From assembly GCA_020697715.1 (NCBI GenBank), contig JAEHCO010000001.1, positions 448,001 through 512,000 on the forward strand: a stretch of DNA of 64,000 nt, in the 5' to 3' direction. Of the stretch, positions 1 through 64,000 are shown piece by piece (positions within the stretch are counted from its first letter, which is position 1; each line of letters begins with the position of its first letter). The position numbers and the translations under genes are program-made. This DNA comes from Methanobacteriota archaeon (GTDB taxonomy: Archaea; Thermoplasmatota; Thermoplasmata; SG8-5; JAGLSY01). The notes beneath the pieces were generated by a model. It ran no database searches. It saw only the letters and a list, made by a program, of their open reading frames with translations, and was not told the origin of the DNA.

Positions 1-3000
1 TTGGGAAGGGAACAAGATGCCATCGAGGCTTACAATAAGGTATTGGAATTAGATCCAAATGACCTCACTCATTATGATAAATTATTGGGCATCATGCCGC
101 GGGATCTGGACCTGATGAGCAGGAAGGGCATAGCCCTCAATGATCTAAGAAGGTTCGATGAAGCTATCGGCGTATTTGACCAAGCCCTTGAGATCGATCC
201 TAAGCAAGGACTGATTTGGGTGAATCGTGGACTGGCGATGTCCAGTATGGAGAAACACGAAGAGGCTATAAGCTCGTATCAGAGAGCATTGGACATCAAT
301 GGTGGAGATGGTTTTGCCTGGGAGCAGAAGGGTCATTCTCTCTACAGACTGGAGCAGTTCAAAGAAGCAACAGATTCTTATTCTCAGGCTTTAAAGATAT
401 TTCCAGACAATGTCAAGGTATGGATATGGAAAGGTATGGCCCTACACAAGAACGATGAGGAAGATGCCGCGGCCGATGCCTATGACATGGCTCTGACACT
501 GGAGCCAGAGAACCTGGTCGCGCTCATCAATAAGAAACAGGCTCTGAAGGCCAAAGACAGACACGAGGATATCATAGAGACCGCTAATAGGATACTAGCC
601 CTGAGCCCCAAGGATCTGGACACGATCAAGGACAAGGCCAAGTCACAATTCTCTCTTGGTCATCATGATAAAGCTCTTATGTCTCTGGACCTGGCTCTTG
701 ACATAAGTCCAAAAGAGATCGGACTCCTTGAAGATAAGAAAGATATTCTAAAACATCTTGAAAAGCATGACATGGTCGTAACCACATGCGACCAGATATT
801 ACATTTGGATCACCGCAACACGGAGGCGATGTTCGACAAATCTTCAGCCTTGTACGCATTGGAGAACTATGAACTGGCACTAAGACCCATAAATTCATTA
901 TTGAGCAAGGTGCCAGATCATTTACCTGGATTGAAAAGAAAAAGGGAGATATTATCAAAGTTGTACAAACATAAAGATATCATAAAGGTCAGTGATGATA
1001 TATTGAAACTCGATCCTGATGAAGGGCCAACTTTGATGGCCAAGGCAATCGCTTTCTACAACCTGGAGAATTACGAGGATTCTATCAAGGCATTTGATGA
1101 ATATATCCAAAGGGATGATACAAGTGCAGATGCCTGGCTCTTGAAGGGCCGGTCTTATGCCTTCATCCACGATCACGCAAAGGCCGTCGAGTCTTTTGAC
1201 AAGGCATTGGAGATCACCGGCGGCCAAAAGAACATCCACGAAGCAAAAGGCCGTTCTTTGATACGATTGAAAAGAACGGAAGATGCTATTTCCGAATTCG
1301 ACAAAGGCCTGGCTCTCGATCCCGAAGATGCGGATCTATGGTACAGCAAAGGCCTGGCTCTCGAATCAAAGGAAGCTTATGAAGAGGCGGTCGGATGCTA
1401 TGACAAGGCCATCAGATCACGTCCCACGGATAAGAATATCTGGTACAGCAAAGGCCTGGCTCTCATGTGGCTTGGCCATTACCAGGATGCCATAGGCTCA
1501 TTGGACAAGGCCATTGAGATAAATCCTGTTGAAAGATTTCCATATATCAAGAAGGCCGAGGCCTTACTCAAATTGGACAATGTGGACGAAGCCATCAGAT
1601 CCCTTGACAAGGTGCTGGAAATGAACCACATGGATCTGGATACCCACATAAGGAAGAAAGAGGCCTTGAAGATACTGGGCGATGATGAGAACATTATCGA
1701 TTCATGTAGCAGGATAATCAAATTAGATTCCAAAAACATACTGGCAATGCTGGATAAAGCCCTTGCCGAGTACAGGTTGGGTAAATATGAGCAATCTCTG
1801 AGAAGTTTGGATCGGGCACAAGGCCTGGAACCAGATAATATTGAAATTCTCATAGCGAGAAAGGACACCCTTCTGAAAATGGAGGACTTTGCCACAGTTG
1901 TTTCAGTATCTGAGCATATATTGCAATTAGACCCAACATTGAATGAGATATGGCACGAACTGGGCAATTCCCTCCTCAAAATGGGTCGAGCGATAGACGC
2001 TCTGGAAAAATATGACAGGGCGATAAAGATCGATCCCAATATACCGGATATATGGTCCAGTAAAGGCGATGTGCTATACCATTTGAAGAAATTCCGAGAA
2101 TCATTGGAGGCCTATGACAAGGCATTGGAGATACAACCCTCCAATGGGTCCTTGCTTAATAAGAAAGGCAAAACACTTCTGAAAATGGAGAGATTTGATG
2201 ATTCCATAAGGGCCTTTGATGATGCTCTGATGGCTCAGCCAGGCAGTATCGAGTTCCTGAATAACAGGGCGAAGTCCCTGATCAAGGTGGAAAGGTTTGA
2301 CGAGGCATTGGAATCCCTAACCCATGCTCTTAACTCCGATCCTTCCAGTCAATTGACATTGAGAACAAGAGGCCTCACATATCTTGAAATGAAAAGATAT
2401 GACGATGCCCTTCGTGACATAAACAAGGCCATGGAGATCGGTGGAGAGGATATGCGCACGATAGCGGCGAAGGCCAGCATATACGAGATCATGGAGCAAT
2501 TGGAAGATGCCAAGTACTGGTATGAGAAGGCTTTGTCCATGGGGGATGATAAGAATGTACTTATCGATCTTGGCCAGTTGCTTACCAAAATGGGCGACCA
2601 TGAAAATGCTGCTCAACTTCTCGATCGAGCTACCAATATGGACCCTGAGGACAAAGAGGCGTGGAACAGTAGGGCATTGGCCTTCGAGAAACTGAAGAAA
2701 TATGATGAGGCTTTGAAATCATATGATAGGGCGATCGGCCTGGATGCGGATGACAAATTCTCATGGAACAGCAAAGGTCTTGTTCTTCTTGAAATGGCTC
2801 GCTTTCCAGAGGCTGTCAGATGCTTCCAGAGAGCGATAGAGATAGACAGGGAATTCGCACCCGCGCTGGATGGCCTGAGAATATCCGAAGAAAAGGCAGC
2901 GTCAATGGAAGTGGAAGGGCATGCGAGATCAGTTCTCAAACTGGAATATGATAGGAACAAAGCGGTATCCAGAGAGGATGCTTTCAAGGATGCCAATATC

Positions 3001-3882
3001 CCATACAATTTCATCGACGATGTATTCAAATTCCTATCAGATAGGGATGATATTCCATTATCCTCAATGTCTGAGAACGATAAGGAAGATATGGAAAGAT
3101 CTTCCTTCGACGTCCTAACAATGTGTCTTGGGGGCGATGCCTTCAATCTCAAGTCCAAACTGAGACTATGCGATATCTCGGTCAAGTTCCCACAATGGCC
3201 TCTTTGGAAAGCGAAGAAAGTGCTTTCCTACATAGACGCGGTCGATAGATTGACCTTCAGCCCCAAGACCACGGACCCGGAGATGGACAATCTGATGAGA
3301 CGGGCACTGGATCTTCCCGCAGAGCGACGCACGATCTTGGGTCTTGTCGAATCCCTTAGGATCGGAGTACACAAGGCCAAGGAGCTTCAAGCGGTTCTGG
3401 CCACCCTAAGAAGAGAAGGGTACACGGCGCCGACCATCGAGGTCGGTTCCCTTGTAAGCGACGATCACTTTGGAGGTGGAAAGCCAAAGACCGAGGTAAG
3501 GGAACCAAAATTACCTGTCCCCGCGCCAATATCACAACTCCAGGAAGCACCCGTGAATGTGGCGGATCAACCTACGCCACATGCGACTCCCGCCCAGCCA
3601 GCACAAGCACAGCAACCTGGCCAGGTGGTAAGTGGCATGGGTGGAAAGTTCTGCCAAACACATGGACATATGGCTGTCATGAAGCACGATTGCGGCGCTT
3701 ATCTTTGCCATAATTGTGTTAGTGGTGGATCAAAATGCCCGATATGTCATAGGCCACTTTACGGATCCAAGGAAGAGCCCCAGCAGGAAGCTCCCGCTCC
3801 AGCACCCGCACCTCTGCCAGAACCAACTCTCGAGCCTACGAGGACGGACGACGATGTGGCCAGGGATTTCGGACAGCTGTGA
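1..3882 (+). CDS. Large TPR-repeat protein (5' end outside window) with helical C-terminal region, Pro/Gln-rich linker and terminal Cys/His zinc finger
   Basis: Over 25 TPR-like units (e.g. WYSKGLAL...YEEAVGCYDKAI); C-terminal CQTH...HDC...CHNC...CPIC; ORF open at position 1. Confidence 0.9.
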   Translation: MGREQDAIEAYNKVLELDPNDLTHYDKLLGIMPRDLDLMSRKGIALNDLRRFDEAIGVFDQALEIDPKQGLIWVNRGLAMSSMEKHEEAISSYQRALDINGGDGFAWEQKGHSLYRLEQFKEATDSYSQALKIFPDNVKVWIWKGMALHKNDEEDAAADAYDMALTLEPENLVALINKKQALKAKDRHEDIIETANRILALSPKDLDTIKDKAKSQFSLGHHDKALMSLDLALDISPKEIGLLEDKKDILKHLEKHDMVVTTCDQILHLDHRNTEAMFDKSSALYALENYELALRPINSLLSKVPDHLPGLKRKREILSKLYKHKDIIKVSDDILKLDPDEGPTLMAKAIAFYNLENYEDSIKAFDEYIQRDDTSADAWLLKGRSYAFIHDHAKAVESFDKALEITGGQKNIHEAKGRSLIRLKRTEDAISEFDKGLALDPEDADLWYSKGLALESKEAYEEAVGCYDKAIRSRPTDKNIWYSKGLALMWLGHYQDAIGSLDKAIEINPVERFPYIKKAEALLKLDNVDEAIRSLDKVLEMNHMDLDTHIRKKEALKILGDDENIIDSCSRIIKLDSKNILAMLDKALAEYRLGKYEQSLRSLDRAQGLEPDNIEILIARKDTLLKMEDFATVVSVSEHILQLDPTLNEIWHELGNSLLKMGRAIDALEKYDRAIKIDPNIPDIWSSKGDVLYHLKKFRESLEAYDKALEIQPSNGSLLNKKGKTLLKMERFDDSIRAFDDALMAQPGSIEFLNNRAKSLIKVERFDEALESLTHALNSDPSSQLTLRTRGLTYLEMKRYDDALRDINKAMEIGGEDMRTIAAKASIYEIMEQLEDAKYWYEKALSMGDDKNVLIDLGQLLTKMGDHENAAQLLDRATNMDPEDKEAWNSRALAFEKLKKYDEALKSYDRAIGLDADDKFSWNSKGLVLLEMARFPEAVRCFQRAIEIDREFAPALDGLRISEEKAASMEVEGHARSVLKLEYDRNKAVSREDAFKDANIPYNFIDDVFKFLSDRDDIPLSSMSENDKEDMERSSFDVLTMCLGGDAFNLKSKLRLCDISVKFPQWPLWKAKKVLSYIDAVDRLTFSPKTTDPEMDNLMRRALDLPAERRTILGLVESLRIGVHKAKELQAVLATLRREGYTAPTIEVGSLVSDDHFGGGKPKTEVREPKLPVPAPISQLQEAPVNVADQPTPHATPAQPAQAQQPGQVVSGMGGKFCQTHGHMAVMKHDCGAYLCHNCVSGGSKCPICHRPLYGSKEEPQQEAPAPAPAPLPEPTLEPTRTDDDVARDFGQL

Positions 3883-3952
3883 TACGAGCATATGCGACAT
3901 GATGATCAAATCAGTAGAAACTTATTAAAACAAAAGACCTTATCAATGTCTG

Positions 3953-4867
3953 ATGACAGATCTAGCCAGTCATGTGCGTGAGCTGGTCGCGGAGAAGAAC
4001 GCGATCGTACTTGTCCATAACTACCAGTTACCGGAGGTTCAGGACATAGCTGATTATGTTGGTGATTCCTTCGGTCTGGCTGTTCAAGCCGCGAAGACAG
4101 ACGCGGACGCGATAATTTTTTGCGGTGTGAACTTCATGGCAGAGAGTGCTTTGATACTGAGCCCGGATAAGCTCGTCATTCACCCGGAGCCAGAGTCAAG
4201 ATGCCCGATGGCCGCGATGGCGACTGCCGAATCTCTGCAGTTGATGAAAGCCAAGCATCCCGACGCGGCTGTTGTTTCCTATGTGAACACCACCGCGGAA
4301 GTAAAAGCCGAATCCGACATCTGCTGCACATCTTCGAACGCGGCCAAGGTCGTCCGTTCCCTACCCAATGAGAAGATCATCTTCACCCCGGACATCAACC
4401 TGGGCAGTTATGTCGCCAAACTTGTCCCGGAGAAGGAGATAATTCTATGGCCAGGCTATTGCGACACCCACCAGAATAGGATAAGGGTCGAAGATCTCCA
4501 GGCATTGAAAGAACTGTACCCCGCTTCCGAGATCGTGGTACATCCAGAATGCACACCGGAAGTCATTGACTTCGCAGACCATGCCTTCTCAACATCCGGA
4601 ATGTTGAACTATGCCAGAGATTCAGACACCCAGGAGTTCATCATCGGTACAGAAAGAGAGATGGTGTACCGCCTCAGAAAGGATGTTCCAGATAAGATAT
4701 TCCATGCGATCGATAAAGCAGTCTGCCCCAATATGAAGAAGATCACACTTAAAAAAGTGGCAGCTAGCCTGGAGAATATGGGTCCGAGTGTGCATCTGTC
4801 TGATGAGATGATCCAGAAGGCCCGGATACCACTGGAGAAGATGGTGGCTGTTGGTAGAGGCGAGTGA
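3953..4867 (+). CDS. nadA: Quinolinate synthase A
   Basis: LVHNYQ, GDS, FCGVNFMAE, CPMA, YVNT, CTSSNA, HPEC, C-x-MK motifs. Confidence 0.97.
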   Translation: MTDLASHVRELVAEKNAIVLVHNYQLPEVQDIADYVGDSFGLAVQAAKTDADAIIFCGVNFMAESALILSPDKLVIHPEPESRCPMAAMATAESLQLMKAKHPDAAVVSYVNTTAEVKAESDICCTSSNAAKVVRSLPNEKIIFTPDINLGSYVAKLVPEKEIILWPGYCDTHQNRIRVEDLQALKELYPASEIVVHPECTPEVIDFADHAFSTSGMLNYARDSDTQEFIIGTEREMVYRLRKDVPDKIFHAIDKAVCPNMKKITLKKVAASLENMGPSVHLSDEMIQKARIPLEKMVAVGRGE

Positions 4868-4950
4868 TCATCTTAATGGGCTCTCCCAGGGCTGTCCCTG
4901 AAATTCTTTAAATATGTAATACAACATATTGATATATTGAGGAGATCGGA

Positions 4951-5313
4951 GTGGAAGAGATCAAGAAAGCAACTTGGATAGAGAGAGCGAAAGAGACGTG
5001 GCGTGCGACCTGGCCAGTGCAAATTTCCAGCATCATCATCATGATCGTGGCCATAGTGAACTTAGGTATCATGATCTCCAAAGGGAGGGGGTCGGATGAC
5101 GCCATGATCAATGGCCAGATAAACGGGCTCCTTGTCTCTTCAATTTTGATACTCAGTGGATTCAATTATCTCTATTACAAGGACCATTATATGAACATGG
5201 CAAAGAAGCACAAGATACCAGGGTATGAAAAGCCAATAAAATATGCCAAATGGCAGATGGCTGGCGGCACGATATTGTTTATATTATGGATCATCCTATT
5301 TGTGAGTATGTAG
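4951..5313 (+). CDS. Hypothetical membrane protein (about 3 TM helices)
   Basis: GTG start after GGAG; three hydrophobic stretches; fills the gap between nadA and wecB. Confidence 0.65.
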   Translation: MEEIKKATWIERAKETWRATWPVQISSIIIMIVAIVNLGIMISKGRGSDDAMINGQINGLLVSSILILSGFNYLYYKDHYMNMAKKHKIPGYEKPIKYAKWQMAGGTILFILWIILFVSM

Positions 5314-6376
5314 AAATCTTTTCCATGATCTCCACTATCTTCTCGCTCGCGTGCCCATCACCATAACTACTTCCTCTATCACCACTTGGCTCGAAGTTGA
5401 TCATCGCGTCCTTTATTTTGACAGGATCAGCCGCGACCAGGATGTTCCAACCATCCTGGACCGTCTCCACCCATTCCGTCCTTTCACGCAGGGTGATGCA
5501 CGGTGTTCCCATGAAATACGCCTCTTTCTGCATGCCGCCCGAGTCGGTCAAAACCTTCCTCGCATTCTTTATCAAGCACAGTGACTCGATATAATTCACA
5601 GGCTTTATCAATTTAACATTGGATGGCATTTCGATGCCGTATTGCTCGATGAAGGCAACTGTTCTGGGATGTGCGGGGAATATTATTTTCATATCTGGGT
5701 CGATGGAATTCACGCTTTCAGAGACCGAATTGAGAATATTCCTTAAATTATTCTCATTGTCTGTATTGGATGGTCTATGCACGGTCATGAAGTAGTAGTT
5801 CTTGGAACCAACACCCACGCGCTCCAGAATATCAGTGGGTAGGTCTCCGAACATCTTGGCCGAGTCCAACATCACGTCGCCCACAAGATGAACTCCTTCT
5901 GTTATTCCCTCTTTTTCAAGATTATCTATCGATGTCTGGGTGGGGCAAAATAGAAGTTTAGAAACATGATCCGTCATCCGGCGGTTCACTTCCTCCGGCA
6001 TTTTCATATCATAGGATCGTAGGCCCGCTTCCACATGCGCAATTGGTAAATGGATTTTGGCAGCTGCCAGTGCTCCGGCGACCGTGGAATTAGTGTCGCC
6101 GTAAACCAGCAACCAATCCGGCCTTTCCTGGATTATAAGATCTTCAATTCTCTCCAACATCTGGGCAGTTTGCCAGCCATGACTTCCAGATCCCACGCCC
6201 AGATTGTAATCCGCTTCCGGGATGCCCATTGTTCTGAAGAACACATCGGACATCTCATCATCATAATGCTGGCCTGTGTGGATGAGGATCTCCTCATGCT
6301 TCTGGCGAATGGCTTTAGATACGGGCGCGGCCTTGACGAATTGAGGTCTAGCTCCGACTATCGTCATTATTTTCAT
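5291..6376 (-). CDS. wecB: UDP-N-acetylglucosamine 2-epimerase (non-hydrolysing)
   Basis: MKIMTIVGARPQFVK, HTGQHYD, GDTNS, HVEAGLRS, PEEVNR, TDSGGMQKEA; start reset to ATG 6376, adjacent to the trpS stop. Confidence 0.95.
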   Translation of the reverse strand: MKIMTIVGARPQFVKAAPVSKAIRQKHEEILIHTGQHYDDEMSDVFFRTMGIPEADYNLGVGSGSHGWQTAQMLERIEDLIIQERPDWLLVYGDTNSTVAGALAAAKIHLPIAHVEAGLRSYDMKMPEEVNRRMTDHVSKLLFCPTQTSIDNLEKEGITEGVHLVGDVMLDSAKMFGDLPTDILERVGVGSKNYYFMTVHRPSNTDNENNLRNILNSVSESVNSIDPDMKIIFPAHPRTVAFIEQYGIEMPSNVKLIKPVNYIESLCLIKNARKVLTDSGGMQKEAYFMGTPCITLRERTEWVETVQDGWNILVAADPVKIKDAMINFEPSGDRGSSYGDGHASEKIVEIMEKISTYSQIG

Positions 6377-6378
6377 TC

Positions 6379-7500
6379 TCAGTCCCTCAGCATGTACTCT
6401 TCGACCAGTTCCTTGGCCTTCTCTCTTTTTTCCTGATGGTCCACGATGAAATCCGTGACCTTCTGGGTGAGGTATTGCTTGCAATGACCGCATAGCAATT
6501 CTCCTGATCGGCACTTGGCCTTTCGATCATTCAATGACCCATCATCCCAGTCGAAGAAATAATAAAGATATTGATACACGGCGCAGACATCGGGATCCCC
6601 GCCCTTCTCCCTCTGCTCCTCCACGCTGACACAACCACCAGTGAAGGCACTGCCGATCTTCTTCTTGATCTGCTTCGGAGTGTCTGTGGTGTAGATCGCG
6701 CTGGAAGACACGGAGGCGGACATTTTATCAGAGCCTGCAAGGCTGGGCAGCATCTTACAGTGAATGAGCGCGGGCTTGAAGTACCCGATCTTGTCCGCGA
6801 TATCCCTGGTCACCCGGAAATGCGGGTCCTGGTCTATGGCGCATGGGATCAGACATGGAATGTTCTTCCCCTTCAATTCCGATGGTAGAAAAGCTGTAGC
6901 GGCCTGCATGCTGGTGAACCAGATACTTCCGATATTCGTGCTGTTCTCGAATCCAAAAACTGCTTTCGTGGTGCTGAAATTAACTCGCTTGGCGACCTTG
7001 ATCGCGATATTGTACATGGTCTTCGCATATTCCGTATCCAGGAATATGTGAGTTTTATCCTTGTCAAAACCAAGAGCGATTATGTCCAGTATGTTCTCGT
7101 ATGCGAATCTCTTTGTATCTTCAAGCTCCAGATCCTGGCCGAACATGTATTTCTCATCGTCCGTGAGCTGGAAATACAACTCCACTCCGAATTTATCCTG
7201 AAGCCATTTGGTGAAGACCCAGGGCATCAGATGTCCAAGGTGCGTGTGTCCGGATGGTCCGCGCCCGGTGTACAGCACGAATCCGGGCCCTTTTTCATGT
7301 GCATCCAGTATCCATTTCATGTCCCTGTGGGAATAGAATATCCCTCTTTTCAGCATTGGGTGAAGCTCACCAGTATGTTGAACCATTCGCTCGATAAGCT
7401 CCGCATCTATCTTGCTTGTTCCGAAACGTTCGGTGAGCTTGTCATAGTCAACATCTCCCTTCACTTCCCAGGGGGTTACGATGAATTTATCTTCAGCCAT
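6379..7500 (-). CDS. trpS: Tryptophanyl-tRNA synthetase (archaeal/eukaryal type)
   Basis: VTPWEV, YTGRGPS, HLGH, AIDQDPHFR, KMSAS motifs. Confidence 0.97.
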   Translation of the reverse strand: MAEDKFIVTPWEVKGDVDYDKLTERFGTSKIDAELIERMVQHTGELHPMLKRGIFYSHRDMKWILDAHEKGPGFVLYTGRGPSGHTHLGHLMPWVFTKWLQDKFGVELYFQLTDDEKYMFGQDLELEDTKRFAYENILDIIALGFDKDKTHIFLDTEYAKTMYNIAIKVAKRVNFSTTKAVFGFENSTNIGSIWFTSMQAATAFLPSELKGKNIPCLIPCAIDQDPHFRVTRDIADKIGYFKPALIHCKMLPSLAGSDKMSASVSSSAIYTTDTPKQIKKKIGSAFTGGCVSVEEQREKGGDPDVCAVYQYLYYFFDWDDGSLNDRKAKCRSGELLCGHCKQYLTQKVTDFIVDHQEKREKAKELVEEYMLRD

Positions 7501-7634
7501 ATTATCACCAATTGATATTTGCCTAATAAAGGTAATCTAATTAAAGTTTATTCCAATCGCCTACTTTCTAATCGCCTATTTTCTATATATTACTAGCGAT
7601 TAGAAAAACTAATACGATTCCCATTATTTTATCT

Positions 7635-8120
7635 TCAGAGTATTTGTTTCGATCTTTTCCTGACACTTCTCAATTCAGACCCACATATTGGACAATCGGG
7701 CATCTCCTCATCATAGAACTTGCCACAGCCACGGCAACGCCATCGCCATGTGAAGACCTCTTTGATGCCCTTCTCCACGCCGGCATTGAATTTTATGCCC
7801 AATGCCGTCGCGACATTCTGTACAGAATAATCATCGCTCAGAACTGTACCATCCATCTCAAGGGCCAGTGCCAGGATATCGATATCTGTTTTGGATAATC
7901 TTCCAATGTCTCCAGTCTCTCTGGCCTTCGCCTCGATCTGCTCCACATTTCCGGGTGCGGGATCCATGACCTTGATAGAAATATCCACTAAAAGGTCGAG
8001 ATCCTTGGCCTGTTTCCCCCTGGATATTTCATCCTTCACCGATGAGGTCATGTACCATTCATATTCCCCAGATAATGTCATTCCACTTCTGATGGCCGTC
8101 GCGTCAAGTATGTATCTCAC
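7635..8120 (-). CDS. nob1: NOB1-family endonuclease (PIN domain + Zn ribbon)
   Basis: ILDATA, LSKTDIDILALA, SDDYSVQNVA, CRGC...CPICG. Confidence 0.92.
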   Translation of the reverse strand: MRYILDATAIRSGMTLSGEYEWYMTSSVKDEISRGKQAKDLDLLVDISIKVMDPAPGNVEQIEAKARETGDIGRLSKTDIDILALALEMDGTVLSDDYSVQNVATALGIKFNAGVEKGIKEVFTWRWRCRGCGKFYDEEMPDCPICGSELRSVRKRSKQIL

Positions 8121-8176
8121 GCTTCAACATGGTGATTCAGGCCTTAAGATTTTTCCACGGAAGAAATGAGCGATGA

Positions 8177-8767
8177 TCAAGGTAGAAGTTTATCAATTTC
8201 TTCCATCAGTACGGTGTCCTGTGTCACTCCAACATTCCTGTATGTTATGTGCCCGGTCTGATCGACGATCACGATAGTCGGAATGGTCTTCGCATTATAA
8301 ACTGGCAGGGAGCCGACACTTCCGCCATCTCTGAGAACGTCCCAGGTGATATCCTTCTGAATTTTATAGTTGGAGATCAAGCTTTCGCTTTCTCTATCAT
8401 CCACATCGATAGACAAGATGACCACTTGGGATGGAGAATACGCATCCTGGACATTCTCCAATTCTATCATCTGGGTCGCACAAGGCGCACACCAAGTTGC
8501 CATGAAGTCCAGAACCACCACTCTTCCTCTGAGGCTGGATAATTGTAATATTCCTCCATCATCCACCACGGGCAGGCTGAAATCCGGAGCCAGGGTCATG
8601 TCCGTTCCACCATCGACAGGGACTTGGTAATCATTCCCATCATAGGGCTGTTGCTCATCCGAATCCAAATATACGAAGGTCGCCATCAAAACGAGGGCGG
8701 CCACAGCAACTGCCATAAACATCAATTCCGTCTGTTTCATTTTATCATATGATAATAATTCGCTCAT
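8177..8767 (-). CDS. Membrane-anchored TlpA/ResA-like thiol-disulfide oxidoreductase
   Basis: N-terminal TM, APDFSL, VVVLDFMATWCAPC, TIPTIVIVD; true start may be ATG 8740. Confidence 0.88.
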   Translation of the reverse strand: MSELLSYDKMKQTELMFMAVAVAALVLMATFVYLDSDEQQPYDGNDYQVPVDGGTDMTLAPDFSLPVVDDGGILQLSSLRGRVVVLDFMATWCAPCATQMIELENVQDAYSPSQVVILSIDVDDRESESLISNYKIQKDITWDVLRDGGSVGSLPVYNAKTIPTIVIVDQTGHITYRNVGVTQDTVLMEEIDKLLP

Positions 8768-8882
8768 TGATATAATGCTTATCCCTTCTTAATGAAGATA
8801 AAATGGGGCCAGACCTTGATGCCTCTACCTCTTTTGATATGAAAAATGAATAGAAACATTCATTACTGCCGGTAACCATCCA

Positions 8883-9500
8883 GTGCCAATGAAGAACCTC
8901 GACGAGATAGCCGAGAAAATAGAAGCCGATATGGATGAGAAGGACGAGGTAAGAGAAGTAGCTCTTAAATCATCCAGAAGTGTTATCAGATTATGTAGTT
9001 CCGCTATAAGGATGATCCATAAAGATGCGGATAAGGCAACGGAATACATCGATGAGGCCAAGGAAGAGCTTCACAGATTGAGAGGGATAACCAATGATTT
9101 TCCAGCTCTTTTCCACTCTGGCTTTGTCGAGACCGCGATGCAGGAATTCGTCGAGGCCAAGGTCCTAAACGCCATAATCCATAATGAAGACATCCCGGAT
9201 CCAGATAGTCTGGGAGTGACCAGTGAAGGATATCTTCTTGGTATGGGGGATGTCATCGGAGAGCTAAGGCGCAGAGCTGTGGATAATTTACGACATGGCA
9301 ATATGGAAATATCCTCCGATTGCCTGGATATGATGGAAGAGCTATACGAGTTCTTGATGAGATTCCATTATCCTAGTAGCATGGTGGCCATAAAAAGGAA
9401 ACAGGATATAGCCCGTGGTGTGATCGAAAAGACCCGCGGGGAAGTGGCTGTTTCCATGAGAGCTCATTCACTGGAGAGGAAGATATCGGAATCCAAATAG
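8883..9500 (+). CDS. Translin-family RNA-binding protein/nuclease
   Basis: DEVREVALKSSR, AMQEFVEA, YLLGMGDVIGELRR, KRKQDIAR translin motifs. Confidence 0.9.
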   Translation: MPMKNLDEIAEKIEADMDEKDEVREVALKSSRSVIRLCSSAIRMIHKDADKATEYIDEAKEELHRLRGITNDFPALFHSGFVETAMQEFVEAKVLNAIIHNEDIPDPDSLGVTSEGYLLGMGDVIGELRRRAVDNLRHGNMEISSDCLDMMEELYEFLMRFHYPSSMVAIKRKQDIARGVIEKTRGEVAVSMRAHSLERKISESK

Positions 9501-9507
9501 GTGTAGC

Positions 9508-10584
9508 ATGGTAGAACAAAAATGCATGATAGTTCATAATCAGAATCACATAGTGCATAGATCGGAGACAACAAGTCCCGAGAACCCGGCCAGAGTATTG
9601 AGGATATTGAGCTTCCTCGATGGTAGATTGAAACTCTTCAAGTCCGGTGAGTTTCAATTGCGAACTGATTTTCCAGATGCGACGGATGAGCAGATACTCA
9701 GGGTCCATGATGAAGAATATTTCAATTTCATAAAGAGATATTGCGAGAATGGAGGGGGCTTTCTCGGAGATAGCACATATTTCGCTCCGTATAGTTTCAA
9801 AGCCGCTAAGAGCGCGGCAGGCGGGGCTATCAAAGCTTCCGATGTCGTGATAGACGGCGAAGTGGATACATCCTTGGCCTTGATCCGGCCACCTGGCCAT
9901 CATGCAAGCAGTGATAAATTCGGTGGCTACTGCATATTCAACAATGCGGCTATCGCAGTACGGAATCTACAGAGTGCGGGCAAGGCGAAGAAGATAATGA
10001 TCCTGGATTTCGACGCCCATGCCGGTAATGGCACAATGCGAGTGTTCTATGACGACCCCAATGTGCTGACCCTTTCCGTACACAGGGATCCTCAGGATTT
10101 CTATCCTCATGATGGCTTCCTTCATCAGATAGGCCGTGGGGATGGTAGAGGATACAATGTGAACATGGAGATGCCTGAAGGAAGTGGCGATGATGATTAT
10201 CTTATGGTTTTCAATCAAATAATCAAACCCATTCACGACTCCTTCTCACCCGATTTCCTGATAACGTCAGTTGGCTTTGACGCCCATTACAGTGATCTAC
10301 AATCCAATATGCAACTCACATCTCATGGCTATTTCGATCTGATAAGAATGACCAAAAAATTACGAAAGGGAAAGCTCCCAGTCATTTTAGAGGGTGGCTA
10401 TACCTCGGAGAATGCTTCTCTCGCGCATACCATTCTTTGCGCTCTTTCAGATAAAACTCCACCTTATGAGGATGATGTCGACAGTCTTAGCAGCTCTATC
10501 ACCAGGACGAGAAAGTCCAGAAGCATACTGGAAGATAATATAAAAGAGCTCAAGATCCTTTTACATGATTATCACACCATCTGA
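9508..10584 (+). CDS. Zn-dependent histone deacetylase-family amidohydrolase
   Basis: PENPARV, RPPGHHA, GGYCIFNN, DFDAHAGNGT, GFDAH, LEGGY; catalytic residues present. Confidence 0.95.
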   Translation: MVEQKCMIVHNQNHIVHRSETTSPENPARVLRILSFLDGRLKLFKSGEFQLRTDFPDATDEQILRVHDEEYFNFIKRYCENGGGFLGDSTYFAPYSFKAAKSAAGGAIKASDVVIDGEVDTSLALIRPPGHHASSDKFGGYCIFNNAAIAVRNLQSAGKAKKIMILDFDAHAGNGTMRVFYDDPNVLTLSVHRDPQDFYPHDGFLHQIGRGDGRGYNVNMEMPEGSGDDDYLMVFNQIIKPIHDSFSPDFLITSVGFDAHYSDLQSNMQLTSHGYFDLIRMTKKLRKGKLPVILEGGYTSENASLAHTILCALSDKTPPYEDDVDSLSSSITRTRKSRSILEDNIKELKILLHDYHTI

Positions 10585-10786
10585 TGTGACAGTTGTATAT
10601 ACAGGCGTATTTACATATATACATATTTTAATAAATTATATTACAATAAGATAGATAATAGATATCATATATTATGTATAATCATATAATTGTATAATTT
10701 TGTATATCTTGATCTTCTTGATCTAAAAATGCAAATTCGACAAAACATAGTAAGGCATATTAATATTCACTTGCATATCCCAAAAG

Positions 10787-11089
10787 ATGCGGGTGATGAA
10801 GAAGAAGATTTGGATCCATAAGAACGAGGTGATAGAGAGCCTCGTCATAGCGGAAGGCTCCAAGATCAAATTTTATTCACACACTTACCTTGTGAGAGAG
10901 CGCTCTCGAGGATGGAGGCCCTATGTGAAGTGGGATAATTGGGAGGGGCAACCACATGTGGATAAATTCGATGCGAATGAAACCCTGATCGAACAAAAGC
11001 CTTGCAATGAGAAAGGCCTGGAAGAGGTGATCAAGCTTGTCAAGATCTTCAGAAGGAACTTGATAACCATGGACCTTTCCCAGCTATAG
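10787..11089 (+). CDS. Small DUF6516/TumE-like putative toxin
   Basis: 100 aa with VKWDNWEGQPHVD, resembling the R-Y-D-N...H motif; lies directly upstream of an HVO_A0114-type HTH gene. Confidence 0.55.
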   Translation: MRVMKKKIWIHKNEVIESLVIAEGSKIKFYSHTYLVRERSRGWRPYVKWDNWEGQPHVDKFDANETLIEQKPCNEKGLEEVIKLVKIFRRNLITMDLSQL

Positions 11090-11104
11090 TGAAGGAATCA
11101 TCAT

Positions 11105-11536
11105 ATGTACGTGAACATCAAGAAGATCAAGGATCCCGAAATAGTGATCGAGGAATTCCAGGATCAGTATGGTACGATAAACTCCCTATCTCAAAGGGTG
11201 TCGATATCCAAATGCACCACGAAGAACGAGATGGAAGACCTGATGGTGTGGAAGTACCTCAAATCAGGGGCTGTGTTCGAGGAAGAGATCGTCCTTCACA
11301 ATTCCGATATATTCGACGTCCTCACCCCGAAAAGGATGGAATTGGTGGATTATTTGACAAAGAACAAGGCGTCCTCTATACGGAAACTCTCTGAAGCCGT
11401 GCATCGTAATTACAAGAACACTTACGATGATCTCCTCGCCCTTGAGAAGATGGGCCTTGTGGAATTCAAACGCTCGGGGAAGAGCAGGATCCCGATATCT
11501 TTCGTCATCCGTGTGGAGACTGTTTTCGAACATTGA
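11105..11536 (+). CDS. HVO_A0114/COG4190-type winged-HTH regulator (putative antitoxin)
   Basis: VLTPKRMELVDYL...SIRKLSEAVHRNYKNTYDDLLALEKMGLVEF...SRIP family signature. Confidence 0.8.
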   Translation: MYVNIKKIKDPEIVIEEFQDQYGTINSLSQRVSISKCTTKNEMEDLMVWKYLKSGAVFEEEIVLHNSDIFDVLTPKRMELVDYLTKNKASSIRKLSEAVHRNYKNTYDDLLALEKMGLVEFKRSGKSRIPISFVIRVETVFEH

Positions 11537-11754
11537 TGTTACATCGATGTTAGATATGTTCATTTCATTTACTTCTTATACCATAATACACTAATTATTT
11601 ATACTGGCTAAGCTCATTCACTTCTCACACCATAATAAATTCCATACGAAATATATATATGGGGGAATATCATTAACTATAATATCGAACCAATGGATAA
11701 ATCGCACTTAGTTTGACTAAAAAAGAGATATAAAATTACCAAGAGGATGAAAGA

Positions 11755-12276
11755 ATGAAGGCACAGAAATACGAAGACGTGGAATTCATCATTGATCAAA
11801 AAACAGATAATTTCAAAGCAAACCTTATCTGGAAAAAGGGAGGTCTCTACCTCTCTCTCTCGGGTTTGTTCTTGACCGATGGAACCACGTGGTACGAATT
11901 GCCAGTCAAGGATCTTGATAATATTTCCATCATAAGGGAAGAACCTCTGAAGTTGAAATTCAAAATCCCATCTTTCGATGTCACCATCTCGGGCGATCAC
12001 GCTGAGAGACTTCTCGCTCTGAGGCATTTCCTTCTGCCTTACATATCTGGCAGAATTCATGGTAGTGAGATGAAAGCCCTTCTGAAACTATGGGCCATCG
12101 GAGTGCGTGAACCCACCATTCTTAAGAAATTACTTGGTGTTGATGAAGAAAAGGTATTGGAACTTATAGCAAAAGCAAGGAAAGACAATATACTACATCA
12201 GAACGGTGATATTGGACCCAATGGGAACAATATGCTTACGGATGATGAAAGGGAGTTTCTAGGCCTGGAGGACTGA
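11755..12276 (+). CDS. Hypothetical protein, CheF-like (PH-like domain + C-terminal wHTH)
   Basis: WKKGGLYLS...ELPVKDLDNI beta-rich region, a helix, then LWAIGV...LLGVDEEKVLELI wHTH-like tail; first gene of operon. Confidence 0.55.
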   Translation: MKAQKYEDVEFIIDQKTDNFKANLIWKKGGLYLSLSGLFLTDGTTWYELPVKDLDNISIIREEPLKLKFKIPSFDVTISGDHAERLLALRHFLLPYISGRIHGSEMKALLKLWAIGVREPTILKKLLGVDEEKVLELIAKARKDNILHQNGDIGPNGNNMLTDDEREFLGLED

Positions 12277-12277
12277 A

Positions 12278-13165
12278 ATGGAAGATGCTAATGATTTCGG
12301 GAGCTTCGCCGAGGCTATCAACACATTGGGAACCCTGAATAAATTGGAATCCGCCATAACGAGCGCTATCAACTCATCCAAAGTTCCTCCAAAGGAGATC
12401 AGGAAATTTATGAAATGCTCTTCCGTGGAAGAGGCCAGCAACACACCTTTATTCCAGTTCATGGAGATACTCTTCAAAAAAATAGGATTGGGAACCCTCA
12501 AACTTTCCCAGAATGATATTTTCAATTACGTGTTCACAGTACCGGATTCCACAGTAAGTCGCCTTTACTCGAATGTGAAGAATAAGAAGGTGTGTTACAC
12601 CCTGTCTGAAGCTCTTCAACAATTCTTTGAAAAGGATCTCGGGATCCCTGGTAATGTTGAGGAGATAAAATGCGTCAATCATGGTAGCGATGTCTGTGAA
12701 TTCTCGGTCACCATGCAGCCATTGGCGGTCTACCATCACGTGCTCGACACTGATGATCGGGACATAATAGGACATCTGATCGAGTCCCAGAACACTCGAT
12801 CTCTTGCAGACGATATAGGTCTGCATGAGGAAGAACTGAAGTTCAGGATAGAATCATTGAGAAGGTATCACATATTGAATGATGAGAACGAAGTGACCGA
12901 GATAGGCGAGACCTATTTCAAATACGGCAGAAAATCCACAGACATTGAAGAGGACTTCCCGCCGCCATGGAAAGATATGGCGGAGATAAGCATGGCCATA
13001 TCCGCATCCACATCTTTCGCCGAGGCTTTCCTGGAGACGAACAGGAAAGAGCCAGTGGTGGAAGATGTGAAGGATGATGCCATAGTGAACCTCACCGAGG
13101 AGGCTGAAAAGAGTACCAGCTTTGCAGAATTACTATCAAAATCAATCAAGAAAGAGGAAAACTAG
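12278..13165 (+). CDS. V4R-domain protein with wHTH and acidic tail
   Basis: GLGTL...CYTL...VEEIKCVNHGSDVCEFSV V4R signature; followed by SLADDIGL...LRRYHIL...VTEIG wHTH. Confidence 0.85.
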   Translation: MEDANDFGSFAEAINTLGTLNKLESAITSAINSSKVPPKEIRKFMKCSSVEEASNTPLFQFMEILFKKIGLGTLKLSQNDIFNYVFTVPDSTVSRLYSNVKNKKVCYTLSEALQQFFEKDLGIPGNVEEIKCVNHGSDVCEFSVTMQPLAVYHHVLDTDDRDIIGHLIESQNTRSLADDIGLHEEELKFRIESLRRYHILNDENEVTEIGETYFKYGRKSTDIEEDFPPPWKDMAEISMAISASTSFAEAFLETNRKEPVVEDVKDDAIVNLTEEAEKSTSFAELLSKSIKKEEN

Positions 13166-13170
13166 GAGGG

Positions 13171-14055
13171 TTGAGAATGAGCGAAAGAATAAAGACAGGA
13201 ATATTTGGGCTTGACCAGCTGATGGAGGGCGGTATGAGAGACAATACCGCTGTCGTCATAGTCGGTTCAAGCGGTACTGGAAAAACGACTTTTGCTATCC
13301 AGTTCTTGATGCACGGCATTGAGAATGGGGAGCAGGGTCTTTATGTGACGATGGAGGAATCTCCAGAGCAGATAATGAAGGAAGCTGAAATGATGGGTTG
13401 GAACATGAAAGAGCACTATGAAAAGTCTCTTTTCTTCATCCATCTGAAAGGTCAGAACTTCAAGAAGATGATAGAGGAAAAATTACCTCAGCTGGTCAAG
13501 GCCAGAAGTGATTATGACATCAGAACAAGAGTTGTCATAGATCCAATGACCCCGGTTATCTGGGCGACAGAGGATAAGCTTCTGCAAAGGGAATTGATAG
13601 GTAAACTCTTCTACACCTTGAAAGAGCTTGGTGTGGTCATGGCCACGGTGGAGGAGCATTCCAGCCCCGGAGAGATGATCGGCGAGGATGTTCTACTGCC
13701 AGTATATCTTTCCGATGGTGCGATCAATCTGGAATATTATCCTATCGGTGGAGCTTTCAACAGGACCTTGAAGATAGTTAAAATGAGAGGAACCCACCAT
13801 GGGGAAGGTGTATATCCATACATTTTCGCCAGGGGCGCGGGTGCTATTGTCAGATCATCTCCGACCGAAAGCACAAGGGCTGACGACGGTATGAGCTATG
13901 ACGAGGTATTCGACGAGGCTATAAAAACAGCCGAATTCATAAAAGCTCCAGCATATGTGATGGAGAAATTGAAGACGATGAAAGCCAACTGGACATATGA
14001 CTACTCTCCTGAAGAGATATTGCAGGTGGTATTCGACTCATATGACCTGAAATAG
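13171..14055 (+). CDS. KaiC/RAD55-family ATPase (single domain) with C-terminal extension
   Basis: IKTGIFGLD, Walker A GSSGTGKT, YVTMEES, VVIDP, LKIVKMRGTHH; GGAGG SD, likely ATG 13177. Confidence 0.93.
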   Translation: MRMSERIKTGIFGLDQLMEGGMRDNTAVVIVGSSGTGKTTFAIQFLMHGIENGEQGLYVTMEESPEQIMKEAEMMGWNMKEHYEKSLFFIHLKGQNFKKMIEEKLPQLVKARSDYDIRTRVVIDPMTPVIWATEDKLLQRELIGKLFYTLKELGVVMATVEEHSSPGEMIGEDVLLPVYLSDGAINLEYYPIGGAFNRTLKIVKMRGTHHGEGVYPYIFARGAGAIVRSSPTESTRADDGMSYDEVFDEAIKTAEFIKAPAYVMEKLKTMKANWTYDYSPEEILQVVFDSYDLK

Positions 14056-14079
14056 ATCCAATAAAATCAAGGTGATCAT

Positions 14080-14871
14080 ATGGTTGACCAAAAGAATATC
14101 GATAAGAGGATGGAAGCCAAGAACGTGGTACAGCTGAAGCACATGCTGGTCATGGAGCTTAACCAGGTCAAGGAAGAGAACAATATCGATATAGTCATGT
14201 TCATGGGAGTTGATGGAAGAGTATTCTCATCCATAATCCCACCGATCTTGGATGCACCTCAATTCAAGCTTCTCAACCTTGTAAAATCAAATATGGTTCA
14301 TATATGCCGTCAATTAGATGCGGAGAATATGAAATCCAGTATTCAGGAATACAGCTTTGGAACAGTCATAATAACAGGTGTGGGAGATAATGCATTTCTG
14401 GCATCTTTATTCGTGAACCCGCCAGCCAGTGATGAATTGGGCAAGGTCACGAGCAATCTCGTCAGAGGTAGCAGGGTGATGAACCATCTCTTCCAGTTAA
14501 AACCAATCTCGGATGAATATATGGAAGGCTATGACCAAGATGTGATGGACGAGCTCACAGGCCTTACGAGACGTCTGTTCGTGGAGAAATTTGATGAGAC
14601 CAGGGGATACAAGCGAAATATGGAGATCCTCGAATATCTCAAAAAGAAGATCGGAAGTGTGGTGGGTATAGGTGCCGTTGATGAAGTAATAACCCTGACA
14701 ATGAATGAACTTGGTGCCAGAGCGGCTTATATGAAAAATCAGCAATGGGTGACCTTTACCGAGATGGCTATAAACAACCACATTCGAAAATCTGCAGGAG
14801 ATATCGTGGCAGATGAATGCTTGAAAACCTGGATAGAGGAAGTTGAAAGAAAATTGAAGTCCTTCGTTTGA
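14080..14871 (+). CDS. Roadblock/LC7-domain protein with C-terminal helical domain
   Basis: IDIVMFMGVDGRVFSS...IQEYSFGTVIITGVGDNAFLASL Roadblock pattern; GGTGA SD. Confidence 0.75.
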   Translation: MVDQKNIDKRMEAKNVVQLKHMLVMELNQVKEENNIDIVMFMGVDGRVFSSIIPPILDAPQFKLLNLVKSNMVHICRQLDAENMKSSIQEYSFGTVIITGVGDNAFLASLFVNPPASDELGKVTSNLVRGSRVMNHLFQLKPISDEYMEGYDQDVMDELTGLTRRLFVEKFDETRGYKRNMEILEYLKKKIGSVVGIGAVDEVITLTMNELGARAAYMKNQQWVTFTEMAINNHIRKSAGDIVADECLKTWIEEVERKLKSFV

Positions 14872-14883
14872 TAAGGTGTAGGG

Positions 14884-17643
14884 ATGGCCGAAAAAACCAA
14901 AGGAAAGGGAAAGAAGAAGTCAAAGGGTCCAAAGGAACAACCCTCCGAGACCAAGACATCGACCCAGTCCTCGACTAAGAAATCTAAACCTGCCAAGAAG
15001 ACAGCCAAATACGAATGTGGTTTTTGCGGTAAACTTGTCAACAATGCTCATAATCTAAAGGTACATGAACATCATTGTAAATCAAAAATAGAAGAGCGGG
15101 AAAAGAAAGACAATAACAGGGAGATCGAATCCGCGGTAAGAAAGTTAAAGGATGAATTCGAGGATCAAAGGGATCTATTTCAGAAAGAGGCCACGGATAG
15201 AGAGGACCAGCTTAGGCAGGAACTGGAAGAATTAAAGGATATTTTAAGACTGGAGATCAGACGCACACACCATGATAGTCCTCAAGGCCACAAGGCGACA
15301 TCACCAGAACTTCAGGATGAAGAGATCCCTGATGTCACTGCCCCTGTCGCTCCTGATAATATTATTCCAGAAAAGCCTGAATCAATAAGTGAGATAGTGG
15401 AATCCAGTGCTGAAGAGAAGGTTATCGAACCGGCTCCCATAGTTCAGGTAGTAACACCTCCTATGGCGCAAGCAGAGGCTCCCCCTCCTCAACCCCAACC
15501 CATGCCTGAAGAACCTATTGTGCCAGTGCAGGAGCTTGCAAAAACCACTCCCCTACCAGAAACCGTCCCCCCGTCCCCCCAAATTCCTTCTGAAAATGTA
15601 GCTCCGATGGACCCCGATAAAGAAGATATGGGAGTATCCAGACAAATGGTATTGGATCTGATAAAGGAGGAGATCGGAACTATGAGTTCGACATCTACTT
15701 CAGCAACCCCAATATCGGATAATTTAGATGATAGGCTGGGGGACATGGAGAATAAGATACGATCACTATCTTCGAGCGTTGATCAGATGGCGCGTGATAT
15801 AAAAACAGCAGATAGTAATACATCCATGGCTCTAGATGATAAACTATCCGAACTCGATCCAAAAAGATTTGATAGGGAGATAGAAAAAATATCCGACAGG
15901 GTCTTCGATATAATGGACGAGATCGGATATGGTGAGAGTTTGAATGTCGCCAAGATCCCACCGAACATACTGGAGATCGTCTACATGGCGACACTGGCAG
16001 ATATTGTGAAAGAGATGAACAAAGCTCTTGGAGATCAGGAAGCGGAGAACAAGATCAATAAGGCTTTGGAAGATGTCAGGCTCAGGACCAGTGGTAGCGA
16101 GCTCTTCAGGTTCGATGGAAGAAGAGTGGTGACCGAGAACCTTGCCAGATCAATAGAGACCAATATGATATCGGCCAAGCAGATCCAGACCACTTACACG
16201 GAGCTTCTGAAGAAACTTCTGGAGACAATTCCAGGATACAAAGCAAAGAATTTCCAAGCGATGATCAAGATAAAAAGTCAGGAATATGCTGTGGACAAGG
16301 CCACTGTTCTGAGTGAAAGTGTATCCAAGCTTGAAAGCAATATGAACAATATGGGTCAGATGATAGCAGCCTTTTCTTCCCAGCTAAGTGCGAGGGCACT
16401 TCAATTGGAAGGAGATATCAAGCAAAATAAGGAAGATATAGATGGTAAAAGCGATAAGACTGACATCGAAAATCTCCTGTCCAATATGATGGAGCGGGCT
16501 GAAGCAGATAGGTCCATGAGATCAAATCTAGAAGCATTGAAGGAAGAGCTCGATGCTATCAAGGAACTATCTAGGGATCTATCACAAAAACTTGAAGATT
16601 ATATTAGCTCCGGCTCAAAAAAGCCGGTCAAAAAACCTAAGGGTGAAAAAGCTCAAGATGAGGCAATAAAAGAACCCGAGATCGAAGAGAAGACCTCGGA
16701 AGAACGAACTCCTGAATCTGAAGCCCCAGAGCTTGAAAAGCCAGCTCCTGAAAAAGAGGCCAAGATGGACAAGAAGAAGACAACCAGGGATGAAATTATT
16801 GAAGCCGTGTCCGAGGGTTCTACCAGTAAAACAGCAATAAAGAAAAAATTGAAAATAACTGACAGTATTTTGAATAAAGAATTGGCGGCTCTTGTCAAGG
16901 AAAAGAAGATCCTGAAGAAAGGAACGAAGAACAGGCCTTCCTATGCCATGCCAGAGCTATCTGAGGATGTCAAGAAAGCTCCAAAAGAAATAACAAAGGA
17001 TAAATCTGAAAAACCCGCATCAAAGAAGAAAGTGGCGGGTGCTAAAGAAGAGCCAAGCAAGAAAGATGAAGAAAAACCAGCGGATAAAAAGAAATCATCT
17101 GCCAAGAAAAAAGAGAAGCTGGAGCAGAAGGAAGAAAGATCTCCAGTAAGATCAAATGATGGAGCAAGTGATAAATCGAAAAAGAAGGAAGAAGCTGGAT
17201 CCAAGGCTGTGGCAAAGAAGAAGGATAAAGAAAAGCCAGTGGACGATGCAGAGATCGACGCAACTCCTACCAAACCAGCTGAGAAACCTAAAGCCAAAGC
17301 CAAAGCCGCTGTGGAAACAACAGAGGCTACGGAGGAGAAAGATACCCCATCACCCGAAAAAGTGGAGGAGGATCTCCCCCCATCCAAGACCCTGGAGGAC
17401 CTGGATGACGCGGAGAAGAAGGTCCTTAGTGCGATCTCCAGCTCCGGGATCACATTGCCCAATCTTAAAAAAGCTGTTGCCAAGGATGTGAAATACACGG
17501 TCGTTCTGAGAGCTTTACGTGTATTATTGGATTCTGAATTCGTGGAAGCCGTTACCCAAGGTCGGCATACCGTATATCAAAAGATCAATGTCAAAAAAAT
17601 GGATAAAACTGGAAAGAAGAAAGATAAACAGGAGGTGAAGTAA
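14884..17643 (+). CDS. Multidomain scaffold: C2H2-type Zn finger, coiled coils, Pro-rich and Lys/Glu-rich regions, two wHTH domains
   Basis: YECGFCGKLVNNAHNLKVHEHHC; heptad-rich segments; central GYGESLNVAKIPPNILEIVY domain; wHTH-like segments near 16780-16950 and 17400-17580. Confidence 0.75.
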   Translation: MAEKTKGKGKKKSKGPKEQPSETKTSTQSSTKKSKPAKKTAKYECGFCGKLVNNAHNLKVHEHHCKSKIEEREKKDNNREIESAVRKLKDEFEDQRDLFQKEATDREDQLRQELEELKDILRLEIRRTHHDSPQGHKATSPELQDEEIPDVTAPVAPDNIIPEKPESISEIVESSAEEKVIEPAPIVQVVTPPMAQAEAPPPQPQPMPEEPIVPVQELAKTTPLPETVPPSPQIPSENVAPMDPDKEDMGVSRQMVLDLIKEEIGTMSSTSTSATPISDNLDDRLGDMENKIRSLSSSVDQMARDIKTADSNTSMALDDKLSELDPKRFDREIEKISDRVFDIMDEIGYGESLNVAKIPPNILEIVYMATLADIVKEMNKALGDQEAENKINKALEDVRLRTSGSELFRFDGRRVVTENLARSIETNMISAKQIQTTYTELLKKLLETIPGYKAKNFQAMIKIKSQEYAVDKATVLSESVSKLESNMNNMGQMIAAFSSQLSARALQLEGDIKQNKEDIDGKSDKTDIENLLSNMMERAEADRSMRSNLEALKEELDAIKELSRDLSQKLEDYISSGSKKPVKKPKGEKAQDEAIKEPEIEEKTSEERTPESEAPELEKPAPEKEAKMDKKKTTRDEIIEAVSEGSTSKTAIKKKLKITDSILNKELAALVKEKKILKKGTKNRPSYAMPELSEDVKKAPKEITKDKSEKPASKKKVAGAKEEPSKKDEEKPADKKKSSAKKKEKLEQKEERSPVRSNDGASDKSKKKEEAGSKAVAKKKDKEKPVDDAEIDATPTKPAEKPKAKAKAAVETTEATEEKDTPSPEKVEEDLPPSKTLEDLDDAEKKVLSAISSSGITLPNLKKAVAKDVKYTVVLRALRVLLDSEFVEAVTQGRHTVYQKINVKKMDKTGKKKDKQEVK

Positions 17644-17644
17644 T

Positions 17645-18271
17645 TTGTTAGATGTAGCTCTCGTATCTTTAATTCAAGATATGAGCGAAAAAGCTGGTGT
17701 CGAAGGCACCATACAATATTGGGCTAGAGTAGGTGAAAGCTTGGCCAAAAGAATGGGCAAGGAAGCGTACATGGGATGGCCGTCCTTTAATGTGGCTTTG
17801 AGAGAAGGAAGAACAGCATTCTCCATTGAAGGATCTGTCACAGCATTGACCGATCTCGCCATCACGGATGTAGATGGTGATGTCGTTGGATACATATATG
17901 CTCTTGAGACATGTGTTTTCAACCCCACTACCGTGCGTATAAGGTACAGCGTGGGAGAACTGCCAAGGGCGGACAGAGCTGTTGCTGATGAATATAACAA
18001 TAGTGTGAGGGATACAGCAGTCTGTAATTTCTGTGTGATCCATCAGAGGTTCAGGGAAGAGGTTTCCAAGAACATCGCTATTGCGGATCAGCAATTGGAC
18101 TGTATCCAGCTGGCGGCAAGAGGTTTCACAGGAGAGACCAAGATCGCGGATGACTCCATGAAGAAGATTGGCATCAATCCAGAATACGTTCGCAGTCTTT
18201 TGAGGAACTATGCTTGCGTGTATGCCATAATGATGAAAGGCGCTCGTCTGAAAGGCGAGGAGGAAGATTAG
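17645..18271 (+). CDS. V4R/HNOX-like fold protein (paralogue 1)
   Basis: TTG start after GGAGGTGA; YWARVGESLAKRM, ETCVF, FCVIHQRFR; aligns with the next ORF. Confidence 0.7.
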   Translation: MLDVALVSLIQDMSEKAGVEGTIQYWARVGESLAKRMGKEAYMGWPSFNVALREGRTAFSIEGSVTALTDLAITDVDGDVVGYIYALETCVFNPTTVRIRYSVGELPRADRAVADEYNNSVRDTAVCNFCVIHQRFREEVSKNIAIADQQLDCIQLAARGFTGETKIADDSMKKIGINPEYVRSLLRNYACVYAIMMKGARLKGEEED

Positions 18272-18284
18272 GAGGTGTTCGAAG

Positions 18285-18917
18285 ATGTCAAAACTAAAAA
18301 ATGATACTCGAGAGAGAAGAGCATTGATAGATGACAATCCACTGGTCGATGTAGCTGCCTGCCTGTTCCTGGAGGACATAGCGGATAAGCAGGGTGCTAG
18401 CGGTATGAACAATTACCTTGTCAGTCTCGCGACATCATTGGCAAAAAGTATGCCAGTGGAAGAGTACGATACCTGGGATGATTTCCTCGAGGCTTTGGTA
18501 AGTGGTGAATCCATCATATCTGCCTTTGAGGAAGTTGAGACCATCACCCCTAATTGCGCGGTAACCAAGATGTGTCCCTTCACACGAGGATGGCAGGAAT
18601 ACACCAAAAGGATCGGCGAGTTCTCCAAGATACACACGGATGTTGCCGAGTACTATAATTCCGTATACAAACCATGTGTCATCAATTCGATGTGTATCAT
18701 ACACCAGACATTCCGAAATGCAGCTGCAGAAAGGATATTCATTAAAGGCAATCCACTGCGATGCGCCAATATCGCGGCTGTATGGGAAGATGGAACGAGG
18801 AAGATCGCTCCTGATGAATGGTTACCCATACTCCTTGAAAAGGCACAGATAACCAGTACGGATCTCACGATGATACTGCGAAACAATGCAGATGTTTGGG
18901 TGATCTACACAGATTGA
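18285..18917 (+). CDS. V4R/HNOX-like fold protein (paralogue 2)
   Basis: GGAGGTG SD; YLVSLATSLAKSM, KMCPF, MCIIHQTFR; aligns with the previous ORF. Confidence 0.7.
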   Translation: MSKLKNDTRERRALIDDNPLVDVAACLFLEDIADKQGASGMNNYLVSLATSLAKSMPVEEYDTWDDFLEALVSGESIISAFEEVETITPNCAVTKMCPFTRGWQEYTKRIGEFSKIHTDVAEYYNSVYKPCVINSMCIIHQTFRNAAAERIFIKGNPLRCANIAAVWEDGTRKIAPDEWLPILLEKAQITSTDLTMILRNNADVWVIYTD

Positions 18918-18976
18918 GATAGATCGACCTGTGAAGTCTATCAATTCACACCTGCAATCCAAGTTTGACATTATGT

Positions 18977-19606
18977 ATGTCAAACTTGGCCATATTTAAT
19001 GGAAGTGAGAGCCTGCAATTACTCGGAAGAAGCGCAGATATAGAATACTTGAAAATAGAGGATGCTTCAGAGATAGATAGGTTTCACATTGTGGGTGTGG
19101 AGGAAGGAGACCTTGCAGGAGGAGGCTTTGAATTCTTCCGGGGTCTGGGGATCATCGGTTACAGAAATACTTTCAAGATGTGGCTGAGGAAGTTTCCTAG
19201 GCCGATATTCATCGCGGCAGTTAAAAATAGAAATATAGTGTCCTGGGTCTTCATTGAGGAATGGGATGACACTGCCAGGGATGGATCATCAGTATGGGTT
19301 CTCAGGGCTATCGAGACCATCGTCCCACTAAGAAAGAATAAAGTGGGCCACAGGATGTTGATGCTGGGTGCCAAACACAGCGTGGGATATCTTATCACGA
19401 AGCCTCTCACACCCGAAGCTTCGAGATTTTTCAATAGAGCGGGATTCATGGGAGTTACGGAATTTAGAAAGGTTCCCATAGATCTTTCTCGCAATCCTGG
19501 TTATGTCATCCTGCCACCTTTCCAGAAGAACAAATTGATAGATGGCATTGAGAGATATTTCTCACCTCATAAGATGGGTGAGGATGAGGTAAAAGATATT
19601 TTGTAA
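18977..19606 (+). CDS. GNAT-family acetyltransferase
   Basis: FIAAVKNRNIVSWVFI...VLRAIETIVPLRKNKVGHRML...ASRFFNRAGF; ATG 18977 (TTG 18965 possible). Confidence 0.75.
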   Translation: MSNLAIFNGSESLQLLGRSADIEYLKIEDASEIDRFHIVGVEEGDLAGGGFEFFRGLGIIGYRNTFKMWLRKFPRPIFIAAVKNRNIVSWVFIEEWDDTARDGSSVWVLRAIETIVPLRKNKVGHRMLMLGAKHSVGYLITKPLTPEASRFFNRAGFMGVTEFRKVPIDLSRNPGYVILPPFQKNKLIDGIERYFSPHKMGEDEVKDIL

Positions 19607-19658
19607 ATATATACCACAAATACTAAAACGATGATAAATAAATTGATAATTACTTGAT

Positions 19659-20591
19659 TCATTTTTTCAGCCAATATGGACTGGCCAGGTCTTCATGGGC
19701 ACTATTGGCGGCTATAGCTCCTTCCGAGCAGGCTGTTATGATCTGTCTGAAGCCACCACTGACATCGCCAGCTGCATAGAACAATGGTAAATTCGTTCTC
19801 TGTTCTTTATCTGTGATGATATACCCCTCATCATCTAATTCGATCCCCAGAACTTTTATAAGATCTGTCTGAGGGATATCGCCGATCGAAATGAATGCTC
19901 CATTGAAATCCACATCCGACATTTCCGAGGTCTTCACATTTTTAATTCTCAATCCTTCCAGCATATTCTCGCCAAGGAACTCTTCGACCACGGAATCATA
20001 CATCACGTGTATGCCCATCTCCGCTATGGTCTCTTTATGTCTATCCTCGGCTCTGAGCTCATCCCTTCTGTGGATGATGGTGACATCTATGCCCAATTTC
20101 TTGAGGAATATGGCCTCGGTGGCCGCATTATTGCCTCCACCCACTATGGCCACTTTCTTGCCCTTAAAGAAGAAACCATCGCAGGTGGCGCAATATGAAA
20201 CACCTTTGCCCGTCAATCGTCCTTCGCCAGGCGCCCCAAGTCTTCTGTGCACGGAGCCAGTTACATAGATCACTGATCTAAATTGATATTCATCCTTGGA
20301 TGTCTTGACAATGAAATGATCATCTTTTTTGGAAATAGCTTCCACTTTTTCACTATCCTTGATCTCCACGTATTTCTTGGCCTGGGCACGCATCTTGTCC
20401 ATAAGATCCATGCCGGAGATCTCTTCAAAGCCAGGATAGTTCTCTATCCACGGGGCTTGGTTTGCCTGGCCGCCGTATATTCCCTTGTCAAATACAACTG
20501 CCTTCAATCCACTGCGGATGGCGTAAATGCCGGCGGTGAGACCACCTGGTCCACCTCCGATTATAGCTATGTCCTGCATGCTCATGTTCAT
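19659..20591 (-). CDS. trxB: Thioredoxin reductase
   Basis: IIGGGPGG, IENYPG, GVSYCATCDG, GGGNNA, AAGDV. Confidence 0.96.
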   Translation of the reverse strand: MNMSMQDIAIIGGGPGGLTAGIYAIRSGLKAVVFDKGIYGGQANQAPWIENYPGFEEISGMDLMDKMRAQAKKYVEIKDSEKVEAISKKDDHFIVKTSKDEYQFRSVIYVTGSVHRRLGAPGEGRLTGKGVSYCATCDGFFFKGKKVAIVGGGNNAATEAIFLKKLGIDVTIIHRRDELRAEDRHKETIAEMGIHVMYDSVVEEFLGENMLEGLRIKNVKTSEMSDVDFNGAFISIGDIPQTDLIKVLGIELDDEGYIITDKEQRTNLPLFYAAGDVSGGFRQIITACSEGAIAANSAHEDLASPYWLKK

Positions 20592-20604
20592 TTCTTCCTT
20601 TTAT

Positions 20605-20994
20605 CTATTGGAGCAATGAGTTGAGCTTCTGGACTATACTGTCCTTTGGAAGAGCTCCAACGGCTGTGTCGGCCAACTCGCCATTGACAAAGAAAAGCAT
20701 AGTGGGTATGCTCATTATGCTGTGCCTCATTGGAATGTCCCTGTTCTCATCTGTATTGAGCTTTCCAAATGCCACTTTACCCTTGTATTCTCCTGCCAGT
20801 TCATCAATGGTAGGCCCGAGCATTCTGCAAGGTCCGCACCATGGCGCCCAGCAATCTATTAGCACCACATTGTACTTCTTAACAAATTCATCGAAATTCT
20901 GATCTGTAACCGGTTCTGGTTTATCTGGCCAATCTGCTGTCATCATTAATTCCTCCAATTTTTTCTTTCTTATCATTTCCAATTCTTCGTCCAT
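20605..20994 (-). CDS. trxA: Thioredoxin
   Basis: WAPWCGPC, SIPT; archaeal DEELEMIRKKKL N-terminal helix. Confidence 0.96.
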   Translation of the reverse strand: MDEELEMIRKKKLEELMMTADWPDKPEPVTDQNFDEFVKKYNVVLIDCWAPWCGPCRMLGPTIDELAGEYKGKVAFGKLNTDENRDIPMRHSIMSIPTMLFFVNGELADTAVGALPKDSIVQKLNSLLQ

Positions 20995-21204
20995 CTATAT
21001 CATTCCCTTCCTTAACCTTTTTGGACAGGTTGGATATACATGCCCAATTTCTTATAGACTAAATATATTTTCCCTCCTTTTTAATCGCTGTTAATATTTG
21101 GTCAATAACTCCAAAAATATCAATCCAGGTCTTCCACCATGCTCTCTTAGGTCCAAATCTGGCCTATATTCAATCTTTAATAGAATAAAGTCAATACCTG
21201 CTCG

Positions 21205-21990
21205 ATGAAAGGCATCATCTGTATATCGGGAATGGACCCGTCCGGTGGGTCCGGCATTGCGGCGGATATCAGGGCCAGTTCTTACATCGGCGTCCCATGC
21301 TTTCCAGTCATATCCAGCATCGCTTCCCAGACAAATGATGATGTTCTTGACATTCAACCTGCTCCATCTCTATCTCGGCAACTGAGAGCGGCCCTGGCCT
21401 CGGATCCTGCAGCCATCAAGATAGGACTTCTGCATGCTCCAGATACCATAAGGATCGTGGCCCATGAACTAAAAAAGATGAAAGGCAAGCCGATTGTTCT
21501 GGACACCGTCTTCGCATCATCCAGTGGACACTCACTGGTCACTGAAGACCTCATATCCACCTTTATTGACACAATGATACCCCTTGCCACTATCCTCACA
21601 CCCAATATTCCAGAGGCCGAAGCTCTCACAGGCCTGGATATCCACACCCAGGATGATGTGGAAGAGGCATGCCGTCAATTACACACCATGGGGGCCAGTA
21701 ATATCATCATGAAGGGCGGCCATCTTGAAGGAGCGGAGGCCTTGGACACCCTCTTTGATGGCACATTATTCTACACATTCTCGGGGAAAAGGATCTCAGG
21801 CAAATTCAGAGGTACTGGCTGCTCATATTCCACGCTCATCACGTCTCTGATGGGCCAGGGTACGAATGTCAAGGAAGCGGTTGCAGGGGCCAAGGAACGC
21901 CTGCAAGCTGCTATCGAACGAGCCGCAGGCTCCGGCCAGTCTGCTCATCATATGCTTTTCCTGGGCGGAGTTAAGGGAGGGTCACAATGA
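21205..21990 (+). CDS. thiD: Hydroxymethylpyrimidine/phosphomethylpyrimidine kinase
   Basis: GMDPSGGSGIAAD, IKIGLL, LTPNIPEA, KGGH, GTGC. Confidence 0.93.
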   Translation: MKGIICISGMDPSGGSGIAADIRASSYIGVPCFPVISSIASQTNDDVLDIQPAPSLSRQLRAALASDPAAIKIGLLHAPDTIRIVAHELKKMKGKPIVLDTVFASSSGHSLVTEDLISTFIDTMIPLATILTPNIPEAEALTGLDIHTQDDVEEACRQLHTMGASNIIMKGGHLEGAEALDTLFDGTLFYTFSGKRISGKFRGTGCSYSTLITSLMGQGTNVKEAVAGAKERLQAAIERAAGSGQSAHHMLFLGGVKGGSQ

Positions 21991-23150
21991 GGATCGGAAT
22001 GTTCACAGATGCCTGGCTACCCACTCACGATGGGACCGTGACGTCCATCATCAAGTTCAGGGAAAGCCTGGAGAAACTGGGACACAAGGTTTTCATATTC
22101 GCTCCAGGAGACACCACGGGGCCATCGGATCATGATGACAATGTATTCCTGTTCAAGGCCAAGACCTTCAAGCAATATCCGGAATACAAGCTCGCTATAG
22201 CTCCTTCCAAATGGAAGACTGACATGATCCTGGAGAATGATATCGAGATACTGCACAATCACGGCATCGCCTTCATGGCGCTCAAGGCGATGATAGGCTC
22301 CAATCTGACCAATATTCCATGTCTTCTGAACTTTCACACATGGGTGACCGAGGTTCAGGAGTATTATCCAGTTAATCTGAATGAGGATCTGATGGTATAT
22401 CTTTCATGGATATACCTCCGGGTGCTGATCGAGAGAAGTGATGGTGTGGTGACACCCAGCGAATCCGCCATGAGGGAATTGAAGGAAAAATGTCCCAATA
22501 TGCGATATACCAATGTCGTCGCTCCAGGCATTGATTTCAATAATTTCAACCAAAATATAGATGGTTCGGGCATCAGGAAGGATCTTGGATTGGAGGATTC
22601 CGAGGTTTTGGTACACGTGGGACGCGTATCTGGTGAAAAGAACCTGGAATTGATATTCAAGGCATTACCCATCATAAAGAAAGAGAAGCCGAATGTGAAG
22701 CTTCTCGTTGTGGGAAAGGGGCCAGCCAAATCTCATTATGAGAAAATGGCTCATCAGATGGGATTACAGGACACGATCAAGTTCACTGGATTTGTAGCAG
22801 ATGAGGTCCTGCCACAATATTACGCTGCCGGAGATGCATTTGTATTGGCATCTCCTTTCGAAACTTTGGGAATAGTGATGATCGAAGCTTTGGCAATGGG
22901 ACTTCCTGTCGCGGGTTTGAACTATCGAGTTGTTCCTGATATTATCAAGGATGGCCATAATGGTCATTTGTTCAATAATGATCCAATGGACTGCGCGCGC
23001 CAGATATTGAACACTCTGAACAATAGTGATGATCTAATACCAAATACCACACCCACGGCCAAGAAATTCGATAATATGGAGAGCGGTAAGAAACTTGCCC
23101 AAGTATACAAGGAAGTTATAGACAAGTACCAGAAAGAGCGTGCTAGATAA
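21987..23150 (+). CDS. GT4 glycosyltransferase
   Basis: MRIGMFTD...P..DG, VGRVSGEKN, ETLGIVMIEALAMGLPV. Confidence 0.92.
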   Translation: MRIGMFTDAWLPTHDGTVTSIIKFRESLEKLGHKVFIFAPGDTTGPSDHDDNVFLFKAKTFKQYPEYKLAIAPSKWKTDMILENDIEILHNHGIAFMALKAMIGSNLTNIPCLLNFHTWVTEVQEYYPVNLNEDLMVYLSWIYLRVLIERSDGVVTPSESAMRELKEKCPNMRYTNVVAPGIDFNNFNQNIDGSGIRKDLGLEDSEVLVHVGRVSGEKNLELIFKALPIIKKEKPNVKLLVVGKGPAKSHYEKMAHQMGLQDTIKFTGFVADEVLPQYYAAGDAFVLASPFETLGIVMIEALAMGLPVAGLNYRVVPDIIKDGHNGHLFNNDPMDCARQILNTLNNSDDLIPNTTPTAKKFDNMESGKKLAQVYKEVIDKYQKERAR

Positions 23151-23199
23151 TTCTATAGATCATGATTTTACTAATCGCCCAGACCAGTTCGATCTACAA

Positions 23200-24081
23200 C
23201 TAATTCTCAATGACCTCTTCCACAGTTATCTCGAATATCAATGTCTTGCCAACAACCTCTGAATTGTAATCGAGGGTGTATGTTCCAGCAACGGTATCAA
23301 CGCCACTTAACATGAAGGGTGCGACATTGTTATTGGAATAGATATTGTTCGCGTCAGCTTCTGTCACGAGGTGTTTGATAGTGATCTCTCCGCCATTGGT
23401 CGCACTGTCTATTCCAGTGACCTCGTAATCCCAGGCTTCAACGTATTCAAATATCTGTCCAACCGATGGCTCGTATTTCAATATGACCTCATCAGCATTT
23501 TCATCCACAAAGTACACGCTGGTATCCCAACCCCATACAGCGTCAGTAACAGTCATACCAACTACTGGCTCTATGGAATAGGTGTTCACAAAGCTGGATG
23601 TATTGAATTCCGTCGTATACATCGGGATCGTGTCAATTATGTCAAAGGTCCTCATGAGTTCAGGATCTGAATCTCCATAGGCCTTGTCGGATGGAATGGT
23701 CACTTTCTTGGTCTGGCCTACAGCCATACCGATGACTCCTTTCTCGAATCCCTCAACGACCTCATGCTCTCCCACTGTGAAGGAAAGGGTTGTGTAAGTG
23801 GTTCTTGGGGTGAAAGAGAAAGATTTTGGATACAAAGCGTCATTTTCAGCAACTTCTACATGGGATGTGTCAAAGACAGTACCATCCTCGAACATTCCAG
23901 TATAATTCACCAATACTTTGTCCCCTAACTCGACATATACATAGGATCCTTCAAAAGCATCCTGGGAATCATTCATATTATTATAGCTAACAACACCCAC
24001 AATGGATAGAACGATCACCACTATGATGGTCACGATAATCTTCATGTCAAAGAATCCTTCAGAGTCATTACTTTTAGCCAT
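23200..24081 (-). CDS. Membrane-anchored FKBP-type peptidyl-prolyl isomerase with long insert
   Basis: N-terminal TM; VNYTGMFEDGTVFDTS, VVEGFEKG, AYG, LDYN...GKTLIFEITV. Confidence 0.9.
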   Translation of the reverse strand: MAKSNDSEGFFDMKIIVTIIVVIVLSIVGVVSYNNMNDSQDAFEGSYVYVELGDKVLVNYTGMFEDGTVFDTSHVEVAENDALYPKSFSFTPRTTYTTLSFTVGEHEVVEGFEKGVIGMAVGQTKKVTIPSDKAYGDSDPELMRTFDIIDTIPMYTTEFNTSSFVNTYSIEPVVGMTVTDAVWGWDTSVYFVDENADEVILKYEPSVGQIFEYVEAWDYEVTGIDSATNGGEITIKHLVTEADANNIYSNNNVAPFMLSGVDTVAGTYTLDYNSEVVGKTLIFEITVEEVIEN

Positions 24082-24099
24082 AATATCCCTTCTTCAAAT

Positions 24100-24136
24100 T
24101 GAATAAAAAAATAAATTGGAGGCATTGCCTCCAATT
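24100..24136 (-). terminator. Hairpin + U-tract terminator downstream of the 24136-24387 gene
   Basis: Perfect inverted repeat AATTGGAGGCA-T-TGCCTCCAATT (24114-24136) followed on the minus strand by TATTTTTTTATT. Confidence 0.7.
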
Positions 24137-24387
24137 CACATATTTTTTATTTTGTCAGCTACGAAAGATCTAATCTCTTCGTCATCTGGGATGGTGAGTG
24201 ATTTCTTGAATCTCTCGCTTCCATCTGGGAGATAGTATCCCCTGGAGACTGAAATAAACTCATTCTCCCCATCATCTGTCTTCGCCCTCTTCCTTGCGAT
24301 CTCAAGGAAATTGTTCCTTCCGAAGTTCACTTTCTCGCTGGCTACTGTTTCAAATTCTACTCTTGATCTTGGTTCATATTCGTCCAT
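24136..24387 (-). CDS. Small hypothetical protein, possibly PC4/PUR-like nucleic-acid-binding fold
   Basis: Beta-rich FGRNNFLEIARK...EFISVSRGYY...KKSLTIP plus C-terminal helix; ATG 24387; has its own terminator. Confidence 0.65.
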   Translation of the reverse strand: MDEYEPRSRVEFETVASEKVNFGRNNFLEIARKRAKTDDGENEFISVSRGYYLPDGSERFKKSLTIPDDEEIRSFVADKIKNM

Positions 24388-24666
24388 TTCAATCAATCCT
24401 TTTTGTGGTTTATCTTTAGGAATTTTATATAACTACTCCCCAAAGTAAAGCCCCTCAATTACTTATATATTATAAAGGTTTGTATAATTATACATATTAA
24501 TATTGTATCTACTAACATATAGATTGTTATATGTATATATGGGCTGATAAGATCGATGCCAGTAACAGAATCGAATCAAACACTTTACTGTTGACATGTT
24601 TTGGGTCGTGTTAGATCTTCTAAATGCGTGGGATAAATTTGTAAAGTCGCATTTAGAAAAAAAACA

Positions 24667-24739
24667 TGCGGTAGGCCGGACTCGAACCAGCGACTTCAAG
24701 ATCTTCAGTCTTGCACTCTCCCAACTGAGTTACTACCGC
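24667..24739 (-). tRNA. tRNA-Phe (GAA), intronless, CCA not encoded
   Basis: GCGGTAG acceptor pairs with CTACCGC; anticodon arm CAAGA-CTGAAGA-TCTTG; T-loop GGTTCGAGTCC; followed by a T-tract. Confidence 0.97.
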
Positions 24740-24921
24740 TTTTTGCTGATAGGGTCGAACATCATTCGCACGATGCCGTCCTCATATCACACCAGGGCAA
24801 TCAGTGAAGCCCTACATTAACTTTACTGAATAATCACCAAGCTTGAATAGCTCATCACCTAAGCTTTATCAGAAGGCATTCAACAAAAACACTTTTAATA
24901 TCGCGTCCATTACGCTCTGTT

Positions 24922-25632
24922 ATGCAGGAAGCACCTGAGGTATCTGTCGTCATACCCACGATGAACGAGGAAGAATCCATTGGTGAGGTAATGGACGCTG
25001 TCAACCAAGCCCTTGAAGGTATGGCATTCGAGGTAATGATAGTGGATACCAATTCCAAGGACCGGACAAGAGAGATAGCCGTATCCAAGGGAGCCAGAGT
25101 GATCGACGAGCCCAGGCGGGGCTATGGCCGGGCTTATAAATCAGGATTCAAGCAGGCCAAAGGCATTTTCATAGCCACACTGGATGCGGATTGTACGTAT
25201 CCAGCAGGTGATATTCCCAAATTCATCAGCATACTCAAGGAACAGAACCTTGACTTCATATCCGGTGATAGATTGACCAACCTGAATAAGGAAGCCATGA
25301 ATGCCAAGCACCGACTGGGAAATAAGCTATTGAACATAGGGGCGCGAGTGTGCTTCAGCTTCAGGACCGCGGACTCACAGACTGGTATGTGGGTGTTCAG
25401 AAGAGAGATATTATCCAAGCTCAATATGACAAGTGATCAGATGGCCTTTTCAGAGGAGATCAAGGTGGAGGCGAATGAGAAGGTCAGATATCTGGAAGTT
25501 CCGATCGTATACAGTCCGCGTAAAGGCGAGGTCAAACTGAATACCTGGAAGGATGGATTCAATAATCTCATGTTCTTCCCCAGTAAGAGATGGGGAAAGG
25601 TCAGCAAGCTCAAGGGTGAGAAGCTGGCTTGA
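24922..25632 (+). CDS. GT2 glycosyltransferase (Dol-P-mannosyltransferase-like)
   Basis: VSVVIPTMNEEESI, IVDTNSKD, GYGRAY, TLDADCTY, DSQTG. Confidence 0.92.
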   Translation: MQEAPEVSVVIPTMNEEESIGEVMDAVNQALEGMAFEVMIVDTNSKDRTREIAVSKGARVIDEPRRGYGRAYKSGFKQAKGIFIATLDADCTYPAGDIPKFISILKEQNLDFISGDRLTNLNKEAMNAKHRLGNKLLNIGARVCFSFRTADSQTGMWVFRREILSKLNMTSDQMAFSEEIKVEANEKVRYLEVPIVYSPRKGEVKLNTWKDGFNNLMFFPSKRWGKVSKLKGEKLA

Positions 25633-25653
25633 TCATAATTTTCATTTAATAGA

Positions 25654-26442
25654 TCAGGCGAGCCAGAAAGTGAATGGAATAAGCACTGCCAACAATCCAA
25701 ATAGTATGCAGAACTTTGAGAAATCCACTCGTTTAGCGACTGCCATCAATAGATCCATTGTGAAGAAGCCGAATATGAAGGCAAAGAACCCTGCCACCAA
25801 ATATGGTGTGATACCGACGGATGCCAAGTCCCCGAATACGATGAAATACAATGCTGCGAAAATAGATACTGGCACAGATAGAAGGAAAGAGAATTTCATG
25901 CTGGCTACTTTATCATAATCTCTCATTAACAAGGTTGCCACGGTCATTCCCGATCTGCTGATCCCTGGCAAAACAGAAAGACCTTGAGCGACTCCCAATA
26001 CGATATAATCCTTGTAATTTGCCTTTGAGAGTTTCTTAGGCTTGATCTTATATTCCGCCCTTATTATGAATCCAGTGAGTATGAGTGCCATTCCGATGAA
26101 GACGGTGATAGTGTCTCCAGTCCATAGATTGCTCTCAAAGGTCTCTTCAAGAAGAAGAAGTAATGGGAGAGCGGAGATTATCGAGATGAGTGTGACCGCC
26201 CAGTAGAATAGAGGGATCTTTCCAGAGGTGGGATCCACCATTTGTAATAGGTCCCTGGGATATTTCATGACCACGGAAAAAGCCGTACCGAGATGAATAG
26301 CCAGTCCAAGAGATATGGCCAATCTAGGATCCAGACCAAAGCCATTTATCAGTATTATCGACGATTGCCCCGAGCTGGAGATGGGGAGCCATTCAGTCAC
26401 TCCCTGCATTATTCCAAGTACTATCGCGGTCCACCAATCCAT
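25654..26442 (-). CDS. uppP: Undecaprenyl/polyprenyl-diphosphate phosphatase (BacA family)
   Basis: QGVTEWLPISSSG, HLGT, QGLSVLPGISRSG, FSFLLSVP. Confidence 0.93.
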   Translation of the reverse strand: MDWWTAIVLGIMQGVTEWLPISSSGQSSIILINGFGLDPRLAISLGLAIHLGTAFSVVMKYPRDLLQMVDPTSGKIPLFYWAVTLISIISALPLLLLLEETFESNLWTGDTITVFIGMALILTGFIIRAEYKIKPKKLSKANYKDYIVLGVAQGLSVLPGISRSGMTVATLLMRDYDKVASMKFSFLLSVPVSIFAALYFIVFGDLASVGITPYLVAGFFAFIFGFFTMDLLMAVAKRVDFSKFCILFGLLAVLIPFTFWLA

Positions 26443-26510
26443 GTTTTGGATATTGTATTAATGGATATAATATTAATTGATGTGCTGAGGTCGATTATGG
26501 GTTCAATAGT

Positions 26511-26583
26511 AATTACTGCGTGCTCTTCGTAATATTAACTCCTTCAACAACGACATGTGGTGTTTTCACTAGCAATCCAACTT
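26511..26583 (-). repeat. Displaced 73-bp copy of the tldE/pmbA 3' end (direct repeat of 26682-26754)
   Basis: 68/73 identity; the five mismatches are synonymous third-position transitions; encodes the same VGLLVKTPHVVVEGVNITKSTQ-stop. Confidence 0.95.
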
Positions 26584-26585
26584 TT

Positions 26586-26681
26586 CCCACCCCACTTTTT
26601 TCTTTAACCTCGCTGTGCTGGCCGGGCTCCAAAGAAAAAAGACGGACAAATAAAGAAACTCGCCCGTCTCTGCTCGCTCGG
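26586..26681 (-). mobile_element. Short structured repeat element, copy A (pseudoknot/triple-helix candidate)
   Basis: Homologous to 35446-35544; 11-bp stem 26595-26605/26631-26641; second stem 26621-26627/26662-26668; flanked by the 73-bp duplication. The repeat is seen directly; mobility is inferred. Confidence 0.7.
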
Positions 26682-26683
26682 AA

Positions 26684-28006
26684 TTACTGCGTGCTCTTCG
26701 TAATATTAACTCCTTCAACAACGACATGTGGCGTCTTCACCAGTAACCCAACTTCCCACCAACGTATCTGCTCCGGGTCATTCCCAATATGTTTAATTCG
26801 ATTCAACATATCGGGCATATTCTCCGATATCCGAATGTCCTTGACCGCGCCAGTGATCTTCCCATCCTTGATCTCGAAGACCGCGTCCCTGGGGATGGTG
26901 GAGAAATCCCCAGTTTGATAATTCTGGAATCTCGTGTACCACAAGTTCGTGATGTATAGACCATCTTTGATATCCGCTATCATATCATCTTTAGACATGC
27001 TTCCGGGCGTGATAGCGCAGTTCCACGCTCTCGGGAATACCAAACCCGCATTCCCGGTAGATACGGCGTCATTTAGCTTCGCCGTGCTTGTATTGTGCAG
27101 ATAGGTCTTCAATACCCCATTCTCGATTATCACATTCTTCTGGGTCGGTACCCCTTCACCATCGAAAGGAGGGGATACGACCATCTTCGGATCCGTGCCA
27201 TCATCTATCATTGTGAGGAATTCCGGCCCCACTTTCTCACCGATCTTATCCTTGAAGAAGGACATTCCCGCATCCACGCTTCCAGCAGAAGCCGAGCCTG
27301 CAGCTCTTTCCAGGAAATTTGCAAAGGCCAGTGGGGTGAAGAGAACGTCCACCTTCCCTGTTTTTCCCAGGGAAGGGTTCAATGCTTCCTTCGCCATCAT
27401 GCCAGCTTCCATGCCAATTCTTATGGGATCAAGTTCATCCATATTGCTGACTGATTGTACCATGTGCCCGCTGGCTTCCTTGGACGCGAATGCTCTGAGA
27501 GATATGTCCATGTCGGATCCCGTTTGGCTGCCGATAACATCGCCACTGGTGGCCAGATGCACGGTCCCGCTGGATGAATACAAAACTCCGGCGACCCTAT
27601 TGGCCCCATTCCTCATGGCCGAGTCAATGGCCTGGCCAGTAAGTTCAACAAGCTCCCCCTCCAGATCGGAGATCCTCTTATCATGACCCTCATTTCTATA
27701 ATTGAAGGGGCCATCCGCGATCCCCTGGTAATTCTCGCTCTCTGCCATCATCTTGATGAATGCCAGCATATCGTTAATTGTCTTGTCCAGTGTGTGGAGG
27801 TCATTCACACTGGTGTACATGATCTTCCTGTCTTTGGCCAGGAAGATGTCCACCCCGGTGGATTCCCAGGTCTTGGTTATGGCAACCTCGCTATTGGTGA
27901 ACTTCACTTGTTTTCGCTCACCTTCATGAGCTGAACACACAATGTCATCCGCTCCCTTCTTCCTCGCCTGGTCCACCACGTATCCGGGTATATCTGAAAT
28001 ATCCAT
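26684..28006 (-). CDS. pmbA: TldE/PmbA-family protein
   Basis: FDGEGVPT...IIENGVLKTYLHN, STGNAG, TGDFS; no HExxH; paired with TldD. Confidence 0.9.
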   Translation of the reverse strand: MDISDIPGYVVDQARKKGADDIVCSAHEGERKQVKFTNSEVAITKTWESTGVDIFLAKDRKIMYTSVNDLHTLDKTINDMLAFIKMMAESENYQGIADGPFNYRNEGHDKRISDLEGELVELTGQAIDSAMRNGANRVAGVLYSSSGTVHLATSGDVIGSQTGSDMDISLRAFASKEASGHMVQSVSNMDELDPIRIGMEAGMMAKEALNPSLGKTGKVDVLFTPLAFANFLERAAGSASAGSVDAGMSFFKDKIGEKVGPEFLTMIDDGTDPKMVVSPPFDGEGVPTQKNVIIENGVLKTYLHNTSTAKLNDAVSTGNAGLVFPRAWNCAITPGSMSKDDMIADIKDGLYITNLWYTRFQNYQTGDFSTIPRDAVFEIKDGKITGAVKDIRISENMPDMLNRIKHIGNDPEQIRWWEVGLLVKTPHVVVEGVNITKSTQ

Positions 28007-29422
28007 TTATTCACCCCCCAGCTTGATATTCCTCAGCCTGATATGAGGGCCTCCGGTGAACACAGCAATGCCCTGTCCAGGCTCTCCCTTTCCGCAAGTG
28101 GCGGCAGTGAAACCCACTTCTTTTCCAACAGCATCTATCGCGCTCCAGAAGGCTGGTGTGGTCATTTCCAGAATTGGAGCTTTGACCGGCGCTCCGATCC
28201 TGCCATTCTCGATAAGATAAGCCTCTCTGCCGATGTAACGTTGATTGTAACGCTTGTCATCGATATTCCACTCCATGAAGGAGTTCATCAGAACACCCAG
28301 CTTAACATCCTCCACCAATTCTTCTAAAGAATATTCGCCAGGTTTCACATAGGTATTCGCCATCCTGACTATGGCCTCTCGATCGTAATTCTTGGATCGA
28401 GAAGAACCATTGCTCTCCACTCCCATCCTGGCCGCGCTTTCCCTATTGTGGAGGAAATCGTTTATTTTACCATCTTTGATCAATTCTCTGGGTCTGGCCT
28501 CAATGCCTTCATCATCATATAGATAGAACCCGTAGGAATTCTCCAGTGTGGGATCATCTATCACGGTCGCCACTTCACTCCCTATCTGCTGCCCCATCAT
28601 GTCCTCGGATACGAAGGATTCACCGGCCTGGGCGGCTTCTCTTCCCAGTATTCGATCACCCTCATACGGATGCCCACAGCTTTCATGTGCGGCGATGCCA
28701 GTGACTTCCGGCCCCAGCACCATGTCCACCAATTCCTTCGGAGCCTTGATGCCTTCCTTCATGTTCTTGTGTGTCATCTTGATCTCATTGCCCAGAAAGT
28801 GTGATAACTTATCGATATCCATGAACTCCCAGCCACTTGCCGCTCCCAGTTGAAGCATCGCCTGTGCGGTGCGTCCGTCCTCAAGGATGGTTCCCAGCAT
28901 GAACAGATGTAATCTCGGGATACTGGAGGCTATTTTCGACCCCTCGGAATTGCAGAAATATTTCTCCCTATGTTCGATGCCCAGGCTGAAATAACTACCC
29001 ACGAGATTTTCAGATGGCAGGGCCTTCTCTATTTCAGATAAAGCCCTGAGTACATCCTCTGGACCGATATTCGAAATGTTCTTTTTCTGGAAAACACTGT
29101 AATCCTTGATATTGGCCTTTCCCTCGGCGAACTCCAGTGGATTCTTCATGATCCTGGAAGACGCCCTGGCAGTTCTGACACTCCTCTCACATGCGGCCAG
29201 TACGGAATCCCTGTCCAGTCTATTGGTGGATGCGAAGGCCAATGCCCCATTCACCTTCACCCTGATACCGATGCCCGCATCCCGCTCGAATCCAGAGACC
29301 TCGGGGTTGCCATTTTTCAGGAGAGAATCCTGCCCTGAAACGAATTCCATACGTGCCTCTGCGTATTCCGCACCCAGTTCCCGCGCCTTGCTCACTGCTA
29401 TCTCTGCTAGATCTCTATCCAT
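28007..29422 (-). CDS. tldD: TldD-family metalloprotease
   Basis: HESCGHPYEGDR, YDDEG, VRMANTY, CGKGEPGQ...GGPH; ATG 29422 follows GGAGG. Confidence 0.93.
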   Translation of the reverse strand: MDRDLAEIAVSKARELGAEYAEARMEFVSGQDSLLKNGNPEVSGFERDAGIGIRVKVNGALAFASTNRLDRDSVLAACERSVRTARASSRIMKNPLEFAEGKANIKDYSVFQKKNISNIGPEDVLRALSEIEKALPSENLVGSYFSLGIEHREKYFCNSEGSKIASSIPRLHLFMLGTILEDGRTAQAMLQLGAASGWEFMDIDKLSHFLGNEIKMTHKNMKEGIKAPKELVDMVLGPEVTGIAAHESCGHPYEGDRILGREAAQAGESFVSEDMMGQQIGSEVATVIDDPTLENSYGFYLYDDEGIEARPRELIKDGKINDFLHNRESAARMGVESNGSSRSKNYDREAIVRMANTYVKPGEYSLEELVEDVKLGVLMNSFMEWNIDDKRYNQRYIGREAYLIENGRIGAPVKAPILEMTTPAFWSAIDAVGKEVGFTAATCGKGEPGQGIAVFTGGPHIRLRNIKLGGE

Positions 29423-29478
29423 ATCCGATTCCTCCATTTCATTCCGGAATCTTGAAAGCAATCACTATGATCTCGCTT

Positions 29479-30729
29479 TCAAATTTCCTCCTTATATTCG
29501 TCTGTCAATGTCATCTGCCCATCAAATCTTTTCTTCTTGGCCTTCTTTTCGAGGCCTTTCGCTTGTGAGGGAAGCAGAACTTTCCCATATTCGCCCCCTC
29601 CACCGGGAACGATCACGATCTGCCCGCTCCTGAAAGCGTGGATACCACTGGCCACATCATCCCCCACCAGGCCTCGAATATTCTTAATATCAGCTTCAAG
29701 CAAGACCTGGACCTCGTTTCCAAATTCAGTGATAAGCTTCTCCCACACACCCAGCCCTTTTTTGGAATAGGGCGAGGAGATCCCCATCACTTGGTTAATG
29801 ATCTCACCCAGTGGGACTATATGTACGTACTCTGGACGGTGGTCTGGCCTTTTGACAATACCATCGTCGCTAAGCTCCTTCGCCCTATCACGAACACCCT
29901 TCTTAATGGGAGCCAGACAGGAGCATTTCCACCTCCTGGCCAGCGCCTCTTCCAGGGTGTAATGCTCGAAGCATCTGGGGCAAGCGGTCTCATTGTATTT
30001 CCCTTCTTGGGGTGGTAATCCCACATTACGAACGAAGCGCCTTCCCTTTTCTCGTTTTATGGCCATCATCAGCTCATCGAAAGTGATGTCCTTCGCGCGT
30101 ATGGTGTTGAATTCCCTGGCCAGCCTGATCGCATAGGGCGAATGGGCATCGGAATTCGTGAGGAAAGTGATGTCCTGCAATTCTCGAATGAGGTCTCCAT
30201 AATCGCTGTCCGCGCTTAATCCCAGTTCCAGGAACTTGACATCACCAGCTCTGGAGCCATAACATTCTTTCAGGGAACCATAGTGCGCGTACATCCCGGT
30301 CCATGGAGTGAAGGCGTGGGCGGGTCCGATGAAAGCCTCCACATCCTTCGCTAGCTCGGCCAGTTCCTCACCGTTCATGCTCAGATATGGACGTCCATCC
30401 GCCTCAAGGCTTTTGGAATATTTGCCAACCTCTTCCTTGAAGCCTTCGACCGATGATAATGATGGGAAGAAAAGTAGATGATGCACTCGTTTGGCTGCCT
30501 GAACTTCCGTGCTCAGAATGAATCGAGTACCTTCCATTTCAAAAGTACCTTCATCGATCCTTTCAGCCTCTTTCACCTCTGCCAGCCACTTGGAATGAAG
30601 ACAATCGCCACTGGCAAGGAGATCGATCCCCTTCTTACCAGATTCCTTTGCCAATGTCTTGATCCTCATATTGGAACTGGTGGCTCTTGAATAAAGTCCA
30701 TGGATGTGAAGATCAGCATTGAATTCCAT
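29479..30729 (-). CDS. TIGR00375-family PHP-domain protein (endonuclease Q-like)
   Basis: ADLHIHGLYSRATS, GPAHAFTPW, ELGLSADS, NSDAHS, GKY...C..C, PGGGGEYG. Confidence 0.9.
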   Translation of the reverse strand: MEFNADLHIHGLYSRATSSNMRIKTLAKESGKKGIDLLASGDCLHSKWLAEVKEAERIDEGTFEMEGTRFILSTEVQAAKRVHHLLFFPSLSSVEGFKEEVGKYSKSLEADGRPYLSMNGEELAELAKDVEAFIGPAHAFTPWTGMYAHYGSLKECYGSRAGDVKFLELGLSADSDYGDLIRELQDITFLTNSDAHSPYAIRLAREFNTIRAKDITFDELMMAIKREKGRRFVRNVGLPPQEGKYNETACPRCFEHYTLEEALARRWKCSCLAPIKKGVRDRAKELSDDGIVKRPDHRPEYVHIVPLGEIINQVMGISSPYSKKGLGVWEKLITEFGNEVQVLLEADIKNIRGLVGDDVASGIHAFRSGQIVIVPGGGGEYGKVLLPSQAKGLEKKAKKKRFDGQMTLTDEYKEEI

Positions 30730-30751
30730 TGGCTCGACAATGACATCTTAT

Positions 30752-32836
30752 CTAAATATCTTTATGGATGTCGCTCAGTATCTGGGAATTCTCCTTCGGC
30801 AATTCTTCGATCCCTTCGATATCCATTTTCTCATCCAAGTGACTGCCTTGTGTGGTGTCTGGTGCTGTATCGGACACAGTATTCGATACAGTTTCTGTTG
30901 GCATGGCAAGTTCTCCTTCATCAATTCCTTCCTGGAACACTTCCATTTCTTCCGTCTCTTCATCACCTTTCTTATTTCTGATAAATACATAGGCGATCAG
31001 CAGGAATCCGATCGCATTGAATATCAATACCGTGTACAAGACTGGCAGTATGAACCAGGGCTCGCTTTCTATCTCGATGCTGACTTTGTTGACAGACTCC
31101 AGAACATCTATAGTGATAGTTTCCGAATACACTCCAAGGTCACATCTCAGTGTGATATTATGTCCATCTGTGTCCCATGGTGATATCAGGGTCAATTCGA
31201 ACCTTCCATCAGCATCCGTCATGGTGTAAGTCAGGGTTTGATTCTCGCGACCTATGACAGACACCTTCACCTGTTTCATCTCCTTGCCAGTATTGGATAG
31301 GACCTGCCCTTCTATCGTGTATCCCATCTCGGAGTTCAGCCCTTCATTTTGATATGAATGGTTCAATAGCGTTCTGTCACTGTCCCAGCAATAAAATTCA
31401 GCAGTGTATTTTCCAGTCTGGGGTGGGATCCAGGAAAGCCAATCCTCATCTTCAGGAACAGTATCGGCGAATGAATGTTGAAACACTCCTTCATCGTCAT
31501 ACACATCAATTCTGTAATTGGAATAATCTCCTCCAAATACCTTGAACTGGATGACGTCGTTCAGATGATCCGCATCCGTATCCACGCTATCTACATCTAT
31601 CATAAGATCGATCTCTTCTCGGCCTTCCAAATTCCATTTCTCACTGGCAATATCAAGAAATTCATCCCATGCCGTATCTTCTGCAATATCCAGTTGTTTA
31701 TAGTCCAACCACGAGCTGGTCTTCGGGAACCAGATGGACATCCCATTCGCATTGTCAGCGGGCTCGTCCTCATCATTCGGCCTTGTCCAGTGCCTTTCAT
31801 ACACAACGGCTCCCTCTATCGCTTGCTTTAATTTTTCACCGCTTTCCTTTATCTGCGATGAAACAGACACATTGCCCATCATCTGGGTAAAGTGCACCAG
31901 ATCGTATTGATTGGCTCCATCATACTCTTCAGTGATGTATCGAGCTGCTGATATCTCTGGATGGAAAAAACCTACACTGGACCCAAGCTCATTGGCATAG
32001 GAATCCAATGCCTCGGCCACTACATCCATCTTCTCCAATTCAATAAGTGAAAGGGTTGTGGAATAAGCACTATTGGCCATGCTCCACGTCGTATAATCGT
32101 CAATGAACCTCTCTCCAAAATCCTTTGGTAGGATATCAGGATCATCCTTCAGGATATTGAGGATCTTGTCATAGGGCCAGCCAGCCAAAGGCACGTCCTT
32201 CTCAGACCCAATGGCGTATTCGGCATTTCCTCTGAGCTGGTAGAATAATTCCAACATACCCATCTGGCAAGCGTCCATGCTGATGATGTCTATATCCACG
32301 ACATCTTCGGTCGCCGTCAAAGCTCCTTTTAGCTCGACCGCGGACAGCTTATCCCCTTTATCCGGGCAGACACCGGTCCATCCATTTCCATGACCCCACA
32401 GGTCCAGCAAATACCGCTCCGCGGGATATTCATCGACAGCCCATTCGATGAATCTTGTTAGAGTGTCTGGATCACCCATTTCCATCTCATTGCTCCAGCT
32501 CGTGTCGATATCTTCCATGGGGATGGCATCGGTTCCATTTTCGACAATATGAAATACATTGGAATCCCCAACTCCGGATCTATCTGCCAGGACTATTATT
32601 TCCAGACCGTCGCCAGACCCGATATCCATCATCTCTTCCAGATCGGCGGCGACATTATCACTCAATGAATTGTCTCCGGACATGTACACCATCACGGTCC
32701 ATCCAGCTATATCGTCGGCTCTGGTGCCTCCACTGGCATGAGTAAATGAAGGCCCTATCAACATGAGAATTAATAGTACGATCACAAAGATCCCAGCTTT
32801 CGAATCAGCCCTGGGCCTTTGTGCAAATGGCTTCAA
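30752..32836 (-). CDS. Clostripain-like (C11) secreted cysteine peptidase with C-terminal membrane anchor
   Basis: Signal peptide; WTVMVYMSGDNSL, LWGHGNGW, MDACQMG, GSE; TM before an acidic tail. Confidence 0.9.
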   Translation of the reverse strand: MKPFAQRPRADSKAGIFVIVLLILMLIGPSFTHASGGTRADDIAGWTVMVYMSGDNSLSDNVAADLEEMMDIGSGDGLEIIVLADRSGVGDSNVFHIVENGTDAIPMEDIDTSWSNEMEMGDPDTLTRFIEWAVDEYPAERYLLDLWGHGNGWTGVCPDKGDKLSAVELKGALTATEDVVDIDIISMDACQMGMLELFYQLRGNAEYAIGSEKDVPLAGWPYDKILNILKDDPDILPKDFGERFIDDYTTWSMANSAYSTTLSLIELEKMDVVAEALDSYANELGSSVGFFHPEISAARYITEEYDGANQYDLVHFTQMMGNVSVSSQIKESGEKLKQAIEGAVVYERHWTRPNDEDEPADNANGMSIWFPKTSSWLDYKQLDIAEDTAWDEFLDIASEKWNLEGREEIDLMIDVDSVDTDADHLNDVIQFKVFGGDYSNYRIDVYDDEGVFQHSFADTVPEDEDWLSWIPPQTGKYTAEFYCWDSDRTLLNHSYQNEGLNSEMGYTIEGQVLSNTGKEMKQVKVSVIGRENQTLTYTMTDADGRFELTLISPWDTDGHNITLRCDLGVYSETITIDVLESVNKVSIEIESEPWFILPVLYTVLIFNAIGFLLIAYVFIRNKKGDEETEEMEVFQEGIDEGELAMPTETVSNTVSDTAPDTTQGSHLDEKMDIEGIEELPKENSQILSDIHKDI

Positions 32837-33369
32837 AACTCTATCCCCTTCCTTGCCATCATGCCCTTCTGAAATGGATGTTTGATCTCCTTGACCTCGG
32901 AAACATGGTCCGCGATCTCGATAAATTTTTCGTGAGCGTATCTTCCGGTGAGCACCAGTTCCATGCTATCTGGCTTTGAAGAAATAAGGTCAAGCACATC
33001 GTCCAATTCGATGAGCTTCCAATCGACAGCCACATTGATCTCATCCAGAATGAGAATGTCACAAGCATCCTCCTCCACCAGTTTCCTGGCATATTCCAAT
33101 CCTTCCCGTGCCAGCTTGATATCGACCTCTGCCGGGTCTTTCTTATCAACAAAATCCGGTCTTCCAAATTGCACGATGTCGAAACCATCCAGCTTTTTCG
33201 CGGTCTCCAATTCGCCATAATTTATCTGGCCTTTCATGAACTGCACCATGATGACCTTGTAGCCGTGGCCAACGGCTCTGAAAGCAAGACCCATAGCGGA
33301 CGTGGTCTTGCCCTTACCGTCACCCGTGATGACCTGGACCAGGCCCAATCCTCTTTCATCTTCCAACAT
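32833..33369 (-). CDS. cobO: Cob(I)yrinic acid a,c-diamide adenosyltransferase
   Basis: TGDGKGKTTSAMGLAFRAVGHG, ILDEI, LTGRYA, KHPF...GIEF; start reset to ATG 33369. Confidence 0.95.
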   Translation of the reverse strand: MLEDERGLGLVQVITGDGKGKTTSAMGLAFRAVGHGYKVIMVQFMKGQINYGELETAKKLDGFDIVQFGRPDFVDKKDPAEVDIKLAREGLEYARKLVEEDACDILILDEINVAVDWKLIELDDVLDLISSKPDSMELVLTGRYAHEKFIEIADHVSEVKEIKHPFQKGMMARKGIEF

Positions 33370-33452
33370 CAGACTTACTATGTTAAAGTCAAATATAATA
33401 CTTATCTCAGAAAGATTTAAAAGGCATCGGGGGATTGATAACCCTCGATAAT

Positions 33453-34364
33453 ATGAACATCGAGACATCCATCGCTGGCTTGAAAATGGAAAATCCAACC
33501 ATGCTGGCATCCGGAATTCTGGGCCAGACTGGCCGATCTCTTTTGCGCGTCGCCAAGGAAGGCGGTGCAGGTGCTCTTGTAACGAAGTCGATCGGCCTGG
33601 AAGCAAGAACAGGCCATGGGAATCCTGGTATTCTGGAATTGGATACCGGGCTGCTCAATGCGATGGGACTTCCAAACCCCGGCATTGATGATTTTGAGGA
33701 AGAAGTGCAGATCGCCAGGCGATCGAATGTTCCAATTATCGGCAGTATTTTCGCCTCTTCTCCCGATGATTTCGCTAATCTGGCTAGCAGAATGGCCGGT
33801 CACGGTGCGGATGCTATCGAGCTCAATCTAAGCTGCCCTCACGCACAGGGTTATGGGGTGGAGATGGGCAGTGATCCAATTATTGTAGAATCTATTGTGA
33901 AAACAGTCGTGGAAGCGATCCAAATTCCGGTATTCGCCAAGCTCAGCCCCATGGTGCCAGATATAGCGTCGATCGCCCTGGCAGTGGAGAAAGGCGGGGG
34001 CCACGGGGTAGTCGCGATAAACACCATGAGGGGCATGAGCATCGAGCCCGAAATGGGCATGCCAGTCCTTAGTAACAAAATAGGCGGTTTGAGTGGGCCA
34101 GCTATCAAGCCCGTGGGTGTGAGAGCGGTTTACGAAATAGCACAAAAGGTCAAGATCCCCATAATCGGAGTAGGTGGGATAAACACTGGCAGGGATGCGA
34201 TCGAGTATATCATGGCTGGAGCCAACGCGGTGCAGATCGGAAGCGGCGTGCATTATCGCGGTATCGATATCTTCAAAAAGGTCAGCCAGGAAATTCAAGA
34301 CTTCATGCAGAAAAATAATTACAGCCAGCTTGATGAGATGATAGGCATTGCGGGGGTGAAGTAA
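33453..34364 (+). CDS. pyrD: Dihydroorotate dehydrogenase B catalytic subunit
   Basis: NPTMLASG, NAMGLPNPG, ELNLSCPH, GGLSGPAIKP, IIGVGGI. Confidence 0.96.
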   Translation: MNIETSIAGLKMENPTMLASGILGQTGRSLLRVAKEGGAGALVTKSIGLEARTGHGNPGILELDTGLLNAMGLPNPGIDDFEEEVQIARRSNVPIIGSIFASSPDDFANLASRMAGHGADAIELNLSCPHAQGYGVEMGSDPIIVESIVKTVVEAIQIPVFAKLSPMVPDIASIALAVEKGGGHGVVAINTMRGMSIEPEMGMPVLSNKIGGLSGPAIKPVGVRAVYEIAQKVKIPIIGVGGINTGRDAIEYIMAGANAVQIGSGVHYRGIDIFKKVSQEIQDFMQKNNYSQLDEMIGIAGVK

Positions 34365-35167
34365 TGGGCCATCATCATCAAAATGCCAAGATGCACGCGG
34401 TTACCATACTGGCCAATCGCCCCGAGGCCGCTAATATCTTCACATTGGAGATCGACTGGATACCTCGGGACAAACTCCTCGGTGGGCAGTTTGTAATGAT
34501 CTGGATACCAGGTGTGGACGAGATACCAATGAGTCTTTCATCGGCCAATACAACTTCAACATTGACCATCCAGAAGGTGGGTGAGGCATCCGAGACTCTC
34601 GGCCGAATGAAACCAGGCGACAAGATCGGAATAAAAGGTCCCTTCGGCAAAGGTTTTGAACCAACTGGCCAGAATTTACTTTTCATCGCTGGCGGGGTGG
34701 GAATAGCTCCTCTCATGCCCGCTATAGTAACTGCCCAGGAACAGGGGAAGGAAATAACACTGGCCATTGGCGCGGCCAGTGGTGATGCGATCGCTTTCCG
34801 TGATAAACTGACCAGCATGGGCATCGATATCAGAATAGCAACGGATGATGGCTCTGAAGGACACAAGGGTTTTGTCACAACCCTTGTGGAAGAATTACTG
34901 GCAGGTGGAAATTATGATCAAATACTGACCTGTGGCCCGGAGATCATGATGGCCAAACTTTTGGAACTGGCGAATCTGAATAAAATTCCGATCCAATGCT
35001 CCCTCGAGCGCTACATGAAATGCGGAATGGGCATCTGCGGTTCCTGCGATATCGATGGGCTGCAAGTGTGCAAGGATGGCCCTGTTTTCGATGGCCAGAC
35101 ACTTGCAGGGCTTGAGGATTTCGGTAAGAGCAAGAGGGACAGATCGGGGAAGAAGATTGGTTTTTAA
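34364..35167 (+). CDS. pyrK: Dihydroorotate dehydrogenase electron transfer subunit
   Basis: GQFVMIW, GPFGKGF, GGVGIAP, CGPEIM, CGMGICGSC...CKDGPVF. Confidence 0.95.
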   Translation: MGHHHQNAKMHAVTILANRPEAANIFTLEIDWIPRDKLLGGQFVMIWIPGVDEIPMSLSSANTTSTLTIQKVGEASETLGRMKPGDKIGIKGPFGKGFEPTGQNLLFIAGGVGIAPLMPAIVTAQEQGKEITLAIGAASGDAIAFRDKLTSMGIDIRIATDDGSEGHKGFVTTLVEELLAGGNYDQILTCGPEIMMAKLLELANLNKIPIQCSLERYMKCGMGICGSCDIDGLQVCKDGPVFDGQTLAGLEDFGKSKRDRSGKKIGF

Positions 35168-35218
35168 CTCATTTATTCTTACTGAGATATTAGTTTGTTA
35201 AGATGGGTGTGGATAAGG

Positions 35219-35284
35219 ACTCCGCCCCTGCTTTGATCGGGGCGGGGTTTGATTTGACTCCTCGCTCTCTCAATGTGAGGAGTT
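35219..35284 (+). terminator. Two GC-rich hairpins downstream of pyrK (terminator and/or part of a structured RNA)
   Basis: ACTCCGCCCC/GGGGCGGGGT (35219-35248) followed by TTGATTTG; GACTCCTCGC/GTGAGGAGTT (35256-35284); G-U pairs favour the + strand. Confidence 0.5.
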
Positions 35285-35445
35285 TATCTTCTTACTGGAA
35301 CATCGCAACTGTCACTCGAATTCTCATCGAATATATTACCCCGACCCTGCGTCACTCGGGACGGGGCATGTTTGTATTGTTACGTATTCACATTGTTGGG
35401 AACCTGCTCTGCTGGCACATCATTTTTCGCCCTCCCGGCTCCGCC

Positions 35446-35544
35446 CCCACCCCAATTTCTTCTTTTTAACCTCGCTGTGCTGGCCTGGCTCCAAAAAGAA
35501 GAAGAAGGGTAACAAGAAAAACTCGCCAGGCGCTGCTCGCTCGG
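35446..35544 (-). mobile_element. Short structured repeat element, copy B
   Basis: Shares CCCACCCCA, TTTAACCTCGCTGTGCTGGCC.GGCTCC, AAACTCGCC and CTGCTCGCTCGG with copy A; stems 35457-35467/35493-35503 and 35483-35489/35525-35531. Confidence 0.7.
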
Positions 35545-35652
35545 CAATATATTGAGAGACTGCATTTACAAAGCCCCGTACCACTTTCTTTATATATTAC
35601 ACAAAATCTTGTACCAACAATCCTTTATAAGCAAATACGATTAGTATAGTTC

Positions 35653-38460
35653 GTGAAGAGTGGAAGAGTAGTTTCAATTATTATCGTGGCCATCATGGTC
35701 TTACCATCATTGGCCATGATGACCTCATCCCAGGAGGTTGGAGAGGCTGGAGAGGTTGATGATCTCGCCTACACACTCCGACTAGCCATGCAGGATGATC
35801 TCAAGACCCTGAATCCACTGGTGGCTGCCGATATCTGGACATGGCACGTGATCCAGTGGATATACGACAAGCCAGTGTATGAGGATATGGAAACAGGCGA
35901 ATTGGTTCCTTACATCGCTTACAAATCCGGCAATTCCTCGGTTCTTTTTGGATATGACCCAGCGGAGAACTGGGCCGATCCAGCAAAGCCAGAAGCTACA
36001 ATTTATTATGACTTCGAGAATGTGAAATTCCATGACGGCCATCAGATGGATATCCGCGATATTTTATTCTCATACCACGCGGCAGCCCGGCACCGGGTTT
36101 GGCGCGGGGATGTCGAATGCCTGGTGGACAATGGCAGCTTCACAAATGGGAATTACACCGATGACAACTGGCTCCACATCGAAAAGACATGGGAGAGTGA
36201 GGATCATATGCAAGCGACTCTCAAATTCACACTCCAGAATCCATATTACAATTTCTTCAGGATCACACTGGCTCCAAGGATTCTGCCATATCATATCTGG
36301 GGAAATACAACTGCCAAGCAAAATATCGACAATGCGAAGATCTGGCTGGATGTTGGCTATGCCCCATCCAGTCTGGATTCATGGAGCTTTGAAAAGGCAT
36401 ACGCATGGGATAATACAGAATCGATTGGTAGCGGGCCTTTCATGTTCGATTCCTGGCATCCCGGGATAAGCTCGAAGATACTCACCTACCGAGATCATTT
36501 TTACAAGGAAGGATTCAAGCATGACCCAGACAATGCCAGGCAGCCGATGATCAATGCTATTGTTTTCAAAATATACAAGACAGCGGAAACATCTGTCTTA
36601 TCACTAAAAAACAACGATATCGATATGCTTTTATGGACAATCCCTCCAACCTTCGTTCAGGAAATAATGAATGATCCAGATCTTGAGGTCAAACAATCTG
36701 CTGAAAAAGGATTTAGTTACCTTGGATATAATATGAGATCTGATAGAAGATCATTCGGCTATGATGAGAATGGAGTAGATATTGGTAAACCACTCAGACA
36801 TGCAATCGCCCACTGTATTGATAAGATGGCCATATCATCAAGATTATTACAGAATTTTGCAATTACAGGTGATGGGCCAGTGTCTTCTATAAGTACATGG
36901 TACAATGATAGCATCCCACATTATTCCTTTGATCCTGAAGGGGCCATAGTCATCCTGAGAGATGCAGGTTATCTATTGACCGATCCAGGAGCCGAGCCAG
37001 GTGTTGGTAATTGGTGGCTGAACCCCGATGGCTCCCATATCGGAAATGGCGATTATGGAAAGATCGAGATACTCACGCCACCTGCAGATTATGACCCCAT
37101 ACAGGCCCAGCCCGGCTTGATGATTGCCAAGCAGATGCAAGATATCGGCCTAAATGCGGAATCCATCGCCATGGACTATGGCACGATCAAAAATCATGTG
37201 CACCAAAGGGATTTCGACATGTACATGCATGATTGGACCATTGCCAGTGATCCCACGGAGTTCTTGTATGATTTCTTCCATTCCAATAATCTGGATGGTC
37301 ATAATCATCCAGGATATTCAAATGCCAGTTTCGATGCCATAATGGATGGGGCAAGGGCAACATGGGATGAGGATGAGAAACTTCAACTGATCAAGGATGC
37401 CCAGGCCTCGCTTGCATATGATCTGCCATATGATGTGCTCAATTTCAGAACCAATATCGAGGCCTATCGTGCAGATCGATTTGATGGCTGGGTGAATGGG
37501 CCAGCTGGATCCATATACAATTGGGGTTCGATCATCGACCTGAGGCCGATTTCTTCGATCACCCACTGGCTCAGTGCCACCCTGGTGAACACTCCCTCGG
37601 CCGTGAGCTCCAATTCCACCGTGGATGTTTCAGTCAAGGTCACCAGCATTGTCAAGCAGGAAGACGGGACATTGGTCCGGACACCTGCGATTGGGGCATT
37701 TGTCGAGATGGCTGTGACAGATGGCACTCTTTCAGAATATAATGGAACCACGGATGCTGGCGGGATATTCAGAACAAGATACACCGCCCCCTTTGTTCCA
37801 TCAATTACCGAATTTGTGAAAGATGGCCACAATATCCTCATTGAAATCAAAAGTGTGGAAATGGATGGATACGAGCCAGCTCCGAATGAACTGACCCTGT
37901 TGACCGCGTACCCTGAAAAAGTGCGATTCCTCACCATAAGGATGGAAGCAGAGCCCGATGTCATAACTGATAATGATACTGCTGGAAATCTAGGTTTGGC
38001 CAGTATTATCGTGATTGTCACAGATCAAGATAATTTCCCTGTAGCAGGAGCCACTGTCGCCATACAGATCGATCCTCAGGGCCCCCCTGTGACACCAATT
38101 ACAGGTCTAACAGACGAATCTGGCATCATGATTTTCCAGGTGAAATCAGTAGATCTTCAAGAGGATCGTGAATACACGGTCAGCACAATAGCTTTCAAAA
38201 ACGGGTACAAGAATGGCACCCAGTCCTCTCAACTTATGATCATAGACAATATTGCTTCGACCCTGGATGTATCTGACCCAGATCTTGACGAAGACCCCGA
38301 ATTTGAAGATCCCGATGAACTTGTTAATGATGGAGAAAGCAGTCTATCACAATCGTCTACTGCCATGAAATTCATATCTGGAATTATAGTACTGGCAATT
38401 GTGTCAATATTGATCCTTCTATCTGCTTTCAAATTCTATCAAGATAATAGAAGACCTTAG
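35653..38460 (+). CDS. ABC-type peptide substrate-binding protein (family 5) with Ig-like C-terminal domains and TM anchor
   Basis: Signal peptide, TLNPL, KFHDGHQM, IGSGPF, LRHAIAHCIDK, GYSNASFD; beta-rich tail; C-terminal TM. Confidence 0.9.
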   Translation: MKSGRVVSIIIVAIMVLPSLAMMTSSQEVGEAGEVDDLAYTLRLAMQDDLKTLNPLVAADIWTWHVIQWIYDKPVYEDMETGELVPYIAYKSGNSSVLFGYDPAENWADPAKPEATIYYDFENVKFHDGHQMDIRDILFSYHAAARHRVWRGDVECLVDNGSFTNGNYTDDNWLHIEKTWESEDHMQATLKFTLQNPYYNFFRITLAPRILPYHIWGNTTAKQNIDNAKIWLDVGYAPSSLDSWSFEKAYAWDNTESIGSGPFMFDSWHPGISSKILTYRDHFYKEGFKHDPDNARQPMINAIVFKIYKTAETSVLSLKNNDIDMLLWTIPPTFVQEIMNDPDLEVKQSAEKGFSYLGYNMRSDRRSFGYDENGVDIGKPLRHAIAHCIDKMAISSRLLQNFAITGDGPVSSISTWYNDSIPHYSFDPEGAIVILRDAGYLLTDPGAEPGVGNWWLNPDGSHIGNGDYGKIEILTPPADYDPIQAQPGLMIAKQMQDIGLNAESIAMDYGTIKNHVHQRDFDMYMHDWTIASDPTEFLYDFFHSNNLDGHNHPGYSNASFDAIMDGARATWDEDEKLQLIKDAQASLAYDLPYDVLNFRTNIEAYRADRFDGWVNGPAGSIYNWGSIIDLRPISSITHWLSATLVNTPSAVSSNSTVDVSVKVTSIVKQEDGTLVRTPAIGAFVEMAVTDGTLSEYNGTTDAGGIFRTRYTAPFVPSITEFVKDGHNILIEIKSVEMDGYEPAPNELTLLTAYPEKVRFLTIRMEAEPDVITDNDTAGNLGLASIIVIVTDQDNFPVAGATVAIQIDPQGPPVTPITGLTDESGIMIFQVKSVDLQEDREYTVSTIAFKNGYKNGTQSSQLMIIDNIASTLDVSDPDLDEDPEFEDPDELVNDGESSLSQSSTAMKFISGIIVLAIVSILILLSAFKFYQDNRRP

Positions 38461-38492
38461 AAAAAACATTTTTAAGTAAGAACCTTATTGCA

Positions 38493-38768
38493 GTGAGTGA
38501 TAGTGGGCAATTCGATCGCGAGCTGATTAAAATGGATATGGATTCCGAAATGGTCAAGTTCATGCAACCTTTATTTGGTGAAATGGCCGACAAGACCGTG
38601 GAACTGCAGAAGAAGAAACTGGGCATTGATGAGAAGGATCTCAGCTATGATGATTATGTCGTGCTGATAGACTCCATCAGGACAATGTGCAGGACGATGG
38701 CAGGGGACGCTATAGCCAATAAGATATACGAGGGCTTGAAAGATATCCTGGATAAGGAAGTTGCCTGA
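38493..38768 (+). CDS. Small helical protein, similar to the C-terminal domain of the Roadblock protein 14080-14871
   Basis: LFGEMA...KKLG...MAGDAIANKI pattern; directly upstream of a KaiC gene. Confidence 0.65.
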   Translation: MSDSGQFDRELIKMDMDSEMVKFMQPLFGEMADKTVELQKKKLGIDEKDLSYDDYVVLIDSIRTMCRTMAGDAIANKIYEGLKDILDKEVA

Positions 38769-38798
38769 TATTCACAAGACCATATTCACATCACAGGA

Positions 38799-40169
38799 AT
38801 GATACCGATGACGAAAAAAGATGACATTTTGAAAGAATTCACTGAACTGCCGGGTGTCGGCATGTCGAAAGCCAAGATACTGTACCAGGGTGGTTTCGAT
38901 TCCATCAAGGCTCTGGAAAAGGCCAGTGTTGAGGAATTGACCAAACTGAAAGGCATCAATAAGAATTTGGCAAATGGTATCCATGAGCATTTTCATCCCG
39001 ATGGTGATGATGATGAAGAAGAAGGCGTTGTTATTGACATTGATATTGATGAAGAAGAGACGAAGGCAGAGCCCGAAATTGAAGAGGAGCCAGACTCAAA
39101 GGAGAAGACCGAGGATGAGGAACTCATGGAACGCGGTCTTGACCTTTATAAGAAAGGCAAATGGGGCCAGGCTTTACAAAGTCTGAAAGAAGCTCTGAGG
39201 GTGAACCCCACCAATGAACAAGCCCACCTGATCACGGGAGATATCTTCTGCGAGCGTGGCAAATTCGAAAAAGCCATGGAATCCTATGAGATACTTATCG
39301 AGATAAATCCGAAAAATGACGAGCCCTGGGTGAAATACGGGGACGCGCTCATGGCACAGGACAGATCGGCCGAGGCCATCACTTGCTACAAGAAAGCTCT
39401 GGAGATAAACGAGAACAATGAGCAGGCCATGGAAAGACTGATGGAAAATGAGAGGATCAAGACCTATGTTGAAGGTCTGGATGAAACCCTGGACGGCGGT
39501 ATACCGGCCAGACATATAGTCCTTGTTTGCGGCAGGGCGGGATCCATGAAATCATCTTTCTGTTACAGCATACTTCATAACCTATCAAAGAAAGAGAATG
39601 TCAAAGGAGTTTATCTCACTCTCGAGCAGAGTAGGGCCAGTCTCCAGAGGCATATGAAGAAACTGGGCTTCGATTCAGAGGGCGCGTCCAATCTCATTGT
39701 GAATGATATGGATGACATGGTCGTCATCGACATCGCTCATCTGAGAAAGGAGACCGATACCACCGAGTTAGATGGTATCGACTGGCTTAATTCCATAATC
39801 ACCCAGATCCAGAATTACAAGAAGGCGTTCGGCTGCGAAGTGATAGTGTTGGATTCACTATCAGCTCTTTACTCACTTACGACTTTCAAGAATCCGAGAA
39901 GTGAATTGTTCTTCTTCTTCGAGAAGCTGAGGGACCTGGGCATCACGGTCTTCATAATCGCCGAGATGTATGATCCTGAAAAGGAGATATTCGGAACCTA
40001 TGGAGTTGAAGAGTTCCTGGCAGATTCCATCATCCATCTTAAGACCGAGAAGTCTGGCAAAGGCACGAATCTATTCCTGGGCGTGGTGAAGATGAGGGAG
40101 ACCAATCATGGAAGGGATTATAACCCGCTCATCGTTGATAAGACCGGGTTCGCCATCGTGCATGATTGA
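38799..40169 (+). CDS. HhH-TPR-KaiC/RAD55 ATPase fusion
   Basis: LPGVGMSKA and LKGIN HhH; 3 TPRs; IKTYVEGLD, GRAGSMKS, TLEQS, VLDSL, KMRET. Confidence 0.88.
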   Translation: MIPMTKKDDILKEFTELPGVGMSKAKILYQGGFDSIKALEKASVEELTKLKGINKNLANGIHEHFHPDGDDDEEEGVVIDIDIDEEETKAEPEIEEEPDSKEKTEDEELMERGLDLYKKGKWGQALQSLKEALRVNPTNEQAHLITGDIFCERGKFEKAMESYEILIEINPKNDEPWVKYGDALMAQDRSAEAITCYKKALEINENNEQAMERLMENERIKTYVEGLDETLDGGIPARHIVLVCGRAGSMKSSFCYSILHNLSKKENVKGVYLTLEQSRASLQRHMKKLGFDSEGASNLIVNDMDDMVVIDIAHLRKETDTTELDGIDWLNSIITQIQNYKKAFGCEVIVLDSLSALYSLTTFKNPRSELFFFFEKLRDLGITVFIIAEMYDPEKEIFGTYGVEEFLADSIIHLKTEKSGKGTNLFLGVVKMRETNHGRDYNPLIVDKTGFAIVHD

Positions 40170-40205
40170 CACTCACTCTGGCAGTAGCATGGAAGGAGTC
40201 ATTGA

Positions 40206-41042
40206 ATGATACCACTGGATAGAGAAGCCTACGGAAAAATCGCCAATCAGTTACGGGCCATTCCTTTCAATACACTTTTTGCCAGGCAGGTGGTCAATGG
40301 CCATATTGATGGAAAAATCTTCGTCGATAATACTTCGGAGCCAAGGTCATTTTACATACTCCATCCTTATGGAATGTCACTACTTTTTGGAGTTATGGAC
40401 AATCCGAAATTCAATGACTGGCTCAAAACCTACATAATGGATCCCGAAGGCAAGAGGACGAAGAACGAATACCTGCAGGTGTATCCAGAGGCATGGGGAG
40501 GATTTGTCAAAAAGATAGCTGGCCCATCCTATCATGGTCTGAGCGATGGCGAAGACCATGATAGAAAGAAGATAGTGGCGGACGAGCGCATTAATTTCAT
40601 CTTCCGCGATCTGAAAGATATTCCCAAAAATTCGGAATGCCAGGTGGTTCAGACAGATGGGGAATTGTTCAATAAAATGGAAGGGACCGTGATCCCTCAG
40701 GAATTCTGGGAGGATGCGGATGATTTTGTTGAGAATTCTGTAGGATTCTCCGCCCTTGTGAATGGCGAGCTGGCATCCACTGCTTTCGCGGCCTTCATAG
40801 TGGAGGATAAGGACATTGACAAAAAATACCTGGAGATAGGGATCGAGACTCTTCCACAATTTTATGGAAGGGGGTTGGCGCAGCAGGCCTGTGCAGGCCT
40901 CATCGAGTATTGCCTGGAAAATGATTACGAACCTGTATGGTCATGCCGTGGCAATAATATCGGAAGTGCCAGGCTGGCGAAAAACCTGGGGTTCGAAGAG
41001 GTATTGAGGCTCGGGTATTGGATGATCAAAGCAAGTGATTAG
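40206..41042 (+). CDS. GNAT acetyltransferase
   Basis: LEIGIETLPQFYGRGLA...PVWSC...NIGSARLAKNLGF. Confidence 0.88.
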   Translation: MIPLDREAYGKIANQLRAIPFNTLFARQVVNGHIDGKIFVDNTSEPRSFYILHPYGMSLLFGVMDNPKFNDWLKTYIMDPEGKRTKNEYLQVYPEAWGGFVKKIAGPSYHGLSDGEDHDRKKIVADERINFIFRDLKDIPKNSECQVVQTDGELFNKMEGTVIPQEFWEDADDFVENSVGFSALVNGELASTAFAAFIVEDKDIDKKYLEIGIETLPQFYGRGLAQQACAGLIEYCLENDYEPVWSCRGNNIGSARLAKNLGFEEVLRLGYWMIKASD

Positions 41043-41046
41043 CCAG

Positions 41047-44000
41047 TTAAAAGTCAAACAACGTGCAGTCCTTCACCTTCTCATTCTGGAAAAGCGAGCA
41101 TATGGACTTTTCCATGTTCTCAATTCTCTGGATCGTGTATATGGAGATATCGAAATCTCTTGCGATATCCTTTGACATGACCAGGTATTTCCTCACACTG
41201 GCGGGGTGCACGGTCAGTATGAGCTTATTACCGCAGTAACAATGACCGATGACCGGTATTCGTCGATATTTCTTACCGCATTTCGTACACCTGACGGTCT
41301 GGGTGGAGAAGGATTTGAGATTGCCGATCATATCGGGCATGAAATGTCCGGATATCAAGCGCTCGGCCACATCCTTATGATCCACTGCCCTTATCTTCCT
41401 TGCCAGTTCGAGTTGCACACGGGTCTTTTCCGCCATCGATTCCAGGGTCTTGTATGATGACACAGTGGGCCCATCAGAGACATTATGTGTGTCATTGGTG
41501 AATCCAAATCTCTCGTATTGGAGAACGGTGCCTATCCTGCTGCCCGCGGTATCCAGAAGATGCTCGATGGACTGCGTGTCCTTGAATTCCTTGCCAGCTT
41601 CATACATCTCTATAGGATATTCGAACATGAGGTCCACATTATGCGCTTCCTTGTCTATCTCATTAGGATTGAGAATTGTAGACAATAGCAATGGCGCGTC
41701 CATTCTGCCACCGCGCCTTTCAGGTAGATAGGACCAGGAGAAATTGAGCAATCCATCCATAAGCAACATGAAGCAATCCTCATCACCATCGCAATTACGC
41801 CTCTTGGCGGCATGGAAATATGGATGAGCGAATCCCACACTGGCTTTTGTAAAACCTATCAATCTTGAAAGAACCCCTCCGGACGTATGTGGAGAAAGTC
41901 CCATCATGGAAGATCCGATGAGATCGTCCCTCTTATTGGCTTTATAGAAAGGCTCCATGCCATAGATCAGGGTGAGCTCATCATCGATGTATTTCGACAC
42001 CTGGACCATGTAATCTCCCCCATCCAGAGGCATTATCACATCCTGGACCTTGAGCTCCAGCATCTGATCGTCATTTGTCAGCTTCTTGCCATGTATATCC
42101 TTTTCATAGCCCAATTTCCTCAATACTTCTACCGTTGCATTGATCTCAAAGGGCTTGAAGTGCGTTATAGGAGCATCCGTCGCATCATACCGGCATGTGC
42201 CATCCTTGAACACGAAGACGCCGTTCATGGCCCTTAGAATGCCCTTTTCTGGCATCTCCACGCTCTTGTTCCTCGATATCATGCCCTTCACACCTTTGAC
42301 CTTCGGCATTTTGTCAAAGGGGATCTTCAAATTTGCCATCGCGCCCCTCACCATCCCATTGACATCGATCTCCTGTTCCTCATGTGTTTCAGTAGGGGCT
42401 CGATGTTCTCCACAATCGCACTTGGGCAGACTCCCCTGGCCTCCACACTTCGTGCATTGTCGCACCTCGACATCGATGTTGATCTGGCTTTTGGAGACCT
42501 TGGCGGCTTTGTTCAGAAGCCTTCCAGCTCCTCCAGCAGTTCCTATTCCGAAAAGGCTGTGAACAGGGGGATTCATCTTCCTCATATCCCCCTTCTCCGG
42601 TCTGGCCATCCTGGCTCCGATCCTGGTGCCGCATTTGTCCTCGATACGAATTCCAGCAAGTGAAGAAACATATTCCAGGGTCGTTCCATCGACTTCCACA
42701 TCTCCTTTGATCACAATTTTTATGGATCGTCCATCACTGCCAGTCTCAAGATCCAGGCATCGGATGATAGCCTGGCCGTTCTCCACGTCATAAAGGCCAT
42801 CGGAATTCTTTTTGTAAGGCACACCCAGTTGGACCAAGATACCTTTGATCCTTTCATCATCCTGTATGACCAGGTCGTCAGATATCATCTCCCCCAGCTT
42901 GACCAGGAGGATCCGTAATTGATCGATCTCATCTATTGTCAGGTCATTCCAGAAATAAGTGTAATTGGGATGAAGAGGAATATCATGTTTCTTCGAATTC
43001 TCAAAGGCCTGGTCGATATTCGGATCCAGTAACTTTTCCTCATATTCCAATCCTTTACCTCTCAATATCGCCTTGTACCACCCGATGTCGAAGACACCTG
43101 GCACCAATGGGTGATTGTTCTCCAGGAATTCGCCCACTGGTATCAATATCTCTCCCAGATCGACTATCTCTTTTATGTCATATGTCAGAGCCTTTGCTTC
43201 CATAGGATCGTTCAATCTTAAGAAATCTCCATTTTTGAGGATGACCAGCGGTCCCTCGATGGTGTCACAGGGCATGGAGATACCTGCTTTTCCCGGCCTT
43301 TCGATCTTTATCTGCGTGCCCACGGCAGCAGTTTGTTCCACAATATACATGGTGGATGGATGGATACTGATGGATGCCAGCCCGGCAGTTCTTGATCTGC
43401 CGTACCTGAGCCTGAAGGATCCCTTTGCCATTGGATGGCCATACACTGGCCTTCCACCAACCATGTCCTTTATGAACTTGTAATTTGGTTCTACTGATTT
43501 GATCGGCCCAGTGTCTTCTTTCTTCTTCACTATCTTATCAATGAACTCCCACCCATCGATCTTCATGTTCCTCACATGCTTCTGTATCTTCGAGCCCTTC
43601 TGGCAAAGTCCTTCGGCAATGACCAGGCACGGCCCGCCCCTGACACGATTTGTCTTGATACGTGGCAGATCACGATGTCCAGATATTTCCGCCTTCTCGG
43701 TCCCATCTCCATCGACACAAATTGGACAATTGTTCAGTATTATCTCGATCTCTTTATCAGTGGGTGTGTACTGGAGATGTTGTTTCTGGCGGTAGAGTGG
43801 TATCTCTTCCTTCCACCTCTCCACCTCTTGCTCCGTGGCCTTATAAACTCCGATGCCCAATTCTCGCCGAACGACATCGGCGATGAGAATGCTCATCGCC
43901 TGGCCAGTACCTCCAGCCGAGCGTATCGGACCTGCATAATAGATGGACACATAATCCTTACCACCGGTTTCATTGATCTCCACACCGGAAATACCATCGA

Positions 44001-44370
44001 GAGGCGCTACCAGGATTCCTTCGGTCAGAACAGCCAGTCCAACCCTGACGGCCGTATCCAGGGCAATGTCCTTCGTTCCTTTGAACTCTCTTGCCACCTT
44101 CTTCGCCACCAGCAGGGACGTGATCTCTCTATTGTTATTCTCCGCGATCTCCCTGATCATCTCAGCCACATTTTCCAATGGTAGCTCCTTCAATTGATTT
44201 TCCACCCTGGATGCCAGATCATCCGCTTGTGGAATTTCCACTTCCAGAGAGGGATCGAAACCTTTGGACCTTGCTTCACCAGCGACCTCGTAACATCTAT
44301 CGGCCTCGGACATCAAGGCATCGAAATATTTTTTCATCTCTTCGCTGGCAATTATTTCCATATATCCCAT
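41047..44370 (-). CDS. polC: DNA polymerase D large subunit (DP2), no intein
   Basis: YAGPIRSAGGTGQA, RLRYGRSR, RIGARMARPEK, KDGTCRYD, HAAKRRNCDGDED, C-terminal Zn finger. Confidence 0.98.
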   Translation of the reverse strand: MGYMEIIASEEMKKYFDALMSEADRCYEVAGEARSKGFDPSLEVEIPQADDLASRVENQLKELPLENVAEMIREIAENNNREITSLLVAKKVAREFKGTKDIALDTAVRVGLAVLTEGILVAPLDGISGVEINETGGKDYVSIYYAGPIRSAGGTGQAMSILIADVVRRELGIGVYKATEQEVERWKEEIPLYRQKQHLQYTPTDKEIEIILNNCPICVDGDGTEKAEISGHRDLPRIKTNRVRGGPCLVIAEGLCQKGSKIQKHVRNMKIDGWEFIDKIVKKKEDTGPIKSVEPNYKFIKDMVGGRPVYGHPMAKGSFRLRYGRSRTAGLASISIHPSTMYIVEQTAAVGTQIKIERPGKAGISMPCDTIEGPLVILKNGDFLRLNDPMEAKALTYDIKEIVDLGEILIPVGEFLENNHPLVPGVFDIGWYKAILRGKGLEYEEKLLDPNIDQAFENSKKHDIPLHPNYTYFWNDLTIDEIDQLRILLVKLGEMISDDLVIQDDERIKGILVQLGVPYKKNSDGLYDVENGQAIIRCLDLETGSDGRSIKIVIKGDVEVDGTTLEYVSSLAGIRIEDKCGTRIGARMARPEKGDMRKMNPPVHSLFGIGTAGGAGRLLNKAAKVSKSQINIDVEVRQCTKCGGQGSLPKCDCGEHRAPTETHEEQEIDVNGMVRGAMANLKIPFDKMPKVKGVKGMISRNKSVEMPEKGILRAMNGVFVFKDGTCRYDATDAPITHFKPFEINATVEVLRKLGYEKDIHGKKLTNDDQMLELKVQDVIMPLDGGDYMVQVSKYIDDELTLIYGMEPFYKANKRDDLIGSSMMGLSPHTSGGVLSRLIGFTKASVGFAHPYFHAAKRRNCDGDEDCFMLLMDGLLNFSWSYLPERRGGRMDAPLLLSTILNPNEIDKEAHNVDLMFEYPIEMYEAGKEFKDTQSIEHLLDTAGSRIGTVLQYERFGFTNDTHNVSDGPTVSSYKTLESMAEKTRVQLELARKIRAVDHKDVAERLISGHFMPDMIGNLKSFSTQTVRCTKCGKKYRRIPVIGHCYCGNKLILTVHPASVRKYLVMSKDIARDFDISIYTIQRIENMEKSICSLFQNEKVKDCTLFDF

Positions 44371-44421
44371 CCCACTTGAAAAAGACTAATTTCTGTGAGG
44401 CAAGGGGGATGGCACTAAGGG

Positions 44422-44474
44422 TTTTTATAAGTAGCGATTGAGACGAGCCAGTCATCCGAAATGAGATGACTGGC
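44422..44474. promoter_or_regulatory. TATA-like box for polC and adjacent 10-bp inverted repeat
   Basis: Minus-strand TTATAAAAA at 44422-44430; GCCAGTCATC-N8-GATGACTGGC at 44447-44474 in the divergent intergenic region. Confidence 0.45.
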
Positions 44475-44587
44475 CAATCCAAATCTCAATAGTTCATTCT
44501 CATTTGTAGGTTCTAATTATTTGTTAAAAAAACAGGTGGAGAGGGAATTAATATTTATTCTCCGAATTATACCGTGTTAGTGATAAT

Positions 44588-45133
44588 ATGACCGATCAAG
44601 ATGCCTGGATGGCGAAGATAGAAGAGGGAAGAGCCGAGAAGGACGTGTGGCTTTCAAAAGATGGCCAGTCCCCAATACCTCTCATGAAAAGGAAGAAGTT
44701 CAAGGGTCTGGAATATTTCACACCAGACCCTGAATTCGCTTTCAAGCTGGAGCTTAAGGAGCATGTGGAAAAGAAAAAGCTCGTGGTCAAGGACTCGAAA
44801 GGCAATGATAGGAATTTCATCGCCTGGGGGGAATTTGTTTTCAATATTCATGGTGTGGATCACAAGCTCCAGGCTTACAAAACAGATGCGGGAGAGAAAA
44901 GGCTGTTCATTCCTTTCAAGGATGGGACATCGGGCAAGGAATCTTATGGAGCTGGCAGATATCTCGACCTACAGGAGGAAACTGACCTTTCAGATGGGAA
45001 ATGGGATCTGGATCTCAATAATGCTTACAATCCCTGGTGTGCGTACAATCATAATTACGCTTGCCCATTGGTGCCACCGGAGAACTGGCTCGATGTCAGG
45101 ATAGAGGCTGGAGAGAAGAGCCATTCACACTGA
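44588..45133 (+). CDS. DUF1684 family protein
   Basis: LFIPFKDGTSGKESYGAGRYLD, LDLNNAYNPWCAYN...CPLVPPEN...AGEK. Confidence 0.93.
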   Translation: MTDQDAWMAKIEEGRAEKDVWLSKDGQSPIPLMKRKKFKGLEYFTPDPEFAFKLELKEHVEKKKLVVKDSKGNDRNFIAWGEFVFNIHGVDHKLQAYKTDAGEKRLFIPFKDGTSGKESYGAGRYLDLQEETDLSDGKWDLDLNNAYNPWCAYNHNYACPLVPPENWLDVRIEAGEKSHSH

Positions 45134-45156
45134 TCGGGCTGCTGTGAATGATAAGA

Positions 45157-46410
45157 TCAACTGGAATTTGTTTTCCTAACGGCCACCAATGGCAATAATG
45201 CGAGGTAAATCAACCCCACAACTGCAAGTGCCTGGCCAACCCCATACACATCGGCCAGCCAACCGATAAGCGGGGCGAATACCGCGGTTATCATGGTCTT
45301 CACCTGGGATTCCACACTGAGGCCAGTGGCCATAACTTTGCTGGGAATGGTGTCGCTGATATAACCAACGTTCATCGGCCTGCGTACATTGTGGGTGATG
45401 AAGATACCGATGAAGCCAGCCACCGCGATAGGATACCATTTCATGTAGGCGGAAATTCCCGAAATGACGATGAGCGCTCCTCCGATCACGTATGTGATGT
45501 TTATCCCTCTGGATATATCTGATAATTTGGACGCGATCCGCCCCGCGCTTCTTGAAGTAACGGATGTCATGAGATAGAGGAAGAAATATGTCAGACCGAC
45601 GAGCACGGCCACTCTCTCTTGATCGACCAGGTAGAGGAACACTGGCAGAGCGACAGCCTGCGCCTCCAGGATCGGCTGAAGATATTCCTTGGAGGATCTG
45701 AACACACCTCCAAATACCGAAGAATTCATTATGCCGCGCATGGCATTTTTGTTTTTAAAAATGCCAATGAAGGAATTCCATGTCTCTGAGAATGATCTTT
45801 TGACCCCGTCCCTGGTCTTCTCCCTACCCATTGCGATATCCCCGTCCAGATAGGCGGGATACGAGGCCATGAGAAATAATTCCAAGATATAGGGGATGGT
45901 GGATGCCAGGAACACGATCTTGTAGTCGCCAGTGTAGATGACCAGGGCGATCGCGATGAGAGCGGAAAGCGCGGATCCGAGCTGAGATGCGGATCTAGTT
46001 CGTCCATAATATTCCACTTTCTTGTGTGTGATCTTCTTAATTTTCAGATAATCGAGTATCATGGCCTTGTGTGTGCCGCTCCTGAAGGCCTCTCCAGCAG
46101 CGAGGAATATCATGGCCAGTGCGAAGGACCAGAAGCCAGGAAATAGATAGAATATCAGAAACGCACCCAGGCAGAAAGAGAATGAAAGGATCATTGATTT
46201 GCGCCTACCGAAAGTGTCTGCCAGGAAACCCGTTGGTATCTCGAACACATTGATGAATATTTCTCGGATAGAATACAGTAAACCTATCGACAAAAAGGAG
46301 AGGCCAGCATCCATGAAGAATAGAAGAATGAAGGGGTCGAAAAAACGCAGATTTTTCAAAAATCCATAAAGGCGGAATTTCAGATACATGCGATCACGGG
46401 GGACGGCCAT
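45157..46410 (-). CDS. MFS transporter
   Basis: About 12 hydrophobic helices; EIPTGFLADTFGRRKS, FRSGT motifs. Confidence 0.92.
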   Translation of the reverse strand: MAVPRDRMYLKFRLYGFLKNLRFFDPFILLFFMDAGLSFLSIGLLYSIREIFINVFEIPTGFLADTFGRRKSMILSFSFCLGAFLIFYLFPGFWSFALAMIFLAAGEAFRSGTHKAMILDYLKIKKITHKKVEYYGRTRSASQLGSALSALIAIALVIYTGDYKIVFLASTIPYILELFLMASYPAYLDGDIAMGREKTRDGVKRSFSETWNSFIGIFKNKNAMRGIMNSSVFGGVFRSSKEYLQPILEAQAVALPVFLYLVDQERVAVLVGLTYFFLYLMTSVTSRSAGRIASKLSDISRGINITYVIGGALIVISGISAYMKWYPIAVAGFIGIFITHNVRRPMNVGYISDTIPSKVMATGLSVESQVKTMITAVFAPLIGWLADVYGVGQALAVVGLIYLALLPLVAVRKTNSS

Positions 46411-46494
46411 GAACGTGTATTGGCTGAGGAGTAAATAGAATTTCCTGAGAATATCGGCAAAGGTTTAAGTTCCGAATCCATATAATCTGTTAAT

Positions 46495-46695
46495 ATGACC
46501 ATCGAGGTGAATAGCAATATAGTGGATTTCGTGGAGGGTGAGACCATCGCCCAGCTCCTGAAGCGCATGAATTTTGTATTTCCACTTATCGTGGTCAAGA
46601 TAGATGGGGTATTGGTGAAAAAAACTGATTTTGATTCTACCACCTTCCCGGATGGAGCCAGTATCCAGATGATACATCTGATAAGTGGTGGTTGA
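46495..46695 (+). CDS. ThiS/MoaD-family sulfur carrier
   Basis: 66-aa ubiquitin-like protein ending in ISGG. Confidence 0.88.
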   Translation: MTIEVNSNIVDFVEGETIAQLLKRMNFVFPLIVVKIDGVLVKKTDFDSTTFPDGASIQMIHLISGG

Positions 46696-46711
46696 ATAGA
46701 GAACAAGAGGG

Positions 46712-46894
46712 TTGAAAATGAATGTCGAATTGATAAAAGAAAAACTGGCTGAGGCAAGCCATGACGGCGAGATCACATGTGCCGAGTGCATGGTCGTGGG
46801 TGAGGAACTGGGAGTTTCGGTCAATGGATTCGCACAGATATTGACCGATATGGATATCAGGATAATCAAGTGCCAGCTTGGGTGTTTTCCATAG
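46712..46894 (+). CDS. Small Cys-containing hypothetical protein
   Basis: ITCAEC...ELGV...IRIIKCQLGCF; between thiS-like and mobB genes. Confidence 0.75.
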   Translation: MKMNVELIKEKLAEASHDGEITCAECMVVGEELGVSVNGFAQILTDMDIRIIKCQLGCFP

Positions 46895-46910
46895 TTTTTG
46901 AGGATGTAGA

Positions 46911-47447
46911 ATGATAATCGTTTCCCTTATTGGATTGAAAAAGTGTGGTAAGACCACCACGGCCGAAGCTCTCATATCGGAGTTCAAATCACGTGGCATG
47001 AAAGTGGGTGGAGTGAAGTGGATGGTGCACTCGAACTTCACTATCGACACAGAGGGGAAGGACACATGGCGACAGAAGCGTGCGGGGGCGGATTTCGTGA
47101 TTTCCATGTCCAAGGATGAGATGGCTTTTGTGCAGAACAGACCCGAGCGGCCGAGCTTGGATGACGTACTGGCTTTGGTTCCCGATCACACTGATATCCT
47201 GATATGCGAGGGCTTGATGGACAGCAGGCCGAATGTGATCAAAGTAGTTATTGCCAAGGCGCTGGAGACCCTGAACGAGACCTTTGAAGTTCGTGGGATC
47301 GAGGATGGTGTGATCGCTTTGTCTGGAATCATCTCGAATGAAACACTGGAACATCCGGAATTGCCTGTGTTCAACTGCACACTTCCCAGAGGGGCGGAAG
47401 GACTGGCCGATCTAATTATAGAAGAATATAAGAAATTAGATATCTGA
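46911..47447 (+). CDS. mobB: Molybdopterin-guanine dinucleotide biosynthesis protein B
   Basis: GLKKCGKTT P-loop, IDTEGKDTWR...AGA, DILICEG. Confidence 0.88.
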   Translation: MIIVSLIGLKKCGKTTTAEALISEFKSRGMKVGGVKWMVHSNFTIDTEGKDTWRQKRAGADFVISMSKDEMAFVQNRPERPSLDDVLALVPDHTDILICEGLMDSRPNVIKVVIAKALETLNETFEVRGIEDGVIALSGIISNETLEHPELPVFNCTLPRGAEGLADLIIEEYKKLDI

Positions 47448-47451
47448 ACTA

Positions 47452-49632
47452 TTATTTTACCAGGTTCATCACTCTATCCACAAGCTCTGGCTCTCTGGTT
47501 ATCACAACCACTTTGTCGCCCTTTTTGAACTTGTCTGTCTTGAGTACCCTTTTCGCCCCGGCCACATCCTCATATTCACCCTCGATCTTGGGATTGATGG
47601 TTATGACCGAAGAACCACTGAGGGAGCCTGTCCCCTTCTTGGCCAGTGGTCGAATATGACCGATGAAGATGACCGGATATCCCACCAGGGCGCCTTGGAA
47701 TTCCTTGATGGACTTGCCAATGAAAGAGGCTGGCACTTCCCTGATATAGAACTCATTGGTGTTCTCGGAGAAAGTAAGTAAATTGCGGAATATCAGGGTG
47801 ACATAGGGCTTTAGAATTGCCTGTGCCATCAACTGCTCGGCGAAGGCCTCGATCGATACCACGACATTGGCCTTCGTATTGCGGAAGAACTGGAAATTCT
47901 TCGATTCCATCAACTCAACGGCTGTGAACATGTTCTCGGATATTCGATTCTCAATTATCTGGAGCTGGTGTAAACCTCTGAGGTCGGACTCTTCTCCTTC
48001 GTTCACCTCGGACACTATGACCACCCTGGTCTTGTCCGCATCTTCCCTCGTCACACCAGCAATTTTCAATTTTTGGAGACTGACCGGCTCTCCGATATTC
48101 TCCACCCTGAGGGAGATATAATCCTCCATGGGTCTTCCTAACATATTGGTCACCCTGTCATTTATCTTCTTGAGGCGGGGTTCCAGCTTGGAAGGCTCGT
48201 ACCTGGTGAGCAGGGCGACCTCGAGCTTCTTCACACTGCCTTTGGTCTTTTCCACATTGGCGCATATCTTGGCCAGTTCATTGATCAAGTCCCTCACATG
48301 GTACGGGTTCCAGTTGAGGATGACAATCCTATCAAAGGGCAGTTCGTCCTCATAATCGTCCTTGGTATCTGGCATTGTCTTGGATTGGAACTCGGGCAAG
48401 GGTTTTTCCAGTATCTCGCATGCCTTGAGGGTGTCCTTCTCATCATAGGAAATGAGGACCAATTGGTCTCCATTCTTGAACTTTATCTCCTTCTGAGGAT
48501 TCAGAAGGAGCGTGACCTTGTCCGCTTTCTCATACCCGGCCACTGAGCCGTCATTGCCCGCAGGCACATGTCGAAGAACTCCAACCGGGGTGACGCCAGT
48601 GTCCAGGAAGAGTTTTTCAACAGAATTGAAAGACTTGCCCACCATGGCCTTGGTTGTCTGATAATAATAAAATTCGCATGTGTCCACCTCCTTGGTGCTA
48701 AGAAGGTCGTGGGTGATCTCATTCACCTCTCCCTGGATGATGGACTGGATGAAAAGATACCGGGGCATGTTCTCCAGATAAATTGGCTCCACCGTGAGCT
48801 TGCTGGAAGTGCCTGGAATGAGAGTGGTATACACCTCTGGCTCATTAGAATCTCCCATCGCGCAAGGCAGAAGATTGGTCTCCTCATCAAGGAATTCCAG
48901 CACCACATTGATATCTGTCTTTATCCTCTGGGCCACATCCTCATCACAAAGATGATTGTATATGGCCTTGTAAACTAGTGAAACGTAGGCATCCCTGTAG
49001 ATCTTATGACCCTTCACGGTCTCATCAGTTGACAGTACGAGGATACTTCTAGCGGCCTCCACATTGGCCTTGTCCAGTACTTCGAGATCCAGTGGGTCTC
49101 CGATTATCGCGTATGTATTTCGACGCAGCCTGTCATCATTGAAAGTGATATCAGCAGCATTTGGACTGATTATGACAACTGGATAGATATTGATCAGATC
49201 CTCCGAGCGTAATTCCGTCAGTATACCTTCTATCTTACTCGTCATACCACAAATGACCACATGACCCTGGCCACTGTAGGTCTTCAGAACCTTGACCTTT
49301 CCACGGTTGATGATCTTTTCCAAAATGTAACTGGATACCTCTCCCACCACCATTGCGAAGAAGATTATGCTGGTGGTCATGACAACTATGATCGCGCCCT
49401 TTCCAAGGGATGTGGTGGCATCTGTGGAATCTCCCAATAACATCATGAAAGATATCAGAAGAGCCTCGTAGACAGGAATTTCTTCTGCCTGGCTAAGCAC
49501 GAACGACGCTATGACGAGAGCTATGAAAATACCTATACTCAGCTTGGCCTGATACGAATCCTTGAACCACCGCACCAGGGGACTGGTCACTTTATGGCTT
49601 CCCGATAATCCACCTTTACCCATATTATCCAT
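47452..49632 (-). CDS. Two-TM ion-channel-like protein with tandem RCK domains
   Basis: TM-pore helix-TM; GHVVICG, GDPLDLEVLDKANVEAARSILVL; second RCK IVILNWN; C-terminal RCK-C lobes. Confidence 0.8.
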   Translation of the reverse strand: MDNMGKGGLSGSHKVTSPLVRWFKDSYQAKLSIGIFIALVIASFVLSQAEEIPVYEALLISFMMLLGDSTDATTSLGKGAIIVVMTTSIIFFAMVVGEVSSYILEKIINRGKVKVLKTYSGQGHVVICGMTSKIEGILTELRSEDLINIYPVVIISPNAADITFNDDRLRRNTYAIIGDPLDLEVLDKANVEAARSILVLSTDETVKGHKIYRDAYVSLVYKAIYNHLCDEDVAQRIKTDINVVLEFLDEETNLLPCAMGDSNEPEVYTTLIPGTSSKLTVEPIYLENMPRYLFIQSIIQGEVNEITHDLLSTKEVDTCEFYYYQTTKAMVGKSFNSVEKLFLDTGVTPVGVLRHVPAGNDGSVAGYEKADKVTLLLNPQKEIKFKNGDQLVLISYDEKDTLKACEILEKPLPEFQSKTMPDTKDDYEDELPFDRIVILNWNPYHVRDLINELAKICANVEKTKGSVKKLEVALLTRYEPSKLEPRLKKINDRVTNMLGRPMEDYISLRVENIGEPVSLQKLKIAGVTREDADKTRVVIVSEVNEGEESDLRGLHQLQIIENRISENMFTAVELMESKNFQFFRNTKANVVVSIEAFAEQLMAQAILKPYVTLIFRNLLTFSENTNEFYIREVPASFIGKSIKEFQGALVGYPVIFIGHIRPLAKKGTGSLSGSSVITINPKIEGEYEDVAGAKRVLKTDKFKKGDKVVVITREPELVDRVMNLVK

Positions 49633-49757
49633 ACCTGCATTCCATTCTGGTTAAAATATTTTCATCTATTTTCATATTCAAAAAATATTGAACATTTGAA
49701 TAGGTTTATTTACTCTCATTAACATATTCTCCGGGTACACTGAAGGAGTGAGGAAGA

Positions 49758-50660
49758 ATGACATTCTCGATAGTCGCTATTGACAAGGAAAAGAAAGAAG
49801 TGGGTTTCGCCATCGCATCATGCTGCTGGAATGCGGGCATGGTGTGTGGGGCGAGAACGGATCAGGGTGCTATCGCGTCCCAGGCCAGTGGTAATCTTGC
49901 CTTTCTGAACATGTTCTTCGATAAGATCGAGCATGATAGGAGCCTGGAAGAGACCTTGCAGCATTTCAAGAACAATGATGATTCTTTCGACACCCGGCAG
50001 GTGGGGATGATCACAATGGCCGGCGAGGCATTGGCTGTCACCGGCTCTGATTGCGACGAATGGGCCGGACATGTGACCGGGCCAGATCATTCAATTCAAG
50101 GCAACACCCTTGTAGGCCCGGAAGTGGTGGACGATATGAAGCTGGCCTTTGAGAATACTGAAGGCCAGTTGATGAGTCGCCTTTACGCGGCTCTACGTGC
50201 GGGGGACGATGCTGGAGGAGATGCCAGGGGTAAGCAAAGCGCGAGACTTGTTGTATTGAGGAAAGGAGGCGGATTCGATGGCTCTGACAATGTATGCGAT
50301 ATAAAATTCCAGGACCATCCAGAGCCTGTGCGGGAGATGGGTCGGATACTGGAAGCACGAGCCCTGCTTGTGTCAGCTCATGGCAATTACGAAGGCGTGT
50401 CCATTGCTTCCAAGGAGGAGAAGCTGGCCATCCTGGAAAAGGTGTGGAGCTTCCTGGATACGGAAGCGGATGACAATTGCAGATATTGCGATCTGTGGAC
50501 GGACCTTGGGGAACGATATCACGAGCTTGGACATCTGGATAAGGCTGTCAAGGCATACAAAAGAGCGATGCACAACTCTCCGAATCTGGTCAAAAGTTTG
50601 AAGTTGAATGCGGAGAAGGGTAAGCTGGCGGAGGAGTTGGCACAAGCCTTGTTCAATTAA
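49758..50660 (+). CDS. DUF1028 (Ntn-hydrolase-like) protein with C-terminal TPR
   Basis: MTFSIVA, RQVG, QGN.L, AGGDARGKQSA, DHPEP; TPR tail. Confidence 0.92.
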   Translation: MTFSIVAIDKEKKEVGFAIASCCWNAGMVCGARTDQGAIASQASGNLAFLNMFFDKIEHDRSLEETLQHFKNNDDSFDTRQVGMITMAGEALAVTGSDCDEWAGHVTGPDHSIQGNTLVGPEVVDDMKLAFENTEGQLMSRLYAALRAGDDAGGDARGKQSARLVVLRKGGGFDGSDNVCDIKFQDHPEPVREMGRILEARALLVSAHGNYEGVSIASKEEKLAILEKVWSFLDTEADDNCRYCDLWTDLGERYHELGHLDKAVKAYKRAMHNSPNLVKSLKLNAEKGKLAEELAQALFN

Positions 50661-50698
50661 ACGATAAATTTAATTAGCCTTGGATATATCCGACAAAT

Positions 50699-51172
50699 AT
50701 GAAATTAAAACTCAATGGTTGGGATCTGAATATCGTATTCTCATCATGCCACTTCCTTGCAGAACATAATAAATGCTCCAGGCTTCACGGCCACAATTAC
50801 GGTGTCCATCTGACCCTGGAGGGAGACGTTGATAAGACCGGGCTGGTCATGGATTTCGTCGTTCTCAAAAGGGCTTTGAATGAGATCATCGACGACCTCG
50901 ATCATAAGGTGATGCTTCCTGGCAATTCACCTGTTACGAAGGTCGTTATTGAGGGTGACCAGGTAACTGCTGACAGTGGGGCGAAGCATTATTCCTTCCC
51001 ACTGGAGGACGTGGTCATTCTGGATCTGGATGCTATCTCTGCGGAGAATCTGGCATACTTCATATTGCAGAGGATGAAGACGATCATCGATCTACCTGAC
51101 AACATCCACGCGATAGGAATTGGCGTGGATGAGGGCAAAGGGCAGGGAGCCTGGATATGGGAAAAGCTATAA
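50699..51172 (+). CDS. queD: 6-carboxytetrahydropterin synthase
   Basis: CSRLHGHNY, MDF, LDHK, SAENLA. Confidence 0.93.
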   Translation: MKLKLNGWDLNIVFSSCHFLAEHNKCSRLHGHNYGVHLTLEGDVDKTGLVMDFVVLKRALNEIIDDLDHKVMLPGNSPVTKVVIEGDQVTADSGAKHYSFPLEDVVILDLDAISAENLAYFILQRMKTIIDLPDNIHAIGIGVDEGKGQGAWIWEKL

Positions 51173-51813
51173 TTTTACTGTCTGGTGGCCTGGATTCGGG
51201 CACTTGTGCGGCTATCGCGAAGGCCGCGGATCATGATATAATAGCGCTTTCTTTCGACTATGGAAGCCGGCACAGCAAGGAAATTGACAATGCGAGACGC
51301 ATTGTCCAACATCTTGGAATTCAGGAGCATATCATCATGCCACTGGCTCTCGGCAAATTTGGAGGTTCATCGCTTGTTGATGAATCCATGAAGCTGGGTG
51401 ATGGAGAAGAGATCCCGAATACCTATGTGCCTGCCCGCAACACTGTTTTTCTTTCGATCGCACTGGCACTGGCCGAGGCTCGCGGGGCGGATGTCATCTA
51501 CATCGGAGCCAATGCCGTGGATTATTCAGGATATCCCGATTGCCGCCCGGAATTCATCAAGGCCTTTGAAGAGACAGGCCGCCTCGGGACAAAAAGAGGC
51601 GTCGAAGGCAACCCGATCAAGATACTGGCTCCTCTTATCAGCATGACGAAAGCGGAGATAATCAAGCAGGGTAAGTCGCTTGATTTTCCTTATGAATTGA
51701 CATGGAGCTGTTATGCTGGCGGTGAACTGGCATGCGGGAAATGTGACTCATGTTTATTGAGATTGAAGGGGTTTAAGGAGGCGGGTTTTGATGATCCGAT
51801 CGAATATGAATAG
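51157..51813 (+). CDS. queC: 7-cyano-7-deazaguanine synthase
   Basis: SGGLDS, YVPARN, YPDCRPEF, TWSCY...CGKCDSC. Confidence 0.97.
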   Translation: MGKAIILLSGGLDSGTCAAIAKAADHDIIALSFDYGSRHSKEIDNARRIVQHLGIQEHIIMPLALGKFGGSSLVDESMKLGDGEEIPNTYVPARNTVFLSIALALAEARGADVIYIGANAVDYSGYPDCRPEFIKAFEETGRLGTKRGVEGNPIKILAPLISMTKAEIIKQGKSLDFPYELTWSCYAGGELACGKCDSCLLRLKGFKEAGFDDPIEYE

Positions 51814-52261
51814 CTCGATAAGAAAGGCAGGGCCAGAAGATATAGATGCCATTGTCCAGATAACCAAGGAAAATAATCATTTCTGGACTCCGGCGGTAGA
51901 TGGGGTCCAGGGACTGTCCAGACTTATGGAAAGAGATTCCAATATCTTATTGGTGGCCGAGGATCCAGAGGGGGATATATTAGGATTCATTATCGGAGCG
52001 TGGGATGGCGCAAGGGCCATGTTGACAAAGCTTTCCGTGAGACCCGGTATTCAAAAACAGGGTATTGGGACAATGCTCGTGAACGGAGCGGTGGAGGAAT
52101 TGAAAGGCATGGGGGCACCGACGGTCGGCGTCCTTGCGGCGGATGGAACCCGGCCGGATGAAGAGGAAAATGATAGCACTGGCTTTTGGAGCAAGGTGGG
52201 ATTCGAATATATACCAGCCAGACTTATGATAAAATTTGACATTCAGGAGGAAAAAGCGTGA
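51806..52261 (+). CDS. GNAT acetyltransferase inside the que operon
   Basis: IRKA..ED, LVAE...ILGFI, LSVRPGIQKQGIGTMLV, GFWSKVGF; overlaps both neighbours. Confidence 0.88.
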   Translation: MNSSIRKAGPEDIDAIVQITKENNHFWTPAVDGVQGLSRLMERDSNILLVAEDPEGDILGFIIGAWDGARAMLTKLSVRPGIQKQGIGTMLVNGAVEELKGMGAPTVGVLAADGTRPDEEENDSTGFWSKVGFEYIPARLMIKFDIQEEKA

Positions 52262-52887
52262 AGATAAACGAGATATTCTACAGTCTGCAGGGCGAGGGAT
52301 TGACAATGGGCATACCGACTGCCTTCGTGAGACTGACTGGCTGCAATCTTAGATGCGATTGGTGCGACACCCTTTTCGCCTATGATGAGGGGGAAGAGAT
52401 GACTATCCAGGAGATAATCGAAACTGTTGAGGACATGGGAACTCAACAGGTGTGTGTCACTGGTGGTGAACCTCTCATCCAGAAAGATACCATCGATCTT
52501 ATCGAGAAGATGATCGAACAGGGTTTCTTCATCGTGCTGGAGACCAATGGCTCTCAGAATCTGGAGACATTGCCATGCTCGGATAATTTCATGATAAGCA
52601 TGGACATGAAATGCCCTTCTTCGGGGATGGAGGAGAAAATGCTGGACTCCAATATCGAATTACTGGGGCCTACAGATCAGCTGAAGTTCGTGATAGCTGA
52701 TAAGAAAGATTACAAACATGCACTTTCTGTCATGAAGGACAATGAGCCAGTATGCAATATCATCATGACCCCGGTCTTTGGCACATGCATGAGATCATTA
52801 TCTGATTGGGTTCTTGGGGACAAGCTGGATGTCCGGGTTTTGCCACAATTACATAAGTTAATATGGGGCAACGAGCGAGGACGGTAA
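52258..52887 (+). CDS. queE: 7-carboxy-7-deazaguanine synthase (radical SAM)
   Basis: EIFYSLQGEG, GCNLRCDWCDT, TGGEP, ETNG, PQLHK. Confidence 0.96.
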   Translation: MKINEIFYSLQGEGLTMGIPTAFVRLTGCNLRCDWCDTLFAYDEGEEMTIQEIIETVEDMGTQQVCVTGGEPLIQKDTIDLIEKMIEQGFFIVLETNGSQNLETLPCSDNFMISMDMKCPSSGMEEKMLDSNIELLGPTDQLKFVIADKKDYKHALSVMKDNEPVCNIIMTPVFGTCMRSLSDWVLGDKLDVRVLPQLHKLIWGNERGR

Positions 52888-52960
52888 TTCAGTAACTAAC
52901 AAGATCGTTGAGCCATATTTACTTCGATATGGGGAAATGAACGAGGGCGATAATCCAGGA

Positions 52961-53776
52961 TCAAATTCCAACCCAAGCACTACCGATTATCCTTTTCACA
53001 GCCGATATCAATGACAATGCGGCCAGGTAGCTCGTCCTTGGATTCTCGGGGAATGGTAAATTCCTGGTCCAGCACTCGATCTCGCCAGACCGAGCCTTGA
53101 CTATAAGCCGATGAGTGTTCCTCTGTGCTTTGGGATCGACGATCAACTTCACTCTTGTGCGATCGAATCCCAGGCCAGCTAAGCTCACTGTGGCTGCCAC
53201 ATTCACATTCTTTGGAAAATGCTTGACCGCGTCCCTCGCCCAGCCATCATACACGACCTTCGGCCTGCTCAGGTTGGTTATATCGATATTGTTCTGCTTG
53301 AAATATTTCTGACCCTTGAGGGCTTTTGGTGATTTGTAGGACATGAGGATGACTTCCTCTATCTCGCCCACATCCAATCCGCCAAGACCACCAAGACCAT
53401 CTATCCCGCATATAGCTCCGGAGGGTATGTATATTTTGCAATTATTCTGCTTGGCCAGTATCTTGCATTTATCCCACAGATTGTCATCCGAAAAGGCTCC
53501 GACACTCATGACAAGGGAGCTCACGCCTTTCTCCAGAGCGTGTGGGATGAATTTGGTAACCGCATCTTGGGCTGCTGTTTCCACCACCAATCGGCAATCT
53601 TCCAGCACGTCATCATAATTCTCACTATATCGGATCTTGGTGAGATCTTCATCCAGATCCTGAACCTTCTCTGGTTTCTTCTCAATAATGAATATATTAT
53701 TGATATCATCCATTTCATGGAGAGCCTTGGCCAGTGTTCTCCCGATCGAACCGAAGCCTATTATGCAGATATTCAT
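52961..53776 (-). CDS. nadX: L-aspartate dehydrogenase
   Basis: IGFGSIG, MSVGA, PSGAICGID, FPKNVNVAA, NPRTSYLAALS. Confidence 0.95.
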   Translation of the reverse strand: MNICIIGFGSIGRTLAKALHEMDDINNIFIIEKKPEKVQDLDEDLTKIRYSENYDDVLEDCRLVVETAAQDAVTKFIPHALEKGVSSLVMSVGAFSDDNLWDKCKILAKQNNCKIYIPSGAICGIDGLGGLGGLDVGEIEEVILMSYKSPKALKGQKYFKQNNIDITNLSRPKVVYDGWARDAVKHFPKNVNVAATVSLAGLGFDRTRVKLIVDPKAQRNTHRLIVKARSGEIECWTRNLPFPENPRTSYLAALSLISAVKRIIGSAWVGI

Positions 53777-53968
53777 GGTATCGGGCAGGATTAAGTGGTC
53801 AAGGATTTAAAGATAACGATGGGGTTGAGTCGTTTGATATAACAATACATAATGCGTGTAAGAAATATATATATTATAGAAAGAGATACAAGAAAAAATC
53901 ATGTTATTTTCTGGCCATATTCACATCATATGCCAGGGAGTACATATGTTAAGAGGACGTGACATATC

Positions 53969-56900
53969 ATGGGAAGTGGAAGTGAAACAATTATGCCAAG
54001 CAATGCAAAGAAGGGTATATCGATAATTCTGGTTTTTTTATTAGTGATGTCTACTTTTGCAGGACTTTTGCCACTCGTATCCAATAATGTGAGCGCCATT
54101 ACATTGGTGGTGGATCCCAGTACTGGGTTTGATTACGATACTATCCAAGCGGCGATAGATGTGGCCAATAATGGAGATATTATCTTTGTGAAGAGCAATG
54201 GTGACACCCCCTATGATGAGATCTTGACAGTGGACAAGAGCGTCACGATCATCGGTGAGAATCCATTGAACACGACGGTTGCTGGTGATGGCTCTGACGC
54301 TGTGATCACTATTCAGGCAGGCATAAATAATGTGAATATCTCCGGACTTAGAATATGCCATTATGGTACTCATGGAGGTAATGGAGGTATATCTATCTTC
54401 CAGGCTGAAAATGTCACCATAGAAAATTGTATAATAAACAATACGAATAGTGGAATATACCCATATCAATCCTCATGGGTCACAATTGAGAACAATACAA
54501 TATCAGACTGTGATTATGGTCTATATTGTCTAGAATCAGATTACCTCGCTATTAGTAGGAATGATATATCAGATAATGGTGAGGGAATATACTTGAGTCT
54601 CGCCAGCCACACTGTGGTCAACTACAATATTATAGATAATAATCCCGATGGGATCATTCTGGCAGATCTTACCGACACCTTGTTCCAACTCAATCAAATA
54701 TCAAATAGCACAACTGGACTTGATCTACAATCTGGTGTATTTCAGGTATCTTCTACTTCTTTCCACCACAATAATTTCTTTGACAATACAAATGATGTGC
54801 TCAATGCCTTCAATAGTGACACTACTTGGTCAGACGGCTTTGAGGGCAATTTCTGGGATTCATATGCAGGGACAGATATGAATGGTGATGCTGTCGGAGA
54901 AACATCACATCCACTCGGCGCTACCAATGGAGCGTATGGGGATCAACACTCACTGGTCACACCAGCCACAACCCGTGTTAGGAATACAGAAACTGGAGAA
55001 GAATTCCTGTACATCCAGGAAGCGGTTGATGATGATGACACATTAACCGGACACACGATCCTTGTCACCAACTGGTCTGTCGAGCAATATCCGAATTGGA
55101 CGCATCATGAGAATGTGGATGTTCACAAGGGTGTGAATATCATAGGAGAGGACAGGGATACCACAATTGTCGACGGCTATGGTGCTGGCTCTGTCTTGAA
55201 ACTCACAGCAGATGGAGTGGATGTATCACAGCTCACTGTCCAGAATGCTGGCTCGGCAACAGATGAGGATGCCGGCATTTTGATAAATGCAGACCTGTGC
55301 AGTGTTCGGAATGTGACCAGTGTGTTCAATGCAGTGAATGGAATTGCAATATCATACAGCAATTACAGCACAATTGGGTACAACATAATTAGTAAAAATA
55401 TGAAGAACGGCATTCTTCTGGAATATTCTGAGAATTGCACGGTCATTGCCAATCAAGTACTGGACAATGTCTTGACCGGAATTTACTCTCATGATTGTTC
55501 TAATAATATCATAACTGGAAATCAGATCGAGGATGTCGATATGTGGTCGGAGCCAGTACAGGATGGATTGGTGGCCGAGTGGAGGATGGACGAAATCTTC
55601 TGGAATGGCACTACTGGAGAGGTTATAGACTCCTCTGGAAATGGACATGACGGCACATCATTAAATGGTACCAATACTACTTCTCTAGGCAAATATGGCC
55701 GTGCTGGAGAGTTCGATGGTGTGAATAATTCCATATTCGTACCTTATGACCCGGCTTTCAATGTGACAGAGTTTACCTTGGAAGCATGGATCAAACTTGA
55801 TAAAATAGGTATAAATCAGGAAATAATTTCCAGATCTGCAGATGGCGATCCAGAATGTTCAAATTATTGGCTCACTATTACTCCGGGTAATAATGTACAG
55901 CTATTCTATGAATATGGCACAGGATCTGATTGCAAGCTCACATCTATAACAACACTGGAAGTTGATAGGTGGTATCATGTTGTGGCCACTCAAAGTAATA
56001 AACTATCCCGAATTTATATAGATGGGCATTTTGATAATGAAAAATTACAACTAAGTGATCCTGAACCAACTGCGGACAGGGATATTTACATTGGTAGAAG
56101 GAATCCCCCCAGTCTTAATATGCTCAATGGCAGCATTGACGAGGTTCGAATATACAACCGAGCACTTGGTCAGTCCGAGGCCAAGTTAAATTATGGCATC
56201 AGTGGCTCTCAAGCTGGCCTTTTGATATCTGAGGATGATAATACAATAATAGACAACAATATTATCAGCTCAAACATCGGTTCCGGCATCATATCAAGAG
56301 GGTGCGATGGTCTCCTAATCAAGAACAACACAATAACTGAAAATATCAATTTAGACTCTGGTGAGCTCCCAATAGATGACGGACTGGTTGCACATTATAA
56401 GATGGATGAAGATTTTTCCAACATCGTGAACTATAATCCCGATACGATTAAAGACTCATCTGGCTATGGGAATCACGCAATTAATGTAGATGTTGATACA
56501 ACAATAGGGATATACAATGGAGCGGGAAATTTTGATGGCTTCGGCGATTATTTGATTGCTCCTGATTCATCCATCCTGGACCTTATTGACAATTTCACGG
56601 TGTCAGCGTGGATCAATGTGGACACATTCACCTGGTTGGGAGGTATAGTTGGCAAATACCAAAACTCTGGTGCGGATGGTTTCACTTTCCGTCTGAGTCC
56701 TACCGCTCCCTACAATACTATAAGTTTCTGCGGGTTTGAGGGATCCGTCACCCTTTCCACTGATACATGGTATTATGTTACTGGTGTGGTGGAGAATGGT
56801 GTATCATCAATTTACATCAATGGAATAAAGGACAGCTCTGGCCCGGCAGGTGACCTGCAAGCGAATGACAACGATGTGAGTATAGGCGCGGACTATCTTT

Positions 56901-59900
56901 CCACCCCCAGGTACTTTGACGGCAGAATTGACGAGGTCAGGATATATAATCGTGTTCTGGATGAAGCCGAGCTCCTCTTTAATTCCAATTGGATTGCGGC
57001 AGGTCTAGCGGTATCAGATAATCAGGGCTGCATAATAGATGGAAACAATATCTCTTCTAACAATGGTGACGGCATAAGGTCAATAGATAACAGTAATTGC
57101 TACATAACCAACAACACAGTTGATGATAATGGTGAGAATGGCATATATCTGGAAACATGTGATAATATAACCATCGCAGGTAATTCGGCCAGCTACAATG
57201 GTATAGATGGTATCTACATGTACGACCACAATGAATATTGCAATATAATTGACAATACATTGAACCACAATGGCTATGATAATCCTTTCGAAGTAGGCCG
57301 AGGTATTTGGCTAAGTTCATACTGTAATTACAATACCATAACAGGTAATACGGCCGATCATAATGAAATGGAGGGCATATTCCTGTATAATAACTGCGAC
57401 CATAATACGATCTCGTACAATACCTTTGACCATACCACTGCCCATCATGGCGTATACTTATACACATACAGCAATTATAATCTGATTACCAATAACTCTG
57501 CCAGATCTAATAATAAAGATGGAATAGTGGTAGAAACAGGATCAGATCATAACACCATTGTGGGTAACACAGTTGCCAAGAATGGTCACGTAGGTGTGAA
57601 TATGATTTCATCTAATTACAATCAGATCTATCACAATAATATAATGAACAACAATATTCAGGCAGCGGATGATACGGGAAATAATATCTGGAACTTACCA
57701 TACCCTGATGGTGGGAATTACTGGAGTGATTGGAACACACCAGATATGGACATGAATGGGTTCGTGGATATGCCATATGATGTTGGCAGTATACCTATCG
57801 GATCAGTATATTACGAATACTTCAGTGATGCTATCGGTCCAGAATGGTCAGTCTACAGTTCGACGACAGACGGTGTCAATGAGATCAACCCTGCCCCTAT
57901 TATGGCTAATGATGGTCCCGCATGGTCCCAGAGCTCATCGAGCGGTACTATGAACCTTAATGAATTGATATTACATGTCGATGTTGAATCTTTTGGATCA
58001 TTACAAGTTGAATTCACGTGCTATGTTGGAGAAGTTCCTTATCCCATGCCAGATAGCTTCACGGACCATTCCAATAGTGATGGTATCGCAGTTAGTAATG
58101 ATGGTGTCAATTGGTACAAAGCATGGTCACCTACAACAGCCGGATTTTATGATTCAAAAACAGCATTCCTTGGAGCTATCCCTGGTTTTTCACCAGACGG
58201 TGATGTTTACATCAAGTTCCAGCGATATGGATCCTCCAATTTCCCTAATGGTAAGGAATGGGATACTATCAGTCTAACATCGGATAATAGTATATCCAAG
58301 CTGATAGAGGATAAATATCCCTTTGCTAATATGAATGGATGGTCAGAGATGGCCAATTGGAAATTAAATCAGGTTGGCGGTCAGGATGTGCCTGATAGCA
58401 GTGTGAGCGGCAATGATGGAACACTGGGTGCTGATGATGCAGTTGCTTCTGACGATCCCGTATGGCTTATAGGAATATCAGGCACTGCCTTGAAATTCGA
58501 TGGCGTGAACGATCTGGTGAATGTACCAAACACCATATCACCACCATACGAGATAACATTGGAAGCCTGGGTGAACCCAGCTGTGAATAATGTATCCCTT
58601 CCAGATCAGATGATCATCTGCAAAGAGGATGTATCCACAAACAGTAAGGCATGGAGTCTATCTTTGAATGGCACAGCGGCACTCGGTGTCAATACGACCG
58701 TTGGCGAGTCCATTGTCAGATCCACGACACTATTGGACATCAATACCTGGTATCACATCATCGGAACCTATGATGGAAGTAAATTGAGCATCTATGTGAA
58801 TGGAATTCTCGAGAATTCCATTCCCCATTCTGGAGATCTCAATACAGACATTCTCGAGACCTCTATAGGTCATCTACCGGGCGCTTCAGGCATGGATAGC
58901 TACTTCAGTGGCACGATAGATGAAGCCAGAATTCTCAATAAGGCTTTGACATGCTCCGAGGTAGGAACACGATATGATTCCTTTGTAGGCATGATGGAAT
59001 CATCCTGGCCAATGTTCCAGCACGATGTGGAGCACACTGGTCTTAGCCCGGTAAATACCAGTCACATTGACGGTACCGTGCTGTGGAGCTACAGCACAGG
59101 AGGCGATGTTTATTCTTCACCTTCTATTGCTGTTGATGGCACTATCTATTTCGGATCTTATGATGACAAGATATATGCATTGGATCCAGATGGCACAATG
59201 AAATGGGATTTCGATACTGGATTTGATGTACATTCGACCCCAGTTATTGGCGTAGAGGGCTCCCTGTATTTTGGTGCTGGTGATACATTCTACGGTGTAT
59301 TATCGGATGGAGTTGAGAAATGGAATTACCCTGCTGGTGGTACTATATGGACATCTCCAGCTCTGGGGAAGGATGGCACTCTTTATTTTGGAACGGATTC
59401 CAGTGACTTGATCGCTCTTCTTCCAGATGGTGTTGAGAAATGGACCTACCCAGCCAGTGGAACCATACGCAGTTCGCCAACCATTGACGAAGATGGTAAT
59501 ATCTACTTTGGAGCTGGTACCACACTCACCTCACTTGATCCAGATGGCGCATTGAATTGGGCTTATTCGGCAGGTAATACGGTCAGTGGTTCACCCACAA
59601 TTGATGAAGATGGTAGGATACTATTTGGCTCATGGAATAACAATTTATATTGCCTGAATCCGAATGGAACACTTCATTGGAGTTATACTGCAGGGGCCCA
59701 GATAGACAAATCTCCTGCTATTGGCCCTGATGGTGATATCTACTTCGGATCACGTGATAACAATCTCACCTGCCTCTATCCTAATGGGACATTCAATTGG
59801 AATTTCATGACTGGAAATTGGGTATATTCATCACCAGCTATTGGTAGTGATGGAACGATATACATTGGTTCAAATGACGATCATATCTACGCTCTGAACC

Positions 59901-61942
59901 CCAATGGCACCGAAAAATGGAGATACAATATCGGCAGTGATGTCACCTCTCCAGCTATTGGAGATGATGGAACCATATATGTCGGATCATCAAATGGCGA
60001 TCTATACGCTTTCGGAGAGGGAGCTGCACCTCAGATAATCAATGTTCAAGCCATGCCAGATCCTCAAGAATCTGGAGGCAGTGTGAGTATCCAGGCAGAT
60101 GTTACTGACAACTATGAGATGGGCGATGTCTGGATCAATATAACATATCCTGATTCATCATCTATCAATAGGACAATGTCTGCTGGAACATCCCCGGCCT
60201 TTTCCTACACTTCCAATTATATTGTTCCTGGAACATATGATTACACCATCGGATCTACGGATCATTTCTGCAATCTTGGCCTGAGTACTGGACATACCTT
60301 CGTGATTCAAGATACCACACCACCTGAATTTGAAGATGTAATGTCCATCCCTGAACTACAGGTCGCGGGCAATAGCATCAATGTGTCTGTGAATGTAACT
60401 GATATACATGCAGTTGGTGGAGCCTGGATCAATATCACTTATCCAGATGGAACATATGTGAATCAGACAATGACAATGGGAGACACTCCCGGATATTACC
60501 ACCACCCAGATACCAACTACACACTTGCTGGCACATATGCTTATTCTATATATGCGGAAGATGCCTCAGGTAATGGAAATATAAGTGATAATCACACTTT
60601 TTTCATATCCTCTGGAGAATGTGCATATATCGTGATGGGGGCCGCGACATCATCCGTGATAGCTGGCACATCATTTATTGTCAATGTAACGGCATTTGAT
60701 GAGTTTGACAATGTGGTCCTCGATTACAATGGCACCTTGGCCTTCACTAGCACGGACACACTCGCGGATCTTCCGACAGACTACATCTTTAACTCGACCG
60801 ATAATGGAACCGCAAGTTTCTCAGTGACCCTATACACAGCAGGTAGTGCGGACCTAACCGTTCTAAGTGGCACATACACAGATATGGCCACCTTCGATAT
60901 TGCTCCAGCAGGTCTGGCAACCCTCGTCATAACACCAGCGGTCTTTGTGATGTACGAGGCAAGTGGCCCGGCTGAGATCTACTCGGCCGCGGGTTATGAC
61001 CTCTACAATAATATTGTGTCATTCACACCCCAGTGGTCTGTTTCAACCGATGATATAGGTTCGATAGTGTCAAGCACCGGTGTCTTTGTACCTTCAAATA
61101 TAGTCAGCACAGGATATGTCATATGTACGGATCCGGTCTCTGGAGTTCAGGCCACAACGTCCGTATCTATCGTGGATTCCGTATCTCCAGTGATAGTCGG
61201 AATAGCAGATATCGAATTGTTCAATTGGGAGACAGCCAATCTTTCCGCATACCAATGCTATGATAATGTCTCAACTCTGCTGACATATATCTGGGAAATT
61301 GATGTGATCGGAAATCTAACAGATATGAATATCACTGCGATCATGGATGTTCCAGGCATCTATAATGTGACATTGTGGGTGATGGATGGATCAGAAAACT
61401 ATGCTAAGCGCTCATTCAATATAACTATCCTGATGGACACGGATGAAGATTCAATAGCAGACACCGAAGATGATGACATTGACGGTGACGGTTTGTCAAA
61501 TGTCTGGGAAACCGATAATGGTCTGGATCCATACAATGCGGCTGACGCATCTTCAGATCCAGATAGCGATGGCCTGACCAATATCCAGGAGTTTGACCTA
61601 GGAACCGATCCAGCTAATGCAGATACTGATGGTGATGGCTACTCTGATGGAGATGAAATTGCAAATGGTAAAGATCCATTGGACCCACATGATCATGATC
61701 CACCATACATGTTGTACGGTCTGCTGATTGTGATACTTATCATCATAGCGATAATTTCCGCGATATACATCCCGAAAAAATTAAAGGCCAAGGCAGCTGC
61801 GAAGGAGACGGAGATCGTTAACAGGACGGAGGAGAAGGATCTATTGGAGACTGTTCCGAAGGAGCCAGTAGCTCCTCCGATGGATGATGTTCCTGAGATC
61901 GCCGAGACAGCGAGGCCGGATGACTGGAAACCTCCTGAATAG
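53969..61942 (+). CDS. Giant cell-surface glycoprotein: NosD/CASH beta-helices, 3 LamG domains, PQQ-like beta-propeller, Ig/PKD domains, TSP3-like Ca-binding repeats, C-terminal TM
   Basis: Signal peptide; TIQAAID, GIYL..NNTI repeats, GNYWSD; 3x IDE(V/A)RI; SSP.IG.DGTIY repeats; DxDGDG repeats; hydrophobic anchor. Confidence 0.92.
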   Translation: MGSGSETIMPSNAKKGISIILVFLLVMSTFAGLLPLVSNNVSAITLVVDPSTGFDYDTIQAAIDVANNGDIIFVKSNGDTPYDEILTVDKSVTIIGENPLNTTVAGDGSDAVITIQAGINNVNISGLRICHYGTHGGNGGISIFQAENVTIENCIINNTNSGIYPYQSSWVTIENNTISDCDYGLYCLESDYLAISRNDISDNGEGIYLSLASHTVVNYNIIDNNPDGIILADLTDTLFQLNQISNSTTGLDLQSGVFQVSSTSFHHNNFFDNTNDVLNAFNSDTTWSDGFEGNFWDSYAGTDMNGDAVGETSHPLGATNGAYGDQHSLVTPATTRVRNTETGEEFLYIQEAVDDDDTLTGHTILVTNWSVEQYPNWTHHENVDVHKGVNIIGEDRDTTIVDGYGAGSVLKLTADGVDVSQLTVQNAGSATDEDAGILINADLCSVRNVTSVFNAVNGIAISYSNYSTIGYNIISKNMKNGILLEYSENCTVIANQVLDNVLTGIYSHDCSNNIITGNQIEDVDMWSEPVQDGLVAEWRMDEIFWNGTTGEVIDSSGNGHDGTSLNGTNTTSLGKYGRAGEFDGVNNSIFVPYDPAFNVTEFTLEAWIKLDKIGINQEIISRSADGDPECSNYWLTITPGNNVQLFYEYGTGSDCKLTSITTLEVDRWYHVVATQSNKLSRIYIDGHFDNEKLQLSDPEPTADRDIYIGRRNPPSLNMLNGSIDEVRIYNRALGQSEAKLNYGISGSQAGLLISEDDNTIIDNNIISSNIGSGIISRGCDGLLIKNNTITENINLDSGELPIDDGLVAHYKMDEDFSNIVNYNPDTIKDSSGYGNHAINVDVDTTIGIYNGAGNFDGFGDYLIAPDSSILDLIDNFTVSAWINVDTFTWLGGIVGKYQNSGADGFTFRLSPTAPYNTISFCGFEGSVTLSTDTWYYVTGVVENGVSSIYINGIKDSSGPAGDLQANDNDVSIGADYLSTPRYFDGRIDEVRIYNRVLDEAELLFNSNWIAAGLAVSDNQGCIIDGNNISSNNGDGIRSIDNSNCYITNNTVDDNGENGIYLETCDNITIAGNSASYNGIDGIYMYDHNEYCNIIDNTLNHNGYDNPFEVGRGIWLSSYCNYNTITGNTADHNEMEGIFLYNNCDHNTISYNTFDHTTAHHGVYLYTYSNYNLITNNSARSNNKDGIVVETGSDHNTIVGNTVAKNGHVGVNMISSNYNQIYHNNIMNNNIQAADDTGNNIWNLPYPDGGNYWSDWNTPDMDMNGFVDMPYDVGSIPIGSVYYEYFSDAIGPEWSVYSSTTDGVNEINPAPIMANDGPAWSQSSSSGTMNLNELILHVDVESFGSLQVEFTCYVGEVPYPMPDSFTDHSNSDGIAVSNDGVNWYKAWSPTTAGFYDSKTAFLGAIPGFSPDGDVYIKFQRYGSSNFPNGKEWDTISLTSDNSISKLIEDKYPFANMNGWSEMANWKLNQVGGQDVPDSSVSGNDGTLGADDAVASDDPVWLIGISGTALKFDGVNDLVNVPNTISPPYEITLEAWVNPAVNNVSLPDQMIICKEDVSTNSKAWSLSLNGTAALGVNTTVGESIVRSTTLLDINTWYHIIGTYDGSKLSIYVNGILENSIPHSGDLNTDILETSIGHLPGASGMDSYFSGTIDEARILNKALTCSEVGTRYDSFVGMMESSWPMFQHDVEHTGLSPVNTSHIDGTVLWSYSTGGDVYSSPSIAVDGTIYFGSYDDKIYALDPDGTMKWDFDTGFDVHSTPVIGVEGSLYFGAGDTFYGVLSDGVEKWNYPAGGTIWTSPALGKDGTLYFGTDSSDLIALLPDGVEKWTYPASGTIRSSPTIDEDGNIYFGAGTTLTSLDPDGALNWAYSAGNTVSGSPTIDEDGRILFGSWNNNLYCLNPNGTLHWSYTAGAQIDKSPAIGPDGDIYFGSRDNNLTCLYPNGTFNWNFMTGNWVYSSPAIGSDGTIYIGSNDDHIYALNPNGTEKWRYNIGSDVTSPAIGDDGTIYVGSSNGDLYAFGEGAAPQIINVQAMPDPQESGGSVSIQADVTDNYEMGDVWINITYPDSSSINRTMSAGTSPAFSYTSNYIVPGTYDYTIGSTDHFCNLGLSTGHTFVIQDTTPPEFEDVMSIPELQVAGNSINVSVNVTDIHAVGGAWINITYPDGTYVNQTMTMGDTPGYYHHPDTNYTLAGTYAYSIYAEDASGNGNISDNHTFFISSGECAYIVMGAATSSVIAGTSFIVNVTAFDEFDNVVLDYNGTLAFTSTDTLADLPTDYIFNSTDNGTASFSVTLYTAGSADLTVLSGTYTDMATFDIAPAGLATLVITPAVFVMYEASGPAEIYSAAGYDLYNNIVSFTPQWSVSTDDIGSIVSSTGVFVPSNIVSTGYVICTDPVSGVQATTSVSIVDSVSPVIVGIADIELFNWETANLSAYQCYDNVSTLLTYIWEIDVIGNLTDMNITAIMDVPGIYNVTLWVMDGSENYAKRSFNITILMDTDEDSIADTEDDDIDGDGLSNVWETDNGLDPYNAADASSDPDSDGLTNIQEFDLGTDPANADTDGDGYSDGDEIANGKDPLDPHDHDPPYMLYGLLIVILIIIAIISAIYIPKKLKAKAAAKETEIVNRTEEKDLLETVPKEPVAPPMDDVPEIAETARPDDWKPPE

Positions 61943-61957
61943 ATAGGAAACATCAAT

Positions 61958-62332
61958 ATGAGATCCCCCTGTATAGAACATGGCTGTATCCAGTGTTGCC
62001 TGGATACCGAGATGCCCCTCTCCGAAATGGACATAAAACGCATCATGGCAATGGGCAATGCGTATGATGATTTTGTAATCGAAATAGATGGCTGGCTGCA
62101 ATTGAGGAACATCGATGGTAGATGCGTTTTCCATGATGGCCGGCTTTGCACCATATACGAGGTTCGGCCAGAAGGGTGTCGAAGCTATCCCCTTCTGTAC
62201 GACGATGATACCGGCGCGGTGCTGGATGACGAATGCCCGCACAATGACAAGATGGAGCCAACAAGCCATGATAAGGACATCGTCATGGCCCTCGTGAGGA
62301 AACTGAAGGATGAGAGAAAACATAGAAGATGA
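61958..62332 (+). CDS. YkgJ-family Zn/Fe-S cysteine-cluster protein
   Basis: C...CIQCC, CVF...CTIYEVRPEGCRSYP. Confidence 0.9.
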   Translation: MRSPCIEHGCIQCCLDTEMPLSEMDIKRIMAMGNAYDDFVIEIDGWLQLRNIDGRCVFHDGRLCTIYEVRPEGCRSYPLLYDDDTGAVLDDECPHNDKMEPTSHDKDIVMALVRKLKDERKHRR

Positions 62333-62384
62333 AAGGAAAAATTGATAATGGCTCGGGGCCATACCGAGTCATTAGTAAAACAAG

Positions 62385-63176
62385 GTGATAAGATTGAACA
62401 AGAAAGAAGAGATAATCAGGAAGAATAGAGAGGCCCTCAAGGCCTTGGACTGGGAACTACTGGATGGCGATGATGCTGATTTCGAATCAGATCAGGGGAA
62501 AGGCATCGCTCCTCCACCTCTTCAGAAGCCCTATCCGGATAATACAGAGTTGATAGATCTGGTACATCCTCCGTTCAAGAGCATTGCCCAGACGCCTATC
62601 GCTAAAGTGATCGACGACAGGAGAAGTCGTCGCTCTTTCACAAACACACCTCTCACATTGGAAGAATTATCTTTCCTTCTCTGGGCCACACAGGGTGTGC
62701 GGGAAGTGGATGGTAGCAAGGTTTGGACAAAAAGAACGGTCCCTTCGGGAGGTGCGCGCCAACCCTTTGAAACATATTTGGCTGTCAACTGGGTGGATGA
62801 TCTCGAGCCTGGAATTTACAGATACATCCCTATTGAACATAAGCTTCTGAAGGTCAAGGATGAAATACCTGACCAGCAGCAGAAGGTGAAGGAAGCGTCC
62901 TATGGTCAGACCTTTGTAGGAAAATGCGCGGCCACTTTCATCTGGGCCGCGGTACCTTATCGAGCCGAATGGAGATACAGCATCGTGGCTCACAAGGACA
63001 TCGCTATCGAGGCGGGTCATGTATGTCAAAATCTCTATCTGGCTTGTGAGGCCATAGGTGCGGGTGCATGTGGGATCGCGGCCTATGATCAAAAACTGAT
63101 GGATGGGATAATCGGTGTGGATGGCGAGGATGAGTTCACAGTATATCTTTCACCAGCTGGAAAGATAGATAAATAA
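62385..63176 (+). CDS. SagB/ThcOx-type nitroreductase-family dehydrogenase
   Basis: RRSRRSF, LSFLLWATQG, RTVPSGGA, EAGHVCQNLYL. Confidence 0.92.
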   Translation: MIRLNKKEEIIRKNREALKALDWELLDGDDADFESDQGKGIAPPPLQKPYPDNTELIDLVHPPFKSIAQTPIAKVIDDRRSRRSFTNTPLTLEELSFLLWATQGVREVDGSKVWTKRTVPSGGARQPFETYLAVNWVDDLEPGIYRYIPIEHKLLKVKDEIPDQQQKVKEASYGQTFVGKCAATFIWAAVPYRAEWRYSIVAHKDIAIEAGHVCQNLYLACEAIGAGACGIAAYDQKLMDGIIGVDGEDEFTVYLSPAGKIDK

Positions 63177-63209
63177 TATAAAAATAAAAAAAATTATGAT
63201 GCTGGCTGA

Positions 63210-63851
63210 TCAAACATCCAGTATCTTGACCGCTCCCTTAAGAGAGAGTATTCTGGCGAACTTTTCAGGAAGGGTGACCACGTCTTCTTTTTTCAGGTCG
63301 TAGGTCTGGTCCACATCCACAAATGGAGGTATCTCTTCCAATACTCTGACCAGGCAGGTGATGGATTCCTTTTTCACTTCCTCATCTTCAGGGAAGCCGC
63401 CCTTGGCAGCCACCGGCTCCGGTACTGGCTCCGCCGGAGTAGGCTCACTGATGATCGATGTCTGCACTTCCACTGGCTCATCGATCGGGCAATCCCTGAA
63501 CCTTTTCAAAGTGGAGATCAATTCATTGTACATCTTCACTTCATTCGAGTTCATATTTTGGGGTGGCTGGCTGCCCACGACACCATTGAGTGCGGCGATG
63601 GCGATCTTCCTCTCTCTAAGATCATATATTTGACACAATCTCTTGTTAATCTTCTTTATATTATCTTGATGTATCAATGCGTCGGTACTGGATGGGTTCC
63701 TTGACTTCTCTTTGTATTGATCCTTGAGGAGCTCCAAATGCTCCTCCGCCAGCTCGTAAAACAAATGGGGCAATTTCGTCAATGTCTTGCTCCTCTTCTC
63801 GCTCCGGTGGACCTCGGATATTTCTTTGAACCCGATATCTGAATCACTCAT
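63210..63851 (-). CDS. GINS complex subunit (GINS15 type)
   Basis: LTKLP..FY, IYDLRERKI, E..MY; B domain VRVLEEIPPFVDVD...LKKEDVVTLP...G. Confidence 0.85.
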   Translation of the reverse strand: MSDSDIGFKEISEVHRSEKRSKTLTKLPHLFYELAEEHLELLKDQYKEKSRNPSSTDALIHQDNIKKINKRLCQIYDLRERKIAIAALNGVVGSQPPQNMNSNEVKMYNELISTLKRFRDCPIDEPVEVQTSIISEPTPAEPVPEPVAAKGGFPEDEEVKKESITCLVRVLEEIPPFVDVDQTYDLKKEDVVTLPEKFARILSLKGAVKILDV

Positions 63852-63917
63852 CCGAAGGCGATATATTTTGTTATATTTGAAATAGTCGCTTATTTTACAC
63901 TCAGATTTTATATCCCC

Positions 63918-64000
63918 CTATCCAGACCAGCAAGATATGTGAGCAAGTTCCGTATCCTCGCCTTCACCCAACATCTGCATCCTGACAAGCGCCCCATTCA
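63918..64000 (-). CDS. Probable 3' end of a gene continuing beyond the window
   Basis: Open minus-strand frame NGALVRMQMLGEGEDTELAHISCWSG-stop; product not identifiable. Confidence 0.3.
   Translation of the reverse strand, partial: NGALVRMQMLGEGEDTELAHISCWSG

Follow-up and report, generated by a model that had tools for sequence, protein, structure and literature searches.

A short structured element between two allele-like copies of a pmbA gene end in a Thermoplasmata archaeon, and the family to which it belongs

Introduction

How does a gene come to have its end twice, with a non-coding element between the two copies and nothing but silent differences separating them? This question is raised by a pmbA/tldE-type metallopeptidase gene on the minus strand of the window, the stretch of 64,000 nucleotides analyzed here, which comes from a metagenome bin (G000). 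The locus, the element (named E), its relatives in other genomes and the repeats that flank them are described below, and the possible routes by which the paired gene ends arose are weighed against each other.

Results

The end of pmbA is present on both sides of a 98-nt element

The following features are referred to in the text, by position in the window:

26684..28006, minus strand: pmbA/tldE-type metallopeptidase gene, 440 aa, an open reading frame of which the last 22 codons and the stop form the upstream repeat copy
26755..26760, minus strand: GGTGGG (Trp-Trp-Glu codons), directly upstream of T1; the same hexamer is found at the 3' end of the element
26682..26754, minus strand: T1, the functional gene end, 73 nt including the TAA and 2 nt beyond it
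26584..26681, minus strand: element E, copy A, 98 nt, between T1 and T2, an irregular long hairpin with a covarying stem
26511..26583, minus strand: T2, the displaced copy of the gene end, 73 nt, which runs on into the native flank towards uppP
25654..26442, minus strand: undecaprenyl-diphosphatase gene (BacA/UppP), downstream; Pfam BacA, E-value 1.2e-45
35447..35552, minus strand: element E, copy B, 90.9 bits, without flanking repeat and preceded by a promoter-like module

The product of pmbA contains the first, second and third PmbA_TldD domains of Pfam, and a second gene of the PmbA/TldD family (Pfam) lies upstream of it. The TAA stop codon of pmbA occupies 26686-26684 and the core of E (CCGAG...) begins at 26681, 2 nt past the stop. 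T1 and T2 form a 73-nt direct repeat that brackets the element, and the element together with one copy of the repeat makes up a unit of 171 nt. The covariance model described below matched copy A at 26585-26689 with 101.5 bits. The 3' tail of copy A is A-rich and ends in GTGGGGTGGGAA, and copy B also ends in GGGGTGGGGG. GGTGGG is found before both T1 and T2, with two extra A ahead of T2, and the microhomology that had been noticed earlier at the joint of E and T2 could be seen. The 73-mer occurs at two sites only in the 2.12-Mb assembly; the window contains no N, and the only run of N in the contig lies ~207 kb away.

Alignment of T1 with T2 confirmed exactly what the earlier note had read from the repeat around E. 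Five mismatches were found, at 26747, 26744, 26741, 26735 and 26732 in T1, corresponding to 26576, 26573, 26570, 26564 and 26561 in T2, and all of them are transitions at codon position 3 and synonymous (GGG/GGA, TTA/TTG, CTG/CTA, AAG/AAA, ACG/ACA). They are confined to the first 23 nt of the repeat; the other 50 nt, including the stop codon, are identical. Third positions thus differ in 5 of the 8 codons of the first block and in 0 of the 16 codons beyond it (Fisher p = 0.0013). Between the pmbA genes of G000 and its congener G003, which have 87% nucleotide identity, 143 of 441 third positions differ. The first block of the repeat is at least as diverged as these two species, and the second block is undiverged. 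The repeat is therefore a mosaic with a breakpoint inside it.

E belongs to a family of structured, gene-less sequences

E was found to be a structured family without genes, the copies of which range from ~92 to 106 nt. In G000, nhmmer identified 19 near-full copies and several fragments, and from these copies a covariance model was built which gave 20 matches in G000, 39 in G003 and 34 in G002. Of 41 relatives in Thermoplasmata, 24 carry E: almost every genome of the order does, and its occurrence in other families of the class is patchy. Every genome that carries E is a metagenome bin, and none of the order's 7 genomes that are at least 90% complete is a closed genome with E. Some copies stand in tandem arrays, and some have a promoter-like module ahead of them. 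Short forms of E are not abundant in G000, where a related shorter hairpin has only 7 copies, and no conserved 5' extension was detected, as the 12 nt upstream of E carry at most 0.43 bit per position. Rfam gave 0 matches at an E-value ≤ 1 over 26300-26900 on both strands. When the whole collection was scanned with a sequence pattern, 51 matches were obtained, nearly all of them chance matches in GC-rich bacteria, and one match in Thermoplasmata was confirmed. Carriage of E by viruses was considered and rejected, since the one exact-pattern match in viral contigs failed the covariance model.

The fold of E is a long irregular hairpin in which conserved 5' and 3' motifs pair through tandem G-A mismatches around a variable stem. 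In a MAFFT alignment of the 19 copies, made independently of the model, 89.3% of the cells are paired, 11 of 17 pairs change on both sides, and 0 of 500 shuffles reached an equal value. An alignment of 84 distinct copies gave 93.3% paired cells, 14 of 17 pairs with changes on both sides and 0 of 500 shuffles as high; this alignment was fitted to the covariance model and hence leans towards it. The stems contain 49 G:U pairs versus 11 A:C pairs, which indicates that the folding strand, be it RNA or single-stranded DNA, is the sense strand of the upstream gene.

The loop of E contains two T-rich tracts, and the A-rich 3' tail carries one G. For 72 of 79 copies (shuffled mean 33.4) this G is in register with the C in the antiparallel tract, and for 48 of 74 (shuffled mean 26.6) with the C in the parallel one. 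A control with exact runs gave 10.9 versus 9.3 nt, a weak difference because the strands are of low complexity. The register of the tracts would be that needed for a U.A-U / C.G-C triple helix, and, given low-complexity sequences in copies that share ancestry, such a helix is kept as a lead.

Long repeats of local sequence flank more than half of the copies compared

Flanks of 250 nt were compared for 79 copies of E, comprising the 19 from G000 and the first 60 of 115 usable places in relatives. In 44 of the 79, a direct repeat between the flanks scored above the 99th percentile of controls with swapped flanks. The repeats consist of local sequence and are 16-225 nt long. The downstream repeat starts between -14 and +9 nt from the 3' end of the model in 42 of the 44, the other two being a tandem array and a weak match. 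The upstream repeat ends between +6 and -220 nt relative to the start of E, and the intervening 'leader' is not conserved.

The targets of E are 3' ends of protein genes and of tRNAs. Among the latter are a tRNA-Ser gene with a duplicated 3' end and a tRNA-Leu gene which E abuts tail to tail, and one subfamily has its joints in tRNA T-loops and in GGTTCGA sequences that resemble them. Long repeats at stop codons, which the earlier note had proposed to look for at other copies of E, are indeed found there, and they are found at tRNA 3' ends as well. The GGTGGG joint is not universal: other subfamilies have other tails. At C11:818067 the microhomology at the joint is AAAAAGTG. No distant upstream copy of the sequence that follows E, as would mark larger autonomous forms, was found within 30 kb of any copy in G000.

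In some loci T1 and T2 are identical (40 of 40 positions, or 53 of 53), and unrelated sequence begins right after each copy.

The paired gene ends differ like alleles

Codon positions were compared at 28 loci, chosen because an open frame of 60 codons or more runs through the upstream copy; three arrays (L150, L165 and L139) and the tRNA-Ser locus were dropped before the count. Mismatches at the first, second and third codon positions numbered 26, 15 and 112, so that 112 of 153 (73%) fall on third positions, and 103 of the differing codons are synonymous versus 31 that are non-synonymous. Among the 20 loci with three or more mismatches, third positions make up the majority in 16. Against the 0.44 expected for decay of a dead copy, which is a rough estimate, the excess has p = 2e-13. 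In all 14 loci whose alignment reaches the stop codon, the displaced copy keeps its stop at the homologous place. At L120, L137, L127, L119 and L160 the nucleotide similarity fades ahead of the stop, yet both copies reach an in-frame stop at the same distance, and at L119 the two tails are alike only at the protein level.

The bias towards third positions and synonymous changes, together with the kept stops, does not fit a duplication followed by neutral decay and indicates that the two ends are alleles of diverged lineages. Duplication with neutral decay is accordingly rejected for the family by the codon-position pattern, and for pmbA it is unlikely. The view of the earlier note that both copies look like working gene ends is in this way borne out family-wide, as is its statement that the arrangement is not an ordinary short target-site duplication, given the length of the repeats and their allele-like divergence. 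Translation of T2 by read-through was also considered. At pmbA, E and T2 are in frame and open, but over the 28 loci the offsets between T1 and T2 are distributed 10/10/8 modulo 3; the displaced copy is thus not kept by read-through, and the in-frame arrangement at pmbA is due to chance. Between genomes, T2 copies differ by 8/3/11 at the three codon positions and are less third-biased than T1 copies, which differ by 6/1/17.

Orthologous loci and the direction of transfer at pmbA

In G003, an E with the same stem is found at the same stop codon of pmbA, but its 3' half and any T2 have been replaced by other DNA. G004 has a short E-like hairpin behind pmbA, and in other relatives a single pmbA end is followed by unrelated sequence. 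An empty pmbA site with the same flanks was not found among the relatives compared. At the five variable sites G003 has the T2 state throughout. A closer relative, present in sequencing run X1, has the T1 state at 2 sites, the T2 state at 1 and neither at 2; the contigs of this run (share 0.04) contain a ~90%-identical pmbA and stop at the gene end, with the joints of E uncovered. The comparison of orthologues that had been suggested for finding the ancestral allele thus gave a uniform answer in G003 and a mixed one in the relative in X1, and the two disagree on the direction in which the transfer would have taken place.

Single loci with empty or variant alleles

Empty sites were found for two members of the family. 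At one of them, an empty (C2) and a filled (C15, 599 nt) allele of one gene, 91% identical, coexist in the bin. T2 and its flank in C15 are collinear with the empty site C2. The insert begins just ahead of the native stop and provides a TAA immediately, and the junction-proximal part of T2 has indels.

The other empty site is in G001, in the gene at C22:239286, which is filled in both G000 and G003 with the same joint. Both T2 copies share states that are absent from both T1 copies and from the empty allele (GAA versus GAG), and the T2 copies of G000 and G003 differ from each other at five places, all of them third positions. Counted on the sequences, fewer differences separate the empty allele of G001 from the T1 copies than from the T2 copies, which indicates that the displaced copy is not just the resident end left as it was. 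Behind T2 in G000 come an unrelated spacer of 7 nt and the initial 9 nt of a further E. The leader behind T1 has no relation to the sequence behind T2, yet each runs into an identical 9-nt start of E. In G003, T2 is succeeded by a third gene end, which is decayed.

Joints are also shared between more distant genomes. One gene has the same joint of E and T2 in G002 and G004, which belong to different genera, and in G004 a non-canonical T1 end is followed by ~430 nt, a variant of E and then a canonical T2. Cases of the same gene with other joints are found in G002 and in G014 (L153). A joint at the T-loop-like GGTTCGA motif is common to G014 and G018 and, by our reading of the alignment output, also to G000, which belongs to a different family; here T1 and T2 are near-identical within each genome and far apart between genomes. 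Targets with the same joint are likewise ~25-35% apart between genomes at C22:215155 versus L115 and at C32:19132 versus L149 and L127.

Candidate enzymes

Profile searches for enzymes were made in G000, which is 93.8% complete. Neither the reverse transcriptase RVT_1 (PF00078) nor DDE_Tnp_1 (PF01609), the one DDE family covered, had a match in G000, and no TnpB was found there. One match to a tyrosine recombinase (PF00589) and one IS200-type Y1 transposase gene were identified. Searches of 22 genomes of the order identified Y1_Tnp in 16, among them G000, with one copy or a few in each (families f1-f4). Across 10 genomes of the order the Y1 gene has 52-66% amino-acid identity and partly conserved neighbours. 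Its protein scored 23.9 against the RAYT model, below the cut-off of 80. E lies within 3 kb of the Y1 gene in 1 of 12 genomes checked, and shorter E-like hairpins are found 1.5-2.5 kb from it in G000, G003 and G001; in two E-carrying genomes, which are 91 and 94% complete, no Y1 gene was found. The Y1 gene is therefore taken as a lead and not as the partner of E.

Discussion

Origin of the paired gene ends

The reading to which we give about an even chance is that the 171-nt unit at pmbA is a real insertion of E, in which a cassette made up of a gene end, a leader and E joined the alleles of two lineages. E would travel as such a small cassette, with a short leader, and would enter the same gene of a related lineage via a crossover inside the shared gene end, and the 3' end of E would stay fused to a point in the gene interior at a short G-rich microhomology. 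As a result of a crossover in the shared end, the gene would retain a complete end, T1, and the displaced T2 would be left behind E. Arrival as a cassette accounts best for pairs with differences throughout, for leaders that vary, for the arrangement in G004 and for the joints shared between genomes. Against it, loci with perfect repeats and unrelated neighbours fit an identical duplication at birth better, the indels near the junction in the T2 of C15 are as would be expected of a dead copy, the T2 copies of different genomes show a weaker third-position bias than the T1 copies, and at C22:239286 the empty allele is nearer to T1 than to T2. A circle or cassette of 171 nt is also without a known carrier: G000 gave no match to RVT_1, DDE_Tnp_1 or TnpB and a single one to a tyrosine recombinase, and none of its copies of E has a distant T1 within 30 kb.

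The pmbA locus is fitted equally well if 73 nt or more of the gene were duplicated identically at the insertion, guided by microhomology or made by a staggered cut, and the copies came to differ later through allele replacement or gene conversion. Either a diverged tract was then imported up to a point inside T1, where it had to stop ahead of the element because E is heterologous, or gene conversion re-homogenised the last 50 nt only. Such a history, which is considered possible though somewhat unlikely, best explains the perfect repeats between unrelated neighbours, the decayed 5' edge of T2 in C15 and the similarity of T1 and T2 within genomes; their near-identity there, next to same-joint targets that differ by ~25-35% between genomes, points to concerted evolution or to recurrent site-specific insertion. 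The microhomology at the right joint, GGTGGG at pmbA and AAAAAGTG at C11:818067, is in line with it, and a source of diverged sequence is at hand, as related lineages of 76-91% identity coexist in the sample. It fares less well at L156 and L128, where the pairs differ with coding-like changes over the whole repeat to the stop (~80% identity), and at L119 with its similarity near the stop only as protein; all three would need very diverged imports that ended exactly in the leader or in E. The unrelated sequences that precede the same 9-nt start of E at C22:239286 also speak against it.

Two further explanations were weighed. If two strains each had identical copies, the assembler could have taken T1 from one and T2 from the other. 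The bin of 34 contigs does hold short contigs that are 73-91% identical to parts of long ones, and the variable blocks are separated by 150 nt of identity (the 50 nt and E), more than common k-mer sizes. Each variable block, however, lies within 23 nt of unique context, so that, judging from the behaviour of assemblers, both joints would be real molecules, and a chimera needs opposite choices of strain at two bubbles 171 nt apart. For the family, C22:239286 argues against an artefact, since two species that were assembled separately have in common T2 states that are missing from the T1 copies and from the empty allele; the third, decayed gene end and the non-canonical T1 ends lie on single contigs as well. 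A phasing error at pmbA is held to be improbable on these grounds. Least credible, and given very little weight, is that the copies were identical and that point substitutions alone produced five silent changes in a T1 under selection with T2 unchanged by chance. The silence of all five changes and the T2 state of G003 at all five sites would agree with this. Yet the dead 73-nt copy has about three times as many free sites as the 24 wobble positions of T1 and has not acquired a change of its own, the five differences are gathered in 8 codons and absent from the next 16 (p as above), and the T1 state shared by the relative in X1 at 2 of the 5 sites indicates that the T1 states are not all new.

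Comparison with known systems

Among described phenomena, insertion with long target duplication comes nearest. It was described for restriction-modification genes of bacteria, and in that paper's account of its screen no archaeal case survived; the repeats measure 46 to ~420 bp, are often imperfect and in some cases overlap the 3' end of a gene, and the inserts, which contain no transposase, face a single copy in the empty genome, with the mechanism given as unknown (Furuta, Abe and Kobayashi, 2010; PMC2853133). E resembles these inserts in its local repeats of >30 bp (73 nt at pmbA), its single-copy empty sites and the lack of a mobility gene. It differs in its conserved non-coding fold of 100 nt with tens of copies per genome, in having its 3' end always as the joint and in repeats with coding-type divergence. 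An earlier paper on insertion with long target duplication was reportedly published by Nobusato in 2000.

The nearest logic is that of integrative elements which restore the gene end they displace. Elements with tyrosine integrases that target 3' ends of tRNA or protein genes and bring a replacement end are mentioned in the same work (PMC2853133). E shares with them a gene end on both sides, a gene that is kept whole and copies that can differ; unlike them, it has no gene in its 98-nt insert and many targets instead of one attachment site, and G000 has a single tyrosine recombinase. Classes of T-loop sublocation among integrative elements are said to have been defined by Williams in 2002. From a derivative of a DDE transposon, such as a MITE and including the IS1634 group, E is set apart by repeats of 16-225 nt with 73% of mismatches at third positions, in place of an identical duplication.

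REP/REPIN sequences with RAYT and the mini-elements of IS200/IS605 are described as short, abundant, strand-specific hairpins at gene 3' ends (PMC2817692, PMC3116915). E, too, is a short strand-specific hairpin at gene 3' ends in an order with a lone IS200-type Y1 gene; unlike in REPIN/RAYT systems, this gene rarely adjoins E and stays below the RAYT cut-off. REP/REPIN sequences and IS200/IS605 mini-elements are not known to make long flank repeats. SINE-type retroposition proceeds by target-primed reverse transcription. E is like SINEs in its A-rich 3' tail as the fixed joint, its variable 5' side, its variable target repeats and some promoter-like modules, and unlike them in that RVT_1 had no match in G000 and in repeats that reach 225 nt and differ like alleles.

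Finally, triple helices between an ENE and an A-rich tract protect RNA 3' ends in viruses, in vertebrate lncRNAs and in plant and fungal transposon RNAs, and the available text of the review mentions no archaeal case (PMC13541005). With two U-rich tracts inside a stem and an A-rich tract at the 3' end, E would resemble an ENE, as far as can be judged from its sequence and from copies that are related. In the literature on long target duplication, archaeal triple helices, MITEs, RAYT and illegitimate recombination, no description of the E family was found. Its small, abundant, non-coding fold sets the family apart from the nearest known systems.

A more far-reaching reading, which we consider distinctly unlikely, is that E copies are non-autonomous cassettes of single-stranded DNA that overwrite gene ends across species and are at the same time the first archaeal protectors of 3' ends by triple helix. 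A precise cut at the 3' side and a loose one at the 5' side, perhaps made by the order's lone IS200-type Y1 transposase, would let E carry off the end of the gene behind which it sits. In other lineages, a short guide-like motif would mark the point at which it enters this gene again, in a homing-like manner with the enzyme acting in trans, and in the host mRNA the U-rich clamp and the A-rich tail would form the triple helix.

Meaning for the archaea that carry E

If the reading of E as a cassette that joins alleles is true, a tiny non-coding element repeatedly unites gene ends of different archaeal lineages and leaves essential genes intact. E would then offer lineages an inexpensive means of exchange, and in uncultured archaea its presence would by itself mark recombination breakpoints. 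The family also provides a concrete object for asking how insertion with long target duplication works and whether archaeal mRNAs use triple-helix 3' ends.

The element E at the end of pmbA

Behind pmbA, the element E and the displaced copy of the gene end (T2) form an open frame (window 26513-26683, minus strand) that is in frame with the gene, and hypothetical read-through of the TAA would add 56 residues and terminate in the second copy of the C-terminus. A meaningful arrangement was rejected, since the offsets in 28 loci show that the frame match is due to chance.

Seven short contigs of G000, the metagenome bin that contains the window, are related to its long contigs:

C6, C10, C14, C15, C17, C20 and C21: 73-91% identity to segments of the long contigs

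Therefore, the bin includes fragments of related lineages or paralogues. One gene is present in the bin in two states, with E inserted at its end on C15 and as the empty allele on C2.

Sequences associated with E

Two further sequences accompany copies of E:

Window 35553-35640, upstream of E copy B; also G000 C29:70000-71100: conserved module of ∼55 nt
L002 (contig C22 of the congener G003), about 1418-1500; G000 C11:637385-637545: second small, hairpin-rich insert of ∼60 nt

The module consists of an AT-rich, TATA-like box between two TGGTAC-type half-repeats. It precedes copy B and, in a tandem array, stands between the E copies, and it may be a promoter of free-standing E transcripts. In two different copies of E, the hairpin-rich insert is nested at the identical position within the loop.

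A shorter relative of E and the Y1 transposase

Outside the window, the following features were identified in G000:

C1:18231, C1:19241, C4:1942, C4:2900, C4:4643, C7:129 and C19:136: shorter relative of E
C1:16359-16709: lone IS200/IS605-type Y1 transposase gene

The shorter relative is ∼60-70 nt long in G000 and contains a short hairpin flanked by the motifs CCGAGCAGG and CCAGCGCAGG, both in common with E, and a G-rich tail at its end. Copies are ∼1 kb apart, as if each repeat went with a single gene. The distance to the transposase gene, the only IS200-type one in G000, is 1.5 kb for one copy and 2.5 kb for another, and the related genomes G003 and G001 each have a copy at a similar distance from such a gene. 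In G004, another related genome, a copy is located directly 3' of pmbA.

With the RAYT model, the G000 Y1 transposase scored under the model cut-off. Its orthologues in 10 genomes of the order share 52-66% amino-acid identity, and the gene neighborhood is partly kept across the same genomes. Such conservation is atypical of an insertion sequence and resembles that of a domesticated transposase.

What the first reader, a model, noticed from the sequence alone, without database searches (positions are those of the whole stretch)
26586..35544. Twice-repeated ~97-nt element whose copies co-vary for a pseudoknot with a triple helix
Seen: copies at 26586-26681 (A) and 35446-35544 (B). On the minus strand the layout is S1 - Y1 - Y2 - GGA - S1' - linker - R - (G/T)TGGGGTGGG. 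Stem Y2:R is 11 bp in both copies but changes on both arms: A CTTTTTTCTTT/AAAGAAAAAAG, B TTCTTCTTTTT/AAAAAGAAGAA. Stem S1 crosses it: B GCCTGGC/GCCAGGC (7/7), A GACGGGC/GCCCGGC (6/7), with a T-A to G-C compensatory swap. This gives H-type pseudoknot topology. Loop Y1 is a mirror repeat of Y2 and tracks the purine strand in parallel register: A TTTCTTTATT over AAAGAAAAAA, B TTTTTCTTGTT over AAAAAGAAGAA, so the third strand co-varies too. Established: this is the geometry of U.A-U/C.G-C major-groove triplexes in the telomerase pseudoknot and ENE elements. Inference: a non-autonomous mobile RNA or ssDNA element selected for structure. No transposase or RT lies in the window. Only two copies support the covariation.
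Basis: partly seen in the sequence, partly recalled or inferred. Interest (0 to 1): 0.88.

Follow-up and report, generated by a model that had tools for sequence, protein, structure and literature searches.

The report
Archaeal mobile element with triple-helix pseudoknot
The two repeats are copies of a small mobile element, found only in Thermoplasmata archaea, whose single strand folds so that its A-rich tail is clamped between two U/T-rich strands, a shape known so far mainly from RNA-stabilising elements of eukaryotes and their viruses.

Summary
Both copies are real. They belong to a family with 19-20 copies in this 2.1 Mb genome, present in 21 of 22 genomes of its order and 32 of 151 sampled Thermoplasmata. 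It has no Rfam match, and none in the viral contigs scanned. Covariation supports two nested helices, and also a crossing helix between the loop's second pyrimidine tract and the 3' A-rich tract. The first pyrimidine tract tracks the purine tract in parallel register across 57-67 sequence classes, so a 9-10-layer major-groove triplex is the best reading. G.T wobbles and tandem G.A pairs show that the window's minus strand is the one that folds. About half the copies sit between direct repeats of 13-126 bp that duplicate a gene or tRNA end. The 3' junction is exact; the 5' side carries a variable leader. Related genomes show sites lacking the element. The genome has no reverse transcriptase, DDE transposase, TnpB or Cas1. 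Most likely this is an ENE+A-like 3'-end cap on a transcript, carried by a mobile element with an unknown insertion route. Whether RNA or ssDNA folds is untested. The scan had already met this family elsewhere in this genome (e1-5102698).

The parts
26592..26681 (-). Copy A, element proper (90 nt), 3' UTR position directly after the stop codon (26684-26686) of the 440-aa ORF 26684-28006
   Evidence: borders from the flanking repeats
26676..26681 (-). A: outer helix P1, 5' strand (pairs with 26608-26613; contains tandem G.A)
26662..26670 (-). A: stem S1, 5' strand (pairs with 26620-26627), followed by tandem G.A 26660-26661 / 26628-26629
26648..26658 (-). A: first pyrimidine tract (Y1), proposed Hoogsteen strand
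26631..26647 (-). A: linker (26642-26647) and second pyrimidine tract Y2 (26631-26641), Watson-Crick strand of the pseudoknot
26592..26605 (-). A: A-rich tract R (26595-26605) plus 3-nt 3' extension (26592-26594) that pairs with the linker; last bases of the mobile unit
26682..26760 (-). A: left direct repeat, the working 3' end of the upstream gene (79 nt)
26511..26591 (-). A: right direct repeat, displaced copy of the gene end (81 nt; 74 identical)
35451..35544 (-). Copy B, element proper (about 94 nt), no flanking repeat, 110 nt upstream of and divergent from the ORF starting at 35653
35511..35521 (-). B: first pyrimidine tract (Y1)
35493..35510 (-). B: linker (35506-35510) and second pyrimidine tract Y2 (35493-35505)
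35451..35467 (-). B: A-rich tract R (35457-35467) and 3' extension (35451-35456) whose last three bases pair with the linker
35525..35544 (-). B: P1 5' strand (35539-35544), conserved internal loop (35534-35538), S1 5' strand (35525-35533); partners at 35470-35475, 35476-35481, 35482-35489

Best explanation
A and B are two of about 20 copies of a 90-105-nt non-autonomous mobile element restricted, as far as searched, to Thermoplasmata archaea.

Shown in silico: the sense strand (the window's minus strand) forms an outer helix P1 with tandem G.A pairs, a strongly conserved 5x6-nt internal loop, and a 9-bp stem S1 capped by two more G.A pairs. It also forms a pseudoknot helix of up to about 16 bp. 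That helix joins the second pyrimidine tract plus the linker to the A-rich tract plus the element's last 3-7 bases.

Inferred from three-strand covariation: the first pyrimidine tract lies in the major groove of that helix, parallel to the purine strand. This gives about 9-10 U.A-U and C+.G-C triples. The architecture is that of ENE+A elements such as MALAT1 and the ENEs of transposon RNAs, with a short linker in place of the apical stem.

Inferred function: the element is transcribed as the tail of the upstream gene. The triplex hides the 3' end, or blocks 3'-to-5' exonucleases, which stabilises the element's transcript and the mRNA it trails.

Shown: it inserts at gene and tRNA ends and duplicates 13-126 bp of target. 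Its 3' junction is exact and its 5' side carries a variable leader.

Unknown: the enzyme. I lean towards a host-enzyme-dependent route, because the genome lacks RT, DDE transposase, TnpB and Cas1.
For: Family: 19 copies by nhmmer. The covariance model finds 20, 39, 34, 11 and 22 copies in the five genomes of the family. It matches 21 of 22 genomes of the order and 32 of 151 sampled in the class.

P1 and S1: 75.3% of cells are paired against 54.0% when shuffled, 15 of 17 pairs change on both sides, 297 cells are compensatory, and 0 of 500 shuffles reach this.

Strand: 26 G.T wobbles against 4 A.C. Tandem G.A/A.G is present in P1 in 65 of 84 copies, replaced by Watson-Crick pairs in 18. It caps S1 in 73 of 84.

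Pseudoknot: a copy's own 3' tail binds its loop at -16.8 kcal/mol, against -12.0 for swapped tails, and is better than the median swap in 95% of 77 unique copies. On alignment A6, 88.7% of cells pair against 71.9% shuffled. Of 15 pairs, 13 change on both sides, with 292 compensatory cells against 94. No shuffle of 500 reaches this, and slid controls score 0.07-0.16 against 0.455. The distal pairs swap whole motifs, for example GGAA/TTCC, GTAA/TTAC and CTAA/TTAG.

Third strand: in 57 classes, the run lengths of Y1 equal those of R in 33 and 39 classes, against 11.4 and 17.4 when permuted; 0 of 20000 permutations reach this. The mean uninterrupted canonical triple run is 9.34, against 8.19 +/- 0.10 permuted (0 of 5000). 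Opposite A in R, Y1 has T 297, A 23, C 6, G 3. Opposite G it has C 89, G 35, T 4, A 2. Parallel register beats antiparallel in 23 classes and loses in 4 of 67.

The mobile unit ends with the pseudoknot's last pair: the right repeat starts 0-12 nt after it.

Position: 12 of 17 own copies have a same-sense ORF on the 5' side, 8 of them within 30 nt of its stop.

Mobility: flanking repeats occur in 13 of 19 own copies and in 35 of 71 copies family-wide above the best null score. Sites without the element at the same loci are seen in G001, G003 and G004.

In-place conservation: copies at the same site in G000 and G002 are 99%, 91% and 94% identical, against 78-90% for their flanks, and their stem differences are compensatory.
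Against: No expression data exist, so no RNA, RNA 3' end or stabilising effect has been seen.

The T-runs of Y1 and Y2 on the sense strand look like archaeal oligo-T terminators (recalled knowledge). They might stop transcription before the A-rich tract is made.

No T-run or other obvious 3'-end signal follows the element.

Copy B and 4 other own copies do not trail a same-sense ORF, although one of those four trails a same-sense tRNA.

Y1 usually carries one interrupting purine. It has G rather than C opposite G in 35 cells, which is not a canonical parallel triple.

Because the tracts are low-complexity and near mirror-symmetric, parallel and antiparallel runs tie in 40 of 67 classes.

The permutation tests are not corrected for shared descent. 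A6 was fitted to the pseudoknot and contains 3 antisense rows.

With only 1-4 nt between P1 and the A-rich tract, P1 and the pseudoknot can coexist only if the internal loop is a sharp bend. Otherwise they are alternative states.

Single-sequence folding is weak evidence: z = -3.05 for A sense, with a different nested fold, and -0.99 for B.
Confidence: 0.55

Rival explanations
1. The fold belongs to single-stranded DNA. On this view the element moves as ssDNA, and the pseudoknot and triplex are the recognition or protection structure for a strand-specific enzyme. One candidate is the solitary IS200-type Y1 (HUH) transposase, acting like a RAYT on REP elements.
For: G.T wobbles, tandem G.A pairs and T.A-T triples are as possible in DNA as in RNA, and strand asymmetry is shown. 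The genome holds one solitary Y1_Tnp gene without TnpB. In G002 a partial copy lies about 300 nt downstream of that gene. Y1_Tnp occurs in 21 of 32 element-positive genomes against 33 of 119 element-negative ones.
Against: Y1 transposases insert without target duplication (recalled knowledge), whereas repeats of 13-126 bp are seen here. Family f12 holds the element in 7 of 7 genomes but Y1_Tnp in only 1 of 7, and there as fragments. G032, with 8 copies, has none. No copy lies near the gene in G000, G004, G021 or G006. In-place conservation of copies at shared sites points to a function at the locus.
Confidence: 0.15
2. The element is a SINE-like retroposon. Its RNA, stabilised by the triplex, is copied into DNA at nicked gene ends, which would give the exact 3' end, the variable leader and the variable duplications.
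For: It has an exact 3' junction, 5' heterogeneity, variable target duplications, an A-rich 3' part, and microhomology at both junctions. Fold selection acts on the sense strand. In 3 of 3 insertions after tRNA genes, the duplicated tRNA end starts in the T-loop and differs from the gene at positions about 56-58. Those are sites of base modification in archaeal tRNA (recalled knowledge).
Against: No RVT_1 domain is in this genome at 93.8% completeness. It occurs in only 2 of 22 genomes of the order, and in 0 of 7 high-quality ones, while 21 of 22 hold the element. The 5' leaders are unique in the genome. No 5'-truncated series was seen.
Confidence: 0.15
3. There is only a pseudoknot or hairpins, and no triplex. 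The mirror relation of the first tract would then arise from other causes: oligo-T terminator function on both strands, slippage, or an alternative pairing.
For: The tracts are low-complexity. Parallel and antiparallel runs tie in 40 of 67 classes. Non-canonical G opposite G occurs in 35 cells, and there is an interrupting purine. The antisense of the A-rich tract supplies a T-run directly after 7 convergent tRNA genes.
Against: The C or G of Y1 moves with the G of the purine tract through about 12 different spacing classes. In asymmetric classes Y1 cannot pair antiparallel. No other purine partner exists in the element.
Confidence: 0.12
4. It is a DNA-level H-DNA or fork-stalling element. The mirror repeat forms a triplex in duplex DNA, stalls replication, and provokes template switches that produce the duplications and arrays.
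For: The two pyrimidine tracts are a mirror repeat. Tandem arrays and 1.4-unit structures occur. Decayed tandem gene-end copies without an element are seen in G002.
Against: H-DNA needs only the mirror repeat. It explains neither the covarying P1, S1 and distal pseudoknot pairs nor the third, purine copy on the same strand.
Confidence: 0.05

Closest known systems
ENE+A elements: MALAT1 / MEN-beta 3' ends and the double ENE+A of plant and fungal transposon RNAs (Tycowski et al. 2016, as cited in PMC13541005, passages read)
   Same: A stem carries two U-rich strands that clamp a genomically encoded A-rich tract lying 3' of the stem. The 5' U-rich strand is Hoogsteen and the 3' one Watson-Crick. 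There are about 10 triples with an interspersed C+.G-C, and the structure is carried by mobile elements.
   Different: The element is archaeal. The apical stem is reduced to a 5-10-nt linker (two hairpins in the long variants), so it is formally an H-type pseudoknot. The helix continues into non-A/U pairs with the last bases of the element. There is an extra outer helix with tandem G.A. No poly(A) or RNase P processing is evident, and stabilising activity is untested.
H-type pseudoknots with major-groove triples (telomerase RNA, SAM-II / preQ1-II riboswitches)
   Same: The topology is S1, loop 1 in the major groove of S2, with U.A-U triples parallel to the purine strand.
   Different: Those have 3-6 triples and sit in single-copy genes or 5' leaders. 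This one has 9-10 triples, is multi-copy, sits at gene 3' ends and is mobile.
Bacterial REP/BIME (REPIN) elements with RAYT
   Same: Both are small structured repeats at gene ends. REPs protect upstream mRNA from 3' exonucleases (recalled knowledge). A single-copy Y1 transposase homologue is present in the genome.
   Different: This element has no palindromic doublet. It has long target duplications, and its co-occurrence with Y1_Tnp is imperfect.
IS1634 / IS1549 and 'insertion with long target duplication' (named in earlier scan notes e1-5102698 and e1-3112347; papers not read here)
   Same: They produce long target duplications of variable length.
   Different: Those elements have inverted ends and a DDE transposase. 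Here there are no inverted ends, and no DDE_Tnp_1 or rve domain in the genome.
SINEs / non-LTR retroposition
   Same: Shared features are an exact A-rich 3' end, variable duplications, 5' heterogeneity and dependence on a partner.
   Different: No reverse transcriptase is present, and the duplications are much longer.

Membership tests
ENE+A type triple-helix element | Two U-rich strands held by a flanking stem | tested here: met
   Y1 and Y2 lie inside the covarying stem S1.
ENE+A type triple-helix element | A-rich tract pairs Watson-Crick with the 3' U-rich strand | tested here: met
   Of 15 pairs, 13 covary and 0 of 500 shuffles reach the score. Own tails beat swapped tails in pairing energy.
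ENE+A type triple-helix element | 5' U-rich strand forms Hoogsteen U.A-U / C+.G-C triples | tested here: inconclusive
   Parallel covariation is strong. However, it is sequence-based only, with G opposite G in 35 cells and one interrupting purine.
ENE+A type triple-helix element | A-rich tract is at the RNA 3' terminus and the element raises RNA stability | not testable with these tools
   No sequencing run was listed. The mobile unit does end with the pseudoknot strand.
H-type pseudoknot | Two helices whose strands interleave, each supported independently | tested here: met
MITE | Terminal inverted repeats, a short fixed target duplication, and a related autonomous IS | tested here: not met
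   The ends are unrelated. Duplications span 13-126 bp. No DDE_Tnp_1, rve or TnpB is present.
SINE-like retroposon | Reverse transcriptase available in the host | tested here: not met
   RVT_1 is absent from G000 and present in 2 of 22 genomes of the order.
REP/RAYT system | Single-copy Y1 transposase that co-occurs with, and is flanked by, the repeat | tested here: inconclusive
   One Y1_Tnp gene is present. It occurs in 21 of 32 element-positive against 33 of 119 element-negative genomes. It is flanked by a partial copy only in G002, one of five genomes checked.
Any Rfam 15 family | Match at the gathering score | tested here: not met
   Only a tRNA matches in the window. The best E-values on the two copies are 0.85-8.6.

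The most novel reading that the evidence does not exclude
This would be the first ENE+A-type 3'-end triple helix outside eukaryotes and their viruses. It would be carried by an archaeal element that spreads without reverse transcriptase or transposase, by an RNA-templated, host-polymerase route that co-copies the 3' end of the neighbouring host transcript. The duplicated tRNA ends that begin in the T-loop and differ at positions 56-58 in 3 of 3 events would then be scars of reading through modified bases.
Probability: 0.12. Interest if true: 0.95.

Novelty: new variant of a known kind. Interest (0 to 1): 0.8.

Why it matters
Long major-groove RNA triple helices that cap 3' ends are known from a few eukaryotic lncRNAs, viruses and transposon RNAs. 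The 2026 review I read in passages (PMC13541005) lists prokaryotic triplexes only in riboswitches, in the passages seen.

A family with hundreds of natural variants showing three-strand covariation would be a ready-made data set for the rules of triplex formation. It would include what is tolerated opposite G and at the interrupting purine. It would also extend this way of protecting RNA to Archaea.

Separately, the element spreads in genomes that lack the usual mobile-element enzymes, and it rebuilds the gene ends it lands on. That points to an undescribed insertion route. The same route may also underlie similar gene-end-duplicating elements that the scan noted in CPR bacteria and DPANN archaea.

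Tried and rejected
Rfam: searches at gathering score and at permissive E-values found nothing for the element.

Sequencing runs: none was listed for the copy A locus, so there is no expression evidence either way.

Viral contigs: the first pattern gave 2 stretches, and both failed the covariance model. It returned 13 true archaeal loci and 11 bacterial chance hits. The corrected pattern gave 0 viral contigs.

5' leaders as transduced donor flanks: the 5 leaders tested are unique in the genome. A few copies in other genomes share upstream but not downstream sequence. One G003 subfamily sits in a larger conserved unit. This was not resolved.

Flanking repeat for copy B: none was found within 600-745 nt.

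Split long copies that could hold an ORF: none were seen. Long variants are 150-170 nt, with two extra hairpins in the linker.

K-turn reading of the G.A pairs: rejected by inspection, because no 3-nt bulge adjoins them.

Riboswitch reading: rejected, because the element is multi-copy, lies at 3' ends and is mobile.

Single-sequence MFE folds cannot hold both helices and were not informative.

Literature: no listed paper described a Thermoplasmata repeat or an archaeal ENE. One search failed on a term format and was not repeated. Supplements were not consulted.

The coordinates were read by hand instead.

Full report
**Observation.** Reading the rulers, the element proper is 26592-26681 (copy A) and about 35451-35544 (copy B), both on the minus strand.

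First, an outer helix closes the whole element. Second, in copy A the G-rich bases just beyond the A-rich tract are not element. They are the start of an 81-nt copy of the upstream gene's last 79 nt.

**Family.**
- The window is part of a 2.12 Mb, 34-contig genome that is 93.8% complete.
- nhmmer finds 19 full copies and some partial ones. A covariance model built from 18 copies finds 20.
- The model finds 11-39 copies in each of the other four genomes of the family. It matches 21 of 22 genomes of the order, with 334 matches, and 32 of 151 genomes sampled from the class, in eight families.
- A pattern scan of one genome per species returned 24 stretches. The 13 that pass the model are all Thermoplasmata, Thermoplasmatota or Methanomassiliicoccales MAGs. 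The 11 with bacterial titles and the 2 viral contigs fail.
- That pattern had the stem one base too long, so it undersampled the family. The corrected pattern finds no viral contig.
- Rfam has nothing for the element.
It calls it a structured mobile element duplicating a gene end, and does not mention the pseudoknot or triplex.

**Nested helices and strand.** This was counted on 84 model-aligned copies.
- The outer helix and stem S1 pair in 75.3% of cells, against 54.0% in shuffles. Of 17 pairs, 15 change on both sides, with 297 compensatory cells, and no shuffle of 500 reaches this.
- Two positions of the outer helix are G.A/A.G in 65 of 84 copies and Watson-Crick in 18. Two more G.A pairs cap S1 in 73 of 84.
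- G.T wobbles outnumber A.C mismatches 26 to 4.

**Pseudoknot.** After a small internal loop it continues between the linker and the last 3-7 bases of the element. These distal pairs swap whole motifs between subfamilies.
- A copy's own tail binds its own loop at -16.8 kcal/mol on average, against -12.0 for tails of other copies (77 unique copies).
- A second model built on this helix aligned 105 rows. On these, 88.7% of cells pair against 71.9% shuffled. Of 15 pairs, 13 change on both sides, 0 of 500 shuffles reach the score, and slid controls are far lower.
- Caveats: this alignment was fitted to the helix, and three antisense rows were not removed.

**Third strand.** I anchored the three tracts on their first non-T or non-A base.
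- In 57 distinct classes from 76 copies, the run lengths of the first tract equal those of the purine tract in 33 and 39 classes. Permutation gives 11.4 and 17.4 (0 of 20000).
- The Watson-Crick tract scores 48 and 43 on the same measure.
- Allowing one bulged purine, the uninterrupted run of canonical triples averages 9.34, with a mode of 10. Permuted tails give 8.19 +/- 0.10.
- Opposite A the first tract has T in 297 of 329 cells. Opposite G it has C in 89 and G in 35 of 130 cells.
- One copy has lost the C, the G and the C together.
- In asymmetric classes the first tract cannot pair antiparallel. Parallel wins in 23 classes and loses in 4 of 67, with 40 ties.
- A major-groove triplex is the natural reading. 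The tests are not corrected for descent, and no physical evidence exists.

**Geometry (inference).** Only 1-4 nt join the outer helix to the A-rich tract. Both can therefore form at once only if the conserved internal loop is a sharp bend. Otherwise they alternate.

**Mobility.**
- Thirteen of 19 own copies lie between direct repeats of 23-81 bp. Family-wide, 35 of 71 copies with enough flank exceed the best null score, with repeats of 13-126 bp.
- The right repeat starts 0-12 nt after the last pseudoknot base. The left repeat ends up to 220 nt before the element, or overlaps its first bases by up to 12 nt. Any sequence in between is a leader unique in the genome.
- The repeats are ends of genes or tRNAs. 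By my reading, the left repeat ends within 3 nt of the stop codon in about 7 own copies. Twice the leader supplies a new stop.
- Sites without the element at the same loci exist in related genomes. A second insertion at the same tRNA in G002 shows that the leader is part of the inserted DNA.
- Seven copies in the 90 loci scanned, plus one more by eye, sit tail-to-tail on a tRNA 3' end without repeats.
- Tandem arrays and nested insertions occur. Unequal crossing-over between the long repeats would explain them.
- In one site shared by G000 and G002, the two repeats are identical within each genome but differ between genomes. That indicates concerted evolution.

**Enzymes.**
- The genome has no RVT_1, TnpB zinc-ribbon, DDE_Tnp_1, rve or Cas1 domain. 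It has one tyrosine recombinase and one solitary Y1_Tnp gene.
- RVT_1 occurs in 2 of 22 genomes of the order.
- Y1_Tnp occurs in 21 of 32 element-positive and 33 of 119 element-negative genomes. It is missing from six of the seven f12 genomes sampled, all of which hold the element.
- No known route fits.

**Function.**
- Twelve of 17 own copies follow a same-sense ORF, 8 of them within 30 nt of its stop.
- Copies at shared sites in G000 and G002 are 99%, 91% and 94% identical, while their flanks are 78-90% identical. Their stem differences are compensatory.
- This argues for selection at the locus. Together with the ENE+A-like architecture, it argues for a 3'-end cap or exonuclease block on the transcript.
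- Against this stand the T-runs that may terminate transcription early, the copies that do not trail a gene (including B), and the lack of any RNA data.

**Verdict.** The element is a new variant of known kinds: a triple-helix 3' element, and a small non-autonomous mobile element. It occurs in a domain of life, and with an insertion pattern, not described in the papers I could search.

Noticed in passing
window 35170-35445 (minus strand, directly 3' of copy B): There is a second, unrelated repeat family of about 185-230 bp with GC-rich hairpins. It has at least 10 copies in this genome and more than 20 in G002. It also lies directly 3' of the triple-helix element on contigs C22 and C15.
   Followed up: partly
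window 35187-35300 (+): There is a weak Rfam match to Pseudomon-1/ErsA (36.9 bits, gathering score 50, E 1e-5) inside that second repeat. It is probably a chance or structural likeness.
   Followed up: no
window about 35566-35606, and G000:C29 about 70700-70900: A roughly 40-nt TATA-like sequence upstream of copy B is 88-90% identical to the direct repeat flanking the nested array on contig C29. It is either a shared promoter-like target or transduced sequence.
   Followed up: no
L031, L010, L146 (tRNA loci of G000 and G002): In 3 of 3 insertions after tRNA genes, the displaced tRNA-end copy begins in the T-loop. It carries an extra T or an A-to-G change at about positions 56-58 relative to the working gene.
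   Followed up: partly
L149 (G001:C46 about 1640-1680): The orthologous tRNA in G001 carries a roughly 32-nt insert inside its T-loop, possibly a non-canonical intron.
   Followed up: no
G000:C1:16359-16709 (L166 2306-2977, minus): A solitary IS200-type Y1 transposase gene without TnpB lies next to msrA/msrB-like ORFs. Similar genes with similar scores, in one to three copies, occur in most genomes of the order.
   Followed up: partly
L179 (G002:C2 about 9749-9769 and flanks): At a site where G000 holds an element, G002 has none. Instead it has 2-3 decayed tandem copies of the gene's last ~16 nt, possibly footprints of earlier insertions and losses.
   Followed up: no
L045, L060, L040 (G003), L074 (G011): One subfamily sits inside a larger conserved unit of about 240 nt. 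Its upstream module repeats the element's 5' motif, and it has a G-run-rich downstream module. The 3' flank of copy B resembles that downstream module.
   Followed up: no
L124 (G002 orthologue of copy A), L032, L015: Long variants of 150-170 nt carry two extra hairpins between the two pyrimidine tracts. The G002 orthologue of copy A is such a variant and has lost its 3' half.
   Followed up: partly
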